UHGV virus genome: UHGV-0351052
Reading direction: 5' to 3' (one strand)
From: a virus
DNA length: 64,000 nucleotides
Part shown: positions 1-64,000 of the stretch, piece by piece
Layout of the letters: every line of letters begins with the position of its first letter
How positions within the stretch are numbered: the stretch's first letter is position 1
Notes under the pieces: model-generated
What the model was told of the DNA's origin: nothing
Databases searched by the model: none
What the model saw: the letters and a program-made list of their open reading frames with translations, nothing else
Program-made: the position numbers and the translations under genes

Positions 1-273
1 CACTTCTCCAACTTGTAAATCTTTAATGAGTTCTTTTGCCGATTTTGATATACCACGATATAGCTGATAAGGCGATTTAGTTAAATGCTTTTTAACGATT
101 TTATTCAACTGCCTATGAAGAGCTTCATTCTTTTTGGCTTCCATACATTGCCAAAGAATTGACTGTTCAAAGTCAGTAAATTTTTCACAGACCTTTTTAT
201 ACATATCATATTGAAAATCGACACTTTCAGCTTTTATAGATAACTGTTCAACATCTGCAAGATTAATAATCAT
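1..273 (-). CDS. ADP-ribosyltransferase-like protein (Mod-like), partial; C-terminus lies left of window
   Basis: Minus-strand ORF running off the left edge; N-terminus MIINLADVEQLSIKAESVDF...LYRGIS with GGAGG Shine-Dalgarno upstream of ATG at 271-273; position upstream of soc matches T4 modA/modB region; identification from memory only. Confidence 0.4.
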   Translation of the reverse strand, partial: MIINLADVEQLSIKAESVDFQYDMYKKVCEKFTDFEQSILWQCMEAKKNEALHRQLNKIVKKHLTKSPYQLYRGISKSAKELIKDLQVGEV

Positions 274-340
274 GATAGCCTCCATATACTTCAGAAGCTA
301 TCATATCATCGTTAGAAAGGAAAGTAAACAACTTTTTGAA

Positions 341-523
341 TTATTTTGCCCAGGGAGCCCAGGGCGGAGGGTCAAGATGGTATGAAGCTAGTTCTTCTAG
401 AAGAGCATCTGGGGCTTCAATTCCATAATTCTGTAATACTATACGGTACTCTTTCTTATAATCACTAGAATCATTCTGGATATTCGTAGAATGATTATCT
501 TCTAACATCTCAAATAAATCCAT
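341..523 (-). CDS. hypothetical protein (60 aa)
   Basis: ORF track; intergenic fit in minus-strand operon. Confidence 0.4.
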   Translation of the reverse strand: MDLFEMLEDNHSTNIQNDSSDYKKEYRIVLQNYGIEAPDALLEELASYHLDPPPWAPWAK

Positions 524-531
524 ATTAATTC

Positions 532-1002
532 CTAGCGATAAAAACCAAAATAACGATTAGCTTCAATAATCTTTCTTTCTTCTTCGGACATTCTCCAGCG
601 TAGTCCAACATCAAAATGAGCCCAGACCATCTTAACAAATGCATTTATATCTTTAATATCTTCAATAATGAATGTTTTACTTTTCGAAGGTTGACTCGCT
701 AATTTAACTTTATCATCTTCAAACAGGTCAAAAAGACCATATTCATGAGCTCTTTTATAGCCTTTAATAGTTAAAGCTTCGGAAGAAGAAAACGGTGAAT
801 CAGTATTTTGTAAAATATCTTCAGTATGCTTTATAATTAGAATAATATTTTCTGGATATTTTCTTTCTTTTATATCTTTAATTAAAAAATCCGGATTTTC
901 TGCTAAAGGAATAATCAATGAGCAATTTTTATCAAGCGTATTTACTGATTTACCTTCTTTAGACATAAATTCTATCGAATAATGTTTTGCTACTTCAATC
1001 AT
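532..1002 (-). CDS. hypothetical protein (156 aa)
   Basis: ORF track; tightly packed with neighbours. Confidence 0.5.
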
Positions 1003-1155
1003 GTGATTTCCTTTTGCCTACTAATGGACCGTCGGGAATTTTGTTTTCCTGGATATATTTCTCATTTTCTTCCATCATTTTACTACCAATTTTAAGAAGC
1101 AAATCCATTGCTTCATTTGCTTTAGCCTTAGCCTCTTCTAACGTCATATCTTTGT

Positions 1156-1359
1156 TCATGATTTATCCCCATAGATGTCTCTCATCAATTTAAGCGCTGA
1201 GCGTTCTAATTTCTTTTCTTTCTCAGCACTAATCATTGATTTCATCCACTCTTCCGATTCGTTCTGCATTTCTTTATTTGCCTGTTCAACCCAACCATCA
1301 TCAATATACATTGAGTTTGGTCTATTGAACCATTCAAGCATCTTCTTCAGAACTTTCAT
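1156..1359 (-). CDS. hypothetical protein (67 aa)
   Basis: ORF track. Confidence 0.4.
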
Positions 1360-1831
1360 TTGTTTTACCTAAAACAATAGTAGGAGCATCGTCAAATTCA
1401 TGAATTTTTAGCAATTTTGGATTTAAATTATTCCATACATAATAAATGAAGTATGATAAAGCATCTTCACTCGCAATTATAAATTTATTTCCTTTATCTA
1501 TTTTCCAGTCATATACTGAATCGTACGAATAAAAAGATAAAGGGTTATCATTATATTGTTCTGCGCTAACATTGATGTATTCGGATTTAGTAAATGCTTC
1601 AATTGCTCTAAACGGACTATTTGGCACAGTTTCAATAATTCCGATCTTTTTAAGTTTTATTTCAGCATCTTCTGGAACTGGCATTGAAACGAAATTTTCT
1701 ACGAGATACATAGGGTTACGATAACCCTTATCAATCATTACGGCTACAGTAATTGGAACATCTTTAGCAAACGACATGCTATTACTGCTAATATACATTT
1801 CAAACAAAATCGCTTCCATAATTTTCCTCAA
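1334..1831 (-). CDS. hypothetical protein (165 aa; start may be internal)
   Basis: ORF track. Confidence 0.5.
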
Positions 1832-2172
1832 TCACAAGATGTAGATGAACAACTAGAATCACAAGAACTTCCACATGAATCGCCCGTCCATACATGAACA
1901 GGAACATTAGTATCATATGAATCAGAACTAGACTGTGTATTCTGTGTGTTAGGTGATGTAGTAGGTGTTGACCAGCGCCAAGGATTTTTATAATATTCTT
2001 GGGCTTCTTCATAAGTCATAGTAACTGCTTCTACTGTTCCATCTCCCATATAAACATACTCAACTACAGTTAAAGGAAGATAGTCATTTGAAATAGGAAC
2101 TACACCTTCCCCAGGAGTTGTAGAGAAAAAATCCGTAAAGAAACTTTTAAACCAATTAAAGATAAACATCAC
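1828..2172 (-). CDS. hypothetical protein with Cys/Ser-rich C-terminal tail (114 aa)
   Basis: ORF track; C-terminus [16 protein letters not shown]. Confidence 0.5.
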
Positions 2173-2381
2173 AAAAATCCTCTTTGAAATTCGACTCTTT
2201 GAAATCCACCCCAGTCAGTATATCGCATTTCAGCATTGAACTCGACTGAACCATCTGCATGCATCATGAATGAATGCGTGACGACATCACAATCCCAGCT
2301 TTTCATACCCCATTTATCAGCGATAGCTTTATCAAGAACCTTCTGGAGGTCTTCATTTGGTTTAATCCAACGATTTAACAT
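2169..2381 (-). CDS. hypothetical protein (70 aa)
   Basis: ORF track; immediately downstream of early promoter at 2408-2437. Confidence 0.5.
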   Translation of the reverse strand: MLNRWIKPNEDLQKVLDKAIADKWGMKSWDCDVVTHSFMMHADGSVEFNAEMRYTDWGGFQRVEFQRGFL

Positions 2382-2407
2382 AGCGCTCTCCTCTATAAGA
2401 TAATTTT

Positions 2408-2437
2408 ATTATACCATACTCATTTTGGAAAGTAAAC
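2408..2437 (-). promoter_or_regulatory. T4-type early promoter (-10 TATAAT, -35 GTTTAC on minus strand)
   Basis: plus-strand attata at 2408-2413 and gtaaac at 2432-2437 with A-rich upstream element. Confidence 0.55.
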
Positions 2438-2453
2438 CGTTTAAATGAAAAAA

Positions 2454-2471
2454 GGACTCCCGAAGGAGTCC
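2454..2471 (-). terminator. UUCG-tetraloop hairpin / intrinsic terminator after soc
   Basis: ggactcc-cgaa-ggagtcc inverted repeat; on minus strand followed by U-run. Confidence 0.6.
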
Positions 2472-2479
2472 TTGAATTA

Positions 2480-2716
2480 TTAACCACCTATTTCTGTAGG
2501 CGTAAACATTGCAGCATTCTTAGTTTTCCAGTCAGCTGCATCAGAAACTACAGTAGAATATGCCGCCTTTTCAGAAGGAAAGGTCTGATAATGAGAATCT
2601 GCAATACGATGCTCGTTAGAATAGATTTCAAACGGAACAGAAACTTCCATACCTTTAACTTCTTTGCCTTCACCCGCTGGATGAGTAAAGGTCTTGATGT
2701 TAACGAAACCACCCAT
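2480..2716 (-). CDS. soc: small outer capsid protein Soc
   Basis: 78-aa ORF with YQTFPSEKAAYSTV motif recalled from T4 Soc; late promoter TATAAATA (plus tatttata 2748-2755) upstream. Confidence 0.8.
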   Translation of the reverse strand: MGGFVNIKTFTHPAGEGKEVKGMEVSVPFEIYSNEHRIADSHYQTFPSEKAAYSTVVSDAADWKTKNAAMFTPTEIGG

Positions 2717-2747
2717 AATAAACTCCTTTATTGTTTAATTACAGGTG

Positions 2748-2755
2748 TATTTATA
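2748..2755 (-). promoter_or_regulatory. late promoter TATAAATA for soc
   Basis: exact reverse complement of TATAAATA 32 nt upstream of soc start. Confidence 0.55.
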
Positions 2756-2929
2756 TCAGTCTTCAATGAAAACTTGTGCCAGGAATTCGTGTTCATCTTG
2801 AATTTGTTTATATAAAGCCATTACAGCATTTATATTAGAGCTATCTACTTTAAGTTGATAAGCATACCACTCGTGTAAATTAATTAAAGCTTTTTGACGT
2901 CTAATAAATTCTTCTTTGGATATTTTCAT
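2756..2929 (-). CDS. hypothetical small protein (57 aa, not in ORF track)
   Basis: Hand-translated MKISKEEFIRRQKALINLHEW...; ATGA start/stop overlap with upstream ORF ending at 2926. Confidence 0.4.
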   Translation of the reverse strand: MKISKEEFIRRQKALINLHEWYAYQLKVDSSNINAVMALYKQIQDEHEFLAQVFIED

Positions 2930-3126
2930 TTTGAATGCTCTATAATTAATTTTAAGGCTTTTTCACTGACAAAAATTTCATCAGGACCTTCTTCTATAAC
3001 CCAATCAACTGTACGAAGCTGATTAGATAGGAGCTCGTATGTGAGCTCCTTGTCATAATTTTTAAATAGCTGGTCAATACGTTTCTTGTGGGCTTTCTTA
3101 AGTTGACGTTTATTTAAACGAGCCAT
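2926..3126 (-). CDS. hypothetical protein (66 aa)
   Basis: ORF track; stop overlaps start of next ORF. Confidence 0.5.
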   Translation of the reverse strand: MARLNKRQLKKAHKKRIDQLFKNYDKELTYELLSNQLRTVDWVIEEGPDEIFVSEKALKLIIEHSK

Positions 3127-3644
3127 TAATAACCTCGGTCTTGACGAGCGAAGTTTTCAGCATTTTTCAGATAATAAAGTTTAAAGATTTCTTCTGCTGT
3201 AAGACCAAGACCTTGAAACATGTTCAGAACAAAATGGAGAATATCAATCATTTCGAATTTGATTTCTAACTGGTCCTGTGGAGACAAATCAGTAATCAGA
3301 GTTTCACGACGTTCACCATGCTGAGCTTTCCACGGCTTCCATACAGCAGATGCATCTTTTTCGCCATTGCTCATACCACCAAGAGAAGTCAGAAGTTCGC
3401 GGAATTCATCATCAATATAATCTTTCTGATTACGCAGCCAATCAACAACTTCACCTGCGGTAGCCAAATCATCAGGATGACGATTATATTCAGGTTTATC
3501 TTTAGCTAAACGAATCTGCAGAGATTTCTGCATGTCAAGCATTACCTGTAGCGGGTCTTTTTCATCACCGAGAATATCCCAATATTCATTTTGAGCTTTA
3601 TCAGCGCCTTCGATCAGTTGACTACATTCGTTAAAGTAAGCCAT
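3126..3644 (-). CDS. 56: dCTP pyrophosphatase (dCTPase/dUTPase, MazG-like) gp56
   Basis: ORF 3126-3659; protein matches remembered T4 gp56; start trimmed to internal Met to give about 171 aa. Confidence 0.8.
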   Translation of the reverse strand: MAYFNECSQLIEGADKAQNEYWDILGDEKDPLQVMLDMQKSLQIRLAKDKPEYNRHPDDLATAGEVVDWLRNQKDYIDDEFRELLTSLGGMSNGEKDASAVWKPWKAQHGERRETLITDLSPQDQLEIKFEMIDILHFVLNMFQGLGLTAEEIFKLYYLKNAENFARQDRGY

Positions 3645-3704
3645 TATTTTTCCTTTCAATTCATTAATAAGTTAAATAATTATATCATTTGAATATGTAA
3701 GCAA

Positions 3705-4493
<789 letters not shown>

Positions 4494-4592
4494 TCATTTA
4501 TTGCAGCAAAAAACGAATTATACAATTCTTCATCATATGTATTTGATAATACTAACACGTTTTGCGATAAATATTAATTTAAAGGAGGATAC

Positions 4593-4793
4593 ATGGTACA
4601 AAAATTAATGGCACTTGTTAATGCCATAAAAGGTAATAAGAAACGTATAGCTTTTACTATTTCTGCTATGATAGGAATTTTACTTTGGAATTTTGTTTTA
4701 TCGCCAGTTGCTATTGCTCATGGCGTTAGTATTCCAGTAGTTACTCTTGATACATTCGTAGATTTAGCATTTGCTTTAGTTGGGTTAATTTAA
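4593..4793 (+). CDS. hypothetical small membrane protein (66 aa) on plus strand
   Basis: Intergenic plus-strand ORF with strong AGGAGG Shine-Dalgarno 7 nt upstream of ATG; hydrophobic; late-promoter-like gATAAATA about 20 nt upstream. Confidence 0.5.
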   Translation: MVQKLMALVNAIKGNKKRIAFTISAMIGILLWNFVLSPVAIAHGVSIPVVTLDTFVDLAFALVGLI

Positions 4794-5818
4794 ATCTTAG
4801 CATATTTAGATAGCCGCATTTTAGCCATCAACCCCTGGGCAATATTATTTTTCATATATTCCATAATTTGTTCAGGGGTTGCACCTTCCTTTCTAATCAT
4901 ATCATTAACATCTTTTGATTTCCAGGGAGATTTATCCCAAAACATAACCCTTTCTCCTGCATCAACTAATTTAGTCATTCGTTTAATAGTGTCAGGGTGA
5001 CGAGGTTCATTATCTAAGACCCACACTCGTCTATCTTTAAATGGAACAACTTCTAGGTCTAATTGACCACCCGTAATAGCTATACCATTTTCAATAAAAA
5101 GTGAATCTATAGGTCCTTCTAGAACATATACATCACCATCTTTAACTCGTTCGACTCCATAGATTTTTGTTGCCTCAGGATAAGCTTTGATGGTGATATA
5201 TTTTTGAGGAGCATCTTTCTTTAATGCACGTCCTTGAAAAGACTCAGCTTTTCCATTAGCATTATAAATTGGAATAACAAGACGAGGCTCAGAAATTTCC
5301 TTTTTGTATGTTCCCGGTGCTATGCTATTAACCAATTTAGGCCATTCGGTTGTAAACCAAAGATATTTCCATTTATCCTTTGGAATACAACGAGCTTTTA
5401 CGTATTTTATAATTGGATGGTCTTCCGCCAGTTTATCTAATCTAACACATGACGGAAGAGATTTAATTATTTTCTTCTCAGGTTGTTTAGGAAGTTCTTT
5501 AGGTTTTTCTACTGGACGACTTTTACCTTTTTCTTTTCTTATTTCAAAGATATACTCACGATATAAATCAGGTTCAAACTCCTTTAGATATATTCCGATT
5601 GGTGCATGATAGTTACAGTTATAACAATGAATATTTCCTTCATTATTATCACCATAATACCATCCACGGGCTTTATTTTGGTCGGTTTTTGAATCTCCAC
5701 AAACAGGACATCTAAACCGTAATTTAAAAGTTGAACTATTATTTACTTGTGTGAATTTAGGTAAATGAGCTAATGCACGGTATGCGAACTCATTATCAAT
5801 CCAAGGTATTGATGACAT
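4790..5818 (-). CDS. 61: DNA primase gp61
   Basis: 342 aa; zinc-ribbon CPVCGDS near N-terminus; matches T4 gp61 from memory. Confidence 0.9.
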   Translation of the reverse strand: MSSIPWIDNEFAYRALAHLPKFTQVNNSSTFKLRFRCPVCGDSKTDQNKARGWYYGDNNEGNIHCYNCNYHAPIGIYLKEFEPDLYREYIFEIRKEKGKSRPVEKPKELPKQPEKKIIKSLPSCVRLDKLAEDHPIIKYVKARCIPKDKWKYLWFTTEWPKLVNSIAPGTYKKEISEPRLVIPIYNANGKAESFQGRALKKDAPQKYITIKAYPEATKIYGVERVKDGDVYVLEGPIDSLFIENGIAITGGQLDLEVVPFKDRRVWVLDNEPRHPDTIKRMTKLVDAGERVMFWDKSPWKSKDVNDMIRKEGATPEQIMEYMKNNIAQGLMAKMRLSKYAKI

Positions 5819-5820
5819 TT

Positions 5821-5985
5821 TTACTCTTCTTTTTCTTTAGATTCCTCTTTTTTCTTTTTAGGAATCTGTTCAGGACCTTTATTTACTACAGCACCTGATG
5901 TTGTTCCAGTAGAGATATTTTCAGGATTACCACCTGAATCTCCAGCAACCATATCTTCTTTGATAAATTCTTTATATGTTTTCAT
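5821..5985 (-). CDS. 61.1-like small protein (54 aa) with capsid-targeting-like N-terminus MKTYKEFI
   Basis: Hand-translated MKTYKEFIKEDMVAGDSGGNPENISTGTTSGAVVNKGPEQIPKKKKEESKEKEE; not in ORF track (<60 aa). Confidence 0.45.
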   Translation of the reverse strand: MKTYKEFIKEDMVAGDSGGNPENISTGTTSGAVVNKGPEQIPKKKKEESKEKEE

Positions 5986-5986
5986 A

Positions 5987-6613
5987 TTAACCTCTATTCA
6001 TAAAAGCATTAAAAATTTGGTCATCAATAGAAACATTTACTTTAGACTGTTTTTCAGATGGCAATTCATATCCACATATTACAATTTTATGATCAATATC
6101 AAAATACACAGAAGCAATATGATTAATGATGTTTTCAGTAAAGTCTAAATCAACATCAATATCTTTTTGACCACAGCCCAAAGGATAAATAATGCGAGTA
6201 ATTCGATTATCTTTAACAAATATTCCACCGACATACTCTGTGCTGCGTTTAAAGTCTACACGCCGACGAAATGAAAAATATTCAGGCTCTTTATGAGCTC
6301 GGCTCATAGGGCACAACGAATAACTAGAATAAGAGATGTCAAATCCTACGCCTTCAATATGAACTAAATTGTCATGATTAAACCAATTATAATCATATGC
6401 CAAGTCCATTAGATTGTCATATGTAAAAGGCACCGGATTAACATCATTGGTCACAAGCATATAATTAGCAACTGCTATAATTTCATTATTTTTAACGAAT
6501 ACAAACCGTGATTGATGCGAATGACCTGGACCTGCGTTTTCACGATTAATGATATAACACTGGGCACCTTTATATTTGTACGTGTCTTTACACTTGTGCA
6601 TTTGATAAAGCAT
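5987..6613 (-). CDS. 61.2-like hypothetical protein (208 aa)
   Basis: ORF track; position between 61 and sp. Confidence 0.5.
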   Translation of the reverse strand: MLYQMHKCKDTYKYKGAQCYIINRENAGPGHSHQSRFVFVKNNEIIAVANYMLVTNDVNPVPFTYDNLMDLAYDYNWFNHDNLVHIEGVGFDISYSSYSLCPMSRAHKEPEYFSFRRRVDFKRSTEYVGGIFVKDNRITRIIYPLGCGQKDIDVDLDFTENIINHIASVYFDIDHKIVICGYELPSEKQSKVNVSIDDQIFNAFMNRG

Positions 6614-6906
6614 TATTCACCTACCACTTCAGCGATGATATTTTTATTATTAAAGTTTTTATCACAATACAGAACATAATTATACTGCATTACACCACCA
6701 GACTTAAGCTGTTTTTGCACTTCAGCTTTCATTTCAGGACGATCACGCTCAACTATATTCATAATATCTGCTTCAATTTGAGTTTCAACCTCAGTCTGAT
6801 CCGCAGTCATAGACCATTCGCACAAATCTTTATCATAACCTGCCATAGCAGGCTGAGCAGCACAAGAAGCTAAAGCAAAAATTGTAGCAAAGATAAATTT
6901 TTTCAT
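6613..6906 (-). CDS. sp: Spackle periplasmic protein (superinfection exclusion; inhibitor of gp5 lysozyme)
   Basis: Internal Met start gives 97 aa with signal peptide MKKFIFATIFALASCAAQPAMA; matches T4 Sp from memory. Confidence 0.7.
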   Translation of the reverse strand: MKKFIFATIFALASCAAQPAMAGYDKDLCEWSMTADQTEVETQIEADIMNIVERDRPEMKAEVQKQLKSGGVMQYNYVLYCDKNFNNKNIIAEVVGE

Positions 6907-6967
6907 GATTAATCTCCTCAGTAGTTTATGTTTATATAGTATCTCAATTTCCAATAAAAGTAAACAG

Positions 6968-7267
6968 TTATTTTAAAACTTTTGCATAATCACATGTTAC
7001 AAACTGTTTCTCTAACTTGACGATCTTACGAAAATACCTTTTACACTGACGAATCTGCCTCTTCGTAGGACGTACAGCAAACTTAATAAATTCCACTCGA
7101 CCAAATGGAGGACTTTCTTCTGCTGGAATATCTAACACCAATTCCCACGTATCTGCAATAAGTGCTTTGAATTGCGTATTTTTCCTGATGTTATACGGCG
7201 TAGGTTTAAATAAAACAATATGCATATTATCCTCGGCAATCCACTTCACATACTTTCTTGTCATCAA
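6968..7267 (-). CDS. 61.4-like hypothetical protein (99 aa)
   Basis: ORF track. Confidence 0.5.
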   Translation of the reverse strand: MMTRKYVKWIAEDNMHIVLFKPTPYNIRKNTQFKALIADTWELVLDIPAEESPPFGRVEFIKFAVRPTKRQIRQCKRYFRKIVKLEKQFVTCDYAKVLK

Positions 7268-7409
7268 TGAAAGCTTTAACTAATGCTTTATTAACTTCAG
7301 CATATTGAGTAGTAGCCCATTGAACGTCATCTTTCATCATTGTGGTTTCTTTAGTAAACATGCTTTCATTCTTAAACCACCCCATAAAAACTACCTTTAC
7401 CAATTCCAT
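7227..7409 (-). CDS. dmd: Dmd-like protein (antitoxin against host RnlA/LsoA), 60 aa
   Basis: 60-aa ORF beginning MELVKVVFMGWFK immediately downstream of gene 41, consistent with T4 dmd (61.5); from memory. Confidence 0.6.
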   Translation of the reverse strand: MELVKVVFMGWFKNESMFTKETTMMKDDVQWATTQYAEVNKALVKAFIDDKKVCEVDCRG

Positions 7410-7435
7410 AACAATCTCCTCATTTAACCAACAAG

Positions 7436-7468
7436 ACTACTATACCATAGTCTCGTCAGCTTGTAAAC
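7436..7468 (-). promoter_or_regulatory. T4-type early promoter
   Basis: gtaaac at 7463-7468 plus tatacc -10 region in conserved early-promoter context. Confidence 0.45.
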
Positions 7469-8895
7469 TAAAATTTTAATTCATTTGCCAAAGCATCTAA
7501 CTGAGCTCGAGTGGATTCGTTTCTTTGATAGCGATTCTGCTCAGCCTGAATCTGCTGCGAACCTGCTACTTCACTCACTCCAGTTGGAGTAGAATCTTGT
7601 TCAATTTCTACCCATTTCTGATTTCCCTTTTGAACACCCATCAAAAACTTATTCCATTTGTTCTTATCACCATATCGTGATTTGATTTGCTTAATGAGTT
7701 GTTGCTCAGCAGCTGCTAGCTCCTCAGTTTCAATGACCGCAAGCATAAAATCAGCTGTTGCTGGAAGACCAGCAGATTCTGCAATATCGCTCATGTTAAC
7801 ATCGGAAGAGTCCCAAGCTTGTTTACCAACCTGTGCTGCAGTCCAAAGAACAGTTTCGGTTTCAACAGCCAGAGCACGCAATTCCTCTGCAATAGCTTTA
7901 ACAGTTGTGTAACTATTTTCTGAATAAACTCTAATGCGGCAAGATTTACAAATACCTAGATAGTCAACAATAATGATTGTTGGAACAAAATTCTTCTTGA
8001 GCTTTAATTCATTTAAAAGCGATCGAAATGTATTAGCATCTGCTCCACCGGTAGGATACTGTTTAACGATTAAACGACCGAGAGTAGATTTCTCACGCCA
8101 TTTTTCCATTTTTCCTTTATACTCAGCGTAAGAAATATGCCCATCATCAATGTCATCAAGAGAAACATCAAGCATATTAGCATCAATACGCTTAGCACAG
8201 ACTTCTTCTGCCATTTCCATGGAAATGTAAAGAACATTATGTCCGAGCTGTAAATAATCTGCTGCCAATGAACACAGACCTAATGACTTACCAACGTTAA
8301 CGCCAGCCATTAAAACGTTCAGTGTTCCAGTTTCAGCTCCGCCTTTAGTAATTTTGTTTAGAATTCTGAGTTTAAATGGAACCTTACGAGCTTTATTCAT
8401 ATAAGATAGCCAACGTGCTTCATAGTCATCCATCCAATCATGACCAACGTAACTATCAAATGAAATTGATAATGCTTGGCGCATGATGTCAGGAATAGCA
8501 CCAACATCCGGCATTTTCTTATTTCGTTTTTCCGGAGGAAGCTCAGCATTAGTTTGAATTTCGATTATTTTAGACGTAGCATTAAACATCGCCCTTTGCT
8601 GAACATATTTTTCTGTTTCTTTTACTAACCAGCTATGGTCTTCCGGAGAATCAGCTAGTTTTGAAATAAGTGTTTTTACACCAGAATATTCTGTTTCAGT
8701 AAATGAACTATTTTCTAATGCAACATTTAACGCATTAATAGATGGAACGCTATGATACTCATTGACATGAGATTTAATTAATTTGAATGTATTTTTAGCT
8801 GGACCACTTTCAAAATATTCTGAATCCATATATGGCCAAACTTTTGAAAAATAAGCTTGATCAAATATGAGATGAGAAAGAATAATTTCTACCAC
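7468..8895 (-). CDS. 41: replicative DNA helicase gp41 (DnaB-like)
   Basis: 475 aa; Walker A GVNVGKS; T4 gp41 length and sequence. Confidence 0.9.
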   Translation of the reverse strand: MVEIILSHLIFDQAYFSKVWPYMDSEYFESGPAKNTFKLIKSHVNEYHSVPSINALNVALENSSFTETEYSGVKTLISKLADSPEDHSWLVKETEKYVQQRAMFNATSKIIEIQTNAELPPEKRNKKMPDVGAIPDIMRQALSISFDSYVGHDWMDDYEARWLSYMNKARKVPFKLRILNKITKGGAETGTLNVLMAGVNVGKSLGLCSLAADYLQLGHNVLYISMEMAEEVCAKRIDANMLDVSLDDIDDGHISYAEYKGKMEKWREKSTLGRLIVKQYPTGGADANTFRSLLNELKLKKNFVPTIIIVDYLGICKSCRIRVYSENSYTTVKAIAEELRALAVETETVLWTAAQVGKQAWDSSDVNMSDIAESAGLPATADFMLAVIETEELAAAEQQLIKQIKSRYGDKNKWNKFLMGVQKGNQKWVEIEQDSTPTGVSEVAGSQQIQAEQNRYQRNESTRAQLDALANELKF

Positions 8896-8904
8896 ACTTA
8901 CTCC

Positions 8905-9249
8905 TTAAAAGAATTTAAATTTTTTCTTTGACCTTTTATTAAATGCATCTTGCAGTTGCATTGTAATACATTTTTCTACATGAGGAGCTAACTCAGCTTT
9001 TCTTTCTTGGTCAAGAACAGCAAAGTCCATTACAACCTTTCCATCAACCCAATCCAGTTTAGTTACATACACTATATGTGTAGAACCATCTTCTAGTTTA
9101 ATGACAATCTCCTGGATAACATTTTCCATAGCGGATTTAATTATCTTAAGAGACTCATTAAAAAGACGTTCTTTTCTTTCTTCTTCCCCCTCCGAAGAGG
9201 GGGATTCATCGATAATTTCTAGATCTAAATCTAAATCATCTTTACTCAT
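8905..9249 (-). CDS. 40: gp40 head vertex assembly protein (start uncertain)
   Basis: ORF between 41 and uvsX as in T4; internal Met chosen. Confidence 0.55.
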   Translation of the reverse strand: MSKDDLDLDLEIIDESPSSEGEEERKERLFNESLKIIKSAMENVIQEIVIKLEDGSTHIVYVTKLDWVDGKVVMDFAVLDQERKAELAPHVEKCITMQLQDAFNKRSKKKFKFF

Positions 9250-10423
9250 TAAATTCTTCCATATCACTTAACTGCTCGAGGTCAGTTTCTAAATCAGCAG
9301 CTGATTTACTTTTACTTTCTGGAGATTTAAATTTTTCAACCTTTGAGTTAATCAATTCATCAACTTCAGCTTCAACAATTTCATTACTATCAATAGCACC
9401 TAACTGATAAGCGCGTTTAATAGCATCTCGGAATGGTTGATGCTTAAATAAAGGACCCCAGAATGTAGTGCAGTTGGTATCTTTTGCACGCCAAGATTTT
9501 TCTTCGCGAATCATCTCGCCAGTTTCTTCGTCAAGAAATTCACGAGCATACCAGCCATTTTTAGGTTTTACTACAAATCCTAATTCTAGAGCCATATCTA
9601 ACAATCCAGAATAAGGATCGATACCACCGTCAAATTTAACATCAATAAAGAATTTACTTTTTTCTTTAACGGTACGAGATTTTTCTACATTTAGAACAAA
9701 TTGATACCCCTGAAGATCAGAACCATCTTTAATCTGACGCTTACCGATAATGAATACGGTATCAGCCGAATACATTACGCCTGTACCACCTGTCATCACG
9801 GTTTTACTAAACATTTCAATTGTTTCAATTGTATGGTTAACCGCAACACATGGAATATTTTTAATGCTAAAATAAGGAGTAACAATACGGAATAATGACT
9901 TCAGTGATTTAGCACGAGTCATATCTGCCACAGATTTTTCATTCAAGGCATCTTCCGTTTCTTTCTTAGAAGCCATATTACCGATTGAGTCGATGAATAC
10001 AATAACCTTTTCACCACGCTCAATAGCTTCAAGCTGGTTCACCATATCAATTTTCAGCTGTTCAACTGACTGAATTGGCGTATGAATTACTCGTTCCGGG
10101 TCAACTCCCATGGATCGCAAATAAGCTGGAGTAATACCAAATTCGCTATCATAGAATAGACAAACCGCGTCAGGATATTTGTTCAAATATGCCGCAACCA
10201 TAGTCAAAGACATATTTGATTTAAAGTGTTTAGAAGGCCCTGCGAAAATAGTTAAACCAGACTGCATACCGCCATCAATCGCACCAGAAATAGCGATATT
10301 AAGCATTGGAATTTTTGTACGAATTACATCCTTTTCATTAAAGAATTTAGATGTAGTCAGTTCAGCAGTCATTTTAGAAGTGGAAGCTTTAATCAAACGG
10401 GATTTTAAATCTGCAATAGACAT
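9242..10423 (-). CDS. uvsX: UvsX recombinase (RecA-like)
   Basis: 393 aa; C-terminal two thirds identical to remembered T4 UvsX, N-terminal third diverged. Confidence 0.9.
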   Translation of the reverse strand: MSIADLKSRLIKASTSKMTAELTTSKFFNEKDVIRTKIPMLNIAISGAIDGGMQSGLTIFAGPSKHFKSNMSLTMVAAYLNKYPDAVCLFYDSEFGITPAYLRSMGVDPERVIHTPIQSVEQLKIDMVNQLEAIERGEKVIVFIDSIGNMASKKETEDALNEKSVADMTRAKSLKSLFRIVTPYFSIKNIPCVAVNHTIETIEMFSKTVMTGGTGVMYSADTVFIIGKRQIKDGSDLQGYQFVLNVEKSRTVKEKSKFFIDVKFDGGIDPYSGLLDMALELGFVVKPKNGWYAREFLDEETGEMIREEKSWRAKDTNCTTFWGPLFKHQPFRDAIKRAYQLGAIDSNEIVEAEVDELINSKVEKFKSPESKSKSAADLETDLEQLSDMEEFNE

Positions 10424-10500
10424 TCATTTTTTCCATAGGCATCATTATATTTTCCTCACTGGTTAAAGATAGAGTAATTATAACACAATAAATTTAGGCA

Positions 10501-11349
10501 TTAATCAACTGCTATTGGATGAATAGCATTAAACTTATGAAATGCTTCTGATTTTTCTTTACGCGAAACACACATGCGAAGAACCTTTAATGGCTCGTCT
10601 TCTTCACCCAACGATTTTCGTTTTTCAATATTCGATGTTTTCCAACGAGCTTGCTCTGGAAACTCTCTATTGATTTGCTCAAGCGCTCTATTATGTTTAG
10701 AATTACTACGAATTGAACTACACCCACCGGGAGCGTGTGATTTTCCAGATACAACTAGATATTTGAACAAGGCCAAATGCGGATAACCTTGATTAATTAA
10801 ATTGAGAAATGCATACATATCTTCGCATAAATCAATTTTTCCATACCCAATTTGTTCTGTCGTAAGTTTTCCGAGGTCATACCATGTATTCGTGAATCCA
10901 TATGAGTTTTCACGATAATTACCCCAAGATGAAGTAATTTTAAAAATTGGTAGACGAGCATGACCGTGATAATACCCGCAATCCATGGCATCCTCAACGT
11001 ATTGAATCAATTCATAGAACTGTTCACGAGTTAATTGATTAATTTTATCTACGCGCCGTTTATCGTCTCTCTTTCGTATTGAACTCATACGAATAGTAGT
11101 ATCATCATCAATCATCCAGATTCGTTGACCTGCATACATATCAGTAATTGCTTTACGAGTACCGGCAATTCCGTTTACATCATCAGGAATAGTTACAATT
11201 TTAGCTCTAGACCCATAAGCATCATAATAAGCTTTTTCTTCGTGTTCACGCACTACAATATGGGGCTCATAATCAGTCGGAAACATATTAAGGGCAGAAA
11301 CTGCCCCTACACGCTGATAACTTGGAATTACGAATTGAATCATTTCCAC
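10501..11349 (-). CDS. putative glycosyltransferase (DxD motif) at the beta-gt locus; not T4 beta-glucosyltransferase
   Basis: 282 aa; RIWMIDDDTT motif; occupies T4 beta-gt position between uvsX and 42 but does not resemble T4 beta-gt. Confidence 0.5.
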   Translation of the reverse strand: MEMIQFVIPSYQRVGAVSALNMFPTDYEPHIVVREHEEKAYYDAYGSRAKIVTIPDDVNGIAGTRKAITDMYAGQRIWMIDDDTTIRMSSIRKRDDKRRVDKINQLTREQFYELIQYVEDAMDCGYYHGHARLPIFKITSSWGNYRENSYGFTNTWYDLGKLTTEQIGYGKIDLCEDMYAFLNLINQGYPHLALFKYLVVSGKSHAPGGCSSIRSNSKHNRALEQINREFPEQARWKTSNIEKRKSLGEEDEPLKVLRMCVSRKEKSEAFHKFNAIHPIAVD

Positions 11350-12080
11350 TCACCGTTATAATCTTTTTTCACAATATGAGTTTCGCCAGTATTCCACCAA
11401 TGATCAACCAAGTAAAAATGACGAGAATATACATGAAGACTTCCAACATTCCATATAATAGAACCTGCTTTATACTGACGAGTTGAATCGCCTGCATTCA
11501 AATCAGATACTAATTTATCTAATACGTATTTTTGCCATGCATAATCATTACGGAATCCGAAGACCACGTCATTTGAGCGCATGTTAACAACCGCATTGAC
11601 TTTCTTATCACGAATCAGGTACTGTACTGTATTAGTACACATGAAATCTGACATACCATCTTTATTGTAGTCAAATTGCATGGATGGACGAGTATAAATC
11701 ATGATACCACGTCGAGAATCAGGATTTTGACCAAGTTCAGCTAAACACATATCATACTGAGCATAGTTATCTTCTGACCAGATAGCCCAACCATAATTCG
11801 AGTTAATTTCGCCTTTAGAAGATGCTACTTGTTGCCAAATCTTTGGTGTTTCACCCGGAATATCTTTAACGAACAAGCTTTTAGATTTATACCATTCAAG
11901 TTCACGCTGAATGTATTCATCATTAAGAGCGCCAAAAATAAACGGTTCATCTGCTACAAATGATGCGCCAATAATTTCAATAGTTTTAACACCAGTTTTA
12001 TCAACTACGAAATCTTTTTCTTTTAATGCAAGCCCCAAATGAAGACGGATTTCTTCAACTGTCATAGAGTCACTAATCAT
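11340..12080 (-). CDS. 42: dCMP hydroxymethylase gp42
   Basis: 246 aa; matches T4 gp42. Confidence 0.9.
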   Translation of the reverse strand: MISDSMTVEEIRLHLGLALKEKDFVVDKTGVKTIEIIGASFVADEPFIFGALNDEYIQRELEWYKSKSLFVKDIPGETPKIWQQVASSKGEINSNYGWAIWSEDNYAQYDMCLAELGQNPDSRRGIMIYTRPSMQFDYNKDGMSDFMCTNTVQYLIRDKKVNAVVNMRSNDVVFGFRNDYAWQKYVLDKLVSDLNAGDSTRQYKAGSIIWNVGSLHVYSRHFYLVDHWWNTGETHIVKKDYNGEWK

Positions 12081-12087
12081 TTAAACC

Positions 12088-12237
12088 TCAATTGATACAT
12101 TCATATTTAACTTGTAACAGTAATAAACCCCAACCTAAAATAATAGTTGGAATCATAAGAGGAACCGTTACACTATAGTATATACTTATTATAATCATCA
12201 AGATTAAAAGCAATGCTGCTATAATTTTGCTTTTCAT
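12088..12237 (-). CDS. hypothetical small hydrophobic protein (49 aa, not in ORF track)
   Basis: Hand-translated MKSKIIAALLLILMIIISIYYSV...; ATGA overlap with imm stop. Confidence 0.35.
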   Translation of the reverse strand: MKSKIIAALLLILMIIISIYYSVTVPLMIPTIILGWGLLLLQVKYECIN

Positions 12238-12485
12238 TCCTTTTCTCTGATGATAATTACCTGATTTGGCTGTGCAGACTTTTTAGTTTCACCCGCAATT
12301 GACCAAATAAATGTAATAAACCAACCAATAATTGACCAGTTAAACAGTAAAGATGTGAAAAAGATTCCTACTGTCGATTTTGACCCACGCATCAAGGCAA
12401 TAAACCATGGAAGCATGTATATAATAATAGCCAACACACCTGAAACTAAAACCATAAAAATTGAACCTGCTACTAAAGTTTCCAT
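12234..12485 (-). CDS. imm: superinfection immunity protein Imm (membrane)
   Basis: 83 aa, two hydrophobic helices; matches T4 Imm. Confidence 0.75.
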   Translation of the reverse strand: METLVAGSIFMVLVSGVLAIIIYMLPWFIALMRGSKSTVGIFFTSLLFNWSIIGWFITFIWSIAGETKKSAQPNQVIIIREKE

Positions 12486-12492
12486 GTTTTCC

Positions 12493-12873
12493 TCACTTAG
12501 TCAAATTTTTTACACATGAATTATAAGAATTCACTACATACTCCATCGGAGCATTTTTACCTGTACGCCATTGGTAATTATTAGCCCAATTTGCCCAAAG
12601 TTCAGCGCAGTAGTTTTCAATTTTTTCTTCGCGTGTAATTACATCAGAATTACGATATGCTTGAGCAGATTCATCTGGACGAATAGCCTCGTCAAAATTC
12701 GCCTGCATTTGTTCTACTGTCTGTTTTGGAGCTTCTTTATAACACTTGACATTAGGATTATAAAACTTGCTTGAACAGTTTACAATTTTTCCTACATCAG
12801 ACTGATTTACTACCGGTCCTTGAGCCACACAACCAGTAAGACCTAATGCAATAACCAAAATAGCGATTTTCAT
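12493..12873 (-). CDS. putative lipoprotein (126 aa)
   Basis: Signal peptide with lipobox LTGC. Confidence 0.5.
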   Translation of the reverse strand: MKIAILVIALGLTGCVAQGPVVNQSDVGKIVNCSSKFYNPNVKCYKEAPKQTVEQMQANFDEAIRPDESAQAYRNSDVITREEKIENYCAELWANWANNYQWRTGKNAPMEYVVNSYNSCVKNLTK

Positions 12874-12883
12874 AATAATTTCC

Positions 12884-13132
12884 TCAAATGCAAGTAGTAA
12901 TTACTCCAGTAGTGCTTATGCAGGTATTACCCATTTGCACACCTAAAGATCCATTTGTATTCACATGAAGATTATCATCAATTTTAACTGATATTTTACC
13001 ATTAGTGTGAATAACGGTGCTAGATTTAATCACAGGTTGAGTATCATTTTCAACACTAACAAATGGAACTGCTACTAATGCAACTAAACACACTGCTAAG
13101 CAACCATAAACAATTTTCATTTCATTCTCCAA
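12884..13132 (-). CDS. putative secreted small protein (82 aa)
   Basis: N-terminal signal-like hydrophobic segment. Confidence 0.5.
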   Translation of the reverse strand: MENEMKIVYGCLAVCLVALVAVPFVSVENDTQPVIKSSTVIHTNGKISVKIDDNLHVNTNGSLGVQMGNTCISTTGVITTCI

Positions 13133-13150
13133 ATCCGTATCAGTAGTTGA

Positions 13151-13187
13151 TAGTTGTATAGTACCATAGAAGAACAGGGATGTAAAC
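13151..13187 (-). promoter_or_regulatory. T4-type early promoter
   Basis: conserved motif tagttgtatagtacca ... gtaaac (13182-13187) shared with 15+ other sites. Confidence 0.55.
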
Positions 13188-13274
13188 AGTTTTGTGAAAA
13201 ATTTTTAGGGAATCCAAAGGGTCCAGAATCATCTCTTTTTCATAAGTATAGATTTATATTACTTGTATGAAAAA

Positions 13275-13290
13275 GGGACCTGGAGGTCCC
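13275..13290 (-). terminator. hairpin terminator after gene 43
   Basis: gggacc-tgga-ggtccc inverted repeat 14 nt downstream of gene 43 stop. Confidence 0.55.
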
Positions 13291-13303
13291 TAGATTTATT
13301 CTA

Positions 13304-16000
13304 TCAGCCAAACAGGAAGTCTAACGAAGCTTTTTCTTCATAGTCCATACCAGCCGATTCACACATGCCTGCAAGCGGTTTAACAAACGATTTTTGGAAC
13401 AAAGTTGAGTGGTCAATCCAAGATAGTACGTCAGAACGAATTTCTTTTGGAAGTTCTGTACCAGACGGCCAAGCAATGCATTTGTCACCAAATGGATTTC
13501 CTTCACGTAATGGAAGAACCATTACTTTATTTCCATCCAAAATTGGAGCTACACCCAGACCACTAACAGCTCGACGATAAGTTAGCACACCGCGAATATG
13601 GAACGGGCATTTAAATCCTGGCCAACCTTTATCATCATATTTCGCTATATCGTTCGCAGTTTTTACTTCAGCAATAACTTTATAGTCGAGTTGACGATAT
13701 TCTTTCTCGAAGTTCTTGTAGTATTCTTGGACAGACTCTTCGCCTTCCTGAAGAATACGACGAATACTTTCTTCGAGAGCTTCTTGCACTGCTTTTGGTG
13801 TTGAACTCTGCTGAGTTTCCATACCCATGATTTTTAGATGCGGTTCAGCAAATCGCTTATCTTCCATATCATAAACGTTCAGAGCATAACGCTTTTTCGC
13901 TTTCCAAAATCCACCAACGCCCTTTGAACCAAGTGGAGGACAAGAAATAGCTTCACGGTCCATATGCATCAGATGCTCGCGGTTATTCATATAATCACAT
14001 AACTCACGATATGCAACATCAATCATAGGTTCCATCTTTTTCTTACCGAACTGATTCATAAATTCAACCAAATCGTTCTGCTCTTTGAATCGGTCAAGAC
14101 CAACTTTTTCAATAACTTTATCTACACAAACATATACCGAATCAGTATCACCTGCTGCGATAAAATCTTCACCATTAGTTCCGCATACTTTATTCAGATA
14201 TTCATTGATTTTACGAGCAATCCACTGAATACCGACTTGGCCAAAAATTGTGATAGCAGTAGCATTTCGCAAATCATAGTAACGGAAATGAATATTACCA
14301 AGAGCACCATAAAGACTGTTAATGAGAATTTTACGGTTCAGCTGATTTGTGTTAGCAAGTGTAGCAGCTTTTTCACATTCCTCAATCAGACTATTGAGAA
14401 CAGATTCAGTATAATTCGACAGTTCATTTAAGAAATCATCACTGAACTTAACATATCGTTCAACTTCTGGTTTAGTTGAACAAGACCCTGCGCCTTTCAT
14501 AATAATCTTTTTAATAGCTTCGGCATTCATTTCTTCAGCGAACATTTTCTTTTTCCAGTCTTTACGCTGGAAAAATACTTTAGCGATTTCCTTTGGAATG
14601 ATACCTTCTTGATGCTTATCATACATCCATCCATTCGGAGAACAAGAATATTCTTCACTTGGCTTAGGAGCTGTTCCTGCGATATATTCATGGATTGGAT
14701 GAACTTTAAATTGTCCACGAATAGTCTCAGGACTAATGTTAACCTGACGAATAATGCTCGGATACAGAGACGTCAAGTCAAAACTCATAATATATCGACG
14801 AGCAATTGGTTTAGGTTCAAACACAAATGCACCCGGAAAACTCTGTTTAACGTGCGAACCTTGTTGAGGAATAACCTTATGTTCACCTTTCAATGAGTTA
14901 AAAATAATAGCATCCCAAGTTTTAATAGGACTCATTACACCGGAAAAAGGCATTTTAGCGTAATAAGACATACTTAAAACTAGATCGATAAACCCGCGAA
15001 TTTTATCAATTGCTTGAACTGATTCTACGTCAATGATGTTATAACTAATGTATCGTTGATGATTAGTTTCACGAAGTTTATTAATAGGACCGTCGTATGG
15101 TAATTTACCTTTTTTGGTTTCATGTTGAGCAACTGATTCCAAAGAGAATGACGGCAAATTAGTAAATGCGAACTTCTTGTACAAATCTAAATAATCAAGA
15201 ATAGATACGCCATCAATAGAATAAATTTCTTTGCTACCGTACACATTTTGAATTAGTTTAGATTTTACTCGACCGATTGGAGAGAAGCGTTTCATACTAC
15301 GTTCACCGAGAACCATTTTAACACGATTCATGATATACGGAACGTCAAATCCCTCAATATTCCAACCGGTAAAAATAGCAGGTCGTTTCTGTTCCCAGAG
15401 ATTAATATATTCCATGAGCATATCACGCTCATTATCAAATGGCATATAAATTACTCGGTCAAGAATTTCTTGAGGAACTTCATCACCACCTTCACAGTCA
15501 AGCTTAGCAGCTAACTTTGCATCCCATTTTGATACTGAACCGTACATTGAATTCAACAAATCAAAGACGTAAAAACGATCGTCAATTGAATCATAATGAG
15601 TGATAGCATCAATTTCATATTCTGCTTTCATTGGGTCAGGAAATTTATCACCAGTAACCTCAATGTCGCAGTTAGCTACACGAACAAATTTTCGGTCATA
15701 AACAATTTCTGAACCATATGTATCACTGATGTAAGCGAGTTTAAAATCGTTCATACCGAGAGCTTCGAGACCGATGTCTTCCATTCGCTTCATCCAGTCT
15801 CGTGCATCTTTCATTGATGGAAATTTTTGAGGAGCGCAGTTTTTACCATAGATGTCTTTGTATTTTGACTCTTCCTTACAATGTCTAAACATAGTTGGAA
15901 GATATTCTACTTCACGAGTACGTTCCTTTCCGTTTTCATCAATATAACGTTCAACAATGTTATTTCCGACTGTTTCAATAGAGATATAAAATTCTTTCAT
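13304..16000 (-). CDS. 43: DNA polymerase gp43 (family B)
   Basis: 898 aa; exonuclease and polymerase motifs (DTDS); T4 gp43 length. Confidence 0.95.
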   Translation of the reverse strand: MKEFYISIETVGNNIVERYIDENGKERTREVEYLPTMFRHCKEESKYKDIYGKNCAPQKFPSMKDARDWMKRMEDIGLEALGMNDFKLAYISDTYGSEIVYDRKFVRVANCDIEVTGDKFPDPMKAEYEIDAITHYDSIDDRFYVFDLLNSMYGSVSKWDAKLAAKLDCEGGDEVPQEILDRVIYMPFDNERDMLMEYINLWEQKRPAIFTGWNIEGFDVPYIMNRVKMVLGERSMKRFSPIGRVKSKLIQNVYGSKEIYSIDGVSILDYLDLYKKFAFTNLPSFSLESVAQHETKKGKLPYDGPINKLRETNHQRYISYNIIDVESVQAIDKIRGFIDLVLSMSYYAKMPFSGVMSPIKTWDAIIFNSLKGEHKVIPQQGSHVKQSFPGAFVFEPKPIARRYIMSFDLTSLYPSIIRQVNISPETIRGQFKVHPIHEYIAGTAPKPSEEYSCSPNGWMYDKHQEGIIPKEIAKVFFQRKDWKKKMFAEEMNAEAIKKIIMKGAGSCSTKPEVERYVKFSDDFLNELSNYTESVLNSLIEECEKAATLANTNQLNRKILINSLYGALGNIHFRYYDLRNATAITIFGQVGIQWIARKINEYLNKVCGTNGEDFIAAGDTDSVYVCVDKVIEKVGLDRFKEQNDLVEFMNQFGKKKMEPMIDVAYRELCDYMNNREHLMHMDREAISCPPLGSKGVGGFWKAKKRYALNVYDMEDKRFAEPHLKIMGMETQQSSTPKAVQEALEESIRRILQEGEESVQEYYKNFEKEYRQLDYKVIAEVKTANDIAKYDDKGWPGFKCPFHIRGVLTYRRAVSGLGVAPILDGNKVMVLPLREGNPFGDKCIAWPSGTELPKEIRSDVLSWIDHSTLFQKSFVKPLAGMCESAGMDYEEKASLDFLFG

Positions 16001-16045
16001 AGATATTCCTTAGTTTATAGCCCGAGTTATTAGGCTCTTGATATA
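16001..16045 (-). promoter_or_regulatory. gene 43 translational operator (gp43 autoregulation hairpin plus Shine-Dalgarno)
   Basis: minus-strand RNA reads AAGAGCCUAAUAACUCGGGCUAUAAACUAAGGAAUAUCUAUG, matching the remembered T4 operator. Confidence 0.6.
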
Positions 16046-16060
16046 TTATACTCCAAATAA

Positions 16061-16074
16061 GGGGCCGAAGCCCC
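16061..16074 (-). terminator. UUCG-tetraloop hairpin
   Basis: ggggc-cgaa-gcccc. Confidence 0.5.
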
Positions 16075-16078
16075 TTGC

Positions 16079-16300
16079 TTAAATTAGTACTATTTGCCGG
16101 GTGAAAATTGTCAATCCATCTGCATTAATTGACTTAACGACTGCTGTAAAATGTTTTTGTTCTGGATGAACTAGTTTTTGAAATTCTACCTGAAATTTTA
16201 GTTGGAGGTTTTCTGGTAAATCAAAAAGTGTTTCTGTTGCAGAAAGATTATATTTTTCTTTAAGAGACACCATGTATTCTTGCGGGGTTATAGCAGTCAT
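16079..16300 (-). CDS. hypothetical protein between regA and 43
   Basis: ORF track 16079-16342, start trimmed to avoid regA overlap. Confidence 0.4.
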   Translation of the reverse strand: MTAITPQEYMVSLKEKYNLSATETLFDLPENLQLKFQVEFQKLVHPEQKHFTAVVKSINADGLTIFTRQIVLI

Positions 16301-16301
16301 A

Positions 16302-16670
16302 TTAATTACCAATCGTATATTTAGGAACGAGTTTCCATTCATGTTTTTGTTTAAAAGAAATAACTCGGAAGTTATTAGTTAAATCTTTCATAAAAGTTCT
16401 TTGACCAGGGACGATTTCAATCAGTCCCCAATCTTCTAACAACCATGCAATCGAATCACGACGAACTTCATCTTCTTCTGTCATTTCAACTTGACGACCA
16501 TCCATACGAAGCATTTCTTTAAAATGGACGATATAGTATAGTCCTTTTTTCTGAAGAATATGACAGGACTGATACAGAACTTTATCTTTATTATTAGCAA
16601 TTCCCATACGAGTCAAAGTTTCTTTTACTTTCAGAAAATCTTCAGGTTTTTTAAGAGTAATTTCAATCAT
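16302..16670 (-). CDS. regA: translational repressor RegA
   Basis: 122 aa identical to remembered T4 RegA. Confidence 0.85.
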   Translation of the reverse strand: MIEITLKKPEDFLKVKETLTRMGIANNKDKVLYQSCHILQKKGLYYIVHFKEMLRMDGRQVEMTEEDEVRRDSIAWLLEDWGLIEIVPGQRTFMKDLTNNFRVISFKQKHEWKLVPKYTIGN

Positions 16671-16671
16671 T

Positions 16672-17235
16672 TTACCATTCCAATGCTAGTTTTTTGAGTT
16701 GTTTCTGTTCTTTTACGTTCTTAGTCACTTCTTTCAAAAAATCATCCGTGACTAAACCTTTTAGTTCTTTTAATACTAAAGGAAGTTTTCCATTTTTAGT
16801 AAGAATTGATTTATAGTTAATTGCATCATTTGTATTAACTTGATACCGTTTAGCAAGTAACTTAATAATCAATACTTCGGTGGAATCTTCAACCAGTTTT
16901 GCCCATTTACCGTATCTTTTACCCCGAGGAACAGCAGCCATCAGATAATTAAAATGGGCTTCATCACTTAAACCTGATCCAATTAAATTCATAGCATATA
17001 CAGCTGGCATGCATTCAGGAAATTGTGATAATGCATTCTCAACCATGTATTTTGAATAATCTTTTTGAGCAATAGAGCATTTAGTTTTATTATTAATAGC
17101 TCCAATTATTTCAAAAAATTCATTTTCAGCTTTTTCTTTAAAAGAATCAGCAGCGGATTGGACAGCTGTCCAATCTTTTGAATACCAAGCAACTTGATGC
17201 TCGTTTAATTGAATATCATCTTCAAATAAGCTCAT
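16672..17235 (-). CDS. 62: clamp loader subunit gp62
   Basis: Start at internal Met MSLFEDDIQ gives 187 aa; ATGA overlap with gene 44 stop. Confidence 0.85.
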
Positions 17236-17236
17236 A

Positions 17237-18196
17237 TCACTTCCACTGCATTTCACATGCCAATTGAATGAAAAGATATGCTAAATGTAATTCAGTATTA
17301 GCCGCAATTCCATGATACTGGTTATTTTCACCAACAATTTCATACATACGAATAATACTTTGCGGAGTTACGCGTGTATAGATTTCTTCGGCAAGTTTAC
17401 CAACGAACCACGAATAATCAGCTGCATATTTTGGTGCTAAAGCTCTGAGTTGTTTAACATCTTTATTTTTGAGAGACTCAAGAACATCATCAATAGCACC
17501 ACGATCGTTAGTAACCAGTGATAAAATACCAGCATCCAAAACACCTTTAGATGAATAACTATCGAGCTCGCCAATAGTTTTACGAAAATCAGGAAAATTC
17601 TTTTTAACCAAAGCTGCTACAACTTTCATATCAGCTATAGCAATTCCTTCACGCTTGCAGATTTCAGTCAATCGACGAATCATCTGCTTCATCATTTCAA
17701 TTTTATCTTCATCGGTCGGTTGACCGAATGTAATAACTCGGCAGCGTGACTGAAGCGGTTTAATAATACCATCAATATTGTTAGCAGTAATAATAATACT
17801 ACAGTTTGAACTATAAGCTTCCATAAAGGAACGAAGATGTCGCTGAGACTCTGCTAACCCTGAGCGGTCAAATTCATCAATAACGATTACTTTTTGACGA
17901 CCATCAAATGAAGCTGCACTCGCAAAATTAGTTAAAGGACCACGAACGAAATCAATTTTACAATCTGATCCATTCACAAACATCATATCAGCATTTACAT
18001 CATGACACAATGCTTTTGCTACAGTTGTTTTACCTGTTCCTGGAGAAGGAGAATGAAGAATAATATGTGGAATCTTACCTTTACTTGTAATAGATTTAAA
18101 GGTTTCTTTATCAAAGGCGGGAAGAATACATTCATCGATAGTAGATGGACGATATTTCTGTTCAAGAATGTGTTCTTTTTCATTTACGGTAATCAT
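17237..18196 (-). CDS. 44: clamp loader ATPase gp44
   Basis: Start at MITVNEK gives 319 aa; Walker A GTGKTT. Confidence 0.9.
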
Positions 18197-18230
18197 AATT
18201 TCCTCATTCAAGTTTTAGTGTAAATTATAA

Positions 18231-18244
18231 AGGGCCGAAGCCCT
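18231..18244 (-). terminator. UUCG-tetraloop hairpin in 45-44 intergenic region
   Basis: agggc-cgaa-gccct. Confidence 0.5.
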
Positions 18245-18247
18245 TTA

Positions 18248-18934
18248 TTAAAAATCGTGGGTAGAATCAGCTTCAAGAGCTACCACATAATTCGCGTGTT
18301 CACCTTCAAATTTAGCAGCACCTTGTTTACCTTTTGCCCAGAGCAGAAGTTTATAATTTCCTGGTTGCATTTTCATATTTGCCATATTGATAATGAAATT
18401 AAATGTATTTTCACCATCATAATCACCAAGAGTCAAAGAATATTTAACACGGGTCAGAGCAGAATCTTCTACTTTATTAAAACCGTTAATTACGATTTTA
18501 CCTTCTTTTACCGTGATAGCAATTGTATCAATTTGCAGACCACGAGATACACGCAACAGTTGTTGAAGGTCTTCAGCTTTAATTTCAGTAACAACAGATG
18601 CTACCGGGAATGGAATTGGTTTATTAGGAGCAACTACTGTACTCGGATCGGCTGCTGGCCAAAAAATTGTTGAACGAGCATCAGCAATTTTAATATTTCC
18701 ATCTTCTGACTGGGAAATTTCTGCATCATCATTAACTAGCGACAGAATACCGAGAAAACCGTTCAAATCGTAAATTGCTACATCAAAATCAATAGTGTCA
18801 GAAATATTTGCTTCCGCATAAGTTGTACCATTAACTGCGCGAGTCATAATAAATTGACCGGATTTAAGCATAATACCGGAGTTAATAGTAGCGAAATTTT
18901 TAAGCAGAGCGGTAGTATCTTTAGACAGTTTCAT
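18248..18934 (-). CDS. 45: sliding clamp gp45
   Basis: 228 aa; T4 gp45. Confidence 0.9.
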   Translation of the reverse strand: MKLSKDTTALLKNFATINSGIMLKSGQFIMTRAVNGTTYAEANISDTIDFDVAIYDLNGFLGILSLVNDDAEISQSEDGNIKIADARSTIFWPAADPSTVVAPNKPIPFPVASVVTEIKAEDLQQLLRVSRGLQIDTIAITVKEGKIVINGFNKVEDSALTRVKYSLTLGDYDGENTFNFIINMANMKMQPGNYKLLLWAKGKQGAAKFEGEHANYVVALEADSTHDF

Positions 18935-18961
18935 GTAATTTCCTTCAATTCAAATGAGATT

Positions 18962-18992
18962 TAATTTTATAACTAATTTAATAAAAGCAATT
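18962..18992 (-). promoter_or_regulatory. middle promoter (MotA box TGCTT plus -10) for gene 45
   Basis: minus strand reads aattGCTTttattaaattagtTATAAAAT upstream of gene 45. Confidence 0.45.
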
Positions 18993-19380
18993 AACGATTA
19001 AAATCAGCCGCAATTGTTTCGGCAACAATTTGAGCAGCAACAATCAGACGTTCATCTGCATTGCCGCAATATTCATCTTCAAGGCGTTCACCACATGAAG
19101 TCATAATAAATTTAGCACCAGCGTTTAGGGATTCTGTAGTATGTTTGCGCATTAGTTCAATCCATTTATTACTTACTTCACGATCGATAGCTTCATAATA
19201 CGCATGACGAGCAGGTGCAGATTTAATTTTGTTCTGAATAACTTCCATTGCGTTATCAGAAAGAGACAAAACCCATGCTCGACGAATTTTATTTTGGTTT
19301 TGTGGATTTGATTCAGAACGCACGTGTTTTGGCTGAATATCTTTTACGTCAACAGTATAATTCACAGTAATTTTAGTCAT
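18991..19380 (-). CDS. rpbA: RNA polymerase binding protein RpbA
   Basis: 129 aa; position and sequence as T4 rpbA. Confidence 0.75.
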
Positions 19381-19389
19381 AATACACCT

Positions 19390-19578
19390 TTAGTCATAAT
19401 AATCAGTAACAGTCCAAGCTTCATTTCTATTGGACATTATTTTTGTATATTCTGCTTTAAATGCATTCCTAAGCATAGATTCAGTAACTATATGCTCTTC
19501 ATTAGAAAAATTATTTCTCAGAATATATCGTTTTATTTCAGGAATAGTTAATAGATGCTGTCCAGTTGAATATTCCAT
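19390..19578 (-). CDS. hypothetical protein (62 aa)
   Basis: ORF track. Confidence 0.45.
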   Translation of the reverse strand: MEYSTGQHLLTIPEIKRYILRNNFSNEEHIVTESMLRNAFKAEYTKIMSNRNEAWTVTDYYD

Positions 19579-19633
19579 GTTTTTCCTCCATAGAGATTAT
19601 ACTCTAATAAATTAAAGCATAATCTCTTATAAA

Positions 19634-21316
19634 TTAAACCATTACAGTAAATCGACCGACTTTCTTCATTTGAAGATGCTGACCATATTCTTGTGGGTCA
19701 TGGTCTTTATGCGAAATTATAAAAACATTAGTGTTTTTCATTGAATTTATAATATTAGCTACACCTTTAATACCTTCGGCATCAAATGACCCATCAAACA
19801 CTTCATCAAGAATTAATGTACTAATACTAACACCAGATACGATAGAAGCAATATCACGCCAAGTAAATAAAAGAGCAATATCAATTCGTGCCTTTTCACC
19901 TTCACTAAATGAAGCATAACTAAAATCTTCACGACCACGGGATTTAATTGTCTCATTAAATTCTTCATCTAATGTAAACACATAATCCGCTTCCATTATT
20001 TTAAGATAATGGTTAATCTGCTTATTAAATAATGGAATGTACTTTTTAATAATAGCACCTTTAATACCAGAATCTTTGAGCATATCAGTCAAAATTCCTC
20101 GGTGGTATTTTTCCATTACTAAATTAGTTTTTGTCTTAACAATTTTATCAAGTTCTTCTTGAAGCAGTGCTATTTCATCAGCATGGTCAATAAACTCAGA
20201 AGATGCTTTTTCTATAGCCGCTTTAACCTTTTTGGCTTTATCTACCGTCGTGATTAGAGATTGCTTTTTATTGCGAATATCATTTGCCAACGACTGTTGG
20301 GTTTTAATATTATCTCGGTATTCATCAACAAGAACTTTTAAATTATCACGATGTGTTGAAAGCTGTTCAAATGAATGTGTGCATTCAGAAACTTTATCTT
20401 TAATTTTAGAAACAACTTTATCACCGGAACTTAATTGTGACAAACAGGTTGGGCATAATCCACCTTCGTGATACATATTAATGACTTTATTATACGAGTC
20501 AATTTTTGATTTAATTAAAAATGCTTCTTGACCGATTTTATTAAATGCATCAGTCGGGTCTTCATCTAAAACAATATTAACTAATCTTTCATTAGCTTCT
20601 TCTATTTCCGATTTTAGCGTTCTAGCTTCTTTTGCCAAATCATCATACATATTTTGTAGACGAGTAAGGTTGTCACCAGTTAATTTTTTCTGGCGTTCAA
20701 CGTTATCATTATATATTTTAATTTGTTGGATAATACTATCTTTTTTAACATCAAGCACTTGGTTCTGCGAATTTAATTCACGTATTAGTGCTTTATTAAG
20801 CTTATCCATTTCAGCTAATGTTCCTACCTCAAGCAGGTCTTCCACAAGCTTTCTTCGCGCAGGGGTCGACAAACCCATGAAAGGGGTATACCCTGCTGTA
20901 CCAAGGACAACAATCTGCTTGAAACTGGCATATGACATTCCGATAAGCTGTTCAAATTCTGCTTGGAAATCTTTACTGCTGGCAGATTCATTAAGACGTG
21001 TACCGTTAACGGTGATTTCGAAAACGTTCGGTTTTTGTCCTCTTTTGATATAGTACTTTTTCTCATCATATTCCATCCACAGTTCAACTAAAAGTTCTTT
21101 CTTATTTGTGCTGTTTATTAATTGGCCTTTCTTTACATCACGGAATGGTTTGCCAAAAAGCCCAAATGTGATGGCTTCTAGCATAGTAGACTTACCACCG
21201 CCATTTCGGCCAGTAATAAGAGTTTTTTGAACCTTATCTAATTGAATGTCAATCCCATTTTGACCAACTGACATTATATTTTTATATTTTACTCTATTAA
21301 GTTTAAAATTCTTCAC
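19634..21316 (-). CDS. 46: recombination endonuclease subunit gp46 (Rad50/SbcC-like ATPase)
   Basis: 560 aa; Walker A GRNGGGKST, coiled coil, CPTC zinc hook. Confidence 0.9.
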   Translation of the reverse strand: MKNFKLNRVKYKNIMSVGQNGIDIQLDKVQKTLITGRNGGGKSTMLEAITFGLFGKPFRDVKKGQLINSTNKKELLVELWMEYDEKKYYIKRGQKPNVFEITVNGTRLNESASSKDFQAEFEQLIGMSYASFKQIVVLGTAGYTPFMGLSTPARRKLVEDLLEVGTLAEMDKLNKALIRELNSQNQVLDVKKDSIIQQIKIYNDNVERQKKLTGDNLTRLQNMYDDLAKEARTLKSEIEEANERLVNIVLDEDPTDAFNKIGQEAFLIKSKIDSYNKVINMYHEGGLCPTCLSQLSSGDKVVSKIKDKVSECTHSFEQLSTHRDNLKVLVDEYRDNIKTQQSLANDIRNKKQSLITTVDKAKKVKAAIEKASSEFIDHADEIALLQEELDKIVKTKTNLVMEKYHRGILTDMLKDSGIKGAIIKKYIPLFNKQINHYLKIMEADYVFTLDEEFNETIKSRGREDFSYASFSEGEKARIDIALLFTWRDIASIVSGVSISTLILDEVFDGSFDAEGIKGVANIINSMKNTNVFIISHKDHDPQEYGQHLQMKKVGRFTVMV

Positions 21317-21576
21317 AAAAGATTCCTTTTAATGTATCTTTTAGACCATTCTATCATATCATCATAATCTAAAAAGTATTCATCAAATTCAGCCATGCAA
21401 ACAACACCTTGTGCTGCTTTTGATGTGATATAAATTATTCCAACATATCTAGAATCTTCTTCGGTATAATCAATATTTGCTATAAATTCATCATTAATGT
21501 CAAATGTCGAAAACTTCACAGTATGCATCCTTAATACAAGATACAGCCATATCTCGCAATGATTTAGGTGTGTCAT
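21313..21576 (-). CDS. hypothetical protein (46.1-like)
   Basis: ORF track. Confidence 0.4.
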   Translation of the reverse strand: MTHLNHCEIWLYLVLRMHTVKFSTFDINDEFIANIDYTEEDSRYVGIIYITSKAAQGVVCMAEFDEYFLDYDDMIEWSKRYIKRNLL

Positions 21577-21763
21577 TATCTAAAATGTTAAAGTTAAAAG
21601 ATACAGCCCAGTCAGTGCAGACCGTAACCTTTTTAATACAATTATCTTCAACTTCTAGCGGTTCAAACCAGTATTCAATAATTTCTTTATGCCCAATATC
21701 ATCTTTTACTTCGCATTCAAAATGCTGACTCATCATAACATTTTTAAATTCATCAAAAGTCAT
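21500..21763 (-). CDS. hypothetical protein (46.2-like)
   Basis: ORF track. Confidence 0.4.
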   Translation of the reverse strand: MTFDEFKNVMMSQHFECEVKDDIGHKEIIEYWFEPLEVEDNCIKKVTVCTDWAVSFNFNILDNDTPKSLRDMAVSCIKDAYCEVFDI

Positions 21764-22779
21764 TGTGTTGCCTCTACATATAGCTGGTTTGCATATTGAA
21801 TAAGTGCTTCACGGTCAGAATCAGTGATGTCTGGAATTGCATTAATGTATTCTTCCATCAACGTCTGAAGAGATTGAACTTCAACCTCTTCGCTGTCATC
21901 TGACTCGACAGAGTTATCAATCTTTGACACAACTCGTAACGAATGCACAACTTTCTCTAGTTCAGATTCGAACTTCGTCAGATTTTTGTCTACTTCAGTT
22001 ACTATAACACGTACTGATAGATTTGTAAAATCTTTATAGTCAATTTTTCCTTTAAATGGATAATGAATTCTACGATGCCAGGTAGTATTGTTTGGAATAA
22101 ATTCCATTCGTTCTGTTTCTGTATCAAACATCCAGAACCCACGAGGGTCATTCTCGTCACCTGCAGTTAGTGTCCATGGTGTCCCAATATATCTGACGTT
22201 TGCAGCCTCAGAAATAGTATGGAAGTGACCAGACCACACTTCTTTATAAGTCTTAAGGAAATCAGGTTCAAGACCGTGAGATTTCATTCCTTTATAAAAA
22301 TAAAATCCATTCAGTTCCCAGTGACCGACACAAAAAGAAGCAGATGAAGTTTTGATATGCTCAAGAATTTCACCAGTATTTTCTTCGCACATCCAAGGAA
22401 TCAAATCAATCAAACATCCGTCAAAATCTACTGTAGTAGGCTTATCATATACTTTAACATTAGGATATTTAGCCAAAAGCTCAGTAGAGGCATTTGGATG
22501 CATTACATTTTTATAGTGGAGATCGTGATTTCCTACAATAGTATGTAATGTAATTCCAGCATCATCAAGCGTTTGAACTATTTCACGGGCAAACTCCATA
22601 GTTTTATGTGTGATCGCTTTTCGCACATCAAAAATATCACCGTATTGAATCCAGGTAGTAATTCCATTTTTCTTAGAATATTCTATTGCTTGTTTAATTC
22701 CATCAATTTGAATACCGCGAATCCACTCATCATCAGCTTTAACGCCTAAATGCCAATCACCTAAATTTAAAATTTTCAT
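21760..22779 (-). CDS. 47: recombination nuclease gp47 (Mre11/SbcD-like phosphoesterase)
   Basis: 339 aa; calcineurin-like motifs GDWHLG, GNHD. Confidence 0.9.
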   Translation of the reverse strand: MKILNLGDWHLGVKADDEWIRGIQIDGIKQAIEYSKKNGITTWIQYGDIFDVRKAITHKTMEFAREIVQTLDDAGITLHTIVGNHDLHYKNVMHPNASTELLAKYPNVKVYDKPTTVDFDGCLIDLIPWMCEENTGEILEHIKTSSASFCVGHWELNGFYFYKGMKSHGLEPDFLKTYKEVWSGHFHTISEAANVRYIGTPWTLTAGDENDPRGFWMFDTETERMEFIPNNTTWHRRIHYPFKGKIDYKDFTNLSVRVIVTEVDKNLTKFESELEKVVHSLRVVSKIDNSVESDDSEEVEVQSLQTLMEEYINAIPDITDSDREALIQYANQLYVEATQ

Positions 22780-22916
22780 ATATCAAGAACCGTCATTGAA
22801 ATGCAAAATAAAATTATTGAAATAAATCCATCTGGAGTGCTAAAGAACCCAATCCAACATGCTCTAGTGAATAGATAAAATGCAAGAAAAAGTATCACAT
22901 ATCCAAGAAATATCAT
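22776..22916 (-). CDS. hypothetical small membrane protein (about 45 aa, not in ORF track)
   Basis: Hand-translated MIFLGYVILFLAFYLF...; ATGA overlap with gene 47 start; coordinates approximate. Confidence 0.3.
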   Translation of the reverse strand: MIFLGYVILFLAFYLFTRACWIGFFSTPDGFISIILFCISMTVLDI

Positions 22917-22940
22917 TATATCAAACTCCGCATAAAGCTA

Positions 22941-22954
22941 AAGGGCCGAAGCCC
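22941..22954 (-). terminator. UUCG-tetraloop hairpin after a-gt
   Basis: agggc-cgaa-gccct immediately downstream of a-gt stop. Confidence 0.55.
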
Positions 22955-22955
22955 T

Positions 22956-24158
22956 TTATTTTGTAATAATGTCAAACTGTTCTTTAAAGCAGAAGCTTGA
23001 ATCTTGATGCTGATACAAAAATTCATATGCTTTTTCTCGCTCACGGTCATAAAGAGCTCGGTCAGATGACAATTCTTTAATACGTTCAAATGTTGATTCC
23101 ATGTCATTTTCATCAAACCAAATGATACCACTATCATGTGAGGTCAAAGGAGTATTATCAACACGGAATTTTAAATTATCACCCGTTGATTTCCAGAAAA
23201 CAGGAATTGTTCCACATGCACCAAGCTCGAGATGAGTATATTCGAGTGAGCGTTGTAAGTATTTTTGGTTAAGTTTACTCAACTGATATCCAAAGCCAGA
23301 TTTACTCATTCGTTCAAGCATTTCACTATTAATATAACAATCTAGGATTTGTGCCGGTTGATTCGGCGTGAGATTCATTTTATCAATCTCACGATTACCA
23401 TAATATTCATACGGAATACCTTTTTCCTTAATTGCAATAAAAGCAGGGGAACGTTCAAGACCTTCCATTACAGTGGATTTACCAGCAGGTTTTAAGAATT
23501 TTTCGTGAAAATCAAACATCTGATAAAAACCTTTCCATGTAGTCGTACGACCAATCCAACGGTTGATGTTCATGTTAATTTCAGAAACATCTTTCCAATA
23601 AGTTGACCGAACCTTCACAATATCCATAGGAGGCTGAAAATTATATACTGTTGGTGCTTCTTCAATATCATCAAACAGAGAAACAGTTTCTGGATACCAT
23701 TCTTTCATCAGAACTTTATTAAAATCACCATTATCAGAATGGCTAAAAATAACGTCAGCTCGACGAACAGTTTCTTCTAATCCCAAATTTCGACGCAAAG
23801 AAAGAACAGAATGATCATGCTGATAAACTACAACACGAATAGAAGGTTTAATATTATCTAAAAGTTTTTTATAGTTATTAATCGTGGCTTCTTGAACGGA
23901 AGTAGCAGGAACAGAATTAATAATTAGAATATCACAATCATTTACCAGCTTAAGTGCTTTATCGTATTCTTTAGCTAAAATAACTGGAATTGAAAATGAT
24001 TTGTGGTCATGAGAACTTGTACGAGTAAATGATTTATCTTTAGCATAAACCAAAGTTACTTCATGACCATTTTTAATAAACCAATCACGCTGCTCAAGAG
24101 AAAATTTAGTTACACCGCAACCTTCAAGACCCCGAGCCAGAAAAATGCATACTTTCAT
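22956..24158 (-). CDS. a-gt: DNA alpha-glucosyltransferase
   Basis: 400 aa, nearly identical to remembered T4 alpha-gt. Confidence 0.9.
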   Translation of the reverse strand: MKVCIFLARGLEGCGVTKFSLEQRDWFIKNGHEVTLVYAKDKSFTRTSSHDHKSFSIPVILAKEYDKALKLVNDCDILIINSVPATSVQEATINNYKKLLDNIKPSIRVVVYQHDHSVLSLRRNLGLEETVRRADVIFSHSDNGDFNKVLMKEWYPETVSLFDDIEEAPTVYNFQPPMDIVKVRSTYWKDVSEINMNINRWIGRTTTWKGFYQMFDFHEKFLKPAGKSTVMEGLERSPAFIAIKEKGIPYEYYGNREIDKMNLTPNQPAQILDCYINSEMLERMSKSGFGYQLSKLNQKYLQRSLEYTHLELGACGTIPVFWKSTGDNLKFRVDNTPLTSHDSGIIWFDENDMESTFERIKELSSDRALYDREREKAYEFLYQHQDSSFCFKEQFDIITK

Positions 24159-24208
24159 TTAATATCCTCTTTGTTTTGGTTTATTTTATCAAAAAATTTA
24201 TAAAGCAA

Positions 24209-24228
24209 TATAGGAGCCGAAGCTCCTA
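24209..24228 (-). terminator. UUCG-tetraloop hairpin
   Basis: ataggagc-cgaa-gctcctat. Confidence 0.5.
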
Positions 24229-24403
24229 TCCGCATAATACGCCATACAGAGGCTCATTAGAACTTTTAAATTTTTATGCGCTTATATGTTATAGTTCCTT
24301 CTGCTTTAGCTTTATCGTAAGACTCTTTAAAGCGTCTCATCATTTCCTCTTTAGAGAAACGAATTTTATTATAATCTATTTCAGAAGTCTGGGTGTTCAT
24401 CTT

Positions 24404-24610
24404 TCATAACTGCCACCATTTTTTGACTTGATAAGAATCAACCCACACTTTCATATTAGGGTCTGCTCTTACAATAGGAGGATTAACTTCTTTAATTGAA
24501 CTATCATGGTATTCTTTTTCAGAAATTTTCACACAAAGATGACCATTTAAAGATTCAGTAAATCCTGCATTAATTTTAAGACGCTTGAATTTTACGTGTG
24601 TAAGCATCAA
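24404..24610 (-). CDS. hypothetical protein (68 aa)
   Basis: ORF track. Confidence 0.4.
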   Translation of the reverse strand: MMLTHVKFKRLKINAGFTESLNGHLCVKISEKEYHDSSIKEVNPPIVRADPNMKVWVDSYQVKKWWQL

Positions 24611-24893
24611 TCATATCCTCAATCTGCGATCTAGTAGTCTTCCAAAGAATACTGATGAGTTCATCGTTATATGGCTGTTTCAGAATATCCCGACTTTTCT
24701 TGATAGCATATTCGTATTGAGCAAAATTATTATTTTCAGCTGCGATCTGAGCGTGCTTATAAAGACGATTCAGTTCGCGTTTGTTTTTAGACAATAACTT
24801 ATTTGCTTTTCTTTCTGCTTCAAGACGGTTCTTTTCTTCAATAGAAGAAATAAGCTTTTCCACTTCATCATTAATTTCGGGTTTATCAGTCAT
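24576..24893 (-). CDS. hypothetical protein (105 aa)
   Basis: ORF track. Confidence 0.5.
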   Translation of the reverse strand: MTDKPEINDEVEKLISSIEEKNRLEAERKANKLLSKNKRELNRLYKHAQIAAENNNFAQYEYAIKKSRDILKQPYNDELISILWKTTRSQIEDMIDAYTRKIQAS

Positions 24894-24894
24894 A

Positions 24895-25113
24895 TTATTT
24901 CTCTAATATAAAATAAAAATCATCATCTGTTAAATGATACCGATAGTTTAATTCTACACCATTAGATTTAAAAGCGGTATCATACGGATTTTCTGGATCA
25001 ATATCAATGTCAAGAGCTAAAACTTCCCTGAGATACATTTTAAGTAAATAGGGAATAGCTTCAACTTCAGGTATTTCTTCCAAGAATCCGGAGAGGTTAA
25101 TCGTTAGCCTCAT
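24895..25113 (-). CDS. hypothetical protein (72 aa)
   Basis: ORF track. Confidence 0.5.
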
Positions 25114-25654
25114 ATAAAAAATCCAAACTAGGAGAATCGTCTACAACACTTTTCTTTTCAGCCCCCGGTGTTCTATAGGTTGATTCTTCGTAATGCGTCA
25201 TTTTATCGTAGATGTCTTGAATAAAAGTTTCATCTACTAACGCAACCATATCGTCGTCACGGCTGTCATAGACATTGTGAACGAAGTAACTATATTTCTT
25301 TGCAACTTCCTTACGTTCTTTTTTAATACGTTGGACGAATGCATTAAAACAAGCTTGAGTTATATACGCATGTGGGTTTTTATATTTCGTTTCATCAAAA
25401 TTGTGAAGCCCCTTAATAGAAGCTTCTATACCATCTGCAATCATTTCTTGTTTCCAAGACTGGGTGTATCCTGAAAAGTTGAAACGTTTAGATAAGCCTT
25501 CTGCAATAAGCATAATGGCTAATCCGATAGTATCATTCTGACGAACTACTTTATTTGGGTCTTTATTATTTGCTAATTCTGTTTTCCAATCAATAATAGC
25601 TTGTAAAAGCTCTTTATTGTTTACGTAATTATATTTAGGCTTAGTTTCTGACAT
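25097..25654 (-). CDS. 55: late transcription sigma factor gp55
   Basis: Start at [10 protein letters not shown] gives 185 aa matching T4 gp55. Confidence 0.85.
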
Positions 25655-25732
25655 TTTCACCTCTTAGCTCAATTCATAGATCTATTATATCATAATATTT
25701 GAAGACCTATCTTAAAGCATAGAGGATATCAG

Positions 25733-26002
25733 TTATCTAAGTAAACAGTATGCTTGGAATACTTTCTCCATCATCTTTTTAAATTCATGAATATCTATAT
25801 AATGACTAGTTAGATCAGCATGATATAAAAAGTCTAAAAACTTTTCATGTGTGCTAACATATTCGCTTTCATTTAATTCAGAAACATGGCTTTCCCAATA
25901 TCCAACACCAGTCTTATTTGGGAAAAATGAAATTTTCATGTATTGGTCAACATAGAAAATGCCATAATTTTCAATAGTAATAGAAATATTAATAAATTTC
26001 AT
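25733..26002 (-). CDS. hypothetical protein (89 aa)
   Basis: ORF track. Confidence 0.5.
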   Translation of the reverse strand: MKFINISITIENYGIFYVDQYMKISFFPNKTGVGYWESHVSELNESEYVSTHEKFLDFLYHADLTSHYIDIHEFKKMMEKVFQAYCLLR

Positions 26003-26214
26003 ACATTCATCAACTTAGCCGCTTCAAGAGCTGCATCTAGTGAATCAAATTGGTCAACATATTCAATCAATTCGCCGTAATTAGCATATAACCACCATTG
26101 GCTAAATTCATACTCAAGGATGAATCCGTTTCCTTCAATTTGAGTTAAACCAATGCCATTTGTATTTACTTCATACCCAGCAAGACGTAAATCGTTAATA
26201 AGAGCTTCGTTCAT
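25999..26214 (-). CDS. hypothetical protein (71 aa)
   Basis: ORF track. Confidence 0.5.
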   Translation of the reverse strand: MNEALINDLRLAGYEVNTNGIGLTQIEGNGFILEYEFSQWWLYANYGELIEYVDQFDSLDAALEAAKLMNV

Positions 26215-26216
26215 AA

Positions 26217-26543
26217 TTATACCTTAGTAATTTTCAGGTCTGCAAATTTTTTCTTGCGTTGATTTTTCATGCGACGAATAGTTTTATCGGAAATTTCATG
26301 CTTTTGATAAGCTTTAGATTCTACACCAAAAGCTTTAACATCAAATTCTGACAAGATATATTGAACCAACAATTCACGGACAGTATTGCGTCCAATCTTC
26401 TGATCATTCTGTTTCATCATCTGATGAAGCTCTTTTTCCCATTTATCCAAAATTTGAGGAGTTACAATATCGCCTTTTTCTAGCAAAGAAACTACTTTAT
26501 CATATGCGTAAGAATTAATGACGTTTTTAATTTGAATAGTCAT
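26217..26543 (-). CDS. hypothetical protein (108 aa)
   Basis: ORF track. Confidence 0.5.
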   Translation of the reverse strand: MTIQIKNVINSYAYDKVVSLLEKGDIVTPQILDKWEKELHQMMKQNDQKIGRNTVRELLVQYILSEFDVKAFGVESKAYQKHEISDKTIRRMKNQRKKKFADLKITKV

Positions 26544-26581
26544 ACATTATCCTCAATTACGTTAAAATTTTATTATCCAAA

Positions 26582-26597
26582 AAGGGCCGAAGCCCTT
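26582..26597 (-). terminator. UUCG-tetraloop hairpin
   Basis: aagggc-cgaa-gccctt. Confidence 0.5.
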
Positions 26598-26796
26598 AGC
26601 TAAACTTTTTGGCACCCTTCCAGCCTTCATACATCATTGCGGCTGATATTAATATTGCTCCTGAGCAACTTGAATATTTGTGGTTCCAAAACCAGTTTAG
26701 AAAAACTTCGTCATCAATACCTTGGGCTATCATATTTTCAAAGAACTGACGACGAGCTTCGGCAATTCGCTGCGATAATTTAGATTCAGGATTCAT
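26596..26796 (-). CDS. hypothetical protein (66 aa)
   Basis: ORF track. Confidence 0.45.
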   Translation of the reverse strand: MNPESKLSQRIAEARRQFFENMIAQGIDDEVFLNWFWNHKYSSCSGAILISAAMMYEGWKGAKKFS

Positions 26797-27015
26797 TTAA
26801 ATTTCCCACCAATTGCCATTTTCATCAATAAATTTAATCCAGTCATTTACTGACCACTTGGTCGTATCGCCTTTTGGAGTAACATTTAAAGTATATAGCC
26901 CTTGCTTAAAAAGCATTCGTTTGATATTCATATTTTCCTCAGCTATAACGATAGCACTCGTTTGATTTACGTTTAGCAACTCGTTGAGAAGTATTATAAT
27001 CAAAATCATCGTCAA
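26797..27015 (-). CDS. hypothetical protein (72 aa)
   Basis: ORF track; overlaps next ORF. Confidence 0.4.
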   Translation of the reverse strand: MTMILIIILLNELLNVNQTSAIVIAEENMNIKRMLFKQGLYTLNVTPKGDTTKWSVNDWIKFIDENGNWWEI

Positions 27016-27277
27016 TGTAAACTGATTTTTTCAACTTTCTTACTTCACCACGTAATTGACGATTTAGCTCATCTTTAACTTCTGAATCAATGCCTTTCAT
27101 TCTACGCCATTTATCTGAGCGAAAAATGTTTTCAACCATATCTTTATGACTTACACCATCAGGAGCTTTGCGCTTTCCGAAATAGTCATAATCACGAACT
27201 TTCAAGTCTCTACGACGATACGTTTTACCCATGGAGTTTAATTTCCTTAGCAACTGAACTAAATACAGCACGGTCAC
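26939..27277 (-). CDS. hypothetical basic protein (112 aa)
   Basis: ORF track. Confidence 0.45.
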   Translation of the reverse strand: MTVLYLVQLLRKLNSMGKTYRRRDLKVRDYDYFGKRKAPDGVSHKDMVENIFRSDKWRRMKGIDSEVKDELNRQLRGEVRKLKKSVYIDDDFDYNTSQRVAKRKSNECYRYS

Positions 27278-27407
27278 AAATCATCTGTTTATGTAACTTG
27301 AGTATAAGATAATAAACTTCAAAACCGTTTACGTAAGTAACACGAACAACATTACCATTAATAAAATAATATTGTCCCTTTTTAATTTCTTTATCAACCA
27401 CAACCAT
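27225..27407 (-). CDS. hypothetical protein (60 aa)
   Basis: ORF track. Confidence 0.4.
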   Translation of the reverse strand: MVVVDKEIKKGQYYFINGNVVRVTYVNGFEVYYLILKLHKQMICDRAVFSSVAKEIKLHG

Positions 27408-27435
27408 ATTAATTCCTCAAAGGCAATTCATGTGT

Positions 27436-27467
27436 TAATAATACCACAGTTTGAACTTGTTGTAAAC
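27436..27467 (-). promoter_or_regulatory. T4-type early promoter
   Basis: gtaaac at 27462-27467, -10 region taataatacc, shared upstream motif tttgtgaaa. Confidence 0.55.
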
Positions 27468-27542
27468 AACTTTGTGAAATTATTTTAGGGAATGATAAGA
27501 AGGGAACGATAGCTTAGAATGGTAATATACAGAATGTGAGAA

Positions 27543-27560
27543 AGAAAGGCCCAGAGGGCC
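27543..27560 (-). terminator. hairpin terminator after nrdH
   Basis: ggccc-aga-gggcc with U-rich tract on minus strand. Confidence 0.5.
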
Positions 27561-27564
27561 CGTC

Positions 27565-27855
27565 TTAGTCTTCTATGATATCTCTATCATATCCAAGTGA
27601 AATGAGAGTTTCTTTGAAGTGTTTAATGTTCTTTTGTCTAGAATCATTGATGAAAATGACTGGATAACGAATGTTAAGAGATGTGAATCCAGCTCGTTTA
27701 GCAAGAGATACAATCAGTGGACGATCATACTCAATCTTACCATTATTTGTAAGAACTTTATAGAAAGTAAAAGGAGCATTGAGCTCCTTTAGAAGTTTTG
27801 TAACTGATTGACATCCAGGACAACGACCTACTTCTTCGGGGATGCCATAGATTTC
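27565..27855 (-). CDS. nrdH: glutaredoxin-like protein NrdH (start uncertain, possibly non-ATG)
   Basis: CPGC redox motif in KIEIYGIPEEVGRCPGCQSV; ORF track extends further upstream without an obvious Met. Confidence 0.55.
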   Translation of the reverse strand, partial: EIYGIPEEVGRCPGCQSVTKLLKELNAPFTFYKVLTNNGKIEYDRPLIVSLAKRAGFTSLNIRYPVIFINDSRQKNIKHFKETLISLGYDRDIIED

Positions 27856-27859
27856 AATC

Positions 27860-28171
27860 TTATTCTTTAAGTTCGAGTTTTGTTCCACGAGAAATAATTC
27901 CTTGATAAGCCCAGTATGGCGGGTTAACAGAATCCTCACCAGAGTTTTCTTCAGGAAAATAAACCTGGATAACGAAGCCGGATTCATCAAAGGTGAAATA
28001 AGTAGTAGGCAGTTCACCTAACAAATCGGCACGAGCGTTGATTTCTTCGAGGTCTTGTTCACGTCCAGCCCAGAAGCTTGGGTTCAGACTACATTCATAG
28101 AAATAATAGTCATTACCGAACATATCAAAACCATTCCAACTCTCTACTACATACCGCTCAAAACTAATCAT
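27860..28171 (-). CDS. hypothetical protein (103 aa)
   Basis: ORF track. Confidence 0.5.
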   Translation of the reverse strand: MISFERYVVESWNGFDMFGNDYYFYECSLNPSFWAGREQDLEEINARADLLGELPTTYFTFDESGFVIQVYFPEENSGEDSVNPPYWAYQGIISRGTKLELKE

Positions 28172-28173
28172 AA

Positions 28174-28389
28174 TTAAGCCTTTTTATCAAGAACAGCATT
28201 CAACTTATTAGTAATTTTATCCAGACGTTCATTGAACTCACTAGAAGATAAGCCCTTTTCTGGAGAAATCAAACTAATCACAAAAAATATAGCAATAAAA
28301 GGAATAAGGAAAATAGCTCCAACTGCCATAAACAGAAAGAATGTTACAGTTGTAAGAAAATCAGCTAAACCTTTACGAAATTTATACAT
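28174..28389 (-). CDS. hypothetical membrane protein (71 aa)
   Basis: ORF track; hydrophobic. Confidence 0.5.
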   Translation of the reverse strand: MYKFRKGLADFLTTVTFFLFMAVGAIFLIPFIAIFFVISLISPEKGLSSSEFNERLDKITNKLNAVLDKKA

Positions 28390-28504
28390 ATTTTACCCTT
28401 AATTGATTAACCAAGCATTGATAAGCACTAAACTATACTGCGAATAAAATTCTGGACCAAAATGAAAAATCATATCATTTATAGTATCCATAATATAATT
28501 CAAT

Positions 28505-28975
28505 TTAATCATGTTTCCACACCCCATCGGTATTTGACCAAAGTCGCTGATTATCTGATCCTCGCCACAGCTTTTTAGTCGGAAGATTTTTCTCATACTT
28601 CCCATCAATAATAACATCAACATATTTAAGCATTTCTAGTTGTTTAATATCTTCAAACTTATATCCTGTCCACAACCAAATGCTTTTATTGGGATAAAGA
28701 TTTTTTACTGTTTGAACAATGCAATGAACAACATCTCGGTTATCAGGATAGAGAGGGTCTCCTCCAGTTATAGTTAATCCTTCTATATAATCATTATTCA
28801 AACATTCAATTAATTGTTCCAGTGTTTCACCAGTGAATGGAACGCCATTTCTAGCATTCCAAGTACTACGATTATAACAACCTTCGCATTTATGCAAACA
28901 ACCTGTAACGAAAAGAACGACCCTGCATCCAGGGCCATTCACAAAATCGCAAGGATAAAATCTATCATAATTCAT
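28505..28975 (-). CDS. nrdG: anaerobic ribonucleotide reductase activating protein NrdG (radical SAM)
   Basis: 156 aa; CxxxCxxC-type cluster CLHKCEGCYN. Confidence 0.85.
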   Translation of the reverse strand: MNYDRFYPCDFVNGPGCRVVLFVTGCLHKCEGCYNRSTWNARNGVPFTGETLEQLIECLNNDYIEGLTITGGDPLYPDNRDVVHCIVQTVKNLYPNKSIWLWTGYKFEDIKQLEMLKYVDVIIDGKYEKNLPTKKLWRGSDNQRLWSNTDGVWKHD

Positions 28976-28987
28976 TGGTGTTTAACC

Positions 28988-30805
28988 CTATGCATGTTTT
29001 ACTCGTTTTACCATTTCTTTCATTTTACCTAAATTCCATGGAACAACGCTAGGAGTTCCAAGATATCCGCATGTTCTTCTTATGGTATTCATCTTTTTAG
29101 GATCAGTTTCTCCACAAATAGAACAAACAAATCCGTTTTCAGTAGGAGTCATTTCATGGGTGCTTCCGCATGTAAAACACTTATCTACTGGCATATTAAC
29201 ACCAAAATAATCTAAATGCTGTGCAGCATAATCCCATACGGCCTCAAGTCCTTTTAAGTTATTTTTCATATCAGGAAGTTCAACATAAGAAATGTGACCA
29301 CCTGTCGCAATGAAATGATATGGCGCTTCACGAGAAATCTTTTCAAACGGAGTAATATTTTCTTCTACTGAAACATGGAAACTGTTAGTGTACCAACCTT
29401 TATCGGTAACATCTTTTACGCTTCCATATTTTTCTGTATCGAGTTTACAGAAGCGATAACAAAGGTTTTCAGCAGGAGTCGAATATAAACTAAAAGCAAA
29501 TCCAGTTCTTTCAGTCCACTGTTTAAGATGAGCATTCATTTTAGTTAAAATTTCTCGTCCAATATCACGACCGACAAGAATATTCAATTCGTGAATACCA
29601 ATGTATCCTAGGGACACTGAACTTCTACCGTTTTTAAATAACTCAATTATGTCGTCATCAGGTTTAAGACGAACCCCGAATGCACCTTCTTGGTAAAGAA
29701 TAGGAGCAACAGTAGCTTTAACTCCTTTTAAGGAACTAATTCTACACATCAAAGCTTCAAAACACAAATCCATTCGTTCATTGAATAATTCAACAAATTT
29801 CTGTTCATTGAACTGTGTTCCAATATAAGAATCTAACGCGATGCGAGGAAGATTCAGTGTTACAACACCAAGATTATTACGTCCATCAAGAATTTCATTG
29901 CCAGTCGAATCTTTCCATACGCTCAAGAAACTACGGCAACCCATTGGAGAAACAGGAACAGATGAACCGGTGATAGCTTTATTGTTCTTAGCCGAAATGA
30001 TGTCAGGATACATTCTTTTACTTGCACACTCTAGAGCAAGCTGCTTAATATCATAGTTCGGATCGTCTTTATAAAGATTAACACCTTCTTCAACGAACAT
30101 AACAAGCTTAGGGAAAATAGGAGTTATCCCATCGCGGCCAAGACCTTTAATGCGATTTTTCAGAATTGCTTTCTGAATCATTCGTTCAGTCCAGTCAGTT
30201 CCCGTACCAAATGTAATTGTTACAAAAGGCGTTTGTCCGTTTGAACTAAAGAGAGTATTTACTTCATATTCATAAGCTTGGAATGCATCGTATACGTCTT
30301 TTTCTGTTTTAGATTGGGCATAATTCAACGCGTCAGCGATTTGCCATTTTTCTGCGTCCTCAATATGTTTTGCATAGGTGTGTTTAACATAAGGAGAAAG
30401 TACTTTATCTACATTCGCAAAAGTTGTTCCGCCATATTGATGGGAAGCAACCTGCGCAGTAATTTGTGCCATAATTGCAGTAGCAACGCCGATTGATTTA
30501 GGAGTTTCAATCTGTGCATTGCCGAGCTTAAATCCGTTTTCAAGCATTCCTTTTAAATCTACTAAACAGCAATTAGTAAATGGAAGAGCAGGGGAATAAT
30601 CAATATCATGGAAATGGATAATTCCGCTTTCATGCGCTTTCATAATAAAAGACGGGACCATATTTTTGGCAATGTGTTTAGACACAATACCAGCCATAAG
30701 GTCCCGTTGAGTTGGAAAAACACGAGAATCTTTATTAGCATTCTCGTTCAAAAGGTCTTTATTAGTTTTATGAATCAATCCTTCAATTTCTTTTTCAATT
30801 GTCAT
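28988..30805 (-). CDS. nrdD: anaerobic ribonucleoside-triphosphate reductase NrdD, uninterrupted (no intron)
   Basis: 605 aa continuous ORF; C-terminal zinc site CFTCGS...CSICG. Confidence 0.9.
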   Translation of the reverse strand: MTIEKEIEGLIHKTNKDLLNENANKDSRVFPTQRDLMAGIVSKHIAKNMVPSFIMKAHESGIIHFHDIDYSPALPFTNCCLVDLKGMLENGFKLGNAQIETPKSIGVATAIMAQITAQVASHQYGGTTFANVDKVLSPYVKHTYAKHIEDAEKWQIADALNYAQSKTEKDVYDAFQAYEYEVNTLFSSNGQTPFVTITFGTGTDWTERMIQKAILKNRIKGLGRDGITPIFPKLVMFVEEGVNLYKDDPNYDIKQLALECASKRMYPDIISAKNNKAITGSSVPVSPMGCRSFLSVWKDSTGNEILDGRNNLGVVTLNLPRIALDSYIGTQFNEQKFVELFNERMDLCFEALMCRISSLKGVKATVAPILYQEGAFGVRLKPDDDIIELFKNGRSSVSLGYIGIHELNILVGRDIGREILTKMNAHLKQWTERTGFAFSLYSTPAENLCYRFCKLDTEKYGSVKDVTDKGWYTNSFHVSVEENITPFEKISREAPYHFIATGGHISYVELPDMKNNLKGLEAVWDYAAQHLDYFGVNMPVDKCFTCGSTHEMTPTENGFVCSICGETDPKKMNTIRRTCGYLGTPSVVPWNLGKMKEMVKRVKHA

Positions 30806-31275
30806 TTTAAACTCTTTCTAAGCTGCTTCTTAAATGAAGCTATTAATTGTGTTTTGGTGTCAGATTCATTATATTCAAATCCTCTTTGAAGCATCTCAGC
30901 CATCATTTCCTCTTTTCCTAAACGAGAAAATTCCTTTGATTTATCTCCAACAAAGTTAGGGTGAATATTATTTTGGGTGTAATCGGATTTTAAATAAGTA
31001 AGTAAATTTTCTAACCATTCAAGATAATCAACACCTTGTCCCTTTAAGCCAGAACGATTAAATTTGTGCTTCATTTGACCTTCTGCGGCATTGCAGAGAT
31101 TACAAAGCAATCCACGCACCTTTCCTGCTTTTGGTCCATTTAATTCATGGTCATGGTCGAGGTGATTAGCTTGAACATCAGGATTTAATTCTCGTTGGCA
31201 AATTAAGCATTTACCGTTTTGTGCATTATAAAATTTCTGTTTTTCTTCTTTGTATAATTTGCCAGTCAATAACAT
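30802..31275 (-). CDS. 49: endonuclease VII (Holliday junction resolvase) gp49
   Basis: 157 aa essentially identical to remembered T4 endo VII. Confidence 0.85.
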   Translation of the reverse strand: MLLTGKLYKEEKQKFYNAQNGKCLICQRELNPDVQANHLDHDHELNGPKAGKVRGLLCNLCNAAEGQMKHKFNRSGLKGQGVDYLEWLENLLTYLKSDYTQNNIHPNFVGDKSKEFSRLGKEEMMAEMLQRGFEYNESDTKTQLIASFKKQLRKSLK

Positions 31276-31320
31276 AATAAAACCCTTACCTTAAATAGAT
31301 AAGGGTATTTATTATTTTTA

Positions 31321-31494
31321 AGTATTGTAAAACATTCGATGCAATCGTTTATACTGTCGAATCATCTTTTTAGTAGGACGAGAATAGGTTCCTACGCAAG
31401 TGGTCATATGAGGGTCCGTAGAATGTCCTTTAATAAAAAGTTTCCAAACCTTACCGCCATTTAACTTTTCAGTATAAACCAATTCGGTTTTCAT
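31321..31494 (-). CDS. hypothetical small protein (58 aa, not in ORF track) whose 3-prime end duplicates the 3-prime end of pin
   Basis: Hand-translated MKTELVYTEKLNGGKVWKLFIKGHSTDPHMTTCVGTYSRPTKKMIRQYKRLHRMFYNT. Confidence 0.35.
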
Positions 31495-31530
31495 TAAAAT
31501 GTCCTGTCAGAAAAAGAATTTTGAGTTTTT

Positions 31531-32016
31531 TCAAGTATTGTAAAACATTTGATTCAATCGCTTATATTGCCGAATCTTTTGGTCAGAAAAAGAAATTTGA
31601 TTTTCAAGCCATTCAATGTATTCTGCAGCAGCTTGCATCAGGTTACCTTCATAGCCATCGTTATTTTCTTGCGCAGCTAATTTAGCTAATGCGTATGAAA
31701 TACGTTCACCTTGAAAAGAGGCTTTAGGCTTCTGAACAACTTGATTAGTTCTCTCTACAACTTCTTCAATTTCGCCATTTTCAACGGATTCAGTATTCCA
31801 TAAGCACCAATACGTAATTGGCTTATCATAGATATTAATAATCTTTCCGTCGGAAAGTTCAATTTCAATAATTCCAGTATCAGGTTCTATATCATCTTCA
31901 CATTCTTTTGCAAGTTCACGAACTTTAAAGACAGTACCTGCGCTAAGTTCCGGCCAGTAATTACACAGCCCTGTATCAGCACGATTAATTCTAAACCACT
32001 TATCTACTGTAATCAT
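31531..32016 (-). CDS. pin: Pin-like protein (inhibitor of host Lon protease)
   Basis: Start at internal Met gives 161 aa, the T4 Pin length; position downstream of 49. Confidence 0.55.
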   Translation of the reverse strand: MITVDKWFRINRADTGLCNYWPELSAGTVFKVRELAKECEDDIEPDTGIIEIELSDGKIINIYDKPITYWCLWNTESVENGEIEEVVERTNQVVQKPKASFQGERISYALAKLAAQENNDGYEGNLMQAAAEYIEWLENQISFSDQKIRQYKRLNQMFYNT

Positions 32017-32138
32017 GTTCCATCTCCATATCAATTAAGTCATTTATCGTTGGTTCATTATATACTGTTTCTTCATCAGTGTAAACCGGTTCTTCCGGCT
32101 CTGGCTCTACAGTTTCCCATCTAGCCGCCCACCAAGGT

Positions 32139-32348
32139 TTAACCCCGAAGCTTATTAAGTTCTTCATAATCAATCCAGGATTCTAATCCTGATGGCAAAT
32201 CAGATTCAATTTCCCAAAGAAGTTCTTCAATTTTATGAAGACGATCTAATTCTTCAACTGGAATAGTAACCATTGACGGAGCTCTTGCTGCATTAATATC
32301 GTAAATCATATTTACCCCAGTTTGACCATGCAATCGCCGTATTTCCAC
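32139..32348 (-). CDS. hypothetical protein (69 aa)
   Basis: ORF track. Confidence 0.45.
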   Translation of the reverse strand: MEIRRLHGQTGVNMIYDINAARAPSMVTIPVEELDRLHKIEELLWEIESDLPSGLESWIDYEELNKLRG

Positions 32349-32527
32349 TTAGAAATAGACTTTTCACCATTAGAATAATAAACTTCGAGTTTAGCGCGGC
32401 CATTTTTAATTTGAATAACCTTGGCTGTCATCAAAGTTCCATATCCATAGTAAACTGCAACTTCATCACCTACATATACCGCGCTTCCGCGGTAATCATG
32501 GATATAATCAGTTCCTTCAAGCATCAT
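32312..32527 (-). CDS. hypothetical protein (71 aa)
   Basis: ORF track. Confidence 0.45.
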   Translation of the reverse strand: MMLEGTDYIHDYRGSAVYVGDEVAVYYGYGTLMTAKVIQIKNGRAKLEVYYSNGEKSISKWKYGDCMVKLG

Positions 32528-32787
32528 TTAAAGTATTCCCGCAATTGGTCAAATCCACCAATATGACTTCCATCAGGAGCAAATACCTGAGGCATTGTCA
32601 AGCCGATTTGAGTATCACGACCTAGTTTAGCTAGAAGCTCAGCAATTTTCTCATCATCAAAAACACCTTTTTCCGGCATAATGTTGATAAATTCAAACGG
32701 CTGTTTTTTCACGGTCAAGAGACGTTTTGCATTATCACAATACACACATTTATGGATGTTGCTATCATAACCATATACTTTAAACAT
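32524..32787 (-). CDS. nrdC: thioredoxin/glutaredoxin NrdC
   Basis: 87 aa; CVYC redox motif; T4 NrdC length. Confidence 0.8.
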   Translation of the reverse strand: MFKVYGYDSNIHKCVYCDNAKRLLTVKKQPFEFINIMPEKGVFDDEKIAELLAKLGRDTQIGLTMPQVFAPDGSHIGGFDQLREYFK

Positions 32788-32788
32788 A

Positions 32789-33031
32789 TTATTCCTTAAT
32801 TCCTAGTACTTGTTTAAAAGTCTCGTCGTAATCAAGACTTTGGCCCGTTTGTTCTTTATGTTTGTATATAATATCACTTACTTCTGATAGCATATTTTTA
32901 TATGAACGAGTTAAAGCAGATTTAAGCACGCTGTATCTATCAGGAAATTTACCATGTTCATTATAATACGCTATTGCTAATTCACGGACTGCCTTTTCAG
33001 CAGCCTCCATATATTCTTTACGCTTTGTCAT
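32789..33031 (-). CDS. hypothetical protein (about 80 aa)
   Basis: ORF 32789-33190 trimmed to internal Met after upstream stop. Confidence 0.4.
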
Positions 33032-33335
33032 TTTCTTCTCGGTCAAATCGGTGTTTACAATGGCGACATTTATAACGAAGATTACTAGTCTGCCAATGGA
33101 CCAATTGCACCTGTTCAGTTCCACATTCAGGGCAATTAGGAACGTTTTTAGAAGCACGTTCGCGGCGTTCAACCATAACCATAATGGCATCCCAGGCTGG
33201 AGGTTTAAAATCTAAATCATCACAACCGTGAATCTTTCTACGCATTTCCAGATTGTCTTCTTCACCAGCCATAATAATTTTAATTAGACTAGAATTACTT
33301 GAAGCTGCAATGTCTTCTAATAGACGCTTTTTCAT
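33018..33335 (-). CDS. zinc-ribbon protein (105 aa)
   Basis: CPECG...CRHCKH four-Cys motif. Confidence 0.5.
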
Positions 33336-34258
33336 TTCAATACCTCAATAGCATTACGTAAACCATTTGCTTTTGCATTAAGAGCTTTTAACAATTTGGT
33401 GTGTTCTGCAATTTGGGCTTCAACTTCAATCAAACGAGCATTGAGATATTCGCGTTCTTCACTCAGATTATCAGCCTTTTCTGCTTTAGGTTCTTTTACA
33501 ACTTGCTTATATGTATTAGGGTTCTTCAGTTTAATTAGAATGCGTGAACTGTACAGCATTGAACCATTATCTTCGGTTTCGTCATACATTTCCACTACGT
33601 CCATCATCTCCACCATCGTGCAGAGTTTATAAGACAACGAACGAATAATTTTGTTGTGCTTATTAATTTCTCTAGCTGTCATGGTGCCGAGATTACGTGA
33701 GTAATAATAAGGAACCTGGATATTAATTAATACTGATGAACCACCTGGCTTATGTGTTACTTCATCAGCAATAACCCAGTCCTTAACATGAACTGTATTT
33801 GTACGGTCATCACCAGCGGTAAATAGTTTGCGAGCATGCTTAAAAAGCATATTCACTTGGGTATTGAATTGACAAGCAAATTTATCAGCAAATTTAGTTT
33901 CAGGAATGGTAGATAACCAATCAGCCAAATGGGTCTTTTTAACATCGTTAACAATAGTAAATTCAACCAAATCGGTTATAGATGTTGTAGATTTAATGAA
34001 GCTTGGCTTCATAAAGTTTTTAATGTTATCGCGAGCTATAGTAGAAGATAACATACGAGAACGTTTAAACCATTCAAGCAAATTGCCTAACGAATGAGAA
34101 TAAGCGTTTTGAGTATCTTTACAGATATGATTTTCCTGGCCAACATATTGAAGGAAATCACGAAGAATATTATTAATTACTGCTCTGTGTCCGATCTGAT
34201 AATTGCGGGGTTTAGTAATAAGACTGTCAAAATAATCAATATAATGTTTACGAGTCAT
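33332..34258 (-). CDS. hypothetical protein with C-terminal coiled coil (about 308 aa)
   Basis: ORF 33332-34309 trimmed to Met with GAGGAG Shine-Dalgarno. Confidence 0.55.
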   Translation of the reverse strand: MTRKHYIDYFDSLITKPRNYQIGHRAVINNILRDFLQYVGQENHICKDTQNAYSHSLGNLLEWFKRSRMLSSTIARDNIKNFMKPSFIKSTTSITDLVEFTIVNDVKKTHLADWLSTIPETKFADKFACQFNTQVNMLFKHARKLFTAGDDRTNTVHVKDWVIADEVTHKPGGSSVLINIQVPYYYSRNLGTMTAREINKHNKIIRSLSYKLCTMVEMMDVVEMYDETEDNGSMLYSSRILIKLKNPNTYKQVVKEPKAEKADNLSEEREYLNARLIEVEAQIAEHTKLLKALNAKANGLRNAIEVLK

Positions 34259-34287
34259 AATAATCTCCTCAGTAGAAAGTAAGAACA

Positions 34288-34316
34288 TTATACCACATCC
34301 TTGTGGCAAAGTAAAC
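34288..34316 (-). promoter_or_regulatory. T4-type early promoter
   Basis: attata (TATAAT) 34288-34293 and gtaaac 34311-34316. Confidence 0.5.
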
Positions 34317-35338
34317 TAGTTCAGTGCATTTAGTGCATTGTTCAGTTTAGAACGTTGCTTTGTCAGATTTTGAACCCTTGACTGTGCTTGTTCTAACGCC
34401 TTTTCAGCTTCTAACACTTCATTAGTTGCTTTAACGAGTTCATCATCTACTGCTTTAAGAGACTTCTCAATCGCGTCAGCGTGCCATTTTTCTACAGGTT
34501 TAAAATTTGAATTTTCAGTAGGAAGAAAACTCACTTTATTAAGTTTACATGCATCTATATTGCTTGAGCTATACATCCAAAATTTAGGATCGTTTGATAA
34601 GTAATTGGATAAATTTAAGTTATCTTGCACTTCCTGCTTTTTCTCTTGCGGGACTTCATCCTTTCTCAAAAAATCATATTTAAATGAAACGATCATATCA
34701 AGTTCATACGTTGTTGTATGTTCCCAATTTCGCTCAAAATGAGGTAAAATCTTAGACTGAACAGCGGCAACAACATCCATATACTTAAATGCTTCTGTCA
34801 ACTGCGATTTAAGGCATTCACAAATTGAAAGAGAATTTTTTGTATTAGGTTTAAAGCTAATTCGTGCAGTTCTGTTATTTTCTTTTAATGGTCTTACTTC
34901 CATCTGAAGAGTATAACCATCAAATTTCAGGTTCTTTAAGTTAATGTCAGAACCTTTTAATCGACTAGCCGTCGACAAAATTTGCTTTAATTGTTTACGG
35001 AATAGAGCAATAAATCTCCATTCAATACGATAATGATTTGGATTAAAAAATCCAGATGATAAATCAACCTTACTTTGACCAACGCCTTGAACAAATAGAG
35101 GATTTTTATAATCAATAGTTTTACAGAAATCGGTGAGCTGCTCACGAGCAGTCATTTGTGTAATATACCCTGCTTTACTAAAATTACGCACCCATTCACT
35201 GCTATTCGTATACTTAAAGTGATGAATAACACGATTAACTTTATCAGGGTCTAAATTATTTTCACACAAAAATGTCATAACATCACGAGTATAACTGGCA
35301 TTACGAACCATATCTTCAATTTGAGAACGAGTTTTCAT
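34316..35338 (-). CDS. hypothetical protein with C-terminal coiled coil (340 aa)
   Basis: ORF track. Confidence 0.55.
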   Translation of the reverse strand: MKTRSQIEDMVRNASYTRDVMTFLCENNLDPDKVNRVIHHFKYTNSSEWVRNFSKAGYITQMTAREQLTDFCKTIDYKNPLFVQGVGQSKVDLSSGFFNPNHYRIEWRFIALFRKQLKQILSTASRLKGSDINLKNLKFDGYTLQMEVRPLKENNRTARISFKPNTKNSLSICECLKSQLTEAFKYMDVVAAVQSKILPHFERNWEHTTTYELDMIVSFKYDFLRKDEVPQEKKQEVQDNLNLSNYLSNDPKFWMYSSSNIDACKLNKVSFLPTENSNFKPVEKWHADAIEKSLKAVDDELVKATNEVLEAEKALEQAQSRVQNLTKQRSKLNNALNALN

Positions 35339-35346
35339 AGTGTTCC

Positions 35347-36255
35347 TTAAGATTTAAGTAAATCAACAATTTTAATTAATTTTTCACGCTCAGATTTAGC
35401 TTTACTACTCAGTCCAGATAGTCTGAAAATTTCATCATCATATTGTTGAATAGAAATATTCAGCTCTTCAATCTGCTTATTAAAATAATCAATTTGTTCA
35501 GAATGTTTTTCGTTACTACGAACTGGTACAGGGTTTGTAGGCAATTTAGTTGAACTGGATTCATCCGGGCGATAAATTAAAATACAACTTGAACCAATCG
35601 GGCATTTAGCACCAGATGAATATTCTAATGTTCCAGCTTCTTTTAAAACTTCAAAAGCTAAACAGAGGTGATGCCCCATATTAACATAATCTGTAGAGCG
35701 AGCTCTGATATAATAATCATCGCCCCTAGTACTAAATTTAAAGCATTTAAGGTCTTCTGTATTATTAGTTTTAAAAATCATTTGTTTATCTAGACCTTTA
35801 GCTAATCGAGCGCCTAATGCTAATAATCGTCGTTGATTTTCCCACAAATCTGCGATCATTTGGTCAAATGATAATTTCGGCATTAGTCGGCCATAAAGGT
35901 CATATCCTTTATTATAATTGCGAAGGATTTCACTCGCATTAATACGAGACAATGCTCCAATTTTATTAAGGGCTTTCATAATGCGATTAGATAAATCCAT
36001 TCCAGACTCGTGTGTTCGCTGCAAATGTTTTTCTAATCCAAATCCAATATCAACTTTAAATTTATCTAAAATTTCAGCATGAACATCTTTGTCAATAACA
36101 TTCAAATTCAGAGTTAGATTAAATCTATGAAAAAATTTATCTGGCTCTCCACGACGAAGTACAGTCCATTCATTCAATTTTTTATTAACTAAAGATTTAA
36201 TTACTGTATTGACATTATTAATTGCTACTGACATATTTTCCTCACTCAATTTCAA
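35347..36255 (-). CDS. hypothetical protein with C-terminal coiled coil (302 aa)
   Basis: ORF track. Confidence 0.55.
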   Translation of the reverse strand: MKLSEENMSVAINNVNTVIKSLVNKKLNEWTVLRRGEPDKFFHRFNLTLNLNVIDKDVHAEILDKFKVDIGFGLEKHLQRTHESGMDLSNRIMKALNKIGALSRINASEILRNYNKGYDLYGRLMPKLSFDQMIADLWENQRRLLALGARLAKGLDKQMIFKTNNTEDLKCFKFSTRGDDYYIRARSTDYVNMGHHLCLAFEVLKEAGTLEYSSGAKCPIGSSCILIYRPDESSSTKLPTNPVPVRSNEKHSEQIDYFNKQIEELNISIQQYDDEIFRLSGLSSKAKSEREKLIKIVDLLKS

Positions 36256-36649
36256 TTTTACTAAATATACAGAATAAGATGGAACAGACTATATAAGCAC
36301 CACACACAGATTGAACTAATACCATTCCAAAGAACCAAACAATATTATCAAACAATGTCTGTTTTACGTCGAAAGGACGTAAACTTACAGTAATATTATC
36401 ACCTTTTTCTATTGAAGAATACATCTCTGGTGAAATATATTCACTAAATCTATAACCGTCTTTGAGTTCATATACGGCAATAAACGATAAACTAGACCCC
36501 TTTCCTTGAGTTCCTGTAAGGGTATTAACTACAGTAACATCATAATCTTTATAATGCATATAATCATTAATTGCGTAATAACCATATGCAACTACTACAC
36601 ATAAACAACATATCAATAAATTCAATCTTTTAATTATCAGCTGTTTCAT
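36242..36649 (-). CDS. hypothetical membrane protein (135 aa)
   Basis: Two hydrophobic segments. Confidence 0.5.
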   Translation of the reverse strand: MKQLIIKRLNLLICCLCVVVAYGYYAINDYMHYKDYDVTVVNTLTGTQGKGSSLSFIAVYELKDGYRFSEYISPEMYSSIEKGDNITVSLRPFDVKQTLFDNIVWFFGMVLVQSVCGAYIVCSILFCIFSKIEIE

Positions 36650-36678
36650 AATAATCTCAATTAAAAGGGCTTAGAACC

Positions 36679-36706
36679 ATTATACCATCCTTGGTATAAA
36701 GCAGTT
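36679..36706 (-). promoter_or_regulatory. putative middle promoter (MotA box TGCTTTA plus extended -10 TATAAT)
   Basis: minus strand reads aacTGCTTTAtaccaaggatggTATAATgg. Confidence 0.4.
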
Positions 36707-37232
36707 ATGCGAGTACCGTCTTTAACCGTTCTTCAAACTTCCGAAGAGTATTTTGGCGTTCAGCTCTTTGCTTTTTGTAAGTTTCAATACGCTCTGAAAT
36801 GAGAGTGTATCGTTCATTTACTGATTCTTTCATAAAATCAGGAATTTCACGAGAAGCTTTAATCTCGTCAAATTTATCAATAACAGCTTGCTCTTCAGCA
36901 ATTAAGTTATCATACATCAAAATATCTTTCTTGATGAACTCAATATCTTCTTGAGTTACACGAGATAATTTAGATGCTTTATCCTTTTTGTACTGTTCGT
37001 TAGTATCACGAGACCAGTGTAATGTACGATTTTTATTCGTATTCTTGTAAATTTCTACAATACCAATCTCATCAATAATAACGATCCAATTCCAACGGGA
37101 TTTGTAAATTTGTCCTCCATCAACCGTGATTTCACCTCCGATTGAGATGTCATTAAAGAACTTGCTTTGTGCTTCTGATTTAAATTTACCATCGTTGTAA
37201 TTTACCAGGTTGAAAATATCTTTAGCGTTCAT
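36705..37232 (-). CDS. hypothetical protein (175 aa)
   Basis: ORF track. Confidence 0.5.
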   Translation of the reverse strand: MNAKDIFNLVNYNDGKFKSEAQSKFFNDISIGGEITVDGGQIYKSRWNWIVIIDEIGIVEIYKNTNKNRTLHWSRDTNEQYKKDKASKLSRVTQEDIEFIKKDILMYDNLIAEEQAVIDKFDEIKASREIPDFMKESVNERYTLISERIETYKKQRAERQNTLRKFEERLKTVLA

Positions 37233-37254
37233 TTTGTGTTCCTCCGTAGTTGAT

Positions 37255-37290
37255 AGTTGTATAGTACCACAGAGGAACGATCTTGTAAAC
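37255..37290 (-). promoter_or_regulatory. T4-type early promoter
   Basis: gttgtatagtaccac -10 region and gtaaac 37285-37290. Confidence 0.55.
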
Positions 37291-37292
37291 CA

Positions 37293-37607
37293 CTAAAAGA
37301 AACTTCTTTCACAATTTTTTCCACTGAACCAAGCGCTCACTGCTTTCTTAGTCTCAGGAGCAGTGTTATCCATAAACCATTCAAAGGCAGCCTTTTTATG
37401 ATTCTGGAGGGCTTCTCGGGCTTTAATCTGCTCACGGTCTATTAACACTAACATATGAGCCTTTCTTGTCACCAGGGGCTTCTTATGATTTTTTGAATAC
37501 TCCCAATCATTTGTCCATCGCATCGTTGTTGCGAATTGAAATACTGCTTCTTTAATTTTAGTTTCGTAAATTTCACGAGCCTTTGAGTATAACATCATTA
37601 CCTCCAT
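37293..37607 (-). CDS. hypothetical protein (104 aa)
   Basis: ORF track. Confidence 0.5.
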   Translation of the reverse strand: MEVMMLYSKAREIYETKIKEAVFQFATTMRWTNDWEYSKNHKKPLVTRKAHMLVLIDREQIKAREALQNHKKAAFEWFMDNTAPETKKAVSAWFSGKNCERSFF

Positions 37608-37697
37608 TTACCAGTTTAATTCTAGTCATCTTTTTAATGGCAGTCCATATAATCTATTTCTGAACTGCCTTTTTGTCTTAGAAGTCCTCTTATGAAT

Positions 37698-38678
37698 TTA
37701 TTTCAGAAGAGTAACCTCAGCGATTTCTTCCCAACCGTTTTTGTCGGTCATAATGAAGTCAGCAAGATAAAGAGCAGTACGCAGTGAAACATTACGTAAA
37801 CGGTTAACATTGACTTTCATCCATGATAATGCTTTATAAGTTTCTTCATCAGAAAGACCACGCTTTTGCATCATGTCGGTTGAAAGAATAACATCTTCAA
37901 CCCTGACCATAATTTCTTCATTAGTGTGAACACCCAAATCCAAATAAACTGAGCGGGACACTAATGCTTGTAAATGTGGAGCAAGTTTAGTACCACGGTC
38001 TAATTCGCGGTCAATATCAACGTTTGTGATAAAAACAATCGTTCCTTTAAATTCAAACTCACGCTCAATGCCTTTTTCTTCTAAGTAAGAAGATGCGGTG
38101 CTCCAGCAGACTTTACGGGTCTCTCCGGTGTCCAGAGCAGCTTTCAGAAGATTAAGAATGTCCATATCAGAGAAAACATCCACATCATCAATCAAAAGGA
38201 CAGAATTCTCTTCACGATTATTCCAGAGCTGTTCATAAAGACCGATACCAGAGATTTTACCGTTAATGCTTTTATATTCAATGTATCCATTATCATTTGC
38301 TTTATTTAAAGCTTTATCTAAAGAATACGTTTTACCAATACCCGCCGCACCAGAGATAATTAATGAACGAATGTTTCCGTTAATAATACCATTCGTCATC
38401 ATTCCCATAACATTAAATCTTTTATTAATGCGGGTTTTCATATCTTCATATGATTCTTTAACTTCTTCAACTTTTACACCATCATATGAAATGTCTGATT
38501 TGTAAACCCAAACACCGCGACGCTTACCGTCAATTTCAACAAAAACTTTACCATCTCCTTGCGCATCTACCGGAGCATTATCTGGGAACCATTCGCCTAA
38601 GAGCTCAAAAGTTCCAGAGATTTCTTTACCGAAGTAGATACCCTTATTGATAGTTACAGTTTTCATTTTATTCTCCAA
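37698..38678 (-). CDS. P-loop NTPase (Walker A GAAGIGKT, Walker B LLIDDVD), unknown function
   Basis: Motifs read directly from translation. Confidence 0.6.
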   Translation of the reverse strand: MENKMKTVTINKGIYFGKEISGTFELLGEWFPDNAPVDAQGDGKVFVEIDGKRRGVWVYKSDISYDGVKVEEVKESYEDMKTRINKRFNVMGMMTNGIINGNIRSLIISGAAGIGKTYSLDKALNKANDNGYIEYKSINGKISGIGLYEQLWNNREENSVLLIDDVDVFSDMDILNLLKAALDTGETRKVCWSTASSYLEEKGIEREFEFKGTIVFITNVDIDRELDRGTKLAPHLQALVSRSVYLDLGVHTNEEIMVRVEDVILSTDMMQKRGLSDEETYKALSWMKVNVNRLRNVSLRTALYLADFIMTDKNGWEEIAEVTLLK

Positions 38679-38700
38679 TTTTACATTTGTTTTGATAGGG

Positions 38701-38732
38701 TAATAGTATCACACTACTACCCTACTGTAAAC
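38701..38732 (-). promoter_or_regulatory. T4-type early promoter
   Basis: taatagtatcac -10 region and gtaaac 38727-38732. Confidence 0.5.
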
Positions 38733-38735
38733 AAT

Positions 38736-38999
38736 TTATTTTAACGTTCGCCAAATTTTTACTGCTTCACGGCGAGATACTTCTACAGCTCCAAGTTCTA
38801 CAGCTTTTTGGCGTCGGCGAGCGTGTAAGTCATAATGTTTAATGCGTTTATCTTGAAACCAAGAACGTTTCATTCCTATTGCTTCTGCCATTTCATGAAG
38901 CTCTTCAATATCTCCATCAGTGAACATATGACAATTTTTAGTTGGATGACCGCGAAGTTTCCATCCATGATTCATTAAAACATCTACGTAAACTGTCAT
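38736..38999 (-). CDS. DUF4031-like small protein (87 aa)
   Basis: MTVYVD...HMFTD...ELHEMAEAIG...W pattern resembling the DUF4031 family as remembered. Confidence 0.45.
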   Translation of the reverse strand: MTVYVDVLMNHGWKLRGHPTKNCHMFTDGDIEELHEMAEAIGMKRSWFQDKRIKHYDLHARRRQKAVELGAVEVSRREAVKIWRTLK

Positions 39000-39145
39000 T
39001 GATTCTTCTCCAAATAAGTTTCGATAATTTTCTGAGCGAGATAAACTGCATTATCTTCAGTTGCATCTTCTAAGAAACTTTCAAAACACTCTGAAATTTC
39101 TTCTGTGTCAATCAACTTTTTTACTTCAATTGGTGTAATTTTCAT
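38996..39145 (-). CDS. hypothetical small acidic protein (about 49 aa)
   Basis: ORF 38996-39214 trimmed to Met downstream of promoter. Confidence 0.4.
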   Translation of the reverse strand: MKITPIEVKKLIDTEEISECFESFLEDATEDNAVYLAQKIIETYLEKNQ

Positions 39146-39180
39146 TTTGTTTTTCCGTTTAAGTGTTTGTTTTGATAGTT

Positions 39181-39212
39181 GTATAGTACCATAAAGCTTT
39201 ATGCTTGTAAAC
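39181..39212 (-). promoter_or_regulatory. T4-type early promoter
   Basis: gtatagtacc -10 region and gtaaac 39207-39212. Confidence 0.55.
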
Positions 39213-39242
39213 AACTTTGTGAAAAATTTTTGAAATAAAAAA

Positions 39243-39260
39243 GGGAGCCCGAAGGCTCCC
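39243..39260 (-). terminator. UUCG-tetraloop hairpin terminator
   Basis: gggagcc-cgaa-ggctccc directly downstream of the nucleotidyltransferase ORF. Confidence 0.6.
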
Positions 39261-39262
39261 TA

Positions 39263-40276
39263 TCATTTATAATAACTTCGGTGGTTTTCAAGATAGACCT
39301 TCTCAAGGAAGTCATCCCAGAAACTCATGTCTACTGTTTTAGGCATACCGTTCTTAGAAGCTTCAGTAGATGCTGCTTCTACTTGATCGACCACATCTTC
39401 CAAAAACTCTTGAACTGTTTTAAATGGATGTTTACCCAACTTCACGTCGAGAATAAATGGAGCGTCTTGAAGTGGATAAACCAAGTCACCAGTTTTGTAA
39501 ATTTCCAATAGTTGGAGTCCACCGCGACAAGCATGGCTCAGAGCTTTCCAGTCAATGCCTTCGTTGGCTTCGGCCTTACGAGCACGTTCACCATATTCAG
39601 CATCTAATTTGTTCAGTGACTGCTTAAGCTCAATAAGAGAAAGCGTTGTCTGATATTTACGACCCAACACAGTGTAGAACATTTGTGGGCCTGTTTTCTC
39701 ATGATTATGGAACACCCATTCACAGAATTCGTTTTCTGGAAGACGATGCTTAATATCTTCAACTTTAGTACGACGCTGCTTAATGGAACCGTCTTCTTGG
39801 TAATCAACCCATTGCTCAGGGATTTGATTAACTACTTTCAATACATCGCGTAATGCAGCCAAACGAGAACCCTTGACACCGTATTTAGAAGCTTGCTTGC
39901 GGACATATCCTAAATAGGATTTCATGTTAGTCGTATAAAAACGAGAACGGTTGTCTTGAATAAACTTCCACACATCAGGCAAATCGGATTTAACCACTAG
40001 TTCAGGTGGAGTGTGAAGCATATCCAACGCTACAGTTTCACCATCTGCTGCTAATTTAAAGAAATATTTAAGACTGTATAGTTCATGGTCAATATCATCT
40101 TTAGTGTTTTTAGATGATGTGTTGTTGGTATTTTTACTCATATGCTCTTTAACATTTCCGATAAGAATATCACGAGCAGGAGGAACAAAGATTTCTTTAA
40201 AATCTACATCAGATTCTGGGGTAGAAGTTCCATAAAGATGACTACCAAAATAGCTTTTCATTACTGTTTTCATCAT
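39263..40276 (-). CDS. Pol-beta-superfamily nucleotidyltransferase-like protein (337 aa)
   Basis: N-terminal GSHLYGTSTPESDVDF (GS ... DxD) signature. Confidence 0.55.
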   Translation of the reverse strand: MMKTVMKSYFGSHLYGTSTPESDVDFKEIFVPPARDILIGNVKEHMSKNTNNTSSKNTKDDIDHELYSLKYFFKLAADGETVALDMLHTPPELVVKSDLPDVWKFIQDNRSRFYTTNMKSYLGYVRKQASKYGVKGSRLAALRDVLKVVNQIPEQWVDYQEDGSIKQRRTKVEDIKHRLPENEFCEWVFHNHEKTGPQMFYTVLGRKYQTTLSLIELKQSLNKLDAEYGERARKAEANEGIDWKALSHACRGGLQLLEIYKTGDLVYPLQDAPFILDVKLGKHPFKTVQEFLEDVVDQVEAASTEASKNGMPKTVDMSFWDDFLEKVYLENHRSYYK

Positions 40277-40758
40277 TTAGCCTTATATTCAATAACAGGA
40301 CATACTTTAGCTTTACGAGCTTTTAAAAATTCGACGATAATAGATTTCTTGGGTTGAATAGGCTCAAGTCCATTTTTGATTCGTTCTTCGTTTTGTACAA
40401 TGAACTCAATTTCTTTATTGAGCTTTCGGTCGTTATATTTGTCTAACAACCAGGAAGGACCAATTACCGCCCCGACAGCAATAAGAACCATAACCGATAA
40501 TGCTAAAATGCCTATACCAATTGAAGCCGGAACTAATGTCCATAGACTACTAAAGACAAAGAATTTAATTAAAATTTCTTGGCCAATTATTGCGGCACCT
40601 GCTAAAGTTGCAAATCCAACAATTGAAACAGCTAATACCGGGAGAAACGTTTTCCAAAAATAAGCACATAACGTTTTTGGACGATTCCATGTGCTATTAA
40701 ATGCCGAGTAAATTTTATAGTGCCAAGAGTTTTCATTAATAATCATAATTATAATCAT
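40273..40758 (-). CDS. hypothetical membrane protein (161 aa)
   Basis: Multiple hydrophobic helices. Confidence 0.5.
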   Translation of the reverse strand: MIIIMIINENSWHYKIYSAFNSTWNRPKTLCAYFWKTFLPVLAVSIVGFATLAGAAIIGQEILIKFFVFSSLWTLVPASIGIGILALSVMVLIAVGAVIGPSWLLDKYNDRKLNKEIEFIVQNEERIKNGLEPIQPKKSIIVEFLKARKAKVCPVIEYKAK

Positions 40759-41276
40759 CCTTTCATTGAAGGTGTAACAGTTGTTAAATACTTAATCATA
40801 GCTTCAGCTTCTGATTTTGATAATGAAATTTCTTCATTGTTTTGACGAATAGAAATAAAATCCGGATGACGGTCACCACCGGCTTTTAAAACACACATAT
40901 AAGTATCAGTTTCATCTTCAATATTTGAAATGATTGAAGCAGTTCCACACGAATGTGGTTTTTGATAAATCAATACAGCTTTTCTTCCACCGTTTGACTG
41001 TTCATAAACTTTTAATACATCAAACAAATCACTTCTTTTATCAATAGCTAAAATGTTATTTTCATCTTCAATGTTAAATCCTTCGGATACTTCATAAAGT
41101 GTCACCCATAAATCACCTATATCGATAGTAGCATTTTCCTTTCCATGACTTTCAAGAGCATGACAAATTTTCTTAATTTCGTCATAACTCATTTTAATAA
41201 TATCATCTCCTTGAATAAGGAAGATGTCATTTTTAAATTCAACACGAATTAAACCGCTTCCACTTGAAATAAACAT
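40755..41276 (-). CDS. hypothetical protein (173 aa), paralog of next gene
   Basis: C-terminal similarity SKSEAEAMIKYLTTVTPSM vs TKDEAIALKTYLDSVIPTM. Confidence 0.5.
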   Translation of the reverse strand: MFISSGSGLIRVEFKNDIFLIQGDDIIKMSYDEIKKICHALESHGKENATIDIGDLWVTLYEVSEGFNIEDENNILAIDKRSDLFDVLKVYEQSNGGRKAVLIYQKPHSCGTASIISNIEDETDTYMCVLKAGGDRHPDFISIRQNNEEISLSKSEAEAMIKYLTTVTPSMKG

Positions 41277-41282
41277 ATTTCC

Positions 41283-41837
41283 TCACTTTGAAATCATAGT
41301 TGGAATGACAGAATCAAGATAAGTCTTTAACGCAATAGCTTCGTCTTTGGTAAATGTGACAATATGCGCTCGAAAATCATCAATTTGACGAATAGTTAAG
41401 ACATCTCCATCTTCATAGCATTTTGACACATTTAAAATAGTTTCATCATTCTGATTACAGGAGTTAGTAATAATAGCATTGCAATTTTTAAGCCATTTTA
41501 AACTATGTTTTCTTTCATTAGAATAATAAAAATATTTAATCTTAGCTATAAAACTATCCCAATGGATAACTGATAAACACATTGACTCACTTTTAATATT
41601 AAATCCTGGGCATGAAGAATAAAAATGAATTTTGTGCTCATCATTGATGCTTACTATTTTATCAGTATAAGGATATTCAATTTGGGTTAAATGAATGATT
41701 TCACTAGGCGTAAAATACAGCATATCGTCTTCTTGCGTCAAACGATACATATTATTTACTTTTTCTATAGCCAATTCACCAAAAAGTGGACTAACTTCTA
41801 ATACTAATCGTTTCATATTAATCCTTTTTATTGGCAC
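41283..41837 (-). CDS. hypothetical protein (184 aa), paralog of previous gene
   Basis: See previous. Confidence 0.5.
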   Translation of the reverse strand: MPIKRINMKRLVLEVSPLFGELAIEKVNNMYRLTQEDDMLYFTPSEIIHLTQIEYPYTDKIVSINDEHKIHFYSSCPGFNIKSESMCLSVIHWDSFIAKIKYFYYSNERKHSLKWLKNCNAIITNSCNQNDETILNVSKCYEDGDVLTIRQIDDFRAHIVTFTKDEAIALKTYLDSVIPTMISK

Positions 41838-42096
41838 GAATTTGTTCTAAAATTTTAGAGTATTCCTTTGTATCAGATTTACGTACAATCGATACACTAT
41901 AAGGCATACTATCGGTGTCTTTTATAAAGCGTTCCAAATGACACTCTAACAAAATTTCTGGATTATAAATCGTGTACATCAAATTACCTGTTGCTCCACG
42001 ATATTGACAGATTTCTACTGATTGAGCATCATTCCACAATTTTGTTAAAACTAAATCACCTACTTCTAATTTAGGAAAGCCCATGTTATTCACCAA
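41818..42096 (-). CDS. hypothetical protein (92 aa)
   Basis: ORF track. Confidence 0.5.
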   Translation of the reverse strand: MVNNMGFPKLEVGDLVLTKLWNDAQSVEICQYRGATGNLMYTIYNPEILLECHLERFIKDTDSMPYSVSIVRKSDTKEYSKILEQIRANKKD

Positions 42097-42271
42097 TTAA
42101 AGTTTCAATATAAGAATCAAGATTTACTTTAGCTTCTTCCATAAGAGTTTTGTATTTAATCTTGTTAGCATGTCCGGAGAAAGCTGATTCATCAATAACT
42201 GTTGCTGTATGAACAGCTTTACTATACGTCTCAATTAATTCTCTTAATTTAAAAGCCTGCTCACTTGTCAT
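42086..42271 (-). CDS. small helical protein, paralog family member (61 aa)
   Basis: N-terminus MTSEQAFKLRELIE; family pattern M-x-[ST]-x-EQ-x-K. Confidence 0.5.
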   Translation of the reverse strand: MTSEQAFKLRELIETYSKAVHTATVIDESAFSGHANKIKYKTLMEEAKVNLDSYIETLIGE

Positions 42272-42402
42272 TACATACTCCTCTGAATCATATCAATAAT
42301 GTTGTTCACCAGATTATAAGTAAACATTGGGTAATTATATTGAATCATCACATACACAACAAACAAAACTTTCATTCTCTTCTCCTTGGCAGTTGACAAG
42401 AT

Positions 42403-42433
42403 TACTATACCATAACCTTGCCAACTTGTAAAC
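42403..42433 (-). promoter_or_regulatory. T4-type early promoter
   Basis: attactatacca -10 region and gtaaac 42428-42433. Confidence 0.5.
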
Positions 42434-42435
42434 CG

Positions 42436-42609
42436 TTAAATGTTGTTTTCAATAAAATTCTGAAGCTTTGTGTGAGCATCAACCATGATTTTCATTTCTT
42501 CTTTGGCGAAAGCTGTACCTCTTTCCCGAGCAGAATACTCATAGTCAGAAACTGCATTAGCATATTCTTCAATTAGCTTCATTAAAAACATCTGCTTTTC
42601 AGTTTTCAT
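42436..42609 (-). CDS. small helical protein, paralog family member (57 aa, not in ORF track)
   Basis: Hand-translated MKTEKQMFLMKLIEEYANAVSDYEYSARERGTAFAKEEMKIMVDAHTKLQNFIENNI. Confidence 0.4.
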   Translation of the reverse strand: MKTEKQMFLMKLIEEYANAVSDYEYSARERGTAFAKEEMKIMVDAHTKLQNFIENNI

Positions 42610-42793
42610 TGTTCCACCTAATCATTTCAAGATATTGAACTAACTTAGCTTTAGATTTATCCAAATCCTTTTTAGCTGCTTCTATACCGTCGTATGAATA
42701 TCCTTCACAATGCTCAACTGCTAATTGGTATGAATCTATTTCAATATCACGTGCTAATTTAATGATTTTTTCAAACTGTTCACGTGTTAGCAT
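42599..42793 (-). CDS. small helical protein, paralog family member (64 aa)
   Basis: MLTREQFEKIIKLARD. Confidence 0.5.
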   Translation of the reverse strand: MLTREQFEKIIKLARDIEIDSYQLAVEHCEGYSYDGIEAAKKDLDKSKAKLVQYLEMIRWNNEN

Positions 42794-42795
42794 AA

Positions 42796-42999
42796 TTAAA
42801 CTCTCGTATTATGATCGATAATTTCATCAAGAAACATATCTAACGCTTCTATAGCATTATCCACTTTAGTTTCAAAGTCTTTAATGCCTTTATTCGAAAT
42901 ACCCGATGAATACCAAGCAAAGTCAATCAGCTCTTCATCTGCTTTGCGAATTGAAGCCACTAATTCCTTAATTTTATCCGCTTGTTCGATACTAATCAT
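42796..42999 (-). CDS. small helical protein, paralog family member (about 67 aa)
   Basis: Internal start [16 protein letters not shown]. Confidence 0.45.
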   Translation of the reverse strand: MISIEQADKIKELVASIRKADEELIDFAWYSSGISNKGIKDFETKVDNAIEALDMFLDEIIDHNTRV

Positions 43000-43187
43000 T
43001 ATTCCACCACATATGAAAGAGAGAATATTGCACACGCCATGTGAGTTGCAACTTCATCACACATATTATAACGTTTCTTAAGAAGTTCTACAAGTTCTTC
43101 ACTAGTGACTTCATCCATGTCGACGAAAAAATCACCATTAATGATGACGTAGATATTTCCTTCTTGATTAAGTGCTTCAATTTTCAT
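42999..43187 (-). CDS. hypothetical small protein (about 62 aa)
   Basis: Start [10 protein letters not shown] with AGGAG Shine-Dalgarno; ORF track gives longer 42999-43232. Confidence 0.45.
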
Positions 43188-43212
43188 GATGTTCTCCTCT
43201 TTATCCGATGGT

Positions 43213-43245
43213 TGTATAGTACCACGGCTCAAACGGAAAGTAAAC
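43213..43245 (-). promoter_or_regulatory. T4-type early promoter
   Basis: gttgtatagtaccac and gtaaac 43240-43245. Confidence 0.55.
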
Positions 43246-43260
43246 CGGTAAAATGAAAAA

Positions 43261-43278
43261 AGTCTCCCGAAGGAGACT
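43261..43278 (-). terminator. UUCG-tetraloop hairpin terminator
   Basis: agtctcc-cgaa-ggagact. Confidence 0.6.
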
Positions 43279-43282
43279 AATG

Positions 43283-43669
43283 TTATTCGAGGGAAAGAAG
43301 ATACTTACTCTGGTAAAACATTCCAGTAATATCATCTATCGTGCTTTGGATGGCTGGAGGCATTTCTTTATAAATGCTGTTAGATTGGTCTAGTATGCGA
43401 TCAATCATTTTAATTGTGTCGGTAGGAAGTTTACTGGCATCTGGAATTGAAGGTGTGTATTTTCTACCAGAATACCCCAAATATTGCTCACCAAATTTAT
43501 CAATCAAATCTGGCAACTCGGAGAAAATAAAATCGTATGCTTTGTGTCTAGCATAACTTTTAGTTTCAAAATGTGCAGAATGAAAATAAGCTTGTGCAGC
43601 CATTAATAAACCTAAGTATTCATCTGCCTTTGAAGGTTTTCCACTTTGTGAAAAGTCGCTGAATTTCAT
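43283..43669 (-). CDS. hypothetical protein (rI.-1-like, 128 aa)
   Basis: ORF track; position. Confidence 0.5.
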
Positions 43670-43959
43670 TCAGTCTCCAATTTAATATTCATAATTCTAG
43701 CGTATGATTGTGCCATCTCCGCGCCTCGTTCTATACATTCAAAATCAGAAGAGCACGGGTCATTTTTATAGGTCGTTCTCATAAAACTATAGAATTGTTC
43801 AGACGATTCTACGCTTTTATTTTCAAAAAGCATATAAACGTGTCTAATACCAGATTCCATAAATTTATCAAAATGAGGATCGACATTCGCTTCAATCGAT
43901 GGAGATAAAGCAAACGCTAATCCTAGCATGGCAAATAGTGCCGTTGCTTTTAAGGCCAT
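43666..43959 (-). CDS. rI: lysis inhibition antiholin RI
   Basis: 97 aa with N-terminal signal-anchor; matches T4 RI from memory. Confidence 0.7.
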   Translation of the reverse strand: MALKATALFAMLGLAFALSPSIEANVDPHFDKFMESGIRHVYMLFENKSVESSEQFYSFMRTTYKNDPCSSDFECIERGAEMAQSYARIMNIKLETE

Positions 43960-43971
43960 AAAGGCCTCCTA

Positions 43972-44184
43972 TCATTTTTGCCCTGTATTTACTTTATGCC
44001 GATGCACGGCCTTAACTTTATCAAGGTATTTTTCAAAATTTCGCAATCTAGTATAGTCTGCCGGAGATTGGTTGAGTGATACTTCTCGACGCAAAGCTGA
44101 AATGATATTTCCAACTTCCCTACGAATTTCATCTAATTGAAGCACAGTAAGATTGCGAAGTTGCTTTTCAGTTAATTGTAGCAT
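43972..44184 (-). CDS. hypothetical protein (rI.1-like, 70 aa)
   Basis: ORF track. Confidence 0.5.
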
Positions 44185-44226
44185 ATATACCCCTTTAGTT
44201 AGATAAACCTATTTATAACTTTTGCA

Positions 44227-44808
44227 CTAACCGAGCTTTTTAGTTAATTCATTCCAATGTTTTCTACACAAAGAAACATAAATTTCATCACCAATACAGA
44301 TTTGATTACCTTCTTTAACGGGTGTTCCATCTTCCATTAATCGAGCTGTCATAATCGCTTTTTTACCACAATGACAAACTGCCTTTAGTTCAATAAGTTT
44401 ATCTGCGATCGCCAAAAGTTCTTTAGAACCTTCAAACAATTTTCCAGCGAAATCAGTCCTTAATCCATAAGCCATAACAGGAACATTATATGTATCAACA
44501 ATTCGGCTCAATTGATGCACCTGTTCAGTTTTTAAAAACTGGGCTTCATCTACAAATACACAATGAATATCTTTTTGTGCTTCAGCCCATTTATAGAACT
44601 CAAAAATATCCATATCATCTGTAATAATATTTGCTTCCTGCCTAATTCCAATGCGAGAAACGACTTCACAGACAGAATCGCGAGTATCAATAGCAGGCTT
44701 AAGAACTAATACACTCATTCCACGTTCTTTATAATTATGTGCAGCAGTCAAAAGAGAAGCAGATTTTCCAGCATTCATTGCTGCATAAGTAAAAATTAAA
44801 CTCGCCAT
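44227..44808 (-). CDS. tk: thymidine kinase
   Basis: 193 aa; Walker A NAGKSA; matches T4 Tk. Confidence 0.9.
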   Translation of the reverse strand: MASLIFTYAAMNAGKSASLLTAAHNYKERGMSVLVLKPAIDTRDSVCEVVSRIGIRQEANIITDDMDIFEFYKWAEAQKDIHCVFVDEAQFLKTEQVHQLSRIVDTYNVPVMAYGLRTDFAGKLFEGSKELLAIADKLIELKAVCHCGKKAIMTARLMEDGTPVKEGNQICIGDEIYVSLCRKHWNELTKKLG

Positions 44809-44809
44809 C

Positions 44810-44998
44810 TTAGTCCTTAGTTAAATTTTCTAAATATGTTTTTAAATCATTTTCAGCTTTATCGATAGATTTTACTAATTCGTAATATGTTTCGGCATCT
44901 CCATATTCAGAAGATATTTCAAAAGACAAATCCTTTTCTAAACTAATAATTTCACCAACTAAAAATAATATTTCGTTCTTTTGTTCGCGAGTAATCAT
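44810..44998 (-). CDS. small helical protein, paralog family member (62 aa)
   Basis: MITREQKNEILFLVGE. Confidence 0.5.
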   Translation of the reverse strand: MITREQKNEILFLVGEIISLEKDLSFEISSEYGDAETYYELVKSIDKAENDLKTYLENLTKD

Positions 44999-45180
44999 AA
45001 GGAATTTATATAATCAATAAGTTCTTGTTCTTTATTATCGAATTCTTTAGAAAGTTCTTCGTACTCGTTTGCACTAAAAGGACCGCATTCATTACAAACT
45101 TTTTCCAATTCACTATTTTTATCCATAACTTCGTGGATAAGAGAAAAGAGTCTGTCTTTTTGTTCTTTGCTTAGGCTCAT
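44995..45180 (-). CDS. small helical protein, paralog family member (61 aa)
   Basis: MSLSKEQKDRLFSLIHE. Confidence 0.5.
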   Translation of the reverse strand: MSLSKEQKDRLFSLIHEVMDKNSELEKVCNECGPFSANEYEELSKEFDNKEQELIDYINSL

Positions 45181-45346
45181 ATATTAATTTCCAGAAGTTT
45201 TAAAATAATTCGCTTTTGCTTAAATATTTCCATAGTTAAATGATCAGTATCTTTTTGGCCAATTCCAATGGCAAAACCTTTATTAGCAGCGAGTTCAATT
45301 AAATTATCAAGTTCACGTGACACTTCATATTGTAACTCAGAACTAT

Positions 45347-45559
45347 TCATTTCGGTTTACCTTCTTTAACGAAATCTGGATAAGGATAAAATCCCGAATA
45401 AAATCCTTCACCTTTATGATTGATGCATCCTTTATTAGAACAATAGCACCAATAATCGAAATCACAAGCCATTTCATCGTTGCATAAAGCAAAAACAACT
45501 GGCCATTTACACTTTTCACAATGGGCATTTTTAAGAATACTAGTTTGGCTCATAACCAT
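45347..45559 (-). CDS. Cys-rich small protein (70 aa), possible zinc binding
   Basis: Nine Cys including CEKC and CxC pairs. Confidence 0.45.
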   Translation of the reverse strand: MVMSQTSILKNAHCEKCKWPVVFALCNDEMACDFDYWCYCSNKGCINHKGEGFYSGFYPYPDFVKEGKPK

Positions 45560-45777
45560 GTCACCTTTAAGCAGTATTCTTCTACATGTTGTTTACGACC
45601 TTTCTTATCAATAAAGGTATATTCAACGAATGTTCCAATGTAGTCTTTATCTACATCATGTGGACTATTAATTGGACATTTAGTACGGCAAATGCGTTCC
45701 CATTGACGAATAATTACTGCCTTATTCTTTGGGTCATATGGATGTGGATAATGTATATTCATAATAATGGTTCCCAA
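45550..45777 (-). CDS. hypothetical protein (75 aa)
   Basis: ORF track. Confidence 0.5.
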   Translation of the reverse strand: MGTIIMNIHYPHPYDPKNKAVIIRQWERICRTKCPINSPHDVDKDYIGTFVEYTFIDKKGRKQHVEEYCLKVTWL

Positions 45778-46226
45778 TCAACAATCACAATTTCTAATTT
45801 AGAGGAATATGTATCTAAAATCCCCTCAATAATATCCCAGTTCCCTTTACCTATGCCTGCACCAATCCTAGGCATATAGATTGTAGGTTTAATCAGTTTA
45901 TTTTCACCAAACTCATTTAATTCTAACATACAATTCATTAAAGCGGAATACTCAAAATTTGGCCCTGGTTGAAATTGAGTATAAAGATTGAAGCAGTAAG
46001 CTTTATGAGTCCTAAAGTATTTTTCATAGACTGAATAAGAACCAAGTTTAGTTACATCACCCCATTCAGTCTGTAATTTATCAGCTTCCAAAATTTTAGG
46101 GAAAGCTTTGGTTAATTGACCTGCGACTCCAGCTTTCATCGTATGAAAACAATTGCATCCATGCGCAATATTTTTACCTTCAGCGAAAAGGGCGACAATA
46201 TCGCCCTTGATATATTTTACAATCAT
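45759..46226 (-). CDS. macro-domain-like protein (putative ADP-ribose binding/hydrolase)
   Basis: GDIVALF...NIAHGCNCFHTMKAGVAGQLTKAFP and IGAGIGKG motifs resembling macro-domain signatures. Confidence 0.5.
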   Translation of the reverse strand: MIVKYIKGDIVALFAEGKNIAHGCNCFHTMKAGVAGQLTKAFPKILEADKLQTEWGDVTKLGSYSVYEKYFRTHKAYCFNLYTQFQPGPNFEYSALMNCMLELNEFGENKLIKPTIYMPRIGAGIGKGNWDIIEGILDTYSSKLEIVIVDWEPLL

Positions 46227-46570
46227 TTAGTACTCAATCCTCGATTATAAGAATCTACCAAACGGTCAACCATTGAATGACAAGCGGCTTTATCTTTCTC
46301 CTCCGCAACTGAACATTCTAAGGTATTCCACTTTTTAGCATATCGTTTTAATAATGTATCGTTTTTGTATCTGCTTGATTTATCTCTTTCTCCATCTTTA
46401 TATGCATATATTAATTTCTGCGCAAATTCAGCTTGGCATGCTTTATTTTTCCCACAATAATCTGCCGCAGTGCGATTTACATATTCTCTAATTTCAGTAT
46501 ATGATGTATCTGCTGACGCAGAAGCAGAAAATGAAATTAATCCTATACATAAAACCAAAATTTTAGTCAT
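46223..46570 (-). CDS. vs: Vs-like protein (valyl-tRNA synthetase modifier), signal peptide
   Basis: 115 aa, the T4 Vs length, in the tk-regB interval. Confidence 0.5.
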   Translation of the reverse strand: MTKILVLCIGLISFSASASADTSYTEIREYVNRTAADYCGKNKACQAEFAQKLIYAYKDGERDKSSRYKNDTLLKRYAKKWNTLECSVAEEKDKAACHSMVDRLVDSYNRGLSTK

Positions 46571-47108
46571 TTACTATTTCCAAAAGTTTATTATTTTTAA
46601 GGTAATTAGCCTTTTCTAGGACTTCAGAAGCATATTTAGAACCAGCTTTAACATTCCATCCCGAATTATAAGAGGATATTGCTTTTCTTATATCGCCCTT
46701 ATGTATATTTAACCAATAAGAAAGTTCAATGTACGCCCAGGAAGCTGAATTGGATCGTTTATTCAACATTCTTTTTATTTCAGCATCGGTCATATTATAA
46801 CCAAGTTCCTTAACTCTCGCTCGCATAGTAGGCAAATAATTTTGGAACATTCCGTAGGCGTGATGCTTTGGTTTAGATTTTAAATTAACTCCGCCAGAGC
46901 TTTCTTGCCATAAAATGGCTGCCATTATATGACCTAATCCACTCTTGTGGATGTTTTTGTGTGTTTTATATTTTCCATCCTTAGAAAATTGTTCCCCGAA
47001 TTGATACGCGTAACGCATGTTATCGAGTTGGACATTACTGAAAGTATGCTCGGAGCTATGTGCCATCATTGAAATGGCCAATAGACCAGCGAGTAGTGCT
47101 TTTCTCAT
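46563..47108 (-). CDS. lytic-transglycosylase-like secreted protein (vs.1-like)
   Basis: Signal peptide plus QESSGG motif (catalytic Glu-Ser of SLT-like folds). Confidence 0.5.
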   Translation of the reverse strand: MRKALLAGLLAISMMAHSSEHTFSNVQLDNMRYAYQFGEQFSKDGKYKTHKNIHKSGLGHIMAAILWQESSGGVNLKSKPKHHAYGMFQNYLPTMRARVKELGYNMTDAEIKRMLNKRSNSASWAYIELSYWLNIHKGDIRKAISSYNSGWNVKAGSKYASEVLEKANYLKNNKLLEIVND

Positions 47109-47115
47109 GCTTACC

Positions 47116-47577
47116 TCATTGAGTTTTAATTACTGCTTTAGAAGCCTTTCCTGGTAAACGACGACTGTTGATAATTGCCATCCTACATTGAAGTGACGGG
47201 TCTTTGAACTTCGCGTTAGGTTTACAAACTGTAAATCCAAGCCAAAGATTTCCATCTGTGATTTCTAAACGTCCAGGACGATATTCAACCCCATCAATAA
47301 AATCCTCGTCAATGTCAGGACGCGGAGGCATACTCAGGAATTCATTAACTTCTAAAACATGGTCTTTTATTTTATGGAATAATTCAAAAACATATGTCTC
47401 ATCAATCTCCCGTTGAATTGCGCGATCAAGAAGATGTTGAGAATATTTTAGATGAAACGATGAGACCCCTGCTGCTTTTGATGCCTCACGAATCTCATTG
47501 TTGATTTGACGAAACTCCGACTCAAAGTGACGACGAAGCTTATTTCGACGGATAAAAACTTCTGTATTGATAGTCAT
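47116..47577 (-). CDS. regB: endoribonuclease RegB
   Basis: 153 aa essentially identical to remembered T4 RegB. Confidence 0.85.
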   Translation of the reverse strand: MTINTEVFIRRNKLRRHFESEFRQINNEIREASKAAGVSSFHLKYSQHLLDRAIQREIDETYVFELFHKIKDHVLEVNEFLSMPPRPDIDEDFIDGVEYRPGRLEITDGNLWLGFTVCKPNAKFKDPSLQCRMAIINSRRLPGKASKAVIKTQ

Positions 47578-47604
47578 GTTATTCTCCTCTTAACTGATAG
47601 AAAA

Positions 47605-47634
47605 ATTATACCACAGTCAAGAGGAAAAGTAAAC
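47605..47634 (-). promoter_or_regulatory. T4-type early promoter upstream of regB
   Basis: attata (TATAAT) 47605-47610, gtaaac 47629-47634. Confidence 0.55.
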
Positions 47635-47636
47635 AG

Positions 47637-47957
47637 TTATTCTTTAAATCTAATCAATTTATTCATAGACTTTGAAACTTCTGCACGAACCTCATGTAGA
47701 TTTTTGAGCTGTTCAAGACGCTGCTCATAGTAAGCAATTTCATCTTCTTCGAGACAGTCCTGTGAATCTTCTTTAAGATAACGTGCATAGTCCTGGAAAG
47801 CATTACGAACTACTTCCTGGAAGTCATCAAGACTTTGAATTTTCTTAGGAGCAACAGATACACGACGAGGGGCAGTATAATACTCATAACCAAACCCTGC
47901 GCTTAATTGAGCCATTAGTATTTTTCCTCTGGTTGGAACACTGCGCGACAAGCCCAC
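47637..47957 (-). CDS. hypothetical protein (vs.3-like, 106 aa)
   Basis: ORF track. Confidence 0.45.
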
Positions 47958-48181
47958 ATACTGGCTTCTTTGAGTTTCGTTTTAGCAATAGCTAACTGAT
48001 CGAGGCTTTCAGCATAATTCTTCGCGAGTTCAAAGTCTTCGCAATCATCCCACGCTTCCCAGAATTCATCGTATAAAGCATCAAAGATAAGTCCTAAACG
48101 AACTTCAGCGTCTTTGATAGCATTCACTTTACCGATTTTCTCTTCAGTATGTGGTTTATAACCCTTAATATCTTCAATCAT
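47915..48181 (-). CDS. Vs.4-like protein, candidate Acb2-type cyclic-oligonucleotide sponge
   Basis: Position (second ORF upstream of regB) and size match T4 vs.4, which I recall as the T4 homolog of anti-CBASS Acb2; sequence itself not verified. Confidence 0.4.
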
Positions 48182-48395
48182 ATTTGACTTCCTCACCAGT
48201 ACATAAATCGTATTCAACTAAACGAATAGGTTCATGAATGCCATATCCCTGAACAGAAATTTCTGTCGTGGGATAAATTCCATCAATATCGCCCATATTC
48301 CACGCTTCATTAAATTGCTGTTCGCCTGAATTACTAAACCATTCGGCGAAAGCATTTAGCACATCTTCAGAACCTTCAATAATTATCTTTGCCAT
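48174..48395 (-). CDS. hypothetical protein (73 aa)
   Basis: ORF track. Confidence 0.5.
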   Translation of the reverse strand: MAKIIIEGSEDVLNAFAEWFSNSGEQQFNEAWNMGDIDGIYPTTEISVQGYGIHEPIRLVEYDLCTGEEVKYD

Positions 48396-48757
48396 TACAA
48401 ACTCTCGGTAAAGGTACGAGCGATAACGTCGCGCTGCTGTTCCGGAGTCAGAGAGTTAAAGCGAACTGCATAACCGGATACACGGATGGTCAGCTGCGGA
48501 TATTTTTCCGGATGCTTAACTGCATCTTCCAGAGTTTCACGACGCAGAACGTTAACGTTCAGGTGTTGACCACCTTCAATTTTAACTGTAGGCTGTTGCT
48601 CAATTTCAATTTCACGGGCATGCAAACCGTAGAAAATTTCTGGGTCTACAAAAGAGTCCTCTTTAAAGGTTTTAGAGACAATAATTCGTGCTTGAATACC
48701 ATCTTCAAAATAAATAGTACCTTTATGTGTGCCTTCAAGAATTTGATATGCTTTCAT
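48395..48757 (-). CDS. autonomous glycyl radical cofactor GrcA/YfiD-like protein
   Basis: C-terminus [60 protein letters not shown] with glycyl radical motif RVSGY; coding DNA for this half is GC-rich and host-like. Confidence 0.8.
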
Positions 48758-48764
48758 ATAAACC

Positions 48765-49145
48765 TCAATTAGAAAATAAATTTATCCAAGATTGTTCTTT
48801 AATTAAAAATGGCTCAGAATCATATGCCATTAAACTCTGTGTGATTAGTCCTTTAAAAGGCCCATCAATAAATTCCATGGTAAAATATGGAATTTTATTC
48901 ATTAGCCGTGCATTAGGAGCAGTGCACAAAACTCTGCATCCTTTGAATACACCTTTTTGTAATTTGTATTGCTTGGGATAAAATTCGCTCAAAATGTTAT
49001 TTTTTGCCAAAATTTCAAAATGATTCACCAATTTATTTTTAATAGTTTTTGGCGAAAAATAAAGATATTCGAAAAGCTGAGTGTCTGTCATCATTGCATT
49101 CCGATTACGAAAAACTGTGGACGAGTAATACCACCAATGCAACAT
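48765..49145 (-). CDS. hypothetical protein (126 aa), possibly 3-prime part of a split gene
   Basis: ORF track; overlaps next ORF by 55 nt in another frame. Confidence 0.4.
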
Positions 49146-49678
49146 TTAATATTACAGCAGCAGTGTACAGTGTCAATATGGACACTATAAATCTTATCCA
49201 TATCAGGAGATTTGACAGGCTCATCAATTATATACAAAATTCGCGAAAGCGATAAACCTCTGAACTTGCTTCCTTTATTACCAATAAAACTGCGCACAGA
49301 ATCAGTAAATAAACGAAAACGTATATCATCATTAGAATAACGCGAAAATTCCTTTTTAATATTATCTGCGGAAATTTTAGCGTAAGCTGAAGTATTAGAA
49401 AGAACAATAACTGTTCCACCGTCATACAACCAATTAGCGGCAAAATTAGTTACTGCAGTTGATTTACCGGATTGACGTCCACCATCTATACGAAGTGTGC
49501 AATACTGTTTAAGTAAGTCTTCAAATGGTGGGATATAATCGTTTTTACAAATTTCTTCTACTCTAGCATCAGAATGGTGTGTAAAAGCATTCATCAGGGA
49601 TAGATAAGGACCAGTTAAAAATGTTCTCATTTTGTTCTCTCTAGGTTTGGGCCATTCCATGGCGCATGAATTGTCCAT
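49091..49678 (-). CDS. P-loop NTPase-like protein with terminase-like Walker A (GGRQSGKS) and Walker B (YIIDE); possibly truncated
   Basis: Motifs read from translation; odd Cys-rich C-terminal tail suggests frame disruption. Confidence 0.45.
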   Translation of the reverse strand: MDNSCAMEWPKPRENKMRTFLTGPYLSLMNAFTHHSDARVEEICKNDYIPPFEDLLKQYCTLRIDGGRQSGKSTAVTNFAANWLYDGGTVIVLSNTSAYAKISADNIKKEFSRYSNDDIRFRLFTDSVRSFIGNKGSKFRGLSLSRILYIIDEPVKSPDMDKIYSVHIDTVHCCCNIKCCIGGITRPQFFVIGMQ

Positions 49679-49787
49679 TTCTGTATTTACCCATTACCGC
49701 ACTTGGGCTCGACCTTATTACAGGTTGGCGGGAATCCCTCACAGAATCATGAGGTCCAGGTTGTTCCCATGTTATTTGAATGTAAAT

Positions 49788-49805
49788 AGGCCTATACTTA
49801 GGCCT
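49788..49805 (-). terminator. hairpin downstream of ipIII
   Basis: aggcc-tatactta-ggcct. Confidence 0.45.
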
Positions 49806-49807
49806 TA

Positions 49808-50383
49808 TTAATTACCACGGGCCGCATTAGCAACGGCGTAAGCATACTGAACATTAGCGTCCTTAAACGTACCTTTAGAGGTATCTATTTCTGCCTTAAA
49901 GCCGCCTTTAGCCATAACATCGGCAAATTCTTTACGGAAAGCCATTGCATCAAGACCTTTCCATGATGATTTATGCTTGGCAAATTCAAGACCAGCGTAG
50001 TTGACAGCCTTAGCTAATTTATTATCAATAACCCATTTACCAGCTTTAGGCACAAACACCGGGCCTTTCTGTTTGGAGAATAGTTTTAAATTCCAGCGAC
50101 GAAGGTCACCGTCAGCTTTAACAAAAGCTGCGTCCAAGTTACTAGCAACAACATCTTGAATATGGCCAAATTTAAGCCCATCAACTTCAATATTTAGATC
50201 GGTACGCCAGCGAAGTCCTTCCCAAGCGAAGCCTTTAAAGTCGGAAGCCTTTGTAGCTAAGTACCGTTCAATAGGAGCTGTTTTAGGGTCAAAGCCGTTT
50301 CCTCGGTAAGTCCACTCATCTTTATTAATGCCTTTGGCCTTTTCCACAGAAGCTTCGGCGATAAATTCTTTATACGTTTTCAT
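49808..50383 (-). CDS. ipIII: internal protein III (capsid-packaged, CTS leader MKTYKEFIAEA)
   Basis: 191 aa with canonical capsid targeting sequence; matches T4 IPIII. Confidence 0.8.
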   Translation of the reverse strand: MKTYKEFIAEASVEKAKGINKDEWTYRGNGFDPKTAPIERYLATKASDFKGFAWEGLRWRTDLNIEVDGLKFGHIQDVVASNLDAAFVKADGDLRRWNLKLFSKQKGPVFVPKAGKWVIDNKLAKAVNYAGLEFAKHKSSWKGLDAMAFRKEFADVMAKGGFKAEIDTSKGTFKDANVQYAYAVANAARGN

Positions 50384-50444
50384 ATGTTTCCTTTAAATAT
50401 TTTAATTAGTAATTTGTCTCTTCAAGTAACTGTGAATATACTAT

Positions 50445-50467
50445 CACAATTCCAAGAGAAAGTAAAC
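50445..50467 (-). promoter_or_regulatory. T4-type early promoter
   Basis: atatactatcac -10 region, gtaaac 50462-50467. Confidence 0.5.
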
Positions 50468-50471
50468 AACT

Positions 50472-51002
<531 letters not shown>

Positions 51003-51458
51003 TTAAAAGAGGTTGTTCATTATTCGGTAAAGTGAAGGACCCATCACATATTGCCACTGAGTACGAGGAATAAGAGCAAAAGCGTCCATCTCTGGAATCA
51101 TAACACCATCTTTATTTTCAAAATAAGACTCACAATGGCAATTTCTAAACATCTCATGCTCTACTGGAATCGTATAATAAAATAACTGTAAGTCTTTATT
51201 ACTAGAATATTTAAATACACCTAGGTCTTCTAGAAGGTCTGGATTATAATTGCTAAAACCGGTCTCTTCTAAGCATTCTCTTTTTGCAGCTTCCAGTGCA
51301 TTCAAATCAGAACTTTCTACACGACCTTTTGGAATATCCCAGCGATGTGCCATCATTCCAGGCTTACGAGAACCAGTAACCCGACCCATAAATAAATCTT
51401 TATCTTCTGTCATGAAGATAATACCAGCTGATAATGTTTTCATTTTAATTTCCTGCAT
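51003..51458 (-). CDS. nudE: Nudix hydrolase NudE
   Basis: 151 aa; Nudix box GRVESSDLNALEAAKRECLEETG. Confidence 0.8.
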   Translation of the reverse strand: MQEIKMKTLSAGIIFMTEDKDLFMGRVTGSRKPGMMAHRWDIPKGRVESSDLNALEAAKRECLEETGFSNYNPDLLEDLGVFKYSSNKDLQLFYYTIPVEHEMFRNCHCESYFENKDGVMIPEMDAFALIPRTQWQYVMGPSLYRIMNNLF

Positions 51459-51943
51459 TCAGTGATAAAGTTATTTAAATTTTGAGCATATTTCTTTTCA
51501 TCATAAATCTTTTGCTGTCTGCGTAAACGCCATGGCATTTCAATGAACACACGCCATATTCCTGATAATACTGCTGCTGTAAAAATATTAACAAGTATAG
51601 TTAAAAGAACCCAATCTCCTATTCTGTCCATTGGATTTTTTATAAAAAAGTAAAATACGAATGATGATATAGGAAGACTAATGATATACCATAGAAGAAC
51701 CTTCTTATTTGTGAACCAATCAGCATTCGTTAACTTAGCGCGACCATTTTGAATACACACGAATTTATCATCTGTTACAGTAAATGGCTTAGCTGCTTGA
51801 TATCCCATTCTAAACTCCCTAATTAATCGTTTCTTTGTATCTTCGGAACAACCATTCCAATCAACTCTATCAACTGAAATGCCATCATCCCCATCGTCTA
51901 AGTCATACCAGCGAGTTTTTAAAATCATCTGATTTTCCTGCAA
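51440..51943 (-). CDS. hypothetical membrane protein (167 aa)
   Basis: ORF track; hydrophobic segments. Confidence 0.5.
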   Translation of the reverse strand: MQENQMILKTRWYDLDDGDDGISVDRVDWNGCSEDTKKRLIREFRMGYQAAKPFTVTDDKFVCIQNGRAKLTNADWFTNKKVLLWYIISLPISSFVFYFFIKNPMDRIGDWVLLTILVNIFTAAVLSGIWRVFIEMPWRLRRQQKIYDEKKYAQNLNNFITECRKLK

Positions 51944-52287
51944 TCACTCACAAACTCTTTCATTGATTCATTTTCAATATAAGACATGTAGTTGTTATAT
52001 TCTTTTAATTGTATTTTGTAATCTTTTTTTCTTTGCCAATTTATTTTAAAATTATCATAATGAAAATATAACATGGTACCAAAGAATGAAAATAATGAAA
52101 TCGCTATAGTATAATGAAGTTCACTCCAAACTTCTATTATATTTACTGTGCCGTCAATGTTTAAAATAAGACAGTCAATTAACAATCCAAAAAGACTACC
52201 CGCAAGAGCTGCAGCCAACGCCACAGCAAAAATTAAAAATGACTCAGGAAGCGAATATTTGGCTTTATTTAGTTTTGGCTTTTGCAT
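51925..52287 (-). CDS. hypothetical membrane protein (120 aa)
   Basis: ORF track. Confidence 0.5.
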   Translation of the reverse strand: MQKPKLNKAKYSLPESFLIFAVALAAALAGSLFGLLIDCLILNIDGTVNIIEVWSELHYTIAISLFSFFGTMLYFHYDNFKINWQRKKDYKIQLKEYNNYMSYIENESMKEFVSDCRKIR

Positions 52288-52682
52288 CGTGATTCCTTAA
52301 CAAATTTCATAATTTCATCAAATTCATACGCAGCAAGTTTAAGCTGATGTTCCTTTTTAATCTTTTTACACTGTGCTTTCCAATCACGTACGCGTTTACG
52401 ATAATGCCTTCCTTGATACCAGTATCCTACCCAATTTACAGGTACTAATAAAAGCGGAACTACTAATGGAAGAATTAATACTAACAGAAATATTACGCCA
52501 GATTCAATATCAGTCATAAAATCTATAATCATTCCAACAATCAATAGAATTACAAATGATATAGCTGTCACAGGACCTATTAACACATCAGTAGAAATTA
52601 TCTGACGCTTTAATTCATACTTCAACGGTTTACTTGGAAGATACATTGATGGCTTTGACATATTCTCTACATTCCTTAACAA
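52269..52682 (-). CDS. hypothetical membrane protein (137 aa)
   Basis: ORF track. Confidence 0.5.
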   Translation of the reverse strand: MLRNVENMSKPSMYLPSKPLKYELKRQIISTDVLIGPVTAISFVILLIVGMIIDFMTDIESGVIFLLVLILPLVVPLLLVPVNWVGYWYQGRHYRKRVRDWKAQCKKIKKEHQLKLAAYEFDEIMKFVKESRCKSQN

Positions 52683-53238
52683 ATTTTTCTAATAATAAAT
52701 CGCTTTCAAAATTGGGATTTTCTACGAATTTATCAAAAAGATCATCAACAATATTCAAGATATTCCTTTTACTAAGAATACGTTTATTTTCATGCTTCGT
52801 TTCAGAATCAACTATAAGAGTAAAGAAATATTTCTTGCCCTGAAATTTTACAGTAGTATCAATATAAAATAAATTTGACTTTTGTAAATTACGTTTAAAC
52901 CATGCGTCACTTAAACTATAAACGCCAAGATAATCATAATCGTTGTTTAAATAACAGACCGTCCATTCAGGAGAAACAAAATCAGTAAATTCAACATCAA
53001 AATCACACGTCAATAAATGAATTGATTCAATACTGTTAATAAGTATTCCAGGACGTATTAAAGACTTTTTACCTCTGGAAAATCTTCCAGAAAGACTTTC
53101 ATTAGTTTCATATGAAGAACCCCAATAATAATTACGCCCTTCTGCCATACGTTTAAGAGCATTTAGTAATTGGTCTGGAACATCAACCTGTCTTTGGAAC
53201 TCTTCAAACATTGAATTAAAATCACTTTGCATTTTCAT
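52630..53238 (-). CDS. hypothetical protein (202 aa)
   Basis: ORF track. Confidence 0.5.
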   Translation of the reverse strand: MKMQSDFNSMFEEFQRQVDVPDQLLNALKRMAEGRNYYWGSSYETNESLSGRFSRGKKSLIRPGILINSIESIHLLTCDFDVEFTDFVSPEWTVCYLNNDYDYLGVYSLSDAWFKRNLQKSNLFYIDTTVKFQGKKYFFTLIVDSETKHENKRILSKRNILNIVDDLFDKFVENPNFESDLLLEKFVKECREYVKAINVSSK

Positions 53239-53258
53239 TCCTACTTACTCCAAGTAAT

Positions 53259-53274
53259 AGGGGCCGAAGCCCCT
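53259..53274 (-). terminator. UUCG-tetraloop hairpin terminator
   Basis: aggggc-cgaa-gcccct. Confidence 0.55.
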
Positions 53275-53279
53275 TATCA

Positions 53280-53873
53280 TTATTTCAGAGAATTAATATA
53301 TTCCTGAACATCGGCAGAGGTAGTTTCAACCCCAGAAATATTGCCATTAAAGGTTTCAACTCGGGCGAGAGTATCTTCAATATCAACCTTAGTCAGCGCT
53401 GCAATTTCAACTACATCATCAGCAGTACTAATTCCAAGGGCATTTGCTGCACGAGTTTCACGGATATATTCCAATTTAACTGCAAGTTCTTGACGAGCAT
53501 CATCTAACTCAACTACTTTCTTAGCGATTTCAATTCGCATTTCAGCATAACCATCAGCTTTAGTAGTCAGCTGTTCAGCTGTTCGACGATATAGCAAGCC
53601 GAGTTTAGCATGCATTGTTACATCTTGACCTTCGGAAAGAAGCTTGCGAATTTCACGCTCTTTTGATTCGGCCTGCTTATTCTTTTCAATAACAAGTTCA
53701 CGAATACGTTTTTCTTCATTAATAGATTTAACAGAAGCAGTTTTTAGATCTTTAATTTTATCAAGCAGTTTTGCTGCTGCGGCAGTATACTGTTCTTCAA
53801 CAGATAGATTTTTAGCCATAGCAGAACTAAGTTTAGTGCGAATAAACTCAATAATTTTCTTCAGTGTGTTCAT
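53280..53873 (-). CDS. coiled-coil protein (197 aa)
   Basis: ORF track; heptad-rich. Confidence 0.5.
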
Positions 53874-53916
53874 AGTATTTCCTTAGGTTGATTAAAAATT
53901 AAAATCTGTGGAAGAA

Positions 53917-54450
53917 TTATATCCCATTACTCGAGGGATGTAAACTATTTTTAATTTTACAAATTCGTTCAGCTTCTTCAACAGCGGCAGTGATAATGCT
54001 TTTAGCTATAGGAGTACTAATATTAGTAGCTTTTACACTTAACACGATTTCTTTATCTTTACCAGGCCAACCCCACGATTTTTCACCATGAGTGCCTTTA
54101 ATTACAGCAGACACCTCAAGTGAGCATCCATTATCGCATGTTTTTACATTAACAACCCAAGTGTCACTTTTCTCAACCGGTTTATCCCAGTAAATATTAA
54201 GAATACGTGGGACATCAAATTTAGCAGGGCAAATCTTAACAGTAAGACCTTCGCTTTCTAGCCAATTAATAAGAGGGCGTTCATACATGCGGAGATGTGG
54301 GCTTTGAACTCGACAAGCCTTGTACCCATTGCTTGCGGCTTCACTAAGCTCTTCTAATACCTGCTTTTGCATTATTGATAAGATACCATCAAAAGATTTT
54401 TCGGAAGTTTCATTCAGTTCGGTATAAAGAGACATAACAGTTTTCCTCAA
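53917..54450 (-). CDS. hypothetical protein (177 aa)
   Basis: ORF track. Confidence 0.5.
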   Translation of the reverse strand: MRKTVMSLYTELNETSEKSFDGILSIMQKQVLEELSEAASNGYKACRVQSPHLRMYERPLINWLESEGLTVKICPAKFDVPRILNIYWDKPVEKSDTWVVNVKTCDNGCSLEVSAVIKGTHGEKSWGWPGKDKEIVLSVKATNISTPIAKSIITAAVEEAERICKIKNSLHPSSNGI

Positions 54451-54491
54451 ATTATAGGCTCATAATATCTCAATCATGAGCCTATGTAAAC

Positions 54492-54755
54492 TTATTTCAT
54501 ATTATTGAAATATTCTTCTGCGATTTCGTCGTTATCATGGTAAACTTTAGAAGACAGTTTAACATAACCTTCTGCCGTGAACATATTAATCACAACCTTT
54601 ACAGTATACCACTGACCGTCTTCATTACCCATTACTGCGTAAGTTTCAAACATCGGATGATCAGGACCGATAACTTTAATATCATTCACTGTACGACCGA
54701 AATCTTCTGAAACGCATTTCATAAAGAAGTTGAACAGTTCGCCGTAATTATCCAT
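54492..54755 (-). CDS. hypothetical protein (about 87 aa)
   Basis: ORF 54492-54818 trimmed to Met downstream of promoter. Confidence 0.45.
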   Translation of the reverse strand: MDNYGELFNFFMKCVSEDFGRTVNDIKVIGPDHPMFETYAVMGNEDGQWYTVKVVINMFTAEGYVKLSSKVYHDNDEIAEEYFNNMK

Positions 54756-54794
54756 TTCATTCTCCAAGTTGTTTTCTGTATCAGTAGTTGATAG

Positions 54795-54827
54795 TTGTAT
54801 AGTACCATGGAAGGACAAGGATGTAAA
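54795..54827 (-). promoter_or_regulatory. T4-type early promoter
   Basis: gtatagtacc -10 region, gtaaac 54822-54827. Confidence 0.55.
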
Positions 54828-54962
54828 CCGTTTTGTGAAAAAAATTTTTAAAAAGTTTTAGGGAATTCTAGGGCAGGGAGGGGTAATTAAAAGATAGGAT
54901 AATATATTATAAAGGGTAGAAACTAAATGATACCTAGAGAGGTCCAGAAAGGCCTAGATACC

Positions 54963-54989
54963 AAAAAGCCCCAACCTTTCGGTCGGGGC
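54963..54989 (-). terminator. strong intrinsic terminator ending the tRNA/stable-RNA unit
   Basis: minus strand reads GCCCCGACC-GAAA-GGUUGGGGC followed by UUUUU. Confidence 0.7.
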
Positions 54990-55300
54990 TAAGCCTTGCG
55001 GCAACCTTGTCGGGGTTCCACCTGCTAAGGCAAGTGTTTGTACGAAACGCCGGGATTCGAACCCGGTTATTAAGTAGTTGACGCTACTCAATATTTTTAA
55101 AAGGCCATATCTCGACTATATCCGAACGTTCCGTCAAAAACGCTACTCGGCTTACGGCAAAGATATTTCCTCGAATCGATAATTCGGTGCGCCGTTTCTG
55201 CTGTGATATAAGTGGACATTAGCAAAACATAAAGATTTATTAATGCCAGTCCTTAAACAGGGAACATCAGTCCGACGACTTACCGGTAGCGACCCGGTTT
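54990..55300 (-). ncRNA. putative stable RNA region (T4 rnaC/rnaD species 1 and 2 equivalents)
   Basis: GC-rich, ORF-poor stretch with tRNA-like T-arm element cccgggttcgaatcccgg, downstream of tRNA-Arg and upstream of strong terminator. Confidence 0.35.
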
Positions 55301-55301
55301 C

Positions 55302-55652
55302 TTAATATTCTTTTAAAGAATCAATATATTCACGGCGTTTACGCCACAAATCAATTGCTTCATACGCGGATTCAGCATTTCGAATTGGTCGGCATTTATG
55401 TAAAGACTTATGATTTTGATATTGTGTAGATAACGGAATTGTATCTAAAAGGTCTTTACGATCAAAATATTCGTAACCATCTAAACCAAATGAACGATTT
55501 TTAAGAAATTGCCAATGACCATATTCGTTTTCGACATAAACATAATCTGCATGCTGATAAAGCAAATTAATTACACGTTCAGAAATAACAGTATCATTAT
55601 GATTAAAATAGAATGTTAAATCATGAACTACTAAATAAACATTACCTTTCAT
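55302..55652 (-). CDS. hypothetical protein (about 117 aa)
   Basis: ORF 55302-55700 trimmed to Met with GAGGAAA Shine-Dalgarno so as not to overlap tRNA-Arg. Confidence 0.45.
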   Translation of the reverse strand: MKGNVYLVVHDLTFYFNHNDTVISERVINLLYQHADYVYVENEYGHWQFLKNRSFGLDGYEYFDRKDLLDTIPLSTQYQNHKSLHKCRPIRNAESAYEAIDLWRKRREYIDSLKEY

Positions 55653-55670
55653 ATTTTCCTCACTTATAAT

Positions 55671-55747
<77 letters not shown>

Positions 55748-55750
55748 TAA

Positions 55751-56416
55751 TTAAAATTTCATTTTTCGACCTTTAAACCATCCTTCTGGAATTGGGTCAG
55801 TTTTCTTAATACGTTTAGAAACTTTTTCATCTAATGAATGAATCCACATCATACCAAATTGGGAATTCTTTTCGCCCTGTTGATGTTTATTTCTGGCGTG
55901 AGATTCTTTCATTTTATTAATAGTTTCAGGAGTATGGGTCTTACCCAAGAAAGATTTAGTATTTAAAAATTTCTCTCTATACTTAGGATTATCCCAAAGC
56001 TGTTTAAACCTTTCTGAACCCATTTTACGATATTTTTCTTTAAGGTCTGGGTCGTTCTCAAATCTGGTTTTAAAAGCGGCAGCTCCTTTTAAAGAAGCTT
56101 CTTTCTTTTTATCCAAATATTCTTTAGTGTTTAAATGGTCCCAACCACCTTCACCACCTAATTTCAAATTATAAACATCAGAGCGCTTTAAAAACTCTTC
56201 AGTCACAATATTCTTTTCTGACTCAAACATAGAGGTTTTATCGTCAAAGAACTCTAATATTTCTTTAGAAAAATTTTCTATACCATACTTATCTTGGGCT
56301 CTTTTTAATAATTTACCAGAACCCATATATCCATCATCTAAATTTTCGGTAGAATGAGCGCCTATATAGATTTTATTATTAATTTTATTTGTTATTTTAT
56401 AAATGTAATGGAACAT
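55751..56416 (-). CDS. segB: GIY-YIG homing endonuclease SegB
   Basis: 221 aa; N-terminal YIYKITNKINNKIYIGAH GIY-YIG motif; located between tRNA subclusters as in T4. Confidence 0.8.
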   Translation of the reverse strand: MFHYIYKITNKINNKIYIGAHSTENLDDGYMGSGKLLKRAQDKYGIENFSKEILEFFDDKTSMFESEKNIVTEEFLKRSDVYNLKLGGEGGWDHLNTKEYLDKKKEASLKGAAAFKTRFENDPDLKEKYRKMGSERFKQLWDNPKYREKFLNTKSFLGKTHTPETINKMKESHARNKHQQGEKNSQFGMMWIHSLDEKVSKRIKKTDPIPEGWFKGRKMKF

Positions 56417-56457
56417 AAATATCTCCTATTTCTAAGAGTATTTATGTTCTCAAAATA

Positions 56458-56529
56458 TGGCCCTGGGTGGAATTGAACCACCATCTGGCGATTATGAGTC
56501 GCTTGCTTGAACCTTCCAGCTACAGGGCC
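56458..56529 (-). tRNA. tRNA-Ile (anticodon CAU, Ile2-type)
   Basis: Hand-folded; anticodon loop CUCAUAA; last tRNA of the T4 order Gln-Leu-Gly-Pro-Ser-Thr-Ile. Confidence 0.7.
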
Positions 56530-56535
56530 TTGATA

Positions 56536-56608
56536 TGCTGATTGACGGAATCGAACCGCCGACGTCCTCATTACAAGTGAGGTGCTCTACCTACTGAGCT
56601 AAATCAGC
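56536..56608 (-). tRNA. tRNA-Thr (anticodon UGU)
   Basis: Hand-folded: acceptor GCUGAUU, anticodon loop CUUGUAA, T-arm GGCGG-UUCGAUU-CCGUC. Confidence 0.8.
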
Positions 56609-56615
56609 GAAATTA

Positions 56616-56702
56616 CGGAGGCGATAGGATTTGAACCTATGAGTCGCCGGAGCGACTGCCGGTTTTCAAGACCGGTGCATTAAACCACTCTGCCACGCCT
56701 CC
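56616..56702 (-). tRNA. tRNA-Ser (anticodon UGA), long variable arm
   Basis: Hand-folded: acceptor GGAGGCG, anticodon loop CUUGAAA, long extra arm. Confidence 0.8.
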
Positions 56703-56704
56703 AG

Positions 56705-56778
56705 TCTCCGTGGCAGGATTTGAACCTACGACATTCTGCTCCCAAAGCAGACGCTCTACCAAACTGAGCTACACGGAG
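56705..56778 (-). tRNA. tRNA-Pro (anticodon UGG)
   Basis: Hand-folded: acceptor CUCCGUG, anticodon loop UUUGGGA. Confidence 0.8.
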
Positions 56779-56790
56779 TAAATTAAATTT

Positions 56791-56863
<73 letters not shown>

Positions 56864-56868
56864 AAATT

Positions 56869-56955
56869 TGGTACGAGAAGTGGGACTCGAACCCACAAGG
56901 AAATCATTCCGCAGCATTTTAAGTGCTGTGCCTTTACCAATTTGACCATTCTCGC
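56869..56955 (-). tRNA. tRNA-Leu (anticodon UAA), long variable arm, CCA encoded
   Basis: Hand-folded: acceptor GCGAGAA, anticodon loop CUUAAAA. Confidence 0.8.
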
Positions 56956-56956
56956 G

Positions 56957-57029
56957 CTGGGAATAAAGGACTCGAACCTTTGCATCTAGCAGTCAAAGTG
57001 CTATGCCTTACCAACTTGGCTAATTCCCA
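56957..57029 (-). tRNA. tRNA-Gln (anticodon UUG)
   Basis: Hand-folded: acceptor UGGGAAU, anticodon loop CUUUGAC; separated by 1 nt from tRNA-Leu. Confidence 0.8.
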
Positions 57030-57126
57030 ATTATTAACAAAGGCTCTCTAACAAGAACCCTTGATGATAGAGGGTATTAATCAGTGCGATATGAGTTAAT
57101 AATAACAAATAATTCTTAAAGCATAT

Positions 57127-57414
57127 TTACCATTTATGATAATACATATTTACGATGCATTCAAGACCCAAAGGATTCTTGAAAATATCATATTCAAGAG
57201 GACCTTTTTCTGTTTCGATAAAGAAATCAAAATTTACTGTATTAAATTTACGTTCTTCCTTCACTAATTTAACTTGAGAAGATGAACGGTCAATGTAAAC
57301 CTTTTCAACTTCAAAACATGTTAAAATGCCATAATCATCAATCAAGGCTTTAGCTGCTTCTTGATCATATTTATATCCATTTTCAATGGATGATACTTTA
57401 GCATAAAGAATCAT
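57127..57414 (-). CDS. hypothetical protein (95 aa)
   Basis: ORF track. Confidence 0.5.
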   Translation of the reverse strand: MILYAKVSSIENGYKYDQEAAKALIDDYGILTCFEVEKVYIDRSSSQVKLVKEERKFNTVNFDFFIETEKGPLEYDIFKNPLGLECIVNMYYHKW

Positions 57415-57416
57415 TA

Positions 57417-57824
57417 TCAGCCTCTATCAACGATAGTATGAGTATGAGCATTTACGATTTGCCACCAATCAAAGCGATTAGAACCATAATCTGGTTTGTT
57501 TTCATTTTCTTTGATAATATCACGCAGTTTATCTTCTGTTTCAGCATACGCAATTAAATCATCATATCCACCACAAGGATAATAATTATCACCTGCGAAT
57601 AAAAGAAAATTTACCTTAGATGGATTTACGTAATAATGGTCTTTAGGATATTTAGTTCCCCTCCAATCAGTTACTTCAACATAACGATAAGAAAATCCAT
57701 TTTTACTTTCAATCCAACTCCACGCTTCAAAAGGAGTATTAAAAACTCTATCAGGTATTAAATTACCTTCAAAATGAGAAGGATTTGCATAATCCCCGGC
57801 ATAAACATAATATTCGTTACTCAT
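57417..57824 (-). CDS. hypothetical protein (135 aa)
   Basis: ORF track. Confidence 0.5.
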   Translation of the reverse strand: MSNEYYVYAGDYANPSHFEGNLIPDRVFNTPFEAWSWIESKNGFSYRYVEVTDWRGTKYPKDHYYVNPSKVNFLLFAGDNYYPCGGYDDLIAYAETEDKLRDIIKENENKPDYGSNRFDWWQIVNAHTHTIVDRG

Positions 57825-58010
57825 TTATTCACCTTTAGAAATTTTATCCATAACGATAGCGATTAAACCAATTAAAAATGCTACTACAAGTGAAAACACA
57901 TTTTCTGCTGTAGTCAATAATCCGCATATAAATCCAACAAACATTGAAAAACTAAAAGCGGAAGCAGAAATTGCAATAGCAGCATTTCGAATTAATTCAC
58001 AACGTTTCAT
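57825..58010 (-). CDS. hypothetical small membrane protein (61 aa)
   Basis: ORF track; hydrophobic. Confidence 0.5.
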   Translation of the reverse strand: MKRCELIRNAAIAISASAFSFSMFVGFICGLLTTAENVFSLVVAFLIGLIAIVMDKISKGE

Positions 58011-58036
58011 TTTATTCTCCTCAGTAGTTGATAGGG

Positions 58037-58068
58037 TAATAGTATCACAACTAAAACCCTATGTAAAC
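58037..58068 (-). promoter_or_regulatory. T4-type early promoter
   Basis: taatagtatcac -10 region, gtaaac 58063-58068, upstream motif ctttgtgaaattattttaaa identical to site at 58381-58410. Confidence 0.55.
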
Positions 58069-58080
58069 AACTTTGTGAAA

Positions 58081-58338
58081 TTATTTTAAATCTTCTAATC
58101 GTTTCTTCATCTTAGAACCATTTTTAGCAATTTCTCCTGCATCGGAGCATAATGCTAAAAGCGCTTTAACTTTAGTTTGGTCTCCTTTAAAAGATGAAGG
58201 ATCGACTGCAGCAGCAAGTTCTTTAATACGAGAGAAAAGACGTTCAGCTTCAGCTAAAGCCATTCCAAGCTTTACTTCCATACCGTGGGAAGATTCAGTA
58301 ATAGTAGTTTTTGTAGCAAACTCTTTGAAAGTTTTCAT
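58081..58338 (-). CDS. IP-locus internal protein with capsid targeting sequence (MKTFKEFATK), distinct from T4 IPI
   Basis: 85-aa ORF immediately upstream of 57B (the ipI position in T4); N-terminal leader resembles CTS of ipIII; body differs from T4 IPI as remembered. Confidence 0.55.
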   Translation of the reverse strand: MKTFKEFATKTTITESSHGMEVKLGMALAEAERLFSRIKELAAAVDPSSFKGDQTKVKALLALCSDAGEIAKNGSKMKKRLEDLK

Positions 58339-58366
58339 TTTATTTTCCTAATTAATTTTGATGAGG

Positions 58367-58398
58367 TAATAGTATCACTACCTCGTCAGTATGTAAAC
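58367..58398 (-). promoter_or_regulatory. T4-type early promoter for IP-locus gene
   Basis: taatagtatcac and gtaaac 58393-58398. Confidence 0.55.
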
Positions 58399-58410
58399 AA
58401 CTTTGTGAAA

Positions 58411-59095
<685 letters not shown>

Positions 59096-59096
<1 letters not shown>

Positions 59097-59821
59097 TATA
59101 GTACCTTTAGTGTATTTTTAATTTTAGAAAAAAGTTCTTCAAGAGAACCATCGTTTGTAATTACTAAATCGCCATCACGAATTGGCAATCCAGCTTCTGT
59201 AATATGTGTATCATTGGATTTTTGACCAGGACGAACTACATGAATTACTGTAGCACCCATCGCCCTAGCCGCATCCATTTCATGGTCTTGACGAGTATCA
59301 GGAACGATATAATAATCATAACCTGAGTTAAATTTATCAAGATAATCTAAAGCAAATAATTTTACCCAGTACATGCGATCGAAGTTATTAACGATCAAAT
59401 CCGTACCTAGGGCTTGCATCAGACGACGGACTGACCATTGATCTTCAATATTATTTATAACGTCAATAATCTTGTTAAATGCTACGGAATTAACTGATTC
59501 TTGTCCTTCGTCATCAAAAACAAACACACCTTTAATTGGGCTTTTACCATTAAGATAGCAAAATGCTTGTTCCATAATCGTGATTACTTCTGATTTAGTC
59601 AGATTTAAATTAGTCTCACGATCATAGTCAATTCCTTCAAACTCTTTACGAGTTAAGCAAGGATAGTCAGTGTTTTCTGCAAATACGCCCCATGCATAAG
59701 CCAATGCATCCTTAATAGGACCAGCAAGTTGGTATTTAACTGCAGAATAATTGCTCATAATAAAATCAGCAGTAGTATCTTTTCCACTACGCTTTACACC
59801 GCTTAAAAAGATTAGTTTCAT
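59096..59821 (-). CDS. 1: deoxynucleoside monophosphate kinase gp1
   Basis: Start at MKLIFLSGVKRSGKDT gives 241 aa (T4 gp1 length); P-loop. Confidence 0.9.
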
Positions 59822-59870
59822 GTGTTTCTCCTCAAATTTAATTAAGATTATAACACACAAAACTGAAGCA

Positions 59871-60401
59871 TTAAACTTCTGCTATAATTTTTCCATCTTT
59901 TTCTACTTGAAAATAGGTGTAAGGAATCGTTGCAGTACATACTAAAGCCGGGTCTGAATCTTCCGTGTAGCTAAATTCTACTTCAGACAGGTCAGAAACC
60001 CAAGGCTTATAAAAATTTATTGACATCACGATTTCAGTTTTGCTATTATCTAAGATGTAAAGCGTAATGTACTCAGGACCTGTTTTTTGGGCAGTATTTT
60101 CACCTGTAAGATAGTTGCTAGTTCCTAGCATCCATTCATACATTCCTATCCATGATTTAAGTTCTTCATCAACTATAAATCTCACAATGAGTGGATCATA
60201 CTCAAATGTAACACCTGGACGTTGTGCTCGGCCTAGTCCAAACGGCCCAGTCACGGTATCAGTAACAGGTATTCTAATTCCTGGAATAGGAACTGACTGA
60301 GCATTTAAAGTAAAAGCAGATGTAGTATTACTATGTGGTATTGATACTACAAAGTTAGTTGTATTTGCTTGGTTAAAAATTTGTTGCAGAGCTTGCGACA
60401 T
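59871..60401 (-). CDS. 3: tail completion / sheath stabilizer gp3
   Basis: Start at internal Met MSQALQQIF gives 176 aa with GAGGA Shine-Dalgarno; ORF track gives 59871-60482. Confidence 0.65.
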   Translation of the reverse strand: MSQALQQIFNQANTTNFVVSIPHSNTTSAFTLNAQSVPIPGIRIPVTDTVTGPFGLGRAQRPGVTFEYDPLIVRFIVDEELKSWIGMYEWMLGTSNYLTGENTAQKTGPEYITLYILDNSKTEIVMSINFYKPWVSDLSEVEFSYTEDSDPALVCTATIPYTYFQVEKDGKIIAEV

Positions 60402-60507
60402 ATATTCCTCATAATGCTTTATAACTGTTGGTGGTATAATGGGTCTAAGTCCCTTCCATTCAATTCCATTTAGAACAAACAACAGAAAAGAATGGAAGAT
60501 AATAGAA

Positions 60508-61332
60508 TTAGATATTTGACCAGACTTTGTTTGCAGAGAAACGTTTTCCTTTTGAAACGAACTGCTGAAGTGGCATCAACACGACGTTCGCCCAGTCTTT
60601 CGGGGCGATTTCAACAAGGCTACCCATAATATTACCAGGTATATATGCCTTAATCATTTGGTCTGCACCCCTAAATCCTTTCACTTGACTCCAATCAATT
60701 TTTAATTTCGTTTTATTAGTAATAGTAGGTGTATTTGCATATTGCTTTAAAAGCTCTTCTAGAAATTGCTGACGAGCTTTAGGTGGAATATAGTGCAAGT
60801 TCAATCCGTACATTAAGTTATGCTTACCTAAACCAAGGTAAATTATCAAAGGAAATTTATCCCAGTAAGGAAGAGTTTCCTTGTGTTTAGCGTCATAAGC
60901 AAAAGCATATATTCGTCCCGGTTGCGGGCGAACAACTTTATGTCCTTTTACTTGCTTAATAGTTTCAGCAAACCATTTTCTGGTTTTATTATTAATTGCT
61001 GCACCTTCATTACGAATTTTATCGCGCAATGTTTGTCTGAATGAATTTATCATAAGCAGTTGTCTTTCTTGCTTATTGAGTTTATTCATTGGTTTTGATT
61101 CAAGCTTTTGAATCTTTTCAGCCGTTTTAATTCCTGAAGCATATTTTGACATTGCTGAAGTAAACGTAGAGTATTTAATTCCTCTTTCTTCAGCAAATTG
61201 CTTTCCTGTCATTCCTTTTGCTTTGGCCTTTTTATATTCAAGACCTATCTGAATCCATTTCTTTTCGTTTAATGATTGCTTAACCTTTGGAACTTGGGGA
61301 TTGCTTTCATTAATTATTTGAAAAATAGCCAT
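60508..61332 (-). CDS. 2: DNA end protector gp2
   Basis: 274 aa; T4 gp2 length and position. Confidence 0.85.
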
Positions 61333-61784
61333 TATGCCCCCTTAAAGCCAAGAGCTCGTAATCCATCTTCTGTTAAAATTCTAAATTTTATTCCACGCTT
61401 TTCAGCTAAAGCTTGAGCTGCTTTCCATTTGTCAGTGTTCACAGACCAGGTATAAATTTCATTCATAAATCTTTTCTTCGCTGCGGTTGTTAGATGTGCG
61501 GGTTTAACCGGTGGTTGTGTTTCTTTTTTAGGTTTTATTTCAATAAAAAATTCTTGTCCAGAAGAATCTTTCATCCAAATATCCATGAAGTATCTACGTT
61601 TTTTCCCTTCTGCATTACAAAAATAAGGAATTACTGCTGTTTCACTACCCCATGCAATAATTTCTGGATTTTTATCTAACCATTCAAAAAAGAATTTTTC
61701 CCAATTTGATCTATACGTAATTTTTTTAGGGTCACCTCTATATTTTGATATATTTTTAGGAACCCATTTTCCAGAATATGCCAT
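61332..61784 (-). CDS. 4: head completion protein gp4
   Basis: 150 aa; T4 gp4 length and position. Confidence 0.85.
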
Positions 61785-61795
61785 TGGATTCTCCT

Positions 61796-61818
61796 TATAA
61801 ATAGATAATATATTTATA
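61796..61818. promoter_or_regulatory. divergent late promoters (TATAAATA on each strand) for gene 4 (minus) and gene 53 (plus)
   Basis: plus-strand tataaata 61796-61803; minus-strand TATAAATA as plus tatttata 61811-61818. Confidence 0.6.
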
Positions 61819-61831
61819 AACAGGAGGGCCC

Positions 61832-62422
61832 ATGCTCTTTACATTTTTTGATCCGATTGAATATGCGGCCAAAACGGTGAATAAAAACGCGCCGACTATT
61901 CCTATGACAGATATTTTTAGAAACTATAAAGACTATTTTAAACGCGCTCTTGCGGGATACCGCTTACGTACTTATTATATCAAAGGTTCACCACGCCCGG
62001 AAGAATTAGCAAATACTATATATGGAAATCCACAGCTGTATTGGGTTTTATTGATGTGTAATGATAATTATGACCCGTATTATGGATGGATTACTTCACA
62101 AGAAGCAGCTTATCAAGCATCTATACAAAAATACAAAAACGTAGGTGGAGACCAGATAGTATATCATGTAAATGAGAACGGTGAAAAATTTTATAATTTA
62201 GTATCATACGATGATAATCCATATGTTTGGTATGACAAAGGCGATAAAGCTAGAAAATATCCTCAATATGAAGGAGCGCTTGCTGCGGTCGATACGTATG
62301 AAGCGGCTGTTCTTGAAAATGAAAAACTTCGTCAAATAAAAATAATAGCAAAATCAGACATCAATTCATTTATGAACGACCTTATACGTATAATGGAGAA
62401 ATCTTATGGAAATGATAAGTAA
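61832..62422 (+). CDS. 53: baseplate wedge protein gp53
   Basis: 196 aa; T4 gp53 length; strand switch to late plus-strand cluster. Confidence 0.85.
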   Translation: MLFTFFDPIEYAAKTVNKNAPTIPMTDIFRNYKDYFKRALAGYRLRTYYIKGSPRPEELANTIYGNPQLYWVLLMCNDNYDPYYGWITSQEAAYQASIQKYKNVGGDQIVYHVNENGEKFYNLVSYDDNPYVWYDKGDKARKYPQYEGALAAVDTYEAAVLENEKLRQIKIIAKSDINSFMNDLIRIMEKSYGNDK

Positions 62423-64000
62423 TAACCTTAATTGGTTTGTTGGTGTTGTTGAAGATAGAATGGACCCATTAAAATTAGGTCGTGTTCGTGTTCGTGTGGT
62501 TGGTCTGCATCCACCTCAAAGAGCACAAGGTGATGTAATGGGTATTCCAACTGAAAAATTACCATGGATGTCAGTTATTCAACCTATAACTTCTGCAGCA
62601 ATGTCAGGAATTGGAGGTTCTGTTACTGGACCGGTAGAAGGAACTAGAGTTTATGGTCATTTTTTAGACAAATGGAAAACTAACGGAATTGTCCTTGGCA
62701 CGTATGGTGGAATAGTTCGCGAAAAACCGAATAGACTTGAAGGATTTTCTGACCCAACTGGGCAATATCCTAGACGTTTAGGAAATGATACGAACGTACT
62801 AAACCAAGGCGGAGAAGTAGGATATGATTCGTCTTCTAACATTATCCAAGATAGTAACTTAGACACCGCAATAAATCCCGATGATAGACCACTATCAGAG
62901 ATTCCAACCGATGATAATCCAAATATGTCAATGGCTGACATGCTTCGCCGTGATGAAGGATTAAGATTAAAAGTTTATTGGGATACCGAAGGATATCCGA
63001 CAATTGGTATTGGTCATCTTATCATGAAACAGCCAGTTCGTGATATGGCTCAAATTAATAAAGTTTTATCAAAACAAGTTGGTCGTGAAATTACTGGAAA
63101 CCCAGGTTCTATTACAATGGAAGAGGCGACAGCTTTATTTGAGCGTGATTTGGCTGATATGCAACGTGACATTAAATCACATTCTAAAGTAGGACCAGTC
63201 TGGCAAGCTGTCAACCGTTCTCGTCAAATGGCATTAGAAAATATGGCATTTCAGATGGGTGTTAGTGGTGTAGCTAAATTTAACACAATGTTAACTGCTA
63301 TGTTAGCCGGAGATTGGGAAAAAGCATATAAAGCCGGTCGTGATTCATTGTGGTATCAACAAACAAAAGGCCGTGCATCCCGTGTTACTATGATTATTCT
63401 TACGGGAAATTTGGAATCATATGGTGTTGAAGTGAAAACCCCAGCTAGGTCTCTATCAGCAATGGCTGCTACTGTAGCTAAATCTTCTGACCCTGCTGAT
63501 CCTCCTATTCCAAATGACTCGAGAATTTTATTCAAAGAACCAGTTTCTTCATATAAAGGCGAATATCCTTATGTGCATACAATGGAAACTGAAAGCGGAC
63601 ATATCCAAGAATTTGATGATACCCCTGGGCAAGAACGATATAGATTAGTTCATCCAACTGGAACTTATGAAGAAGTATCACCATCAGGAAGAAGAACAAG
63701 AAAAACTGTCGATAATTTATATGATATAACCAACTCTGATGGTAATTTTTTGGTAGCCGGTGATAAAAAGACTAACGTCGGTGGATCAGAAATTTATTAC
63801 AACATGGATAATCGTTTACATCAAATCGATGGAAGCAATACAATATTTGTACGTGGCGATGAAACTAAGACAGTTGAAGGTAATGGAACTATCCTAGTCA
63901 AAGGTAATGTTACTATTATAGTTGAAGGTAATGCTGACATTACAGTTAAAGGAGATGCTACCACTTTAGTTGAAGGTAATCAAACTAATACAGTAAATGG
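62406..64000 (+). CDS. 5: baseplate hub / tail lysozyme gp5, partial (3-prime end beyond window)
   Basis: Hand-translated MEMISNNLNWFVGVVEDRMDPLKLGRVRVRVVGLHPP...; contains lysozyme domain paralogous to gene e and start of VEGN beta-helix repeats; runs to window end. Confidence 0.9.
   Translation, partial: MEMISNNLNWFVGVVEDRMDPLKLGRVRVRVVGLHPPQRAQGDVMGIPTEKLPWMSVIQPITSAAMSGIGGSVTGPVEGTRVYGHFLDKWKTNGIVLGTYGGIVREKPNRLEGFSDPTGQYPRRLGNDTNVLNQGGEVGYDSSSNIIQDSNLDTAINPDDRPLSEIPTDDNPNMSMADMLRRDEGLRLKVYWDTEGYPTIGIGHLIMKQPVRDMAQINKVLSKQVGREITGNPGSITMEEATALFERDLADMQRDIKSHSKVGPVWQAVNRSRQMALENMAFQMGVSGVAKFNTMLTAMLAGDWEKAYKAGRDSLWYQQTKGRASRVTMIILTGNLESYGVEVKTPARSLSAMAATVAKSSDPADPPIPNDSRILFKEPVSSYKGEYPYVHTMETESGHIQEFDDTPGQERYRLVHPTGTYEEVSPSGRRTRKTVDNLYDITNSDGNFLVAGDKKTNVGGSEIYYNMDNRLHQIDGSNTIFVRGDETKTVEGNGTILVKGNVTIIVEGNADITVKGDATTLVEGNQTNTVN

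Follow-up and report, generated by a model that had tools for sequence, protein, structure and literature searches.

NrdC.11 of a T4-like phage, a putative RNA-repair nucleotidyltransferase of the RlaP family, and its neighbours NrdC.10 and an inserted DUF4031 cassette

Introduction

The only RlaP proteins characterised biochemically are PfRlaP and PaRlaP of Pseudomonas, which add one or two NMPs to an RNA 3′-OH with a preference for Mn2+ and rescue the aminoacylation of a tRNA lacking one nucleotide (bioRxiv 10.64898/2025.12.29.696909). The same preprint names T4 NrdC.11 as an RlaP of unknown function. According to PMC7824862, RlaP acts to put back nucleotides lost to RloC-type trimming; the prediction of RNA repair is credited to Burroughs and Aravind (cited 2021). 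The AAA ATPase and nucleotidyltransferase signatures of T4 nrdC.10 and nrdC.11 were already published in 2006 (PMC1524935). Deletion of T4 nrdC.11 is viable on laboratory hosts (PMC9825161), implying that any role of NrdC.11 would be conditional. Here we compare with these systems the corresponding locus of UHGV virus genome UHGV-0351052, in a stretch of 64,000 nucleotides (the window).

Results

Gene content and layout

The window derives from a Tequatrovirus (T4-like phage), and the region matches Tequatrovirus genomes at 98% identity. Amino-acid identity to the T4 proteins is 97% for NrdC.11 and 99% for NrdC.10, and the T4 arrangement, in which nrdC.11 is followed directly by nrdC.10, is retained in order and orientation with a two-gene cassette interposed (Table 1). 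The three adjacent genes described in the first-pass annotation are all real, and a fourth, the 49-aa ORF, had been missed. The stop codon of this ORF overlaps the DUF4031 start (ATGA); a 72-aa TTG ORF in the mechanical list was discarded in its favour, as the TTG start overlaps the promoter. The P-loop NTPase of the first-pass annotation is indeed the AAA+ ATPase NrdC.10, except that the 326-aa length assumed a mechanically chosen TTG; the GGAG-preceded ATG (38666) is the preferred start and gives 322 aa, in agreement with the annotation of RefSeq relatives. For nrdC.11 the first ATG gives 337 aa (336 aa in the T4 annotation). The possibility raised earlier that these might be well-characterised T4 proteins applies in part: the genes are the named nrdC.10 and nrdC.11, without experimentally known function. 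The 161-aa ORF, whose stop overlaps the nrdC.11 start, occupies the slot held in T4 by the mobD homing endonuclease gene, and 28 of 81 loci have a homologue of it upstream of their RlaP gene. A tRNA cluster is also encoded by the phage.

Table 1. Coordinates of genes and regulatory elements in the window
Feature	Coordinates	Strand	Evidence or remark
161-aa ORF	40273..40758	(-)	match to phrog_944, PHROG annotated membrane protein
nrdC.11, RlaP-family (PF10127) Pol-beta nucleotidyltransferase	39263..40276	(-)	Pfam, T4 identity, conserved residues, hhalign
Intrinsic terminator hairpin, UUCG loop, AGGGAGCC-UUCG-GGCUCCCU then U tract	39242..39261	(-)	terminator scan; identical in T4
T4-type early promoter, TTTACA N17 TACTAT with TG	39183..39211	(-)	ahead of 49-aa/DUF4031 pair
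49-aa acidic ORF (phrog_6888)	38996..39145	(-)	translationally coupled to DUF4031
DUF4031 (PF13223) protein, 87 aa	38736..38999	(-)	
Second T4-type early promoter	38703..38731	(-)	immediately upstream of nrdC.10; distal cassette end
nrdC.10, AAA+ ATPase, 322 aa from ATG	37698..38666	(-)	

A PeSL element at the cassette border

Each gene had been credited with its own early promoter and its own UUCG hairpin. A terminator scan of positions 37200-40900 returned a single UUCG-loop terminator hairpin, directly after the nrdC.11 stop, so the hairpin claim is borne out only in part. The promoter claim holds for the 49-aa/DUF4031 pair and for nrdC.10, both with a T4-type TTTACA N17 TACTAT promoter (with TG) ahead of them; nrdC.11, whose ATG overlaps the stop of the ORF before it, has no early promoter directly in front and is therefore read from the upstream transcription unit. 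The hairpin supplies the stem-loop of a PeSL element, and the promoter that follows it fits the PeSL consensus TTTACW N17 TAYWAT (PMC4122927). T4 and the window agree letter for letter across hairpin and promoter, split after TACTATACAACTATCAA and reunite at TTGGAGAATAAAATG; the indel starts just past this promoter, and the second promoter closes the cassette. The promoter that drives nrdC.10 in T4 drives the 49-aa/DUF4031 cassette in the window. The locus shows with clarity the insertion of a two-gene cassette bounded by PeSL elements. Judging by the sequence boundaries, the cassette was most likely inserted by PeSL-mediated recombination, which would have placed it between the T4 terminator/early-promoter element and nrdC.10.

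NrdC.11 is a full-length RlaP homologue

NrdC.11 matches the Pfam RlaP family (PF10127) with 43.9 bits (cutoff 23, E=3e-11, residues 7-135), the sole Pfam family above threshold (NTP_transf_2 reaches 13.6 bits against a cutoff of 21), and PHROG 388 ‘nucleotidyltransferase’ with E=7e-138. The Pfam model covers only the N-terminal ~130 residues; comparison by hhalign with 13 bacterial RlaP-type proteins, three of which were checked and are PF10127 members at 69-108 bits, aligns 301 columns (query 4-324) with 99.9% probability and E=4e-31. [quoted passage not shown] In an alignment reaching down to 30% identity, G11, S12, D23, D25, D60, D61, D63 and E65 are invariant, and the Pol-beta catalytic signature (hG[GS], DxD and a third carboxylate; DDxDxE motif) is kept among NrdC.11 orthologues. 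Single-sequence and profile searches of PDB sequences gave no significant match for NrdC.11, NrdC.10 or DUF4031, the PfRlaP structure not being among the matches in the copy searched, and NCBIfam and PADLOC gave nothing usable for the proteins. By sequence comparison NrdC.11 is a full-length RlaP-family Pol-beta nucleotidyltransferase, which bears out the first-pass placement of the 337-aa protein in this superfamily, both by profile comparison and by the conservation of its GS...DxD motif.

RNA-repair genes adjoin homologues of nrdC.11

RlaP homologues ~40% identical to NrdC.11 are found in contiguous kinase-phosphatase, Rnl1 ligase and RlaP operons; in seven IMG/VR loci the RlaP gene forms an unbroken row with those of an HD + P-loop kinase and an Rnl1-family ligase (PF09511). 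A ligase or Pnkp gene adjoins or lies near the RlaP gene in loci L112, L169, L154 and L163 and in phage phiM19: RlaP is followed by an Rnl1-type ligase and then a T4-type Pnkp in L169, a kinase-phosphoesterase-ligase fusion lies directly upstream of RlaP in L154, and the phiM19 homologue is flanked by two RNA ligase genes. In the window no RNA ligase or end-healing gene stands beside nrdC.11, the neighbours being the predicted membrane-protein ORF, the DUF4031 cassette and nrdC.10, and in T4 pseT and rnlA lie ~80 kb from nrdC.11. Absences in the locus scans are soft, given the limited sensitivity of the RlaP HMM and single-sequence ligase/Pnkp queries on which they were based. The phage operons provide direct contextual support for an RNA-repair role.

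NrdC.10 is a generic AAA+ ATPase

NrdC.10, for which a 3D model was predicted, comprises an N-terminal beta-rich domain (1-61), for which no relative was identified, a AAA+ core (73-245) and a helical lid (249-320). Walker A, Walker B, sensor 1, the arginine residues, the alpha-beta-alpha core and the helical lid are all present, and the protein is strongly conserved (63% mean column identity). All Pfam AAA matches fall below their respective cutoffs, and none of the AAA+ clades compared (MoxR NorQ/CbbQ, sigma-54 activators, DnaA/ORC/Cdc6 and RFC clamp loaders) stands out; NrdC.10 is thus a generic AAA+ ATPase with no assignable clade. The GenBank labels ‘clamp loader’ and ‘thioredoxin’ are unsupported. 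Clustering of the neighbours of 46 NrdC.10 loci gave no recurrent partner beyond close-relative synteny, barring a QueE-like radical-SAM gene (6 loci). An RlaP gene lies within 10 kb in only 9 of 43 NrdC.10 loci, all nine close relatives, and conversely NrdC.10 lies within 10 kb in only 23 of 78 NrdC.11 loci. Three loci with an 82%-identical NrdC.11 have no NrdC.10 and keep nrdC.9.

The 49-aa ORF/DUF4031 cassette

The first-pass reading of the 87-aa protein as DUF4031-like is confirmed by its match to PF13223 (77.7 bits, cutoff 25.6). D6, H24, Q49, H55, Y56 and D57 are invariant. The family has 7331 representative clusters, and none of the ten longest among the 150 best family representatives carries a second Pfam domain hinting at function. 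DUF4031 appears in 327 phage records, as compared with 1312 for NrdC.10 and 1519 for NrdC.11, and its neighbourhoods in three unrelated contigs have no partner genes in common. In every T4-like locus found, whatever the slot, DUF4031 is directly preceded by a homologue of the 49-aa ORF, and the cassette occurs in other slots in other phages. The pair is a small mobile two-gene accessory insert of sporadic occurrence.

Discussion

The best overall explanation, which we hold with moderate confidence, is that the locus comprises three independent units within a T4-like hyperplastic early region: a putative RNA-repair NrdC.11, an apparently uncoupled NrdC.10 and an inserted cassette. By analogy with the Pseudomonas enzymes, NrdC.11 would carry out untemplated addition of one or two NMPs at the 3′-OH of broken RNA, with Asp23/Asp25, either Asp61 or Asp63 as third carboxylate, and a divalent metal that is probably Mn2+. 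The likely substrate would be a tRNA whose anticodon loop has been cut and trimmed by an RloC-type host anticodon nuclease. The full-length tRNA would then be resealed by the phage's Pnkp and RNA ligase 1, whose genes lie at other sites in T4-type genomes. Restoration of nucleotides to nuclease-trimmed tRNA ahead of Pnkp/Rnl1 resealing is the most likely role on the strength of characterised relatives, from which both the enzymatic activity and the anti-nuclease role in this phage are inferred. RNA or tRNA repair, one of the roles offered in the first-pass annotation, appears the best supported, given RlaP membership, the conserved catalytic residues and the ligase/Pnkp operons around homologues. 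NrdC.10 would be expressed from its own early promoter, without demonstrable coupling to nrdC.11.

NrdC.11 might instead extend RNA 3′ ends for another purpose, such as mending of tRNA 3′-CCA ends or tailing of host or phage transcripts. The Pseudomonas RlaPs discriminate little among NTPs and accept full-length tRNAs and rRNAs as labelling substrates as well (bioRxiv 10.64898/2025.12.29.696909), nrdC.11 in T4-type genomes is not adjacent to pseT or rnlA, and the phage has a tRNA cluster of its own. We nevertheless consider this alternative unlikely, as the characterised RlaPs acted less readily on the natural 3′ end than on the 5′ half of a cleaved-tRNA mimic (bioRxiv 10.64898/2025.12.29.696909), and operons with ligase and kinase-phosphatase imply a sealing step after extension. 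The first-pass annotation also proposed a part in nucleotide-based immunity. On a reading of this kind NrdC.11 might be a cGAS/DncV-like signal synthase or mimic, or a minimal nucleotidyltransferase modifying a protein or small molecule. The Pol-beta fold is common to NrdC.11, CD-NTases and minimal nucleotidyltransferases, and the early-expressed, dispensable nrdC.11 region is a typical home of anti-defence genes. This reading is highly improbable in light of the absence of any PADLOC family match at E<=0.01 and of any CD-NTase/CBASS-type Pfam match, RlaP alone exceeding threshold; moreover, characterised RlaPs labelled RNA and neither protein nor DNA (bioRxiv 10.64898/2025.12.29.696909), and homologues are encoded beside enzymes that heal and seal RNA ends.

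The separateness of the units is set against a functional three-gene cluster, in which NrdC.10, the DUF4031 pair and NrdC.11 would form one module, the ATPase for example remodelling RNA or delivering it to the nucleotidyltransferase. In the window these genes lie side by side on one strand, both Tevenvirinae and Acinetobacter Twarogvirinae phages preserve the nrdC.11-nrdC.10 order, the conservation of NrdC.10 is very strong, and DUF4031 occurs within ~2 kb of a NrdC.10 homologue in several arrangements, including a jumbo-phage contig (L033). Such a module is still very unlikely. A terminator and separate promoters divide the genes into distinct transcription units; 34 of the 43 NrdC.10 loci lack NrdC.11 and 55 of the 78 NrdC.11 loci lack NrdC.10 within 10 kb, adjacency being confined to close T4 relatives; and some phages keep nrdC.11 and nrdC.9 yet have no nrdC.10. 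DUF4031 is sporadic, is missing from T4 itself, and in prophage-like contigs is accompanied by neither protein. Where distant NrdC.11 homologues have recurrent operon partners, these are a ligase and a kinase-phosphatase and not an AAA+ protein, and other syntenic T4 genes (rI, rI.-1 and nrdC.9) co-occur equally often. We conclude that nrdC.11, nrdC.10 and the cassette are neighbours by inheritance and not a three-part machine, and that the ATPase is not supported as a partner of the nucleotidyltransferase. The conserved adjacency from Tevenvirinae to Acinetobacter Twarogvirinae leaves room for lineage-specific cooperation, and in a weaker variant NrdC.10 would be an ATPase helper of NrdC.11 in T-even phages only. 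With regard to the cassette, a further proposal is that it is a self-contained, promoter-carrying mobile unit that moves between T4-like hyperplastic slots and encodes a new small enzyme together with a 49-aa acidic partner or regulator, serving host-specific counter-defence or takeover. In the predicted DUF4031 model the invariant Asp/His/His-Tyr-Asp/Gln residues would cluster on three neighbouring beta-strands, in a fold weakly like the MnmE-N/GcvT folate-binding domain; we regard this proposal as quite unlikely.

Were NrdC.11 indeed to restore nucleotides to trimmed tRNA, the classic T4 counter-defence by Pnkp/Rnl1 tRNA repair would gain a third component, and there would be an explanation of how T-even phages could withstand ‘smart’ anticodon nucleases such as RloC. 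No new concept is added by this, since the tRNA-repair idea is already published with T4 NrdC.11 explicitly named. What is added here is the phage-operon context for RNA repair, the example of a PeSL-bounded cassette insertion, and a negative result, in that neither the ATPase gene nor DUF4031 proves to be a partner of the nucleotidyltransferase.

In relation to known systems, the locus resembles T4 nrdC.10 and nrdC.11 (NP_049708, NP_049709) in identity, order, orientation and the terminator/promoter element after nrdC.11, and differs in that T4 lacks the 49-aa ORF/DUF4031 cassette between the two genes and carries mobD where the window has two other ORFs. As in the PeSL cassettes of T4-like phages (PMC2839356, PMC4122927), a stem-loop terminator and then an early promoter mark the indel border, and variable ORFs lie within a hyperplastic region; unlike in those cassettes, the second promoter has no upstream stem-loop. 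NrdC.11 has its Pfam family and the GS, DxD and third-Asp catalytic set in common with PfRlaP and PaRlaP, whereas these belong to network cluster 1a and NrdC.11 to the phage-dominated cluster 5 (bioRxiv 10.64898/2025.12.29.696909), and its gene sits in the T4 nrdC-rI hyperplastic region, unlike the RlaP genes of RtcB/ligase operons. The T4 Pnkp and Rnl1 pathway directed against the PrrC anticodon nuclease would, by analogy, be the likely downstream machinery, Rnl1-family ligases and Pnkp-type or analogous kinase-phosphatases being encoded contiguously with NrdC.11 homologues. The putative NrdC.11 step would differ from that pathway in being needed only after nucleotide removal, as in RloC-type damage, and not after simple PrrC cuts.

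Gene identities and transcription of the region

The interval 37600–40400 matches 823 phage records in a megablast search, the best being Tequatrovirus genomes at ~98% identity. All genes of the interval lie on the minus strand and are therefore transcribed towards lower coordinates. The three ORFs and their motifs were confirmed as the first-pass annotation gave them. RefSeq annotation of a 98%-identical relative and of T4 identifies the 337-aa ORF as nrdC.11 and the P-loop ORF as nrdC.10, with amino-acid identities to the T4 proteins of 97% for NrdC.11 and 99% for NrdC.10 (tblastn). The observation is real, but these are already catalogued T4 genes: RefSeq labels T4 nrdC.11 'nucleotidyltransferase', and a 2006 publication had already described the nucleotidyltransferase signature of nrdC.11 and the AAA ATPase signature of nrdC.10 (PMC1524935). 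From the sequence context, nrdC.10 most likely starts at the ATG behind a GGAG, giving 322 aa, in preference to the mechanical start, a TTG four codons 5′ of it; a 72-aa version of the 49-aa ORF in the mechanical ORF list was also rejected, as it extends across a promoter.

Features of the nrdC.11–nrdC.10 region and its surroundings
Feature	Coordinates	Strand	Remarks
tRNA gene cluster	55674–57029	−	Eight genes; T4-type phage tRNA region
161-aa ORF	40273–40758	−	Matches phrog_944 (annotated membrane protein)
nrdC.11	39263–40276	−	Nucleotidyltransferase, 337 aa
Promoter dyad	39177–39216		Imperfect symmetry
49-aa ORF	38996–39145	−	Between nrdC.11 and DUF4031; stop overlaps DUF4031 start
DUF4031 gene	38736–38999	−	87 aa
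Promoter dyad	38696–38724		Imperfect symmetry
nrdC.10	37698–38666	−	ATPase; ATG at 38666

An ATGA overlap couples translation of the 161-aa ORF to that of nrdC.11. Of 81 loci examined, 28 have a homologue of this ORF upstream of the RlaP gene, and in T4 its position is occupied by the mobD homing endonuclease gene. The tRNA cluster is ~15 kb from nrdC.11, on its transcriptionally upstream side. GenBank records of homologues often label NrdC.10 and NrdC.11 'thioredoxin' (NrdC.10 sometimes also 'clamp loader') and mobD.x ORFs 'molybdopterin-guanine dinucleotide biosynthesis protein MobD'; the 'thioredoxin' and MobD labels look like name-propagation errors from the locus names (nrdC.n, mobD.n) and not homology.

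The first-pass annotation had assigned each gene its own early promoter and UUCG hairpin, which the scans bear out only in part. T4-type early promoters (TTTACA N17 TACTAT, with TG) precede the 49-aa ORF and nrdC.10, nrdC.11 has none directly upstream because its ATG shares bases with the stop codon of the 161-aa ORF before it, and within 37200–40900 a single UUCG-loop terminator was found, directly 3′ of nrdC.11. The literature consensus TTTACW N17 TAYWAT (PMC4122927) has 17 exact matches in the whole window where chance would give 0.35; all are on the minus strand, in agreement with leftward early transcription of the whole window. Both early promoters sit within imperfect dyad symmetries, one with 20-nt arms (80% complementary, no spacer) covering the −35 to −10 region and the other with 12-nt arms (92% complementary, 5-nt spacer) overlapping the −10 region; these could be chance, or recombination or regulatory features of promoter-early stem-loop (PeSL)-type promoters.

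NrdC.11 is a full-length RlaP homologue

The nucleotidyltransferase reading of NrdC.11 is correct. The protein matches the Pfam family RlaP (PF10127) at 43.9 bits against a cutoff of 23, and in an alignment reaching homologues at 30% identity (Sinorhizobium phage phiM19, Vibrio phage K491) the GS...DxD residues G11, S12, D23 and D25 are invariant, as are D60, D61, D63, E65 and a set of C-terminal residues. Because the Pfam model spans only the first ~135 residues, the profile comparison used 13 RlaP-type ORFs (~370 aa each) taken from loci in bacterial genomes (three of the 13, when checked, were PF10127 members at 69–108 bits). The NrdC.11 clade matches this set with 99.9% probability (E = 4e-31, 301 columns) across residues 4–324, and the homology is therefore full length. 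The suggested cGAS-like role found no support, with no match of NrdC.11 to defence-system or CD-NTase models.

Among 78 viral loci encoding NrdC.11 homologues, seven (~40% identity) carry an HD-phosphohydrolase/P-loop kinase fusion, an Rnl1-family RNA ligase (PF09511) and RlaP contiguously, on the same strand and in that order, and in one further viral locus a homologue of T4 Pnkp is encoded 1.3 kb downstream. Two genome contigs have RlaP, an Rnl1-type ligase and a T4-type Pnkp consecutively (L169) and a kinase–metallophosphoesterase–ligase fusion directly 5′ of RlaP (L154), and the phiM19 homologue is flanked by two annotated RNA ligase genes. These operon contexts match the published view of RlaP, whose name reflects an association with RNA ligases and which is predicted to restore nucleotides taken off by RloC-type nucleases (PMC7824862). 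In a 2025 preprint, two RlaPs from Pseudomonas extend RNA 3′-OH ends by one or two NMPs with a preference for Mn2+. They use RNA, and neither DNA nor protein, as substrate and restore aminoacylation to a tRNA missing a single anticodon-loop nucleotide; the same study expressly lists T4 NrdC.11 as an RlaP whose function is unknown (bioRxiv 10.64898/2025.12.29.696909). RNA/tRNA repair, a proposal of the literature that the first-pass annotation had also raised, is the best-supported candidate mechanism for NrdC.11, and the operon contexts of its homologues lend it further support.

In 14 loci a gene no more than 4 kb from that for RlaP, and upstream of it in 13, encodes a ~360-aa protein with an N-terminal cytidylyltransferase/NMN-adenylyltransferase-like motif (GRFQPFHYGH); the NrdC.11 homologues of these phages are roughly 40–55% identical to the window protein.

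NrdC.10 as a candidate partner

NrdC.10, whose AAA-type Pfam matches are all sub-threshold, had been proposed as partner of the nucleotidyltransferase within a functional cluster of three genes, but the evidence points against the partnership and does not support the cluster. In the window a terminator and separate promoters divide nrdC.11 from nrdC.10. An RlaP gene occurs within 10 kb in only 9 of 43 viral NrdC.10 loci, all with NrdC.10 identity of at least 66%, and in none of the remaining 34; the annotated distant phages PA5oct, Vibrio D480 and Aeromonas 25 have none within 8 kb of the NrdC.10 homologue. Conversely, NrdC.10 lies within 10 kb in 23 of 78 NrdC.11 loci and is absent from that range in 55, including three with an 82%-identical NrdC.11 that retain nrdC.9. 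By neighbour clustering, rI, rI.-1, the upstream membrane-protein ORF and nrdC.9 accompany nrdC.11 about as often as nrdC.10 does, which is the pattern expected of inherited T4-type synteny, and diverse NrdC.10 loci share no recurrent adjacent gene family. The third member, DUF4031, is absent from T4 by annotation and tblastn.

Six loci (NrdC.10 identity 45% down to ~26%) have a QueE-like radical-SAM gene no more than 4 kb from the NrdC.10 homologue, upstream of it in some and downstream in others; the proximity may be coincidental, arising from the way early regions are laid out.

The DUF4031 gene belongs to a mobile cassette

The 87-aa protein matches DUF4031 at 77.7 bits (Pfam cutoff 25.6), a family of 7331 representative clusters that are mostly stand-alone, with no second Pfam domain in the ten longest of the 150 best representatives. 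Its invariant residues (D6, H24, Q49, H55, Y56, D57) fall on three strands of the predicted secondary structure, and the acidic and histidine residues among them hint at an enzyme or a metal site. In unrelated contigs the neighbours of DUF4031 are phage early or recombination genes, and RNA-repair genes are absent from its vicinity.

DUF4031 is found in 327 phage records, NrdC.10 in 1312 and NrdC.11 in 1519. The nrdC.11–nrdC.10 spacer of T4 is identical to the window through the hairpin and early promoter up to TACTATACAACTATCAA, after which the window has the 49-aa ORF, DUF4031 and the second early promoter before the two sequences converge again at the nrdC.10 ribosome-binding site. Other T4-like phages carry the pair in a different place, ~2 kb downstream of nrdC.10. 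Whatever the slot, T4-like phages always have a recognisable small-ORF homologue (37–50% identical) directly 5′ of DUF4031, and the 49-aa ORF and DUF4031 thus behave as one mobile unit. The small ORF, seen beside DUF4031 in the window and in seven collected loci, is acidic (~49 aa) and usually overlaps the DUF4031 start. The cassette's architecture is the one reported for modular shuffling by PeSL elements among T4-like phages (PMC4122927).

What the first reader, a model, noticed from the sequence alone, without database searches (positions are those of the whole stretch)
42086..45180. Family of at least six small paralogous helical proteins flanking rI and tk
Six ORFs of 57-67 aa share a common N-terminal pattern (M-x-[ST]-x-EQ-x-K-x-x-x-L...) and similar acidic helical character: 42086-42271, 42436-42609 (not in ORF track), 42599-42793, 42796-42999, 44810-44998, 44995-45180. 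Repeated duplication of a tiny gene in an accessory region suggests diversifying selection, as seen for small anti-defence or host-takeover proteins.
Basis: seen in the sequence. Interest (0 to 1): 0.5.

Follow-up and report, generated by a model that had tools for sequence, protein, structure and literature searches.

The report
Six small helical-hairpin phage paralogs (DUF7438)
The six tiny genes are true, anciently duplicated relatives, already catalogued as T4 genes mobD.2a/.3/.4 and tk.1/.2 in Pfam family DUF7438; they make small two-helix proteins early in infection that the phage does not need in the laboratory and whose job is still unknown.

Summary
The window is a T-even phage, about 98% identical to wV7, RB14 and T6. 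The six minus-strand ORFs are the known genes RB14ncORF101c, mobD.2a, mobD.3, mobD.4, tk.1 and tk.2.

- **Homology.** Pairwise BLAST is not significant. All six match Pfam PF24219 (DUF7438) end to end at 56-67 bits (cut-off 25). In leave-one-out profiles, each left-out protein is the top remaining hit among 1217 window ORFs.
- **Count.** There is no seventh member in the 64 kb window.
- **Fold.** AlphaFold2 gives a 2-helix antiparallel hairpin (pLDDT 91 and 95), which is a generic fold. Rop is the only solved full-length analogue found, and it shows no sequence relation.
- **Conserved positions.** The conserved positions are the a/d core and the helix N-caps. The "MxTxEQ" motif is structural.
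- **Published T4 data.** The RNAs are early. MobD.3, MobD.4, Tk.1 and Tk.2 proteins were detected. All five T4 copies are non-essential.
- **Copy number.** In the same genomic region it ranges from 0 to 6 across T4-like phages.
- **Selection.** Orthologues are under purifying selection (dN/dS 0.03-0.5), not diversifying selection.

The function is unknown. My best guess is that they are accessory protein-binding modulators for host takeover or counter-defence. The family is already known, so interest is low to moderate.

The parts
44995..45180 (-). tk.2 orthologue, 61 aa, DUF7438 member. Its stop overlaps the tk.1 start (ATGA).
   Evidence: PF24219 at 67.4 bits. Matches RB14 tk.2. AF2 gives a hairpin, H5-30/H37-60, pLDDT 91.3. 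The T4 protein was detected, with early RNA. Non-essential in T4.
44810..44998 (-). tk.1 orthologue, 62 aa, DUF7438 member. It ends 1 nt before the tk start.
   Evidence: PF24219 at 55.6 bits. Matches RB14 tk.1. The T4 protein was detected. Non-essential. Absent, or fused with tk.2, in several Tequatroviruses.
42796..42999 (-). mobD.4 orthologue, 67 aa, DUF7438 member.
   Evidence: PF24219 at 59.4 bits. Annotated in RB14. T4 MobD.4 has early RNA and early protein. Non-essential. T4 and SP1 carry a 60-aa allele with a 7-aa loop deletion.
42599..42793 (-). mobD.3 orthologue, 64 aa, DUF7438 member. It overlaps mobD.2a by 11 nt.
   Evidence: PF24219 at 64.1 bits. It is 97-100% identical in five Tequatroviruses, with 17 synonymous and 2 non-synonymous differences, dN/dS 0.03. 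T4 MobD.3 has early RNA and early protein.
42436..42609 (-). mobD.2a orthologue, 57 aa, DUF7438 member.
   Evidence: PF24219 at 59.0 bits. Annotated as mobD.2a in RB14. AF2 gives a hairpin, H4-30/H36-56, pLDDT 95.5. AGGTGG lies upstream of the ATG.
42086..42271 (-). RB14ncORF101c orthologue, 61 aa, DUF7438 member. Absent from T4. Its start overlaps the mobD.2 stop (TAATG).
   Evidence: PF24219 at 58.2 bits. phrog_4859 at E 1e-38, with cross-hits to phrog_653 and phrog_2758. The exact sequence occurs in RB3 and RB5.
43216..43245 (-). Early-promoter-like sequence (GTTTAC ... TACTAT) upstream of mobD.5. It probably drives mobD.5, mobD.4, mobD.3 and mobD.2a.
   Evidence: Read from the sequence. 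A mobD.5 promoter and a RegB-insensitive transcript are documented for T4 (PMC1702504). That this stretch is the same promoter is an inference.
43261..43278 (-). Terminator-like hairpin (AGTCTCC-TTCG-GGAGACT followed by a T run) between rI.-1 and the mobD.5 promoter.
   Evidence: Found by the terminator scan and visible in the sequence. A terminator is annotated at the same place in G4498 and SP1.
42404..42432 (-). Early-promoter-like site (TTTACA-17-TG-TATAGT) between mobD.2a and mobD.2. It probably drives mobD.2 and ncORF101.
   Evidence: Found by the promoter scan at 10/12 with TG and visible in the sequence. Its position corresponds to T4 Pe57.9/Pe57954 (PMC6024815). The correspondence is an inference.

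Best explanation
**Shown.** The six ORFs are anciently duplicated members of one phage protein family, Pfam DUF7438. They correspond to T4 genes mobD.2a, mobD.3, mobD.4, tk.1 and tk.2, plus a sixth copy that T4 lacks. Each is predicted to fold as a single acidic antiparallel two-helix hairpin of about 60 residues. The family-wide conserved residues are the a/d hydrophobic stripe of each helix (with Ala at the centre), a terminal hydrophobic cluster, and the two helix N-caps. The shared "M-I-T-x-E-Q" start is therefore read as a structural capping motif and not an active site. The genes lie in early operons. In T4 the RNAs are early, four of the proteins are detected, and every copy can be lost in the laboratory.

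**Inferred.** The hairpin is a stable scaffold whose exposed surface and loop have diverged in each paralogue. The copies would then act as small stoichiometric protein binders that inhibit or modulate different host factors, or possibly phage factors, during takeover or counter-defence. They may act as dimers forming a Rop-like four-helix bundle, and their functions may be conditional or partly redundant.
For: - **Family membership.** All six score 56-67 bits against PF24219, cut-off 25. Leave-one-out profiles recover each member, and PHROG subgroup profiles cross-hit.
- **Fold.** AF2 gives hairpins with pLDDT 91.3 and 95.5.
- **Conserved positions.** The hydrophobic columns fall on a heptad pattern and the polar conserved columns are T4/E6/Q7 and S/T36.
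- **Coding and constraint.** dN/dS is well below 1, for example mobD.3 with 17 synonymous against 2 non-synonymous differences.
- **Expression.** T4 RNAs are early, and MobD.3, MobD.4, Tk.1 and Tk.2 proteins were detected (PMC9697503 supplement). Promoter-like sequences, a terminator and overlapping start/stop codons are present.
- **Dispensability.** All five T4 copies are classed Non-essential by HIDEN-SEQ. The T4 segment nrdC.11-mobD.3 can be deleted (PMC9825161).
- **Accessory behaviour.** There are 0-6 copies in the same region in other T4-like phages. Only 46 clusters at 50% identity were found among 1.84 billion proteins.
- **Context.** Nearby genes include tk.4 (AdfM, anti-DarTG2), nrdC.1 (anti-Septu) and an Acb2-type gene.
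- **Subfamily-specific conservation.** Examples are the LAVEHCEGYSY loop in mobD.3 and helix 1 in mobD.2a.
- **No enzyme or nucleic-acid-binding signature.** No other Pfam, NCBIfam or PADLOC family matches.
Against: - No partner, phenotype or oligomeric state is known.
- None of the five T4 genes is named as a hit in the text of the HIDEN-SEQ paper. In the one comparison table I saw, all had q = 1.0.
- Purifying selection on orthologues is not the arms-race signature often seen for counter-defence genes.
- The "anti-defence island" context is guilt by association. Synteny in T4-like phages is inherited by descent.
- I could not run a multimer prediction.
Confidence: 0.45

Rival explanations
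1. The proteins are Rop-like regulators. They would form homodimeric four-helix bundles that bind RNA or DNA and tune early phage or host gene expression.
Against: The proteins are acidic (net -2 to -8), and no basic surface patch is conserved across the family. The hairpin fold is generic.
Confidence: 0.1
2. The proteins are small partners or regulators of adjacent phage enzymes, for example a subunit or modulator of thymidine kinase or of other P-loop kinases.
For: A DUF7438 gene lies directly upstream of tk in Tequatrovirus, Mosigvirus, Dhakavirus, a Klebsiella phage and Edwardsiella-type phages. tk.1 ends 1 nt before tk. In an unrelated contig, one distant member abuts an AAA_33/Zeta-like kinase. 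The candidate relative PseT.1 abuts polynucleotide kinase.
Against: The adjacency to tk can be explained by inherited gene order. Four of the six copies are not next to tk. Karamvirus fGh-Ecl01 has tk but no detectable copy in the region. The homology of PseT.1 is only tentative.
Confidence: 0.08
3. The resemblance is chance. Under this view these are short, acidic, helix-prone ORFs with a compositionally similar N-terminus and are not homologues.
For: Pairwise BLASTP E-values are all >= 0.12.
Against: All six give full-length matches to a curated profile at more than twice the cut-off. Leave-one-out recovery ranks each left-out protein first among 1217 ORFs. The heptad register and the loop position are shared across 35 family representatives.
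Confidence: 0.01
4. The genes are decaying, functionless remnants of old duplications that persist only because they are small.
For: All copies are non-essential. Copies are lost, fused or frameshifted in some genomes.
Against: There is strong purifying selection on mobD.3, tk.2 and mobD.4. The proteins are detected during infection. Reading frames remain intact across genera.
Confidence: 0.05

Closest known systems
Pfam PF24219 (DUF7438); PHROGs 653, 2758 and 4859; T4 genes mobD.2a, mobD.3, mobD.4, tk.1 and tk.2 (UniProt P39238, P39237, P13306, P13307)
   Same: These are the same genes. All six score above the family threshold. The exact protein sequences are already in public phage genomes. 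The gene order is that of RB14, T6 and wV7.
   Different: Nothing essential differs. This phage carries six copies against five in T4. The extra copy is RB14ncORF101c, and mobD.2a is intact here.
Rop/Rom, the ColE1 repressor of primer
   Same: It has the same size and the same antiparallel two-helix hairpin with a small-residue core.
   Different: No sequence or profile relation was found. Dimerisation and RNA binding are untested for DUF7438. The fold match is not specific.
Small accessory anti-defence genes of the same T4 region: tk.4/AdfM (anti-DarTG2), nrdC.1 (anti-Septu) and vs.4/Acb2
   Same: They are early and non-essential, and they lie in the same variable nrdC-tk-vs segment.
   Different: There is no homology. 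Those proteins have defined folds or activities and a defence-specific phenotype. The DUF7438 genes have none reported.
T4 PseT.1 (75 aa, unknown function)
   Same: It shows the same N-terminal and C-terminal helix motifs, and it aligns end to end with the family profile: E 2.4e-4 in a whole-T4 scan, hhalign probability 58%.
   Different: Its loop is longer, it is below the Pfam threshold, and it lies at a different locus outside this window. The homology is tentative.

Membership tests
Pfam DUF7438 (PF24219) | Whole-protein score at or above the curated gathering threshold of 25 bits | tested here: met
   The six score 58.2, 59.0, 64.1, 59.4, 55.6 and 67.4 bits, each covering essentially the whole 57-position model.
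Pfam DUF7438 (PF24219) | Homology that does not depend on the curated model. This guards against circularity, since the Pfam seed may contain these very genes. | tested here: met
   In leave-one-out HMMs, the left-out protein is the top non-training hit among 1217 ORFs, E 0.022 to 9e-7. Cross-hits between PHROG subgroup profiles reach E 3e-6 to 3e-3.
Pfam DUF7438 (PF24219) | Single-domain protein of about 57-67 aa, predicted to be a two-helix hairpin, found in T4-like phages | tested here: met
   Lengths are 57-67 aa. AF2 gives hairpins with pLDDT 91 and 95. The 112 close homologues are all from T4-like phages.
Rop/Rom family | Sequence or profile similarity to Rop | tested here: not met
   hhalign probability is 0.08%, there is no Pfam Rop hit, and there are no PDB sequence hits.
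Rop/Rom family | Homodimeric four-helix bundle that binds RNA kissing complexes | not testable with these tools
Only the monomer fold is similar.
gp59-type helicase loader (label carried by phrog_4859 and RefSeq records) | Similarity to T4 gp59 or its Pfam domains | tested here: not met
   BLASTP against T4 gp59 gives E 0.9, and there is no gp59 Pfam hit. The label looks like an annotation error.
Molybdopterin-guanine dinucleotide biosynthesis protein MobD (label carried by many NCBI records) | Similarity to a molybdopterin biosynthesis family | tested here: not met
   Pfam and NCBIfam show no such hit. I infer that the name arose from the T4 gene symbol mobD, a homing endonuclease neighbour.
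Phage anti-defence or host-takeover proteins (a functional class) | A defence-specific or host-specific phenotype, or a host target | not tested
In published screens the genes are non-essential and are not reported as hits.

The most novel reading that the evidence does not exclude
The DUF7438 copies form a partly redundant array of hairpin binders built on one scaffold. Each would have a differently evolved surface that neutralises a different host immunity protein or host factor. Single-gene knockout screens would miss them because paralogues cover for each other, or because the relevant hosts were not tested. Deleting the whole set would then expose a host-range or defence-sensitivity phenotype.
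Probability: 0.25. Interest if true: 0.6.

Novelty: already known. Interest (0 to 1): 0.3.

Why it matters
T4 is the best-studied large phage, yet about half its genes have no known role. This family accounts for five or six of those genes, and four of the T4 proteins were detected during infection. Recognising them as one scaffold family has three practical uses:
- It corrects two misleading database names ("helicase loader" and [quoted passage not shown]).
- It explains the shared N-terminal motif as a helix cap.
- It argues for knocking out all copies together when searching for a phenotype.

If the copies prove to be binders of host factors, they would be compact, easily engineered inhibitor scaffolds. 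As it stands, the finding is a correct rediscovery of a catalogued family of unknown function.

Tried and rejected
- **Pairwise BLASTP among the six.** Not significant. Profile tests replaced it.
- **A seventh member in the window.** None found with the 6-sequence or the 35-sequence HMM. RB32ORF110c (45177-45350), mobD.5 and rI.1 were tested by Pfam and hhalign and rejected.
- **DNA-level repeats or gene conversion between paralogues.** None found.
- **PDB sequence search.** No hits.
- **Relation to Rop.** Rejected.
- **NCBIfam and PADLOC.** Nothing found.
- **The "helicase loader" label.** Rejected.
- **Literature searches.** Searches for DUF7438, PF24219, phrog_653, mobD.3, mobD.4 and tk.2 found no paper text. 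Two searches failed because a term was too short.
- **Emp (gp94) of Mosigvirus AV110.** It is a 109-aa alpha/beta protein near motA and not a member. The paper's main text names no DUF7438 gene.
- **bas37_0203 (anti-Druantia III).** It is a 528-nt gene of nrdC.8 size and not a member.
- **tblastn of divergent members against GenBank phages.** Zero hits for one query and one hit for the other.
- **The idea that the hairpin tip is the common binding site.** Dropped. Loop conservation is strong in mobD.3 but weak in mobD.4.
Full report
**What the window is.** Region 41800-45600 is 97-98% identical to phages wV7, RB14 and T6 and matches 596 GenBank phage records, almost all of them T-even relatives. 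In the RB14 annotation the six ORFs are RB14ncORF101c (42086-42271), mobD.2a (42436-42609), mobD.3 (42599-42793), mobD.4 (42796-42999), tk.1 (44810-44998) and tk.2 (44995-45180), all on the minus strand. All six exact protein sequences are already in public phage genomes.

**Checking the observation.**
- A MAFFT alignment shows 17-31% identity, with E6, L14, G33 and L54 (tk.2 numbering) invariant.
- Pairwise BLASTP is not significant; the best E-value is 0.12.
- Profile methods are decisive. All six hit Pfam PF24219 (DUF7438) over essentially the full 57-position model, at 55.6-67.4 bits against a cut-off of 25.
- PHROG profiles of three separate subgroups (653, 2758, 4859) cross-hit members of the other subgroups.
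- The Pfam seed may contain these genes, so I built leave-one-out HMMs from five proteins. Each was searched against all 1217 stop-to-stop ORFs of the window. The left-out protein was always the first non-training hit, with E from 0.022 to 9e-7, and the next hits had E > 0.3.
- The similarity is therefore full-length and homologous. It is not an N-terminal compositional artefact.
- Neither the six-sequence HMM nor a 35-sequence family HMM finds a seventh copy in the 64 kb.
- The adjacent small ORFs RB32ORF110c, mobD.5 and rI.1 are not detectable members.

**Anatomy.**
- AlphaFold2 predicts a single antiparallel helical hairpin for tk.2 (helices 5-30 and 37-60, pLDDT 91.3) and for mobD.2a (helices 4-30 and 36-56, pLDDT 95.5).
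- In a 35-sequence alignment of family representatives, the conserved hydrophobic columns fall on a heptad a/d pattern. In tk.2 numbering these are 11, 14, 18, 21, 25 and 40, 43, 47, 50, 54, 57, 61.
- The central core positions 21, 43 and 50 are Ala-rich, and an extra hydrophobic cluster (3, 15, 58) sits where the two termini meet.
- The conserved polar columns are T4, E6, Q7 and S/T36, at the start of each helix.
It is a structural feature and not a catalytic or binding site. This reading is an inference from the model and the alignment.
- The proteins are acidic: pI 4.3-5.3 here, with a family median of 4.4.

**Fold comparisons.**
- Foldseek against PDB gives no hit with E < 0.3.
- Foldseek against BFVD returns only uncharacterised proteins, the top ones from T4-like phages.
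- No PDB sequence relative exists.

**Expression and dispensability (published T4 data).**
- In the time-resolved omics of Wolfram-Schauerte et al., mobD.3 and mobD.4 are "early RNA, early protein".
- In the same data set tk.1 and tk.2 are "early RNA, middle protein", and mobD.2a has early RNA but no protein recorded (PMC9697503 supplement).
- The window shows a terminator-like hairpin at 43261-43278, followed by a GTTTAC...TACTAT promoter-like sequence and a strong Shine-Dalgarno site before mobD.5.
- A mobD.5 promoter and a RegB-insensitive transcript are documented for T4 (PMC1702504).
- A second promoter-like site (TTTACA-17-TG-TATAGT) lies between mobD.2a and mobD.2. Its position matches T4 Pe57.9/Pe57954 (PMC6024815).
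- Start and stop codons overlap or abut within each run of genes, consistent with translationally coupled early operons.
- HIDEN-SEQ transposon mapping classes mobD.2a, mobD.3, mobD.4, tk.1 and tk.2 as Non-essential (bioRxiv 10.1101/2025.11.20.689424 supplement).
- The T4 segment nrdC.11-mobD.3 is deletable (PMC9825161).

**Distribution and copy number.**
- The word-indexed search found 112 close homologues, all from T4-like phages and all falling into the six orthologue groups.
- An exhaustive HMMER search of 1.84 billion cluster representatives found only 46 clusters with E <= 1e-3, nearly all single-domain proteins of 57-67 aa.
- Six-frame HMM scans gave the following counts:

| Phage (genus or host) | Copies in the same region |
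|---|---|
| This window and RB14 | 6 |
| T4 (whole genome scanned) | 5 |
| slur03, G4498 | 5 |
| SP1 | 4 |
| JS09 (Mosigvirus) | 3 |
| IME08 (Dhakavirus) | 3, one of them unannotated |
| Citrobacter phage Ursula | 2 in tandem |
| Klebsiella phage Roth79 | 1 |
| Enterobacter phage fGh-Ecl01 (Karamvirus) | 0 |
| Edwardsiella-type phage | 1 strong, 2 weak |

- One member lies in a phage that is not T4-like, next to PolA and an SNF2 helicase.

**Selection.**
- The paralogues share no DNA-level repeat, so the duplications are old.
- Against five close Tequatroviruses, pooled NG86 estimates were:

| Gene | dN/dS | Note |
|---|---|---|
| mobD.3 | 0.03 | 17 synonymous, 2 non-synonymous differences |
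| tk.2 | 0.06 | |
| mobD.4 | 0.18 | |
| mobD.2a | 0.30 | |
| ncORF101 | 0.51 | only 9 substitutions |
| tk.1 | not estimable | too few substitutions |

- These values are comparable with neighbouring genes. This is purifying selection, not diversifying selection.
- Diversity arises by other routes. The slot next to tk holds a 52-54% identical allele, and only one copy, in slur03, G4498 and SP1.
- mobD.4 has 75-84% identical alleles, including a 7-aa loop deletion.
- Single genes that fuse the front of tk.2 to the back of tk.1 exist (P0014, P0087).
- Conservation within subfamilies is concentrated in different places: the LAVEHCEGYSY loop in mobD.3, helix 1 in mobD.2a, and both helices but not the loop in mobD.4.

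**Function.**
- No enzyme, nucleic-acid-binding or defence-related family matches.
- The database names "helicase loader" and [quoted passage not shown] are unsupported.
- The neighbourhood contains proven counter-defence genes: tk.4/AdfM against DarTG2 and nrdC.1 against Septu. An Acb2-type gene is also nearby.
- The text of that study names no DUF7438 gene as a hit. The five T4 copies had q = 1.0 in the comparison table I saw.
- My best-supported reading is a stable hairpin scaffold with paralogue-specific surfaces. The copies would act as small stoichiometric protein binders in host takeover or counter-defence, possibly as dimers and possibly with conditional or overlapping roles.
- The family, fold prediction, expression and dispensability are shown. 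The mechanism is inferred, and I put it at roughly 0.4.
- The rivals are Rop-like nucleic-acid binding, partnership with Tk or other kinases, chance similarity, and decay. They are listed with their evidence in the rival section.

**Novelty.** The family is curated in Pfam and PHROGs, the genes are named in T4 and RB14, and the exact sequences are public.

Noticed in passing
Outside the window: T4 NC_000866 134908-135135 (L016 15209-15436, minus strand): T4 PseT.1 (75 aa, next to polynucleotide kinase pseT) looks like a distant DUF7438 relative with a longer loop. It scores E 2.4e-4 in a whole-T4 six-frame scan and aligns end to end by hhalign (probability 58%, E 1e-4), but it is below any Pfam threshold.
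   Followed up: partly
window 40755-41276 and 41283-41837 (minus strand): A second tandem paralogue pair lies next door. The RB32ORF097c-like gene and mobD.1 both carry Pfam PF24449 + PF24448 (y05I-like putative transcription factor N- and C-terminal domains).
   Followed up: no
T4 reference NC_000866 58049-58165 (L005 17997-18178): The 38-aa mobD.2a of the T4 reference is a frameshifted version of the 57-aa gene seen here, and the C-terminal half is readable in another frame. The T4 stock used for HIDEN-SEQ has an intact 174-nt mobD.2a. No MobD.2a protein is recorded in the T4 proteome data. This is either a reference sequencing error or a difference between stocks.
   Followed up: partly
P0014 (Escherichia phage UFV-AREG1) and P0087; slot corresponding to window 44810-45180: Some phages carry a single gene whose N-terminal half is tk.2 and whose C-terminal half is tk.1. 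I read this as unequal crossover between the neighbouring paralogues. Other Tequatroviruses have one copy here that is only 52-54% identical to tk.2.
   Followed up: partly
window 45759-46226 (minus strand): This is the tk.4 orthologue, a macro-domain protein (Pfam Macro, 25 bits). A 2025 preprint names T4 Tk.4 AdfM and reports it as an anti-DarTG2 factor.
   Followed up: no
window 42086-42271, 42599-42793 and 42796-42999, and their database records: Misleading names are spreading through the databases. "Helicase loader" is used for the ncORF101 and tk.1 groups, and [quoted passage not shown] for the mobD.3 and mobD.4 groups. Neither name is supported.
   Followed up: yes
L018 2277-3622 (metagenome contig SRR26329164_315546): The distant DUF7438 member P0142 ends exactly where a 385-aa AAA_33/Zeta-toxin-like P-loop kinase begins. 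Members of this family also sit next to thymidine kinase, and the tentative relative PseT.1 sits next to polynucleotide kinase. The recurring kinase neighbour may be coincidence.
   Followed up: partly
window 41818-42096 and 45347-45559 (minus strand): Two neighbouring small genes belong to other recently defined phage families: Phage_tudor (PF24144, 136 bits) and Phage_zn_bind (PF23895, 101 bits).
   Followed up: no
L007 7840-8022 (Escherichia phage IME08, HM071924): An unannotated ORF in IME08 is a weak DUF7438 hit (E 1e-3). It lies between mobD.1 and orf90, which suggests a missed gene call in that record.
   Followed up: no

Follow-up and report, generated by a model that had tools for sequence, protein, structure and literature searches.

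The window analyzed here, a stretch of 64,000 nucleotides from the UHGV virus genome UHGV-0351052, belongs to a Tequatrovirus genome that shares 99.2% identity over 2.2 kb with Escherichia phage JEP6, ∼99% with T6 and 98% with T2. On its minus strand, the ORF listing places at 45759..46226 an ATG-initiated reading frame for a protein of 155 amino acids, tk.4 or adfM, the latter name standing for anti-DarT factor Macrodomain. The gene is flanked by vs (46223-46570) and tk (44227-44808), a placement like that in T4, where the order at the matching positions is vs, tk.4, tk.3, tk.2, tk.1 and tk. A preliminary description had put a 155-residue protein at these coordinates in the tk-vs interval, and both the ORF listing and the synteny with T4 bear this out. 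The stop codon of vs and the start codon of tk.4 overlap in an ATGA at 46223..46226 (minus strand), with a GAGG 12-15 nt upstream of the ATG, and a second ATGA, read from the sequence at 45759..45762 on the same strand, joins the tk.4 stop to the tk.3 start. The G+C content of tk.4 is 0.342, against 0.348 for the window. Compared with T4, ∼380 bp of additional small ORFs separate tk.3 from tk.2 in the window.

Promoter-like sites in the region occurred at chance level (15 against a shuffled expectation of 16.4). Among them, the only good match lies upstream of regB, a sigma-70-like sequence with an extended -10 (TTTACT-17-TATAAT with TG, 10 of 12 consensus positions) at 47605..47633 on the minus strand; as a consensus match, this site may mark where a putative regB-vs.1-vs-tk.4-tk.3...tk transcription unit starts. 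No terminator-like sites were found on the minus strand from the regB promoter match to tk. The gene layout suggests that tk.4 is co-transcribed and translationally coupled with its neighbors, and the gene is probably made early in infection within the regB-vs.1-vs-tk.4-...-tk string. At the far end of the window, bases 1 to ∼330 of the minus strand carry what we take to be the N-terminal part of a ModA/ModB-like ORF (MIINLADVEQLS...YRGISKS...), which runs off the window edge; the Mod-like gene previously described at the window start thus holds, as recognized by eye.

The window protein and T4 Tk.4 (AF158101.6 60922-61389) are identical at 153 of 155 residues (98.7%), and this near-identity, together with the order vs, tk.4, tk.3, makes the window ORF the orthologue of T4 tk.4 (adfM). 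The labels attached to the gene in GenBank are diverse, including "macro domain protein", "phosphatase" and "high-affinity ADP-ribose binding module". More distant relatives are widespread: tblastn detected a homologue in ∼2,700 of 50,697 phage records (either Tk.4 or Adpp as query matched about this number), most of them annotated as "phosphatase" or "hypothetical", and the tk/regB/vs.1 context was kept in 27 of the 79 IMG/VR loci encoding relatives, at identities of 46-85%.

The macro-domain hallmarks quoted for this protein are all present, as KGDIVALF, NIAHGCNC, AGVAGQL, KAFP and RIGAGIGKG were each found in the tk.4 product and mapped to window coordinates, and the proposed macro-domain fold was upheld by Pfam, by profile search and by an AlphaFold2 model. 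Specifically, Pfam PF01661 matched Tk.4 residues 22-132 at 25 bits (gathering cut-off 22, E = 1.9e-5), and precomputed PF01661 matches were present in 64 of 120 relatives, among the matches listed. A single-sequence search of solved structures retrieved BT1257 (2e-8), yeast Poa1p (3e-5), TARG1 (3e-3) and T. aquaticus DarG (1e-2); with a 67-relative profile, the corresponding values were 2e-19, 2e-13, 1e-15 and 3e-12, and SCO6735 (3e-15) and M. tuberculosis DarG (3e-14) were matched as well. The AlphaFold2 model (mean pLDDT 95.6, pTM 0.91) displays the three-layer alpha/beta/alpha macro fold, and Foldseek ranked TARG1, Poa1p, BT1257 and DarG first for it. The macro-domain signal of Tk.4 is far beyond chance, and the gene, as indicated by the Pfam Macro match, the identity with T4 Tk.4, the AlphaFold2 model and its structural neighbors, encodes a single-domain macrodomain. 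Structure comparison with MacroD/YmdB had been proposed at the outset; here the macro fold was confirmed but the MacroD/YmdB class was not. Instead, Tk.4 is a member of the ALC1-like class (TARG1, DarG, SCO6735/BT1257, Poa1p), its nearest neighbors in both structure and sequence being ALC1-like and clearly apart from the MacroD, viral nsP3 and PARG classes.

Alignments and column counts located the putative active-site residues, all given here by minus-strand coordinates. In the H22-G23-C24-N25-C26 motif (46149..46163), column counts and a profile-guided alignment showed N25 to be invariant and H22 nearly so, and the motif aligned with H24/V25/N27 of SCO6735 and with the conserved macrodomain Asn (N23 in PhiKZ AdfM). 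Loop 1, M30-K31-A32-G33-V34-A35 (46122..46139), is the predicted ADP-ribose-binding loop of the form G-x-G-[VI]-A, in which residues 31-32 are K31-A32 in the window allele and G31-S32 in T4. D49 (46080..46082) is invariant in the Tk.4/Adpp family, and yeast Poa1p has Asp there as well, with Tyr found in SCO6735, BT1257, DarG and PhiKZ AdfM. The strand end N80-L-Y82-T83-Q84 (45975..45989) carries Q84 at the position of the catalytic Lys in TARG1 (K84) and DarG (K80), and of Gln85 in SCO6735. In the phosphate-binding loop 2, P119-R-I-G-A-G-I-G-K-G-N-W130 (45837..45872), G124 aligned with SCO6735 G128, and D125 of TARG1 is replaced by G126. The residues Q84, N25 and G124 were each invariant in 67 of 67 relatives, and the two predicted ADP-ribose-binding loops (G33-x-A35 and P119-x-I-G-x-G124) are likewise invariant in the family. 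For comparison with SCO6735, whose sequence was taken from an alignment and then aligned to the Tk.4 family profile, Tk.4 H22, G23, N25, Q84 and G124 corresponded to H24, V25, N27, Q85 and G128, and these five Tk.4 positions are invariant or nearly so across the family. The Gln, the conserved Asn and the loop Gly that characterize the Gln-type subclass (SCO6735/BT1257) are thus all found in Tk.4. The loop that follows Q84 (QFQPGPN) is shorter in Tk.4 and contains no lysine, whereas SCO6735 and BT1257 have an insertion there; the Gln region was aligned by HMMER profiles, since MAFFT misplaces BT1257 in it.

The function of the T4 orthologue has been addressed in the HIDEN-SEQ preprint of 20 November 2025. 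A T4 transposon library was screened there on a DarTG2-expressing host, with tk.4 as the single significant Tn-seq match; no other T4 gene was conditionally essential against DarTG2. Clean deletion of tk.4 rendered T4 DarTG2-sensitive, and the gene was renamed adfM (bioRxiv 10.1101/2025.11.20.689424). Enzymatic removal of ADP-ribose from DNA is said by the preprint authors to "seem likely" for Tk.4 (bioRxiv 10.1101/2025.11.20.689424). T4 without adfA and adfN had been found to be still fully DarTG2-resistant (PMC11825919), from which a further anti-DarT factor had been predicted, and tk.4 fills this gap. The preliminary description had suggested that a phage macro domain could erase a host-imposed ADP-ribose mark and had proposed a test of protection against DarT-type toxins. 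The suggestion gains support from the DarTG2 sensitivity of the T4 deletion, and the proposed test matches the published T4 result (bioRxiv 10.1101/2025.11.20.689424). The description was therefore correct, and in view of the near-identity to T4 Tk.4 and the published T4 phenotype, the finding is already explained: both the identity of the gene and its anti-DarTG2 role are known from T4.

Our favored reading, to which we assign a probability of roughly 0.7, is that this tk.4/adfM orthologue encodes an ALC1-like macrodomain of the Gln type, whose hydrolysis of thymidine-linked ADP-ribose in phage DNA shields the phage against DarTG2. In such a scheme, the host DarT2 of DarTG2 would use NAD+ to place ADP-ribose on thymidines of single-stranded phage DNA and thereby block replication; the macrodomain cleft of Tk.4 would bind the ADP-ribose, and hydrolysis of the bond at ribose C1'' would release free ADP-ribose and restore thymidine. 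The chemistry would most likely follow that proposed for SCO6735 and not that of DarG/TARG1, with Gln84 positioning the distal ribose, Asn25 in turn holding Gln84 (both residues are invariant), and the work being done by a bound water. In DarG and TARG1, Lys80 and Lys84, respectively, stand at the end of the central strand, and a DarG Lys mutant is inactive (PMC8120803). SCO6735, by contrast with these, has Gln at the equivalent position; it is a more efficient hydrolase of thymidine-linked ADPr-DNA than either DarG or TARG1, and it can rescue E. coli exposed to DarT (PMC9411070). Its activity is abolished by Q85A and Q85E, almost abolished by N27S and lowered by G128E, and a water-mediated mechanism has been proposed in which the Val25 backbone does the positioning (PMC9411070). 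Since the essential Gln of SCO6735 has its equivalent in Tk.4, thymidine-ADPr hydrolysis is plausible for Tk.4, and by analogy so is a chemistry that dispenses with lysine. We considered and rejected the idea that the absent lysine marks an inactive or binding-only domain, as SCO6735 with the equivalent Gln is highly active on thymidine-ADPr DNA. From these comparisons, we infer both the DNA de-ADP-ribosylation activity of Tk.4 and its Gln-based mechanism; complementation or catalytic-mutant data for Tk.4 were not found in the literature.

Several observations count against hydrolysis of DNA-linked ADP-ribose by Tk.4. The nearest characterized relative, Adpp, is a phosphatase and not a DNA hydrolase; the H-x-C-N-C motif and Asp49 are common to Tk.4 and the yeast phosphatase Poa1p; the longer Lys-bearing mobile loop of SCO6735, proposed to hold DNA, is missing from Tk.4; and the window allele departs from T4 at K31 and A32 of loop 1. 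Adpp (KNV71_gp137 of Vibrio phage Gary) matched Tk.4 with 34% identity over 140 aa (E = 3e-22; 36% in the multiple alignment), and the two proteins share H22, C24, N25, C26, D49, N80, Y82, Q84 and the PxIGxG..GG.W loop; judged by sequence, no DNA hydrolase is as near to Tk.4 as this metabolite phosphatase. A January 2026 preprint reported that purified Adpp converts ADPR-1''P to ADPR, that its presence enables NARP1 to defeat aRES, a RES-domain defence, and that it works only within the Adps-Adpp-Namat operon (bioRxiv 10.64898/2026.01.28.702374). KNV71_gp137 is identical to the Vibrio phage GRLPWR protein matched by Tk.4. The distant tblastn matches in Acinetobacter phage Aci05 and Vibrio phage GRLPWR lie between ribose-phosphate pyrophosphokinase and nicotinamide phosphoribosyltransferase genes, and these flanking genes are Adps and Namat of the NARP1 NAD+ reconstitution pathway. 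The association of Tk.4-family genes with NARP1 is real elsewhere (Aci05, Gary/GRLPWR and 3 of the 79 IMG/VR loci encoding relatives, where both NARP1 genes lie within 5 kb). In the window, tblastn with two divergent versions each of Adps and Namat gave no homologue at E <= 0.01, and the searched stretches of JEP6, the closest complete genome, chosen to cover the rest, yielded neither gene at this cut-off, the window aligning to the JEP6 interval between them. An Adpp-like role feeding NARP1 in this phage was accordingly rejected, with no Adps or Namat in the window or the searched JEP6 stretches.

These relationships bear on whether Tk.4 might be primarily an ADP-ribose-1''-phosphate phosphatase, as Adpp and Poa1p are, acting for example on the product of RES-type NAD+ phosphorolysis, so that the DarTG2 phenotype would be indirect or a side activity. 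We regard this as unlikely, although Adpp is the nearest characterized relative and has the signature residues in common with Tk.4, and although PHROG 335, which Tk.4 matched at 1e-64, is labelled "phosphatase". With neither Adps nor Namat found in the window and the searched JEP6 stretches, making ADPR would not rebuild NAD+ in this phage, and both NARP1 genes lie within 5 kb in only 3 of the 79 viral relatives. In addition, a phosphatase activity may coexist with a DNA activity, for macrodomains are often promiscuous. The activity of purified Adpp on ADPR-1''P favors the phosphatase (bioRxiv 10.64898/2026.01.28.702374), but the T4 phenotype in the HIDEN-SEQ preprint is specific to DarTG2, a DNA-modifying system (bioRxiv 10.1101/2025.11.20.689424). 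A wider proposal, which we advance only tentatively and which is possible without being probable, treats the Tk.4/Adpp family as one promiscuous Gln-type C1''-hydrolase directed against two unrelated NAD+-based defences, through DarT2-modified thymidines in one case and aRES-made ADP-ribose-1''-phosphate in the other, with genomic context deciding its use. If so, Tk.4 should possess both activities in vitro, Adpp and Tk.4 should cross-complement, and two separately described discoveries would represent one enzyme family. The family-invariant Asp49, common to Poa1p, could be a determinant of the phosphatase activity.

Two further accounts can be weighed against hydrolysis of thymidine-linked ADP-ribose. 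The preliminary description had allowed that the macro domain might tune the phage's own modifications, and more generally Tk.4 could erase ADP-ribose from proteins, either the Alt/ModA/ModB marks that the phage itself places on host proteins or marks set on phage proteins by host ADP-ribosyltransferase toxins. A Mod-like gene does start the window, Alt and ModA are annotated in JEP6, and TARG1 and SCO6735 de-ADP-ribosylate proteins too (PMC9411070). We nevertheless consider such a role very improbable: tk.4 lies ∼45 kb from the Mod-like gene without mod/alt linkage, and in the literature searched no such role of tk.4 was found, DarTG2 sensitivity being the sole reported phenotype. To our knowledge, cleavage of Arg-ADPr has not been demonstrated for macrodomain hydrolases, and this reaction is carried out by ARH-family enzymes. 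The T4 transferases are reported to modify arginine, such as Arg265 of the RNA polymerase alpha subunit (PMC8120803), and the tuning of Alt, ModA or ModB marks is unsupported. The other account, in which Tk.4 is a non-catalytic binder of ADP-ribose or, mimicking an antitoxin, inhibits DarT2 through direct contact, starts from the loss of both the catalytic Lys of DarG/TARG1 and Asp125 of TARG1, and from the precedent of other anti-DarT factors, namely AdfA R164H and the C-terminal domain of DarG, whose mode of action is to bind the toxin (PMC11825919). It would surprise us most of all, given that the Gln, Asn and Gly of Tk.4 are the residues needed for SCO6735 catalysis (PMC9411070) and are invariant over 67 relatives, and that the relative Adpp is catalytically active (bioRxiv 10.64898/2026.01.28.702374). 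Moreover, Tk.4 is a single macrodomain covering positions 2-145 of the 329-position DarG model, with no DarT-binding C-terminal domain.

In T4, tk.4 is the factor that explains DarTG2 resistance, and together with gp61.2 (AdfA, also encoded in the window) and gp30.3 (AdfN), adfM makes up a layered anti-DarT set of T-even phages. Our analysis refines the published account, in which the preprint likens the T4 protein to DarG, in that the active site belongs to the SCO6735 type, which has no lysine, and the nearest characterized relative is a metabolite phosphatase. Once known, the substrate of each clade would change many annotations and would show one fold reused against different NAD+-dependent defences.

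Comparison with known systems places Tk.4 outside the DarG family. The DarG macrodomains of T. aquaticus (5M31/5M3E) and M. tuberculosis (5M3I) share 18-21% identity with it; the catalytic Lys80 of DarG ("FPTK"), which is Lys in T. aquaticus DarG, M. tuberculosis DarG and PhiKZ gp104, is replaced by Gln84 in Tk.4 and all 67 relatives; and the C-terminal DarT-binding domain of DarG has no counterpart in the 155-aa protein. Against the PADLOC DarG model, Tk.4 scored 29.7 bits over the above positions, Adpp 44.6 and PhiKZ gp104 133, and against the NCBIfam DarG equivalog Tk.4 reached 25.1 bits relative to a cut-off of 250. As the phosphatase Adpp outscores Tk.4 here, similarity to DarG alone is no indicator of DNA activity. 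With one P. aeruginosa DarT2 query, by which a very divergent DarT could be missed, no DarT2-like sequence was found in the window, and beside the 80 closest bacterial homologues the same single query gave no DarT but noise alone (best E = 0.93 and 2.5). These homologues are stand-alone proteins of ∼150 aa amid unrelated housekeeping genes, and no recurrent toxin-like neighbor was found among them, which speaks against an origin of Tk.4 by capture of a DarG antitoxin; PhiKZ gp104 and the NADAR protein AdfN differ in this, as antitoxin capture has been proposed for both. A DarG homologue or "orphan antitoxin" identity was thus rejected, as Tk.4 has neither the lysine nor the C-terminal domain and no linked DarT was found with the one query. 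PhiKZ gp104, also called AdfM, is a stand-alone phage macrodomain that counters DarTG2 (Cell Rep 2026, PMC13309987); it strips DarT2-made ADP-ribose from ssDNA in vitro, and its N23A mutant is impaired (PMC13309987). In contrast to Tk.4, with which it shares only 17% identity, gp104 is a true DarG-type protein that matches M. tuberculosis DarG at E = 9e-25 and keeps the FPTK lysine. As one is of the DarG type and the other is not, they fall in separate macro subfamilies, and the two "AdfM" proteins are independent recruitments.

Among ALC1-like proteins, SCO6735 of Streptomyces coelicolor (PDB 5E3B) and BT1257 (PDB 2FG1/2AFC) share ∼20-28% identity with Tk.4. Tk.4 has Gly23 where SCO6735 has Val25, and Asp49 where both SCO6735 and BT1257 have Tyr. 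In SCO6735, an extended mobile loop with Lys89/Lys94 has been proposed to clamp DNA (PMC9411070), and its gene is chromosomal, bacterial and DNA-damage-induced, unlike the phage gene tk.4. Human TARG1/OARD1 and yeast Poa1p were the top structural neighbors of the Tk.4 model. TARG1 also hydrolyses thymidine-ADPr (PMC12879935), but neither residue of its Lys84/Asp125 dyad is present in Tk.4 (Q84, G126). Poa1p, with a role in tRNA-splicing by-product metabolism (bioRxiv 10.64898/2026.01.28.702374), has the H-x-C-N-C motif and the D49-aligned Asp as in Tk.4, but Ser at the Gln position. The gene for Adpp is flanked by Adps and Namat, and the enzyme has a small-metabolite substrate and counters aRES, whereas tk.4 lies beside vs and tk.3 and has its reported phenotype against DarTG2. 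The closest known system is T4 Tk.4 itself, with which the window gene has its length, its position between vs and tk.3 and its overlapping start and stop codons in common, while the window phage is T6/JEP6-like, not T4, and its protein carries the two loop-1 substitutions K31 and A32 relative to T4 Tk.4.

The window carries an ORF of 208 aa (5987-6613, minus strand) that is 99% identical to T4 gp61.2, which we take to be the AdfA of the nomenclature in PMC11825919. The T4 protein is described as an anti-DarT protein by LeRoux et al. (2022), as cited in PMC10286901. Given this identity, the window therefore contains two anti-DarT genes, 61.2 and tk.4, which lie about 40 kb apart.

Within loop 1, an ADP-ribose-binding loop of Tk.4 (residues 30-35; window 46122-46139, minus strand), the window has K31-A32 whereas T4 has G31-S32. 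Of the 67 relatives aligned, 57 carry Gly as residue 31; an allele identical to that of the window is present in Escherichia phage BYEP02. In GenBank OL964745.1, deposited as 'Escherichia phage T4' (159,752 bp), the Tk.4 match falls in two pieces (53142-53586) and is annotated as two 'macro domain-containing protein' CDSs, which suggests that tk.4 is split or frameshifted in the T4 stock behind this record. The interval between tk.4 and tk holds approximately 380 bases more in the window (45177-45559, minus strand) than in T4, and this added stretch contains two small ORFs, namely a Cys-rich ORF of 70 aa (45347-45559, minus strand; ...CEKCKWP...CNDEMACDFDYWCYCSNKGC...) and an ORF of 57 aa (45177-45350, minus strand).

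The preliminary description had placed a Mod-like gene at the start of the window, and this reading was upheld. The ORF at position 1 to about 330 (minus strand; MIINLADVEQLS...YRGISKS...) is presumably ModA/ModB-like, as judged by eye, and it represents only the 5' part of a gene that continues beyond the window start. At the equivalent place, phage JEP6, whose genome is the closest to the window, carries two adjacent genes annotated as 'modA' ADP-ribosyltransferase.

Among bacterial homologues of Tk.4, a 179-aa ORF that is YbiA/NADAR-like by eye directly adjoins the macrodomain gene in three loci (L059, 4481-5020, and two other Rhodobacteraceae), and a Nudix-like ORF, also recognized by eye, lies nearby in four (L034, 2037-2729, and three others). 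Such neighbors hint at a housekeeping, ADP-ribose-processing neighborhood. Genes annotated as RNA ligase and RNA ligase 2 (L002, 1-904; L003, 60-986 and 7910-8408) flank the Adps-macro-Namat cluster of the Acinetobacter and Vibrio phages.

Compared with characterized macrodomains, Asp49 of Tk.4 (window 46080-46082) is invariant across the Tk.4/Adpp family and is matched by Asp at the aligned position of yeast Poa1p, whereas this position is Tyr in DNA-acting SCO6735, BT1257, DarG, and PhiKZ gp104. Asp49 may mark the phosphatase-capable clade. Adpp, the ADP-ribose-1''-phosphate phosphatase of Vibrio phage Gary, scored above Tk.4 with the DarG models of both PADLOC (44.6 and 29.7 bits, respectively) and NCBIfam (34.9 and 25.1 bits). 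Since a metabolite phosphatase thus outscores an anti-DarTG2 factor, likeness to DarG is no predictor of the phage macrodomains that counter DarTG2.

Follow-up and report, generated by a model that had tools for sequence, protein, structure and literature searches.

A search of the window (the whole 64-kb stretch of DNA analysed here) with T4 proteins (tblastn) recovered the T4 gene order rI, tk, tk.4, vs, vs.1, regB, vs.3, vs.4, vs.5, vs.6, vs.7, vs.8, ipIII, e on the minus strand. The region was >98% identical to many Tequatrovirus (T4-like) genomes, with Escherichia phage vB_EcoM_G8 as the top match (98.9%). Within this region, a small open reading frame, whose product ends in ...[29 protein letters not shown], occupies the place of vs.6 in the local order vs.8-vs.7-vs.6-vs.5-vs.4, as in T4 (Table 1). 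Its product was identical at 118 of 120 residues (98.3%) to T4 Vs.6 (NP_049730, RefSeq product name "autonomous glycyl radical cofactor GrcA"); the two proteins differ at residues 54 and 73, with Q54 and R73 in the window and P54 and H73 in T4. High identity and a position between vs.7 and vs.5 in the tk-vs-regB-e region place the gene in the T4 vs.6 orthologous group of the Tevenvirinae, and by these two measures it is the ortholog of T4 vs.6/Y06I. An earlier reading made from the sequence alone (the sequence-only reading) had called the gene GrcA-like. It missed the identity with an already named and characterised gene of T4.

Table 1. Coordinates of vs.6, its parts and other features in the window
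Feature	Position	Strand	Description
vs.7	48765-49094		Adjoins vs.6 upstream
GAGG Shine-Dalgarno sequence	48763..48766	(-)	5 bases 5' of ATG; overlaps vs.7 TGA stop; read from sequence
vs.6 (Y06I) CDS	48395..48757	(-)	120 aa + TAA stop; phage autonomous glycyl radical cofactor
Phage-lineage 5' module	48580..48757	(-)	Gene nt 1-178, residues 1-59; GC3 0.21
Host-derived tract, probably from conversion	48408..48579	(-)	Gene nt 179-350 = E. coli grcA nt 200-371, 172/172 identical
Gly95 codon GGT	48473..48475	(-)	Predicted radical glycine, RVSGYAV motif; aligns with YfiD G102 and PFL G734 (6OWR and PFL chain alignments)
Phage-type 3' end (..C GAG AGT TTG TAA)	48395..48407	(-)	Marks the 3' limit of the tract
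vs.5	48174-48395		Adjoins vs.6 downstream
nrdD	28988-30805	(-)	Encodes NrdD

Because the Shine-Dalgarno sequence of vs.6 overlaps the vs.7 stop codon and its own stop overlaps the vs.5 start (TAATG), the gene lies in a tightly packed, co-oriented cluster. This packing suggests that vs.7, vs.6 and vs.5 are co-transcribed. A promoter and terminator scan around vs.6 gave 6 promoter-like sequences versus 6.7 expected from shuffled sequence, i.e., no excess. A TTGACA-16-TAATAT sequence is present upstream of vs.7 at 49176-49149 (minus strand); it was given no weight.

Vs.6 is a small stand-alone protein (120 aa, about 14 kDa) without a catalytic barrel, and the neighbouring genes bound its open reading frame on both sides. 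Residues 60-101 matched the Pfam family Gly_radical (PF01228) with 67 bits (cut-off, 22.2), and a sequence search against the PDB matched 6OWR, the NMR structure of YfiD (E value, 9e-42). An identity of ∼60 residues to E. coli GrcA (YfiD) had been noted in the sequence-only reading, and alignment bore this out: residues 61-120 of Vs.6 were identical to residues 68-127 of E. coli GrcA at 60/60 positions. For YfiD G102 and PFL G734, with which Gly95 of Vs.6 aligns, radical roles are on record (PMC12338860). The N-terminal half showed only weak similarity to YfiD residues 1-60 (ARxIVxK and REhxhE motifs, 44% nucleotide identity), and an NCBIfam search with this half alone matched no family. Owing to this divergence, the NCBIfam GrcA equivalog TIGR04365, whose match covers residues 20-120, scored 154.9 bits and remained below its cut-off of 170.

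Mosaic structure of vs.6

Alignment with E. coli grcA divided vs.6 into two modules that meet at gene nt 179. In a protein-guided codon alignment, nucleotide identity to grcA was 43.7% upstream and 97.7% downstream of this junction. A breakpoint at aligned site 178 yielded a maximum chi-square of 133.5, a value reached in 0 of 10,000 permutations (largest, 23.9). The 5' module, an old and AT-rich part of the phage lineage, was 74 to 98% identical to the same module of other Tevenvirinae. The 3' module (gene nt 179-363), on the other side of the junction, was 97.3 to 97.8% identical to grcA in all 5,426 of 5,426 complete E. coli genomes, whereas the paralogs pflB and tdcE were only about 76 to 80% identical to the tract DNA. 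vs.6 of the window is a host-converted allele in the sense used here, i.e., a 3' module with at least 95% DNA identity to grcA of the host genus is joined to a phage-type 5' module.

Two alleles of grcA are common in E. coli, with either CGC or CGT at nt 240 (codon 79), and CGT was present in about half of evenly spaced rows among the matches listed. The exact run of 172 nucleotides was measured against the CGT allele (strain SK1144). It covers the structured radical domain, equivalent to YfiD residues 67-124. All four differences between the 3' module and E. coli fall in the last four codons (phage, ACC GAG AGT TTG; E. coli, ACT GAA AGC CTG). These 3'-end variants also occur elsewhere: several further genera of T4-like phages have GAG and AGT, Karamvirus CC31 has ACC, and other Tequatroviruses have TTG. 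Downstream of the vs.6 stop codon, no similarity to E. coli was found. T4 vs.6 has the same mosaic, the same 5' junction and the same neighbours (vs.7 upstream and vs.5 downstream, with overlapping stop and start) as in the window, but the 3' limit of the host-like stretch lies two codons apart in the two genes (ACC GAG AGT TTG in the window, ACT GAA AGT TTG in T4).

The base composition of the two modules agreed with the sequence-only reading, which had described a GC-rich 3' half with host-like codons and an AT-rich 5' half. The GC content was 0.50 in the 3' module versus 0.34 in the 5' module, and GC3 was 0.46 versus 0.21. Within the tract, all five Leu codons were CTG and all three Pro codons were CCG; in the long open reading frames of the window, these codons account for only 9% and 16%, respectively. 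The tract itself had a GC content of 0.494 (window mean, 0.348), and only 0.39% of all 172-nt segments of the window were as high, the other equally GC-rich segments being a tRNA cluster and one stretch free of open reading frames. When the 64-kb window was compared with the 5,426 E. coli genomes by megablast, the tract was the sole match, and a megablast search of the remaining 39 kb of the window against E. coli genomes for other host-like DNA returned nothing. An artefact of assembly or contamination was rejected because >600 independent phage records, including the T4 reference, contain this in-frame mosaic together with a phage-type 3' end.

Host-matched tracts in phages of Escherichia and Klebsiella

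When phage sequences were searched with the E. coli module, 629 records matched at 95 to 99% identity, including Tequatrovirus and Mosigvirus phages of Escherichia, Shigella and Yersinia. All matches among those listed had much the same 5' start. A second mode at 80 to 90% identity contained Jiaodavirus (86 to 88%) and Slopekvirus (80 to 83%), and a third at ∼74% contained T5-like phages.

Jiaodavirus, which comprises T4-like phages of Klebsiella, displayed the same architecture, with a GC3 of 0.59 to 0.64 in the 3' module and 0.23 to 0.25 in the 5' module. No close match to the Jiaodavirus modules was present among 81 bacterial references. However, a metagenome scan with a 32-mer from the Jiaodavirus module retrieved 31 contigs containing 27 complete modules, 21 of which represented one and the same bacterial grcA allele. 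The contigs carrying this allele had 56 to 57% GC and its protein was exactly K. pneumoniae GrcA (GRCA_KLEP7); the allele is called K. pneumoniae-type here on the basis of this exact protein match and the contig GC. A Jiaodavirus contig with 39.7% GC (L113) shared an exact run of 158 nucleotides with the K. pneumoniae-type allele. This run begins where the tract of the window does (between ..ATT and GAAGG..) and ends 25 nucleotides before the stop codon. In the reciprocal search, the K. pneumoniae-type module matched 77 phage records at 95 to 99% identity, and the best 40 of these 77 were all Klebsiella- or Raoultella-type phages of 165 to 168 kb, or related records. The same Klebsiella-type phages were only 86 to 88% identical to the E. 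coli module. At the protein level, two residues distinguish the radical domain of E. coli GrcA from that of K. pneumoniae GrcA, and in each of the two phage groups the variant present is that of its host.

Since Jiaodavirus carries a separate K. pneumoniae-type tract, these nucleotide matches indicate that host-to-phage conversion has occurred at least two independent times, each time matching the host genus of the phage. The common 5' limit of the tracts coincides with the point where similarity between phage and host begins, at an invariant coding stretch ([10 protein letters not shown]). That both tracts start at this same point is as predicted if the recombination was homology-limited.

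No phage module was >95% identical to S. enterica grcA, the grcA allele of a Klebsiella sp. MAG had no close phage match, and a scan of IMG/VR with the phage-type N-module, which returned 30 loci, contained no further host-matched tract. The same two-module layout with a near-identical radical-domain peptide was found in T5-like phages (Demerecviridae), Karamvirus, Slopekvirus and Pseudotevenvirus. In contrast to the tract of the window, however, the 3' modules of these T5-like and unconverted T4-like phages were only 74 to 84% identical to any sampled grcA (29 to 47 mismatches per 180 nucleotides) and contained no recent host tract. Karamvirus modules, for example, had a GC3 of 0.22 to 0.31 and differed from any sampled bacterium by 36 to 41 mismatches. 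Because E. coli-infecting T5-like phages keep a 74%-identical module, nucleotide identity with the host is not needed to carry such a gene.

Among the E. coli phages themselves, the number of conversions was approached through a comparison of the window with two Mosigvirus genes. Here, dS was 0.42 to 0.46 in the 5' module and 0.10 in the tract, which contained 4 differences where about 13 to 14 were expected (binomial P of about 4e-4; Fisher P, 0.02). The low dS of the tract compared with that of the 5' module implies that the tract is younger than the split between Tequatrovirus and Mosigvirus or has been homogenised since. The phages include carriers of the CGT allele as well as the CGC allele of E. 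coli, and the last four codons combine host and phage variants in a non-nested manner from isolate to isolate: ACC GAG AGT TTG in the window and G8, ACT GAG AGT TTG in VIPECOOM01 and IME340, ACT GAG AGT CTG in RB10, ACT GAG AGC CTG in OES_C-2, and ACT GAA AGT TTG in T4. From these patterns we infer recurrent or patchy conversion within the E. coli phages, a weaker case than that for separate Escherichia and Klebsiella events, as it draws on one CGT/CGC site, the last four codons and ∼40 synonymous sites.

The main competing reading is a single host-to-phage conversion in a coliphage ancestor, followed by phage-phage spread within Tequatrovirus and Mosigvirus and no refreshing from the host. 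We regard it as possible but rather doubtful. T4-like phages recombine readily in co-infection, and the common 5' junction in the 629-record class, among the matches listed, would fit one founding event. So would the Mosigvirus-specific variants (3 to 4 private substitutions), which occurred in no E. coli genome, the best identities being 96.2% and 96.8%; alternative E. coli donor alleles for these variants were looked for in E. coli genomes and rejected, as none was found, and the variants therefore arose in the phage lineage. However, a shared junction is also expected from the homology limit, and the independent Jiaodavirus tract begins there too. A single event likewise accounts poorly for the presence of both the CGT and the CGC allele in phages, for the non-nested last four codons, and for a tract in the window that is unchanged relative to E. 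coli although the adjoining N-module has diverged from Mosigvirus to the extent given above.

Spare part function and the question of NrdD

According to the account of Wagner et al. 2001 (PubMed 11444864) given in PMC8683613, YfiD and T4 Y06I are the sole two experimentally validated spare part proteins. As related there, the PFL activating enzyme (PFL-AE) puts a glycyl radical on both, and both restore activity in vitro to PFL that has been cleaved by oxygen at Gly734. Residues 1-60 of YfiD are disordered and aid binding and activation, and residues 61-127 fold like PFL residues 693-759 (PMC8683613). A comparative study found vs.6, with its Gly_radical Pfam match, in 6 of 6 T4-like genomes (PMC1524935). 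As T4 Y06I has already been characterised, the gene and its biochemistry are known T4 material, and the window contains no new kind of system.

During infection, the host activase PflA would install the radical on Gly95 of Vs.6, and the activated domain would plug into host PFL whose own radical domain had been cut off by oxygen. PFL rescued in this way would resume production of acetyl-CoA and formate during the shutdown of host gene expression, and acetyl-CoA would in turn yield ATP via acetate. T4 infection stops the expression of host genes and leads to the breakdown of host DNA, and host GrcA would therefore probably not be replenished in the infected cell. A phage-borne copy of GrcA would then keep PFL working under fluctuating oxygen, which is the benefit that vs.6 might confer in vivo.

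The sequence-only reading had also suggested that a spare radical domain could rescue NrdD, which is encoded in the same window. A direct role of this kind found no support because the radical domain of Vs.6 is of the PFL/PflB type. The NrdD of the window ends in RTCGYLG, preceded by the Cys-rich motifs CFTC and CSIC, and its C terminus has only R-x-x-G-Y in common with Vs.6. In favour of Vs.6 serving the NrdD of the phage, and not host PFL, as a spare radical domain, one may cite the presence of NrdD in the same window, a glycyl radical enzyme that is reportedly cleaved by oxygen, and the genome of Aeromonas phage Ah1, in which the vs.6 homolog sits between nrdG and nrdC. We nevertheless hold this proposal to be very improbable: the domain is identical to that of GrcA over its entire 60 residues and scored 94 bits against the PflB C terminus, NrdD is absent from the 33 PDB sequence matches of Vs.6, and the activity of Y06I described in the account above is with PFL and PFL-AE. 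More plausibly, the link between vs.6 and NrdD would be indirect, through the supply of formate from PFL to phage NrdD. Class III ribonucleotide reductases of the E. coli/T4 type reportedly use formate as reductant. A testable physiological chain is suggested for gut-like conditions of fluctuating oxygen, in which vs.6 keeps PFL active, PFL provides formate, and formate serves the anaerobic ribonucleotide reductase of the phage.

Origin of the tract and comparison with known systems

Synonymous divergence was determined by the Nei-Gojobori method over the first 55 codons of the module. Between the window tract and E. coli, dS was 0 (0 of about 42 synonymous sites), compared with 0.44 between E. 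coli and Citrobacter, 1.35 between E. coli and Salmonella, and 1.38 between phage leB and E. coli. The synonymous matches to E. coli include the non-optimal codons GTA, CAA and AAG. The phage module differed from Escherichia by 4 to 6 mismatches, whereas E. coli differed from any other sampled genus by at least 14 (over 177 to 180 positions, 14 differences from Citrobacter amalonaticus and ∼30, or ∼17%, from Salmonella). Neighbour-joining analysis (82 bacterial and 17 phage modules) placed those of Tequatrovirus and Mosigvirus in one clade with Escherichia (bootstrap, 196/200). The earlier proposal of a chimeric gene that arose by recombination with host grcA thus gained from several sides, namely, a dS of 0, the position in the Escherichia clade, the sharp 5' junction and the independent tract in Klebsiella phages. 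Formation or refreshing of the 3' half by recombination with host grcA is strongly supported by these comparisons, and homologous recombination in the form of gene conversion would be the likely mechanism.

As judged from divergence, composition and distribution, the direction of transfer is from host to phage. In bacteria, the two modules of grcA diverge in parallel (5'/3' identities of 84.8%/83.1% between E. coli and Salmonella and of 88.7%/92.1% between E. coli and Citrobacter), and the C-module therefore tracks species history, with no unusual conservation of its DNA. Most private substitutions in phage tracts run from G/C to A/T, in keeping with a decay of host DNA toward phage composition. 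Sequence identity by itself gives no direction, and in principle the 3' halves of grcA in E. coli and K. pneumoniae might each have come from a phage, in the latter case a Klebsiella phage. Such a reverse transfer is effectively excluded. Besides the parallel divergence of the bacterial modules and the drift of the phage copies, the GC3 and codon usage of the tract are of host type, unlike those of the adjoining phage module; unconverted phage modules such as those of Karamvirus are AT-rich; and all 5,426 E. coli genomes contain a near-identical copy, grcA lying at the ung-grcA-eamB locus wherever its position was examined in E. coli records. Least credible of all, and effectively refuted, is an ancient homolog that became host-like without recombination, through extreme amino-acid constraint and convergent codon choice, much the outcome that the sequence-only reading had itself named as its refutation: the radical-domain peptide is indeed almost invariant across Enterobacterales and many phages, but constraint alone gives only ∼83% identity, as between E. 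coli and Salmonella, the DNA of Cronobacter phage leB differs from that of E. coli at 30 nucleotides while encoding exactly the same peptide, T5-like coliphages encode a closely related peptide with 44 to 47 differences from any sampled grcA, and the tract of the window matches E. coli at all ∼42 synonymous sites and is nested within Escherichia.

Taken as a whole, vs.6 of the window is thus very probably an ortholog of T4 vs.6 that encodes a spare part for PFL, and a mosaic that was overwritten at nt 179-350 from Escherichia grcA. Beyond this, we lean toward the view that the radical-domain half of vs.6 has been repeatedly re-copied from the resident grcA and evolves in concert with the chromosome of the host genus, the resident type being that of E. 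coli in Tequatrovirus and Mosigvirus and that of K. pneumoniae in Jiaodavirus. If true, gene conversion from host to phage would be a natural and recurrent process in phages that are strictly lytic, modify cytosine and degrade host DNA, and the tract would be a molecular record of recent host use. The pair of host-matched tracts in itself provides a clean case in nature of homology-limited gene conversion, with a host as donor and a virulent phage as recipient, and the tract offers a simple sequence marker of the host genus in which a T4-like phage has recently replicated. The pattern suggests that the match between the phage spare part and the PFL/PflA system of the host is maintained by selection or by a strong bias in recombination. 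Possible causes for fixation of the tract are an exact match to PflA and PflB, repair of a decaying copy, host-optimal codons, and biased recombination.

In the searchable literature, where only functional papers and the comparative-genomics note PMC1524935 came up, neither the nucleotide mosaic nor host-tracking conversion was described; key older papers lie outside this scope, and an earlier mention is possible. Among known systems, E. coli GrcA/YfiD (P68066; 6OWR) shares with Vs.6 the C-terminal 60 residues, the 172 nucleotides of the tract, the RVSGYAV motif and the form of a small stand-alone protein. It differs in that the phage N-terminal half is only 44% identical at the nucleotide level and seven residues shorter (the BLASTP alignment begins at residue 22), and in location, as vs.6 lies in an early-region gene cluster of the phage and E. 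coli grcA at its chromosomal locus between ung and eamB. The C-terminal radical domain of PflB (e.g., PDB 2PFL, residues 697-759), which is the part that the spare protein replaces, has a fold element and the motif in common with Vs.6. PflB itself, however, is an enzyme of 759 residues, in which several residues of this domain differ and the DNA has only the 76 to 80% identity to the tract noted above for the paralogs.

Mosaic psbA genes of T4-like cyanophages, which reportedly arose by intragenic recombination between host and phage, provide a further parallel, being likewise host-derived metabolic genes in T4-like phages with patches of host-like composition. Apart from the different gene, host and habitat, vs.6 is unlike the psbA case in that the exchange is confined to one domain and amounts to a 100% match to the current host species, and the phage that carries it has modified cytosine and degrades host DNA.

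Anaerobic nucleotide reduction and vs.6

The sequence-only reading had linked the product of vs.6, the spare part glycyl radical gene, to an NrdD encoded by the same phage, and this enzyme, the anaerobic ribonucleotide reductase, was indeed found in the window. Its glycyl radical motif, RTCGYLG, lies close to the C-terminus and is preceded by the Cys-rich motifs CFTC and CSIC. In Aeromonas phage Ah1, the vs.6 homolog (positions 301-684 of the retrieved record) is flanked by nrdG and nrdC, and in phage ELT4 (positions 292-708) it adjoins a thioredoxin gene. These neighbors indicate that some T4-like lineages carry the spare part gene inside their anaerobic nucleotide-reduction cluster.

Features of the window discussed in this part
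Feature	Position	Strand	Remarks
NrdD	28988-30805	-	anaerobic ribonucleotide reductase
vs.5	48174-48395	-	ORF of 73 aa; start at TAATG overlap with vs.6
vs.8	49091-49678		flanks interval
vs.8/ipIII interval	49679-49807		
ipIII	49808-50383		flanks interval
GC-rich stretch	54909-55152	-	no ORF of at least 50 aa; a short way downstream of tRNA-Arg on the transcribed strand
tRNA-Arg	55671-55747	-	
tRNA cluster	55671-57029	-	eight genes: Arg-TCT, Met/Ile-CAT, Thr, Ser, Pro, Gly, Leu-TAA, Gln

grcA outside the chromosome and in a possibly chimeric form

A full-length grcA is annotated on plasmid unnamed4 of Klebsiella sp. WOUb02, a 276-kb record, and large extrachromosomal replicons can thus carry this gene, too. 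An ORF on the metagenome contig OIEZ01001054.1 (∼3723-3754) combines a GrcA-type N-terminal half with a C-terminal end like that of PflB (...SLTKEQQQDVITRTFTQTM); either a grcA/pflB chimera or an assembly artefact could account for it.

Other GC-rich regions of the window

The GC content of the grcA tract, the part of vs.6 identical to E. coli grcA, was reached at only three places in the window, the tract itself included. Among them was the stretch downstream of tRNA-Arg, for which Rfam returned no match; this stretch may be the counterpart of the stable RNAs rnaC and rnaD of T4. The eight-gene tRNA cluster is common to T4 and the window phage and, though GC-rich, yielded no megablast match in the E. 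coli genomes.

Gene content and vs.5 compared with T4

In T4, denV (encoding endonuclease V) and ipII are placed between vs.8 and ipIII. A tblastn search of the whole 64-kb window revealed no match to either gene, indicating that the window phage lacks both at the T4 position. The vs.8-ipIII interval contains a terminator-like hairpin (AGGCCT...AGGCCT, 49788-49805). T4 vs.5 is annotated as a protein of 58 aa, in contrast to the longer ORF of the window phage, and only its residues 17 to 58 aligned to the window protein, with 83% identity; among Tequatroviruses, the N-terminus of vs.5 is variable.
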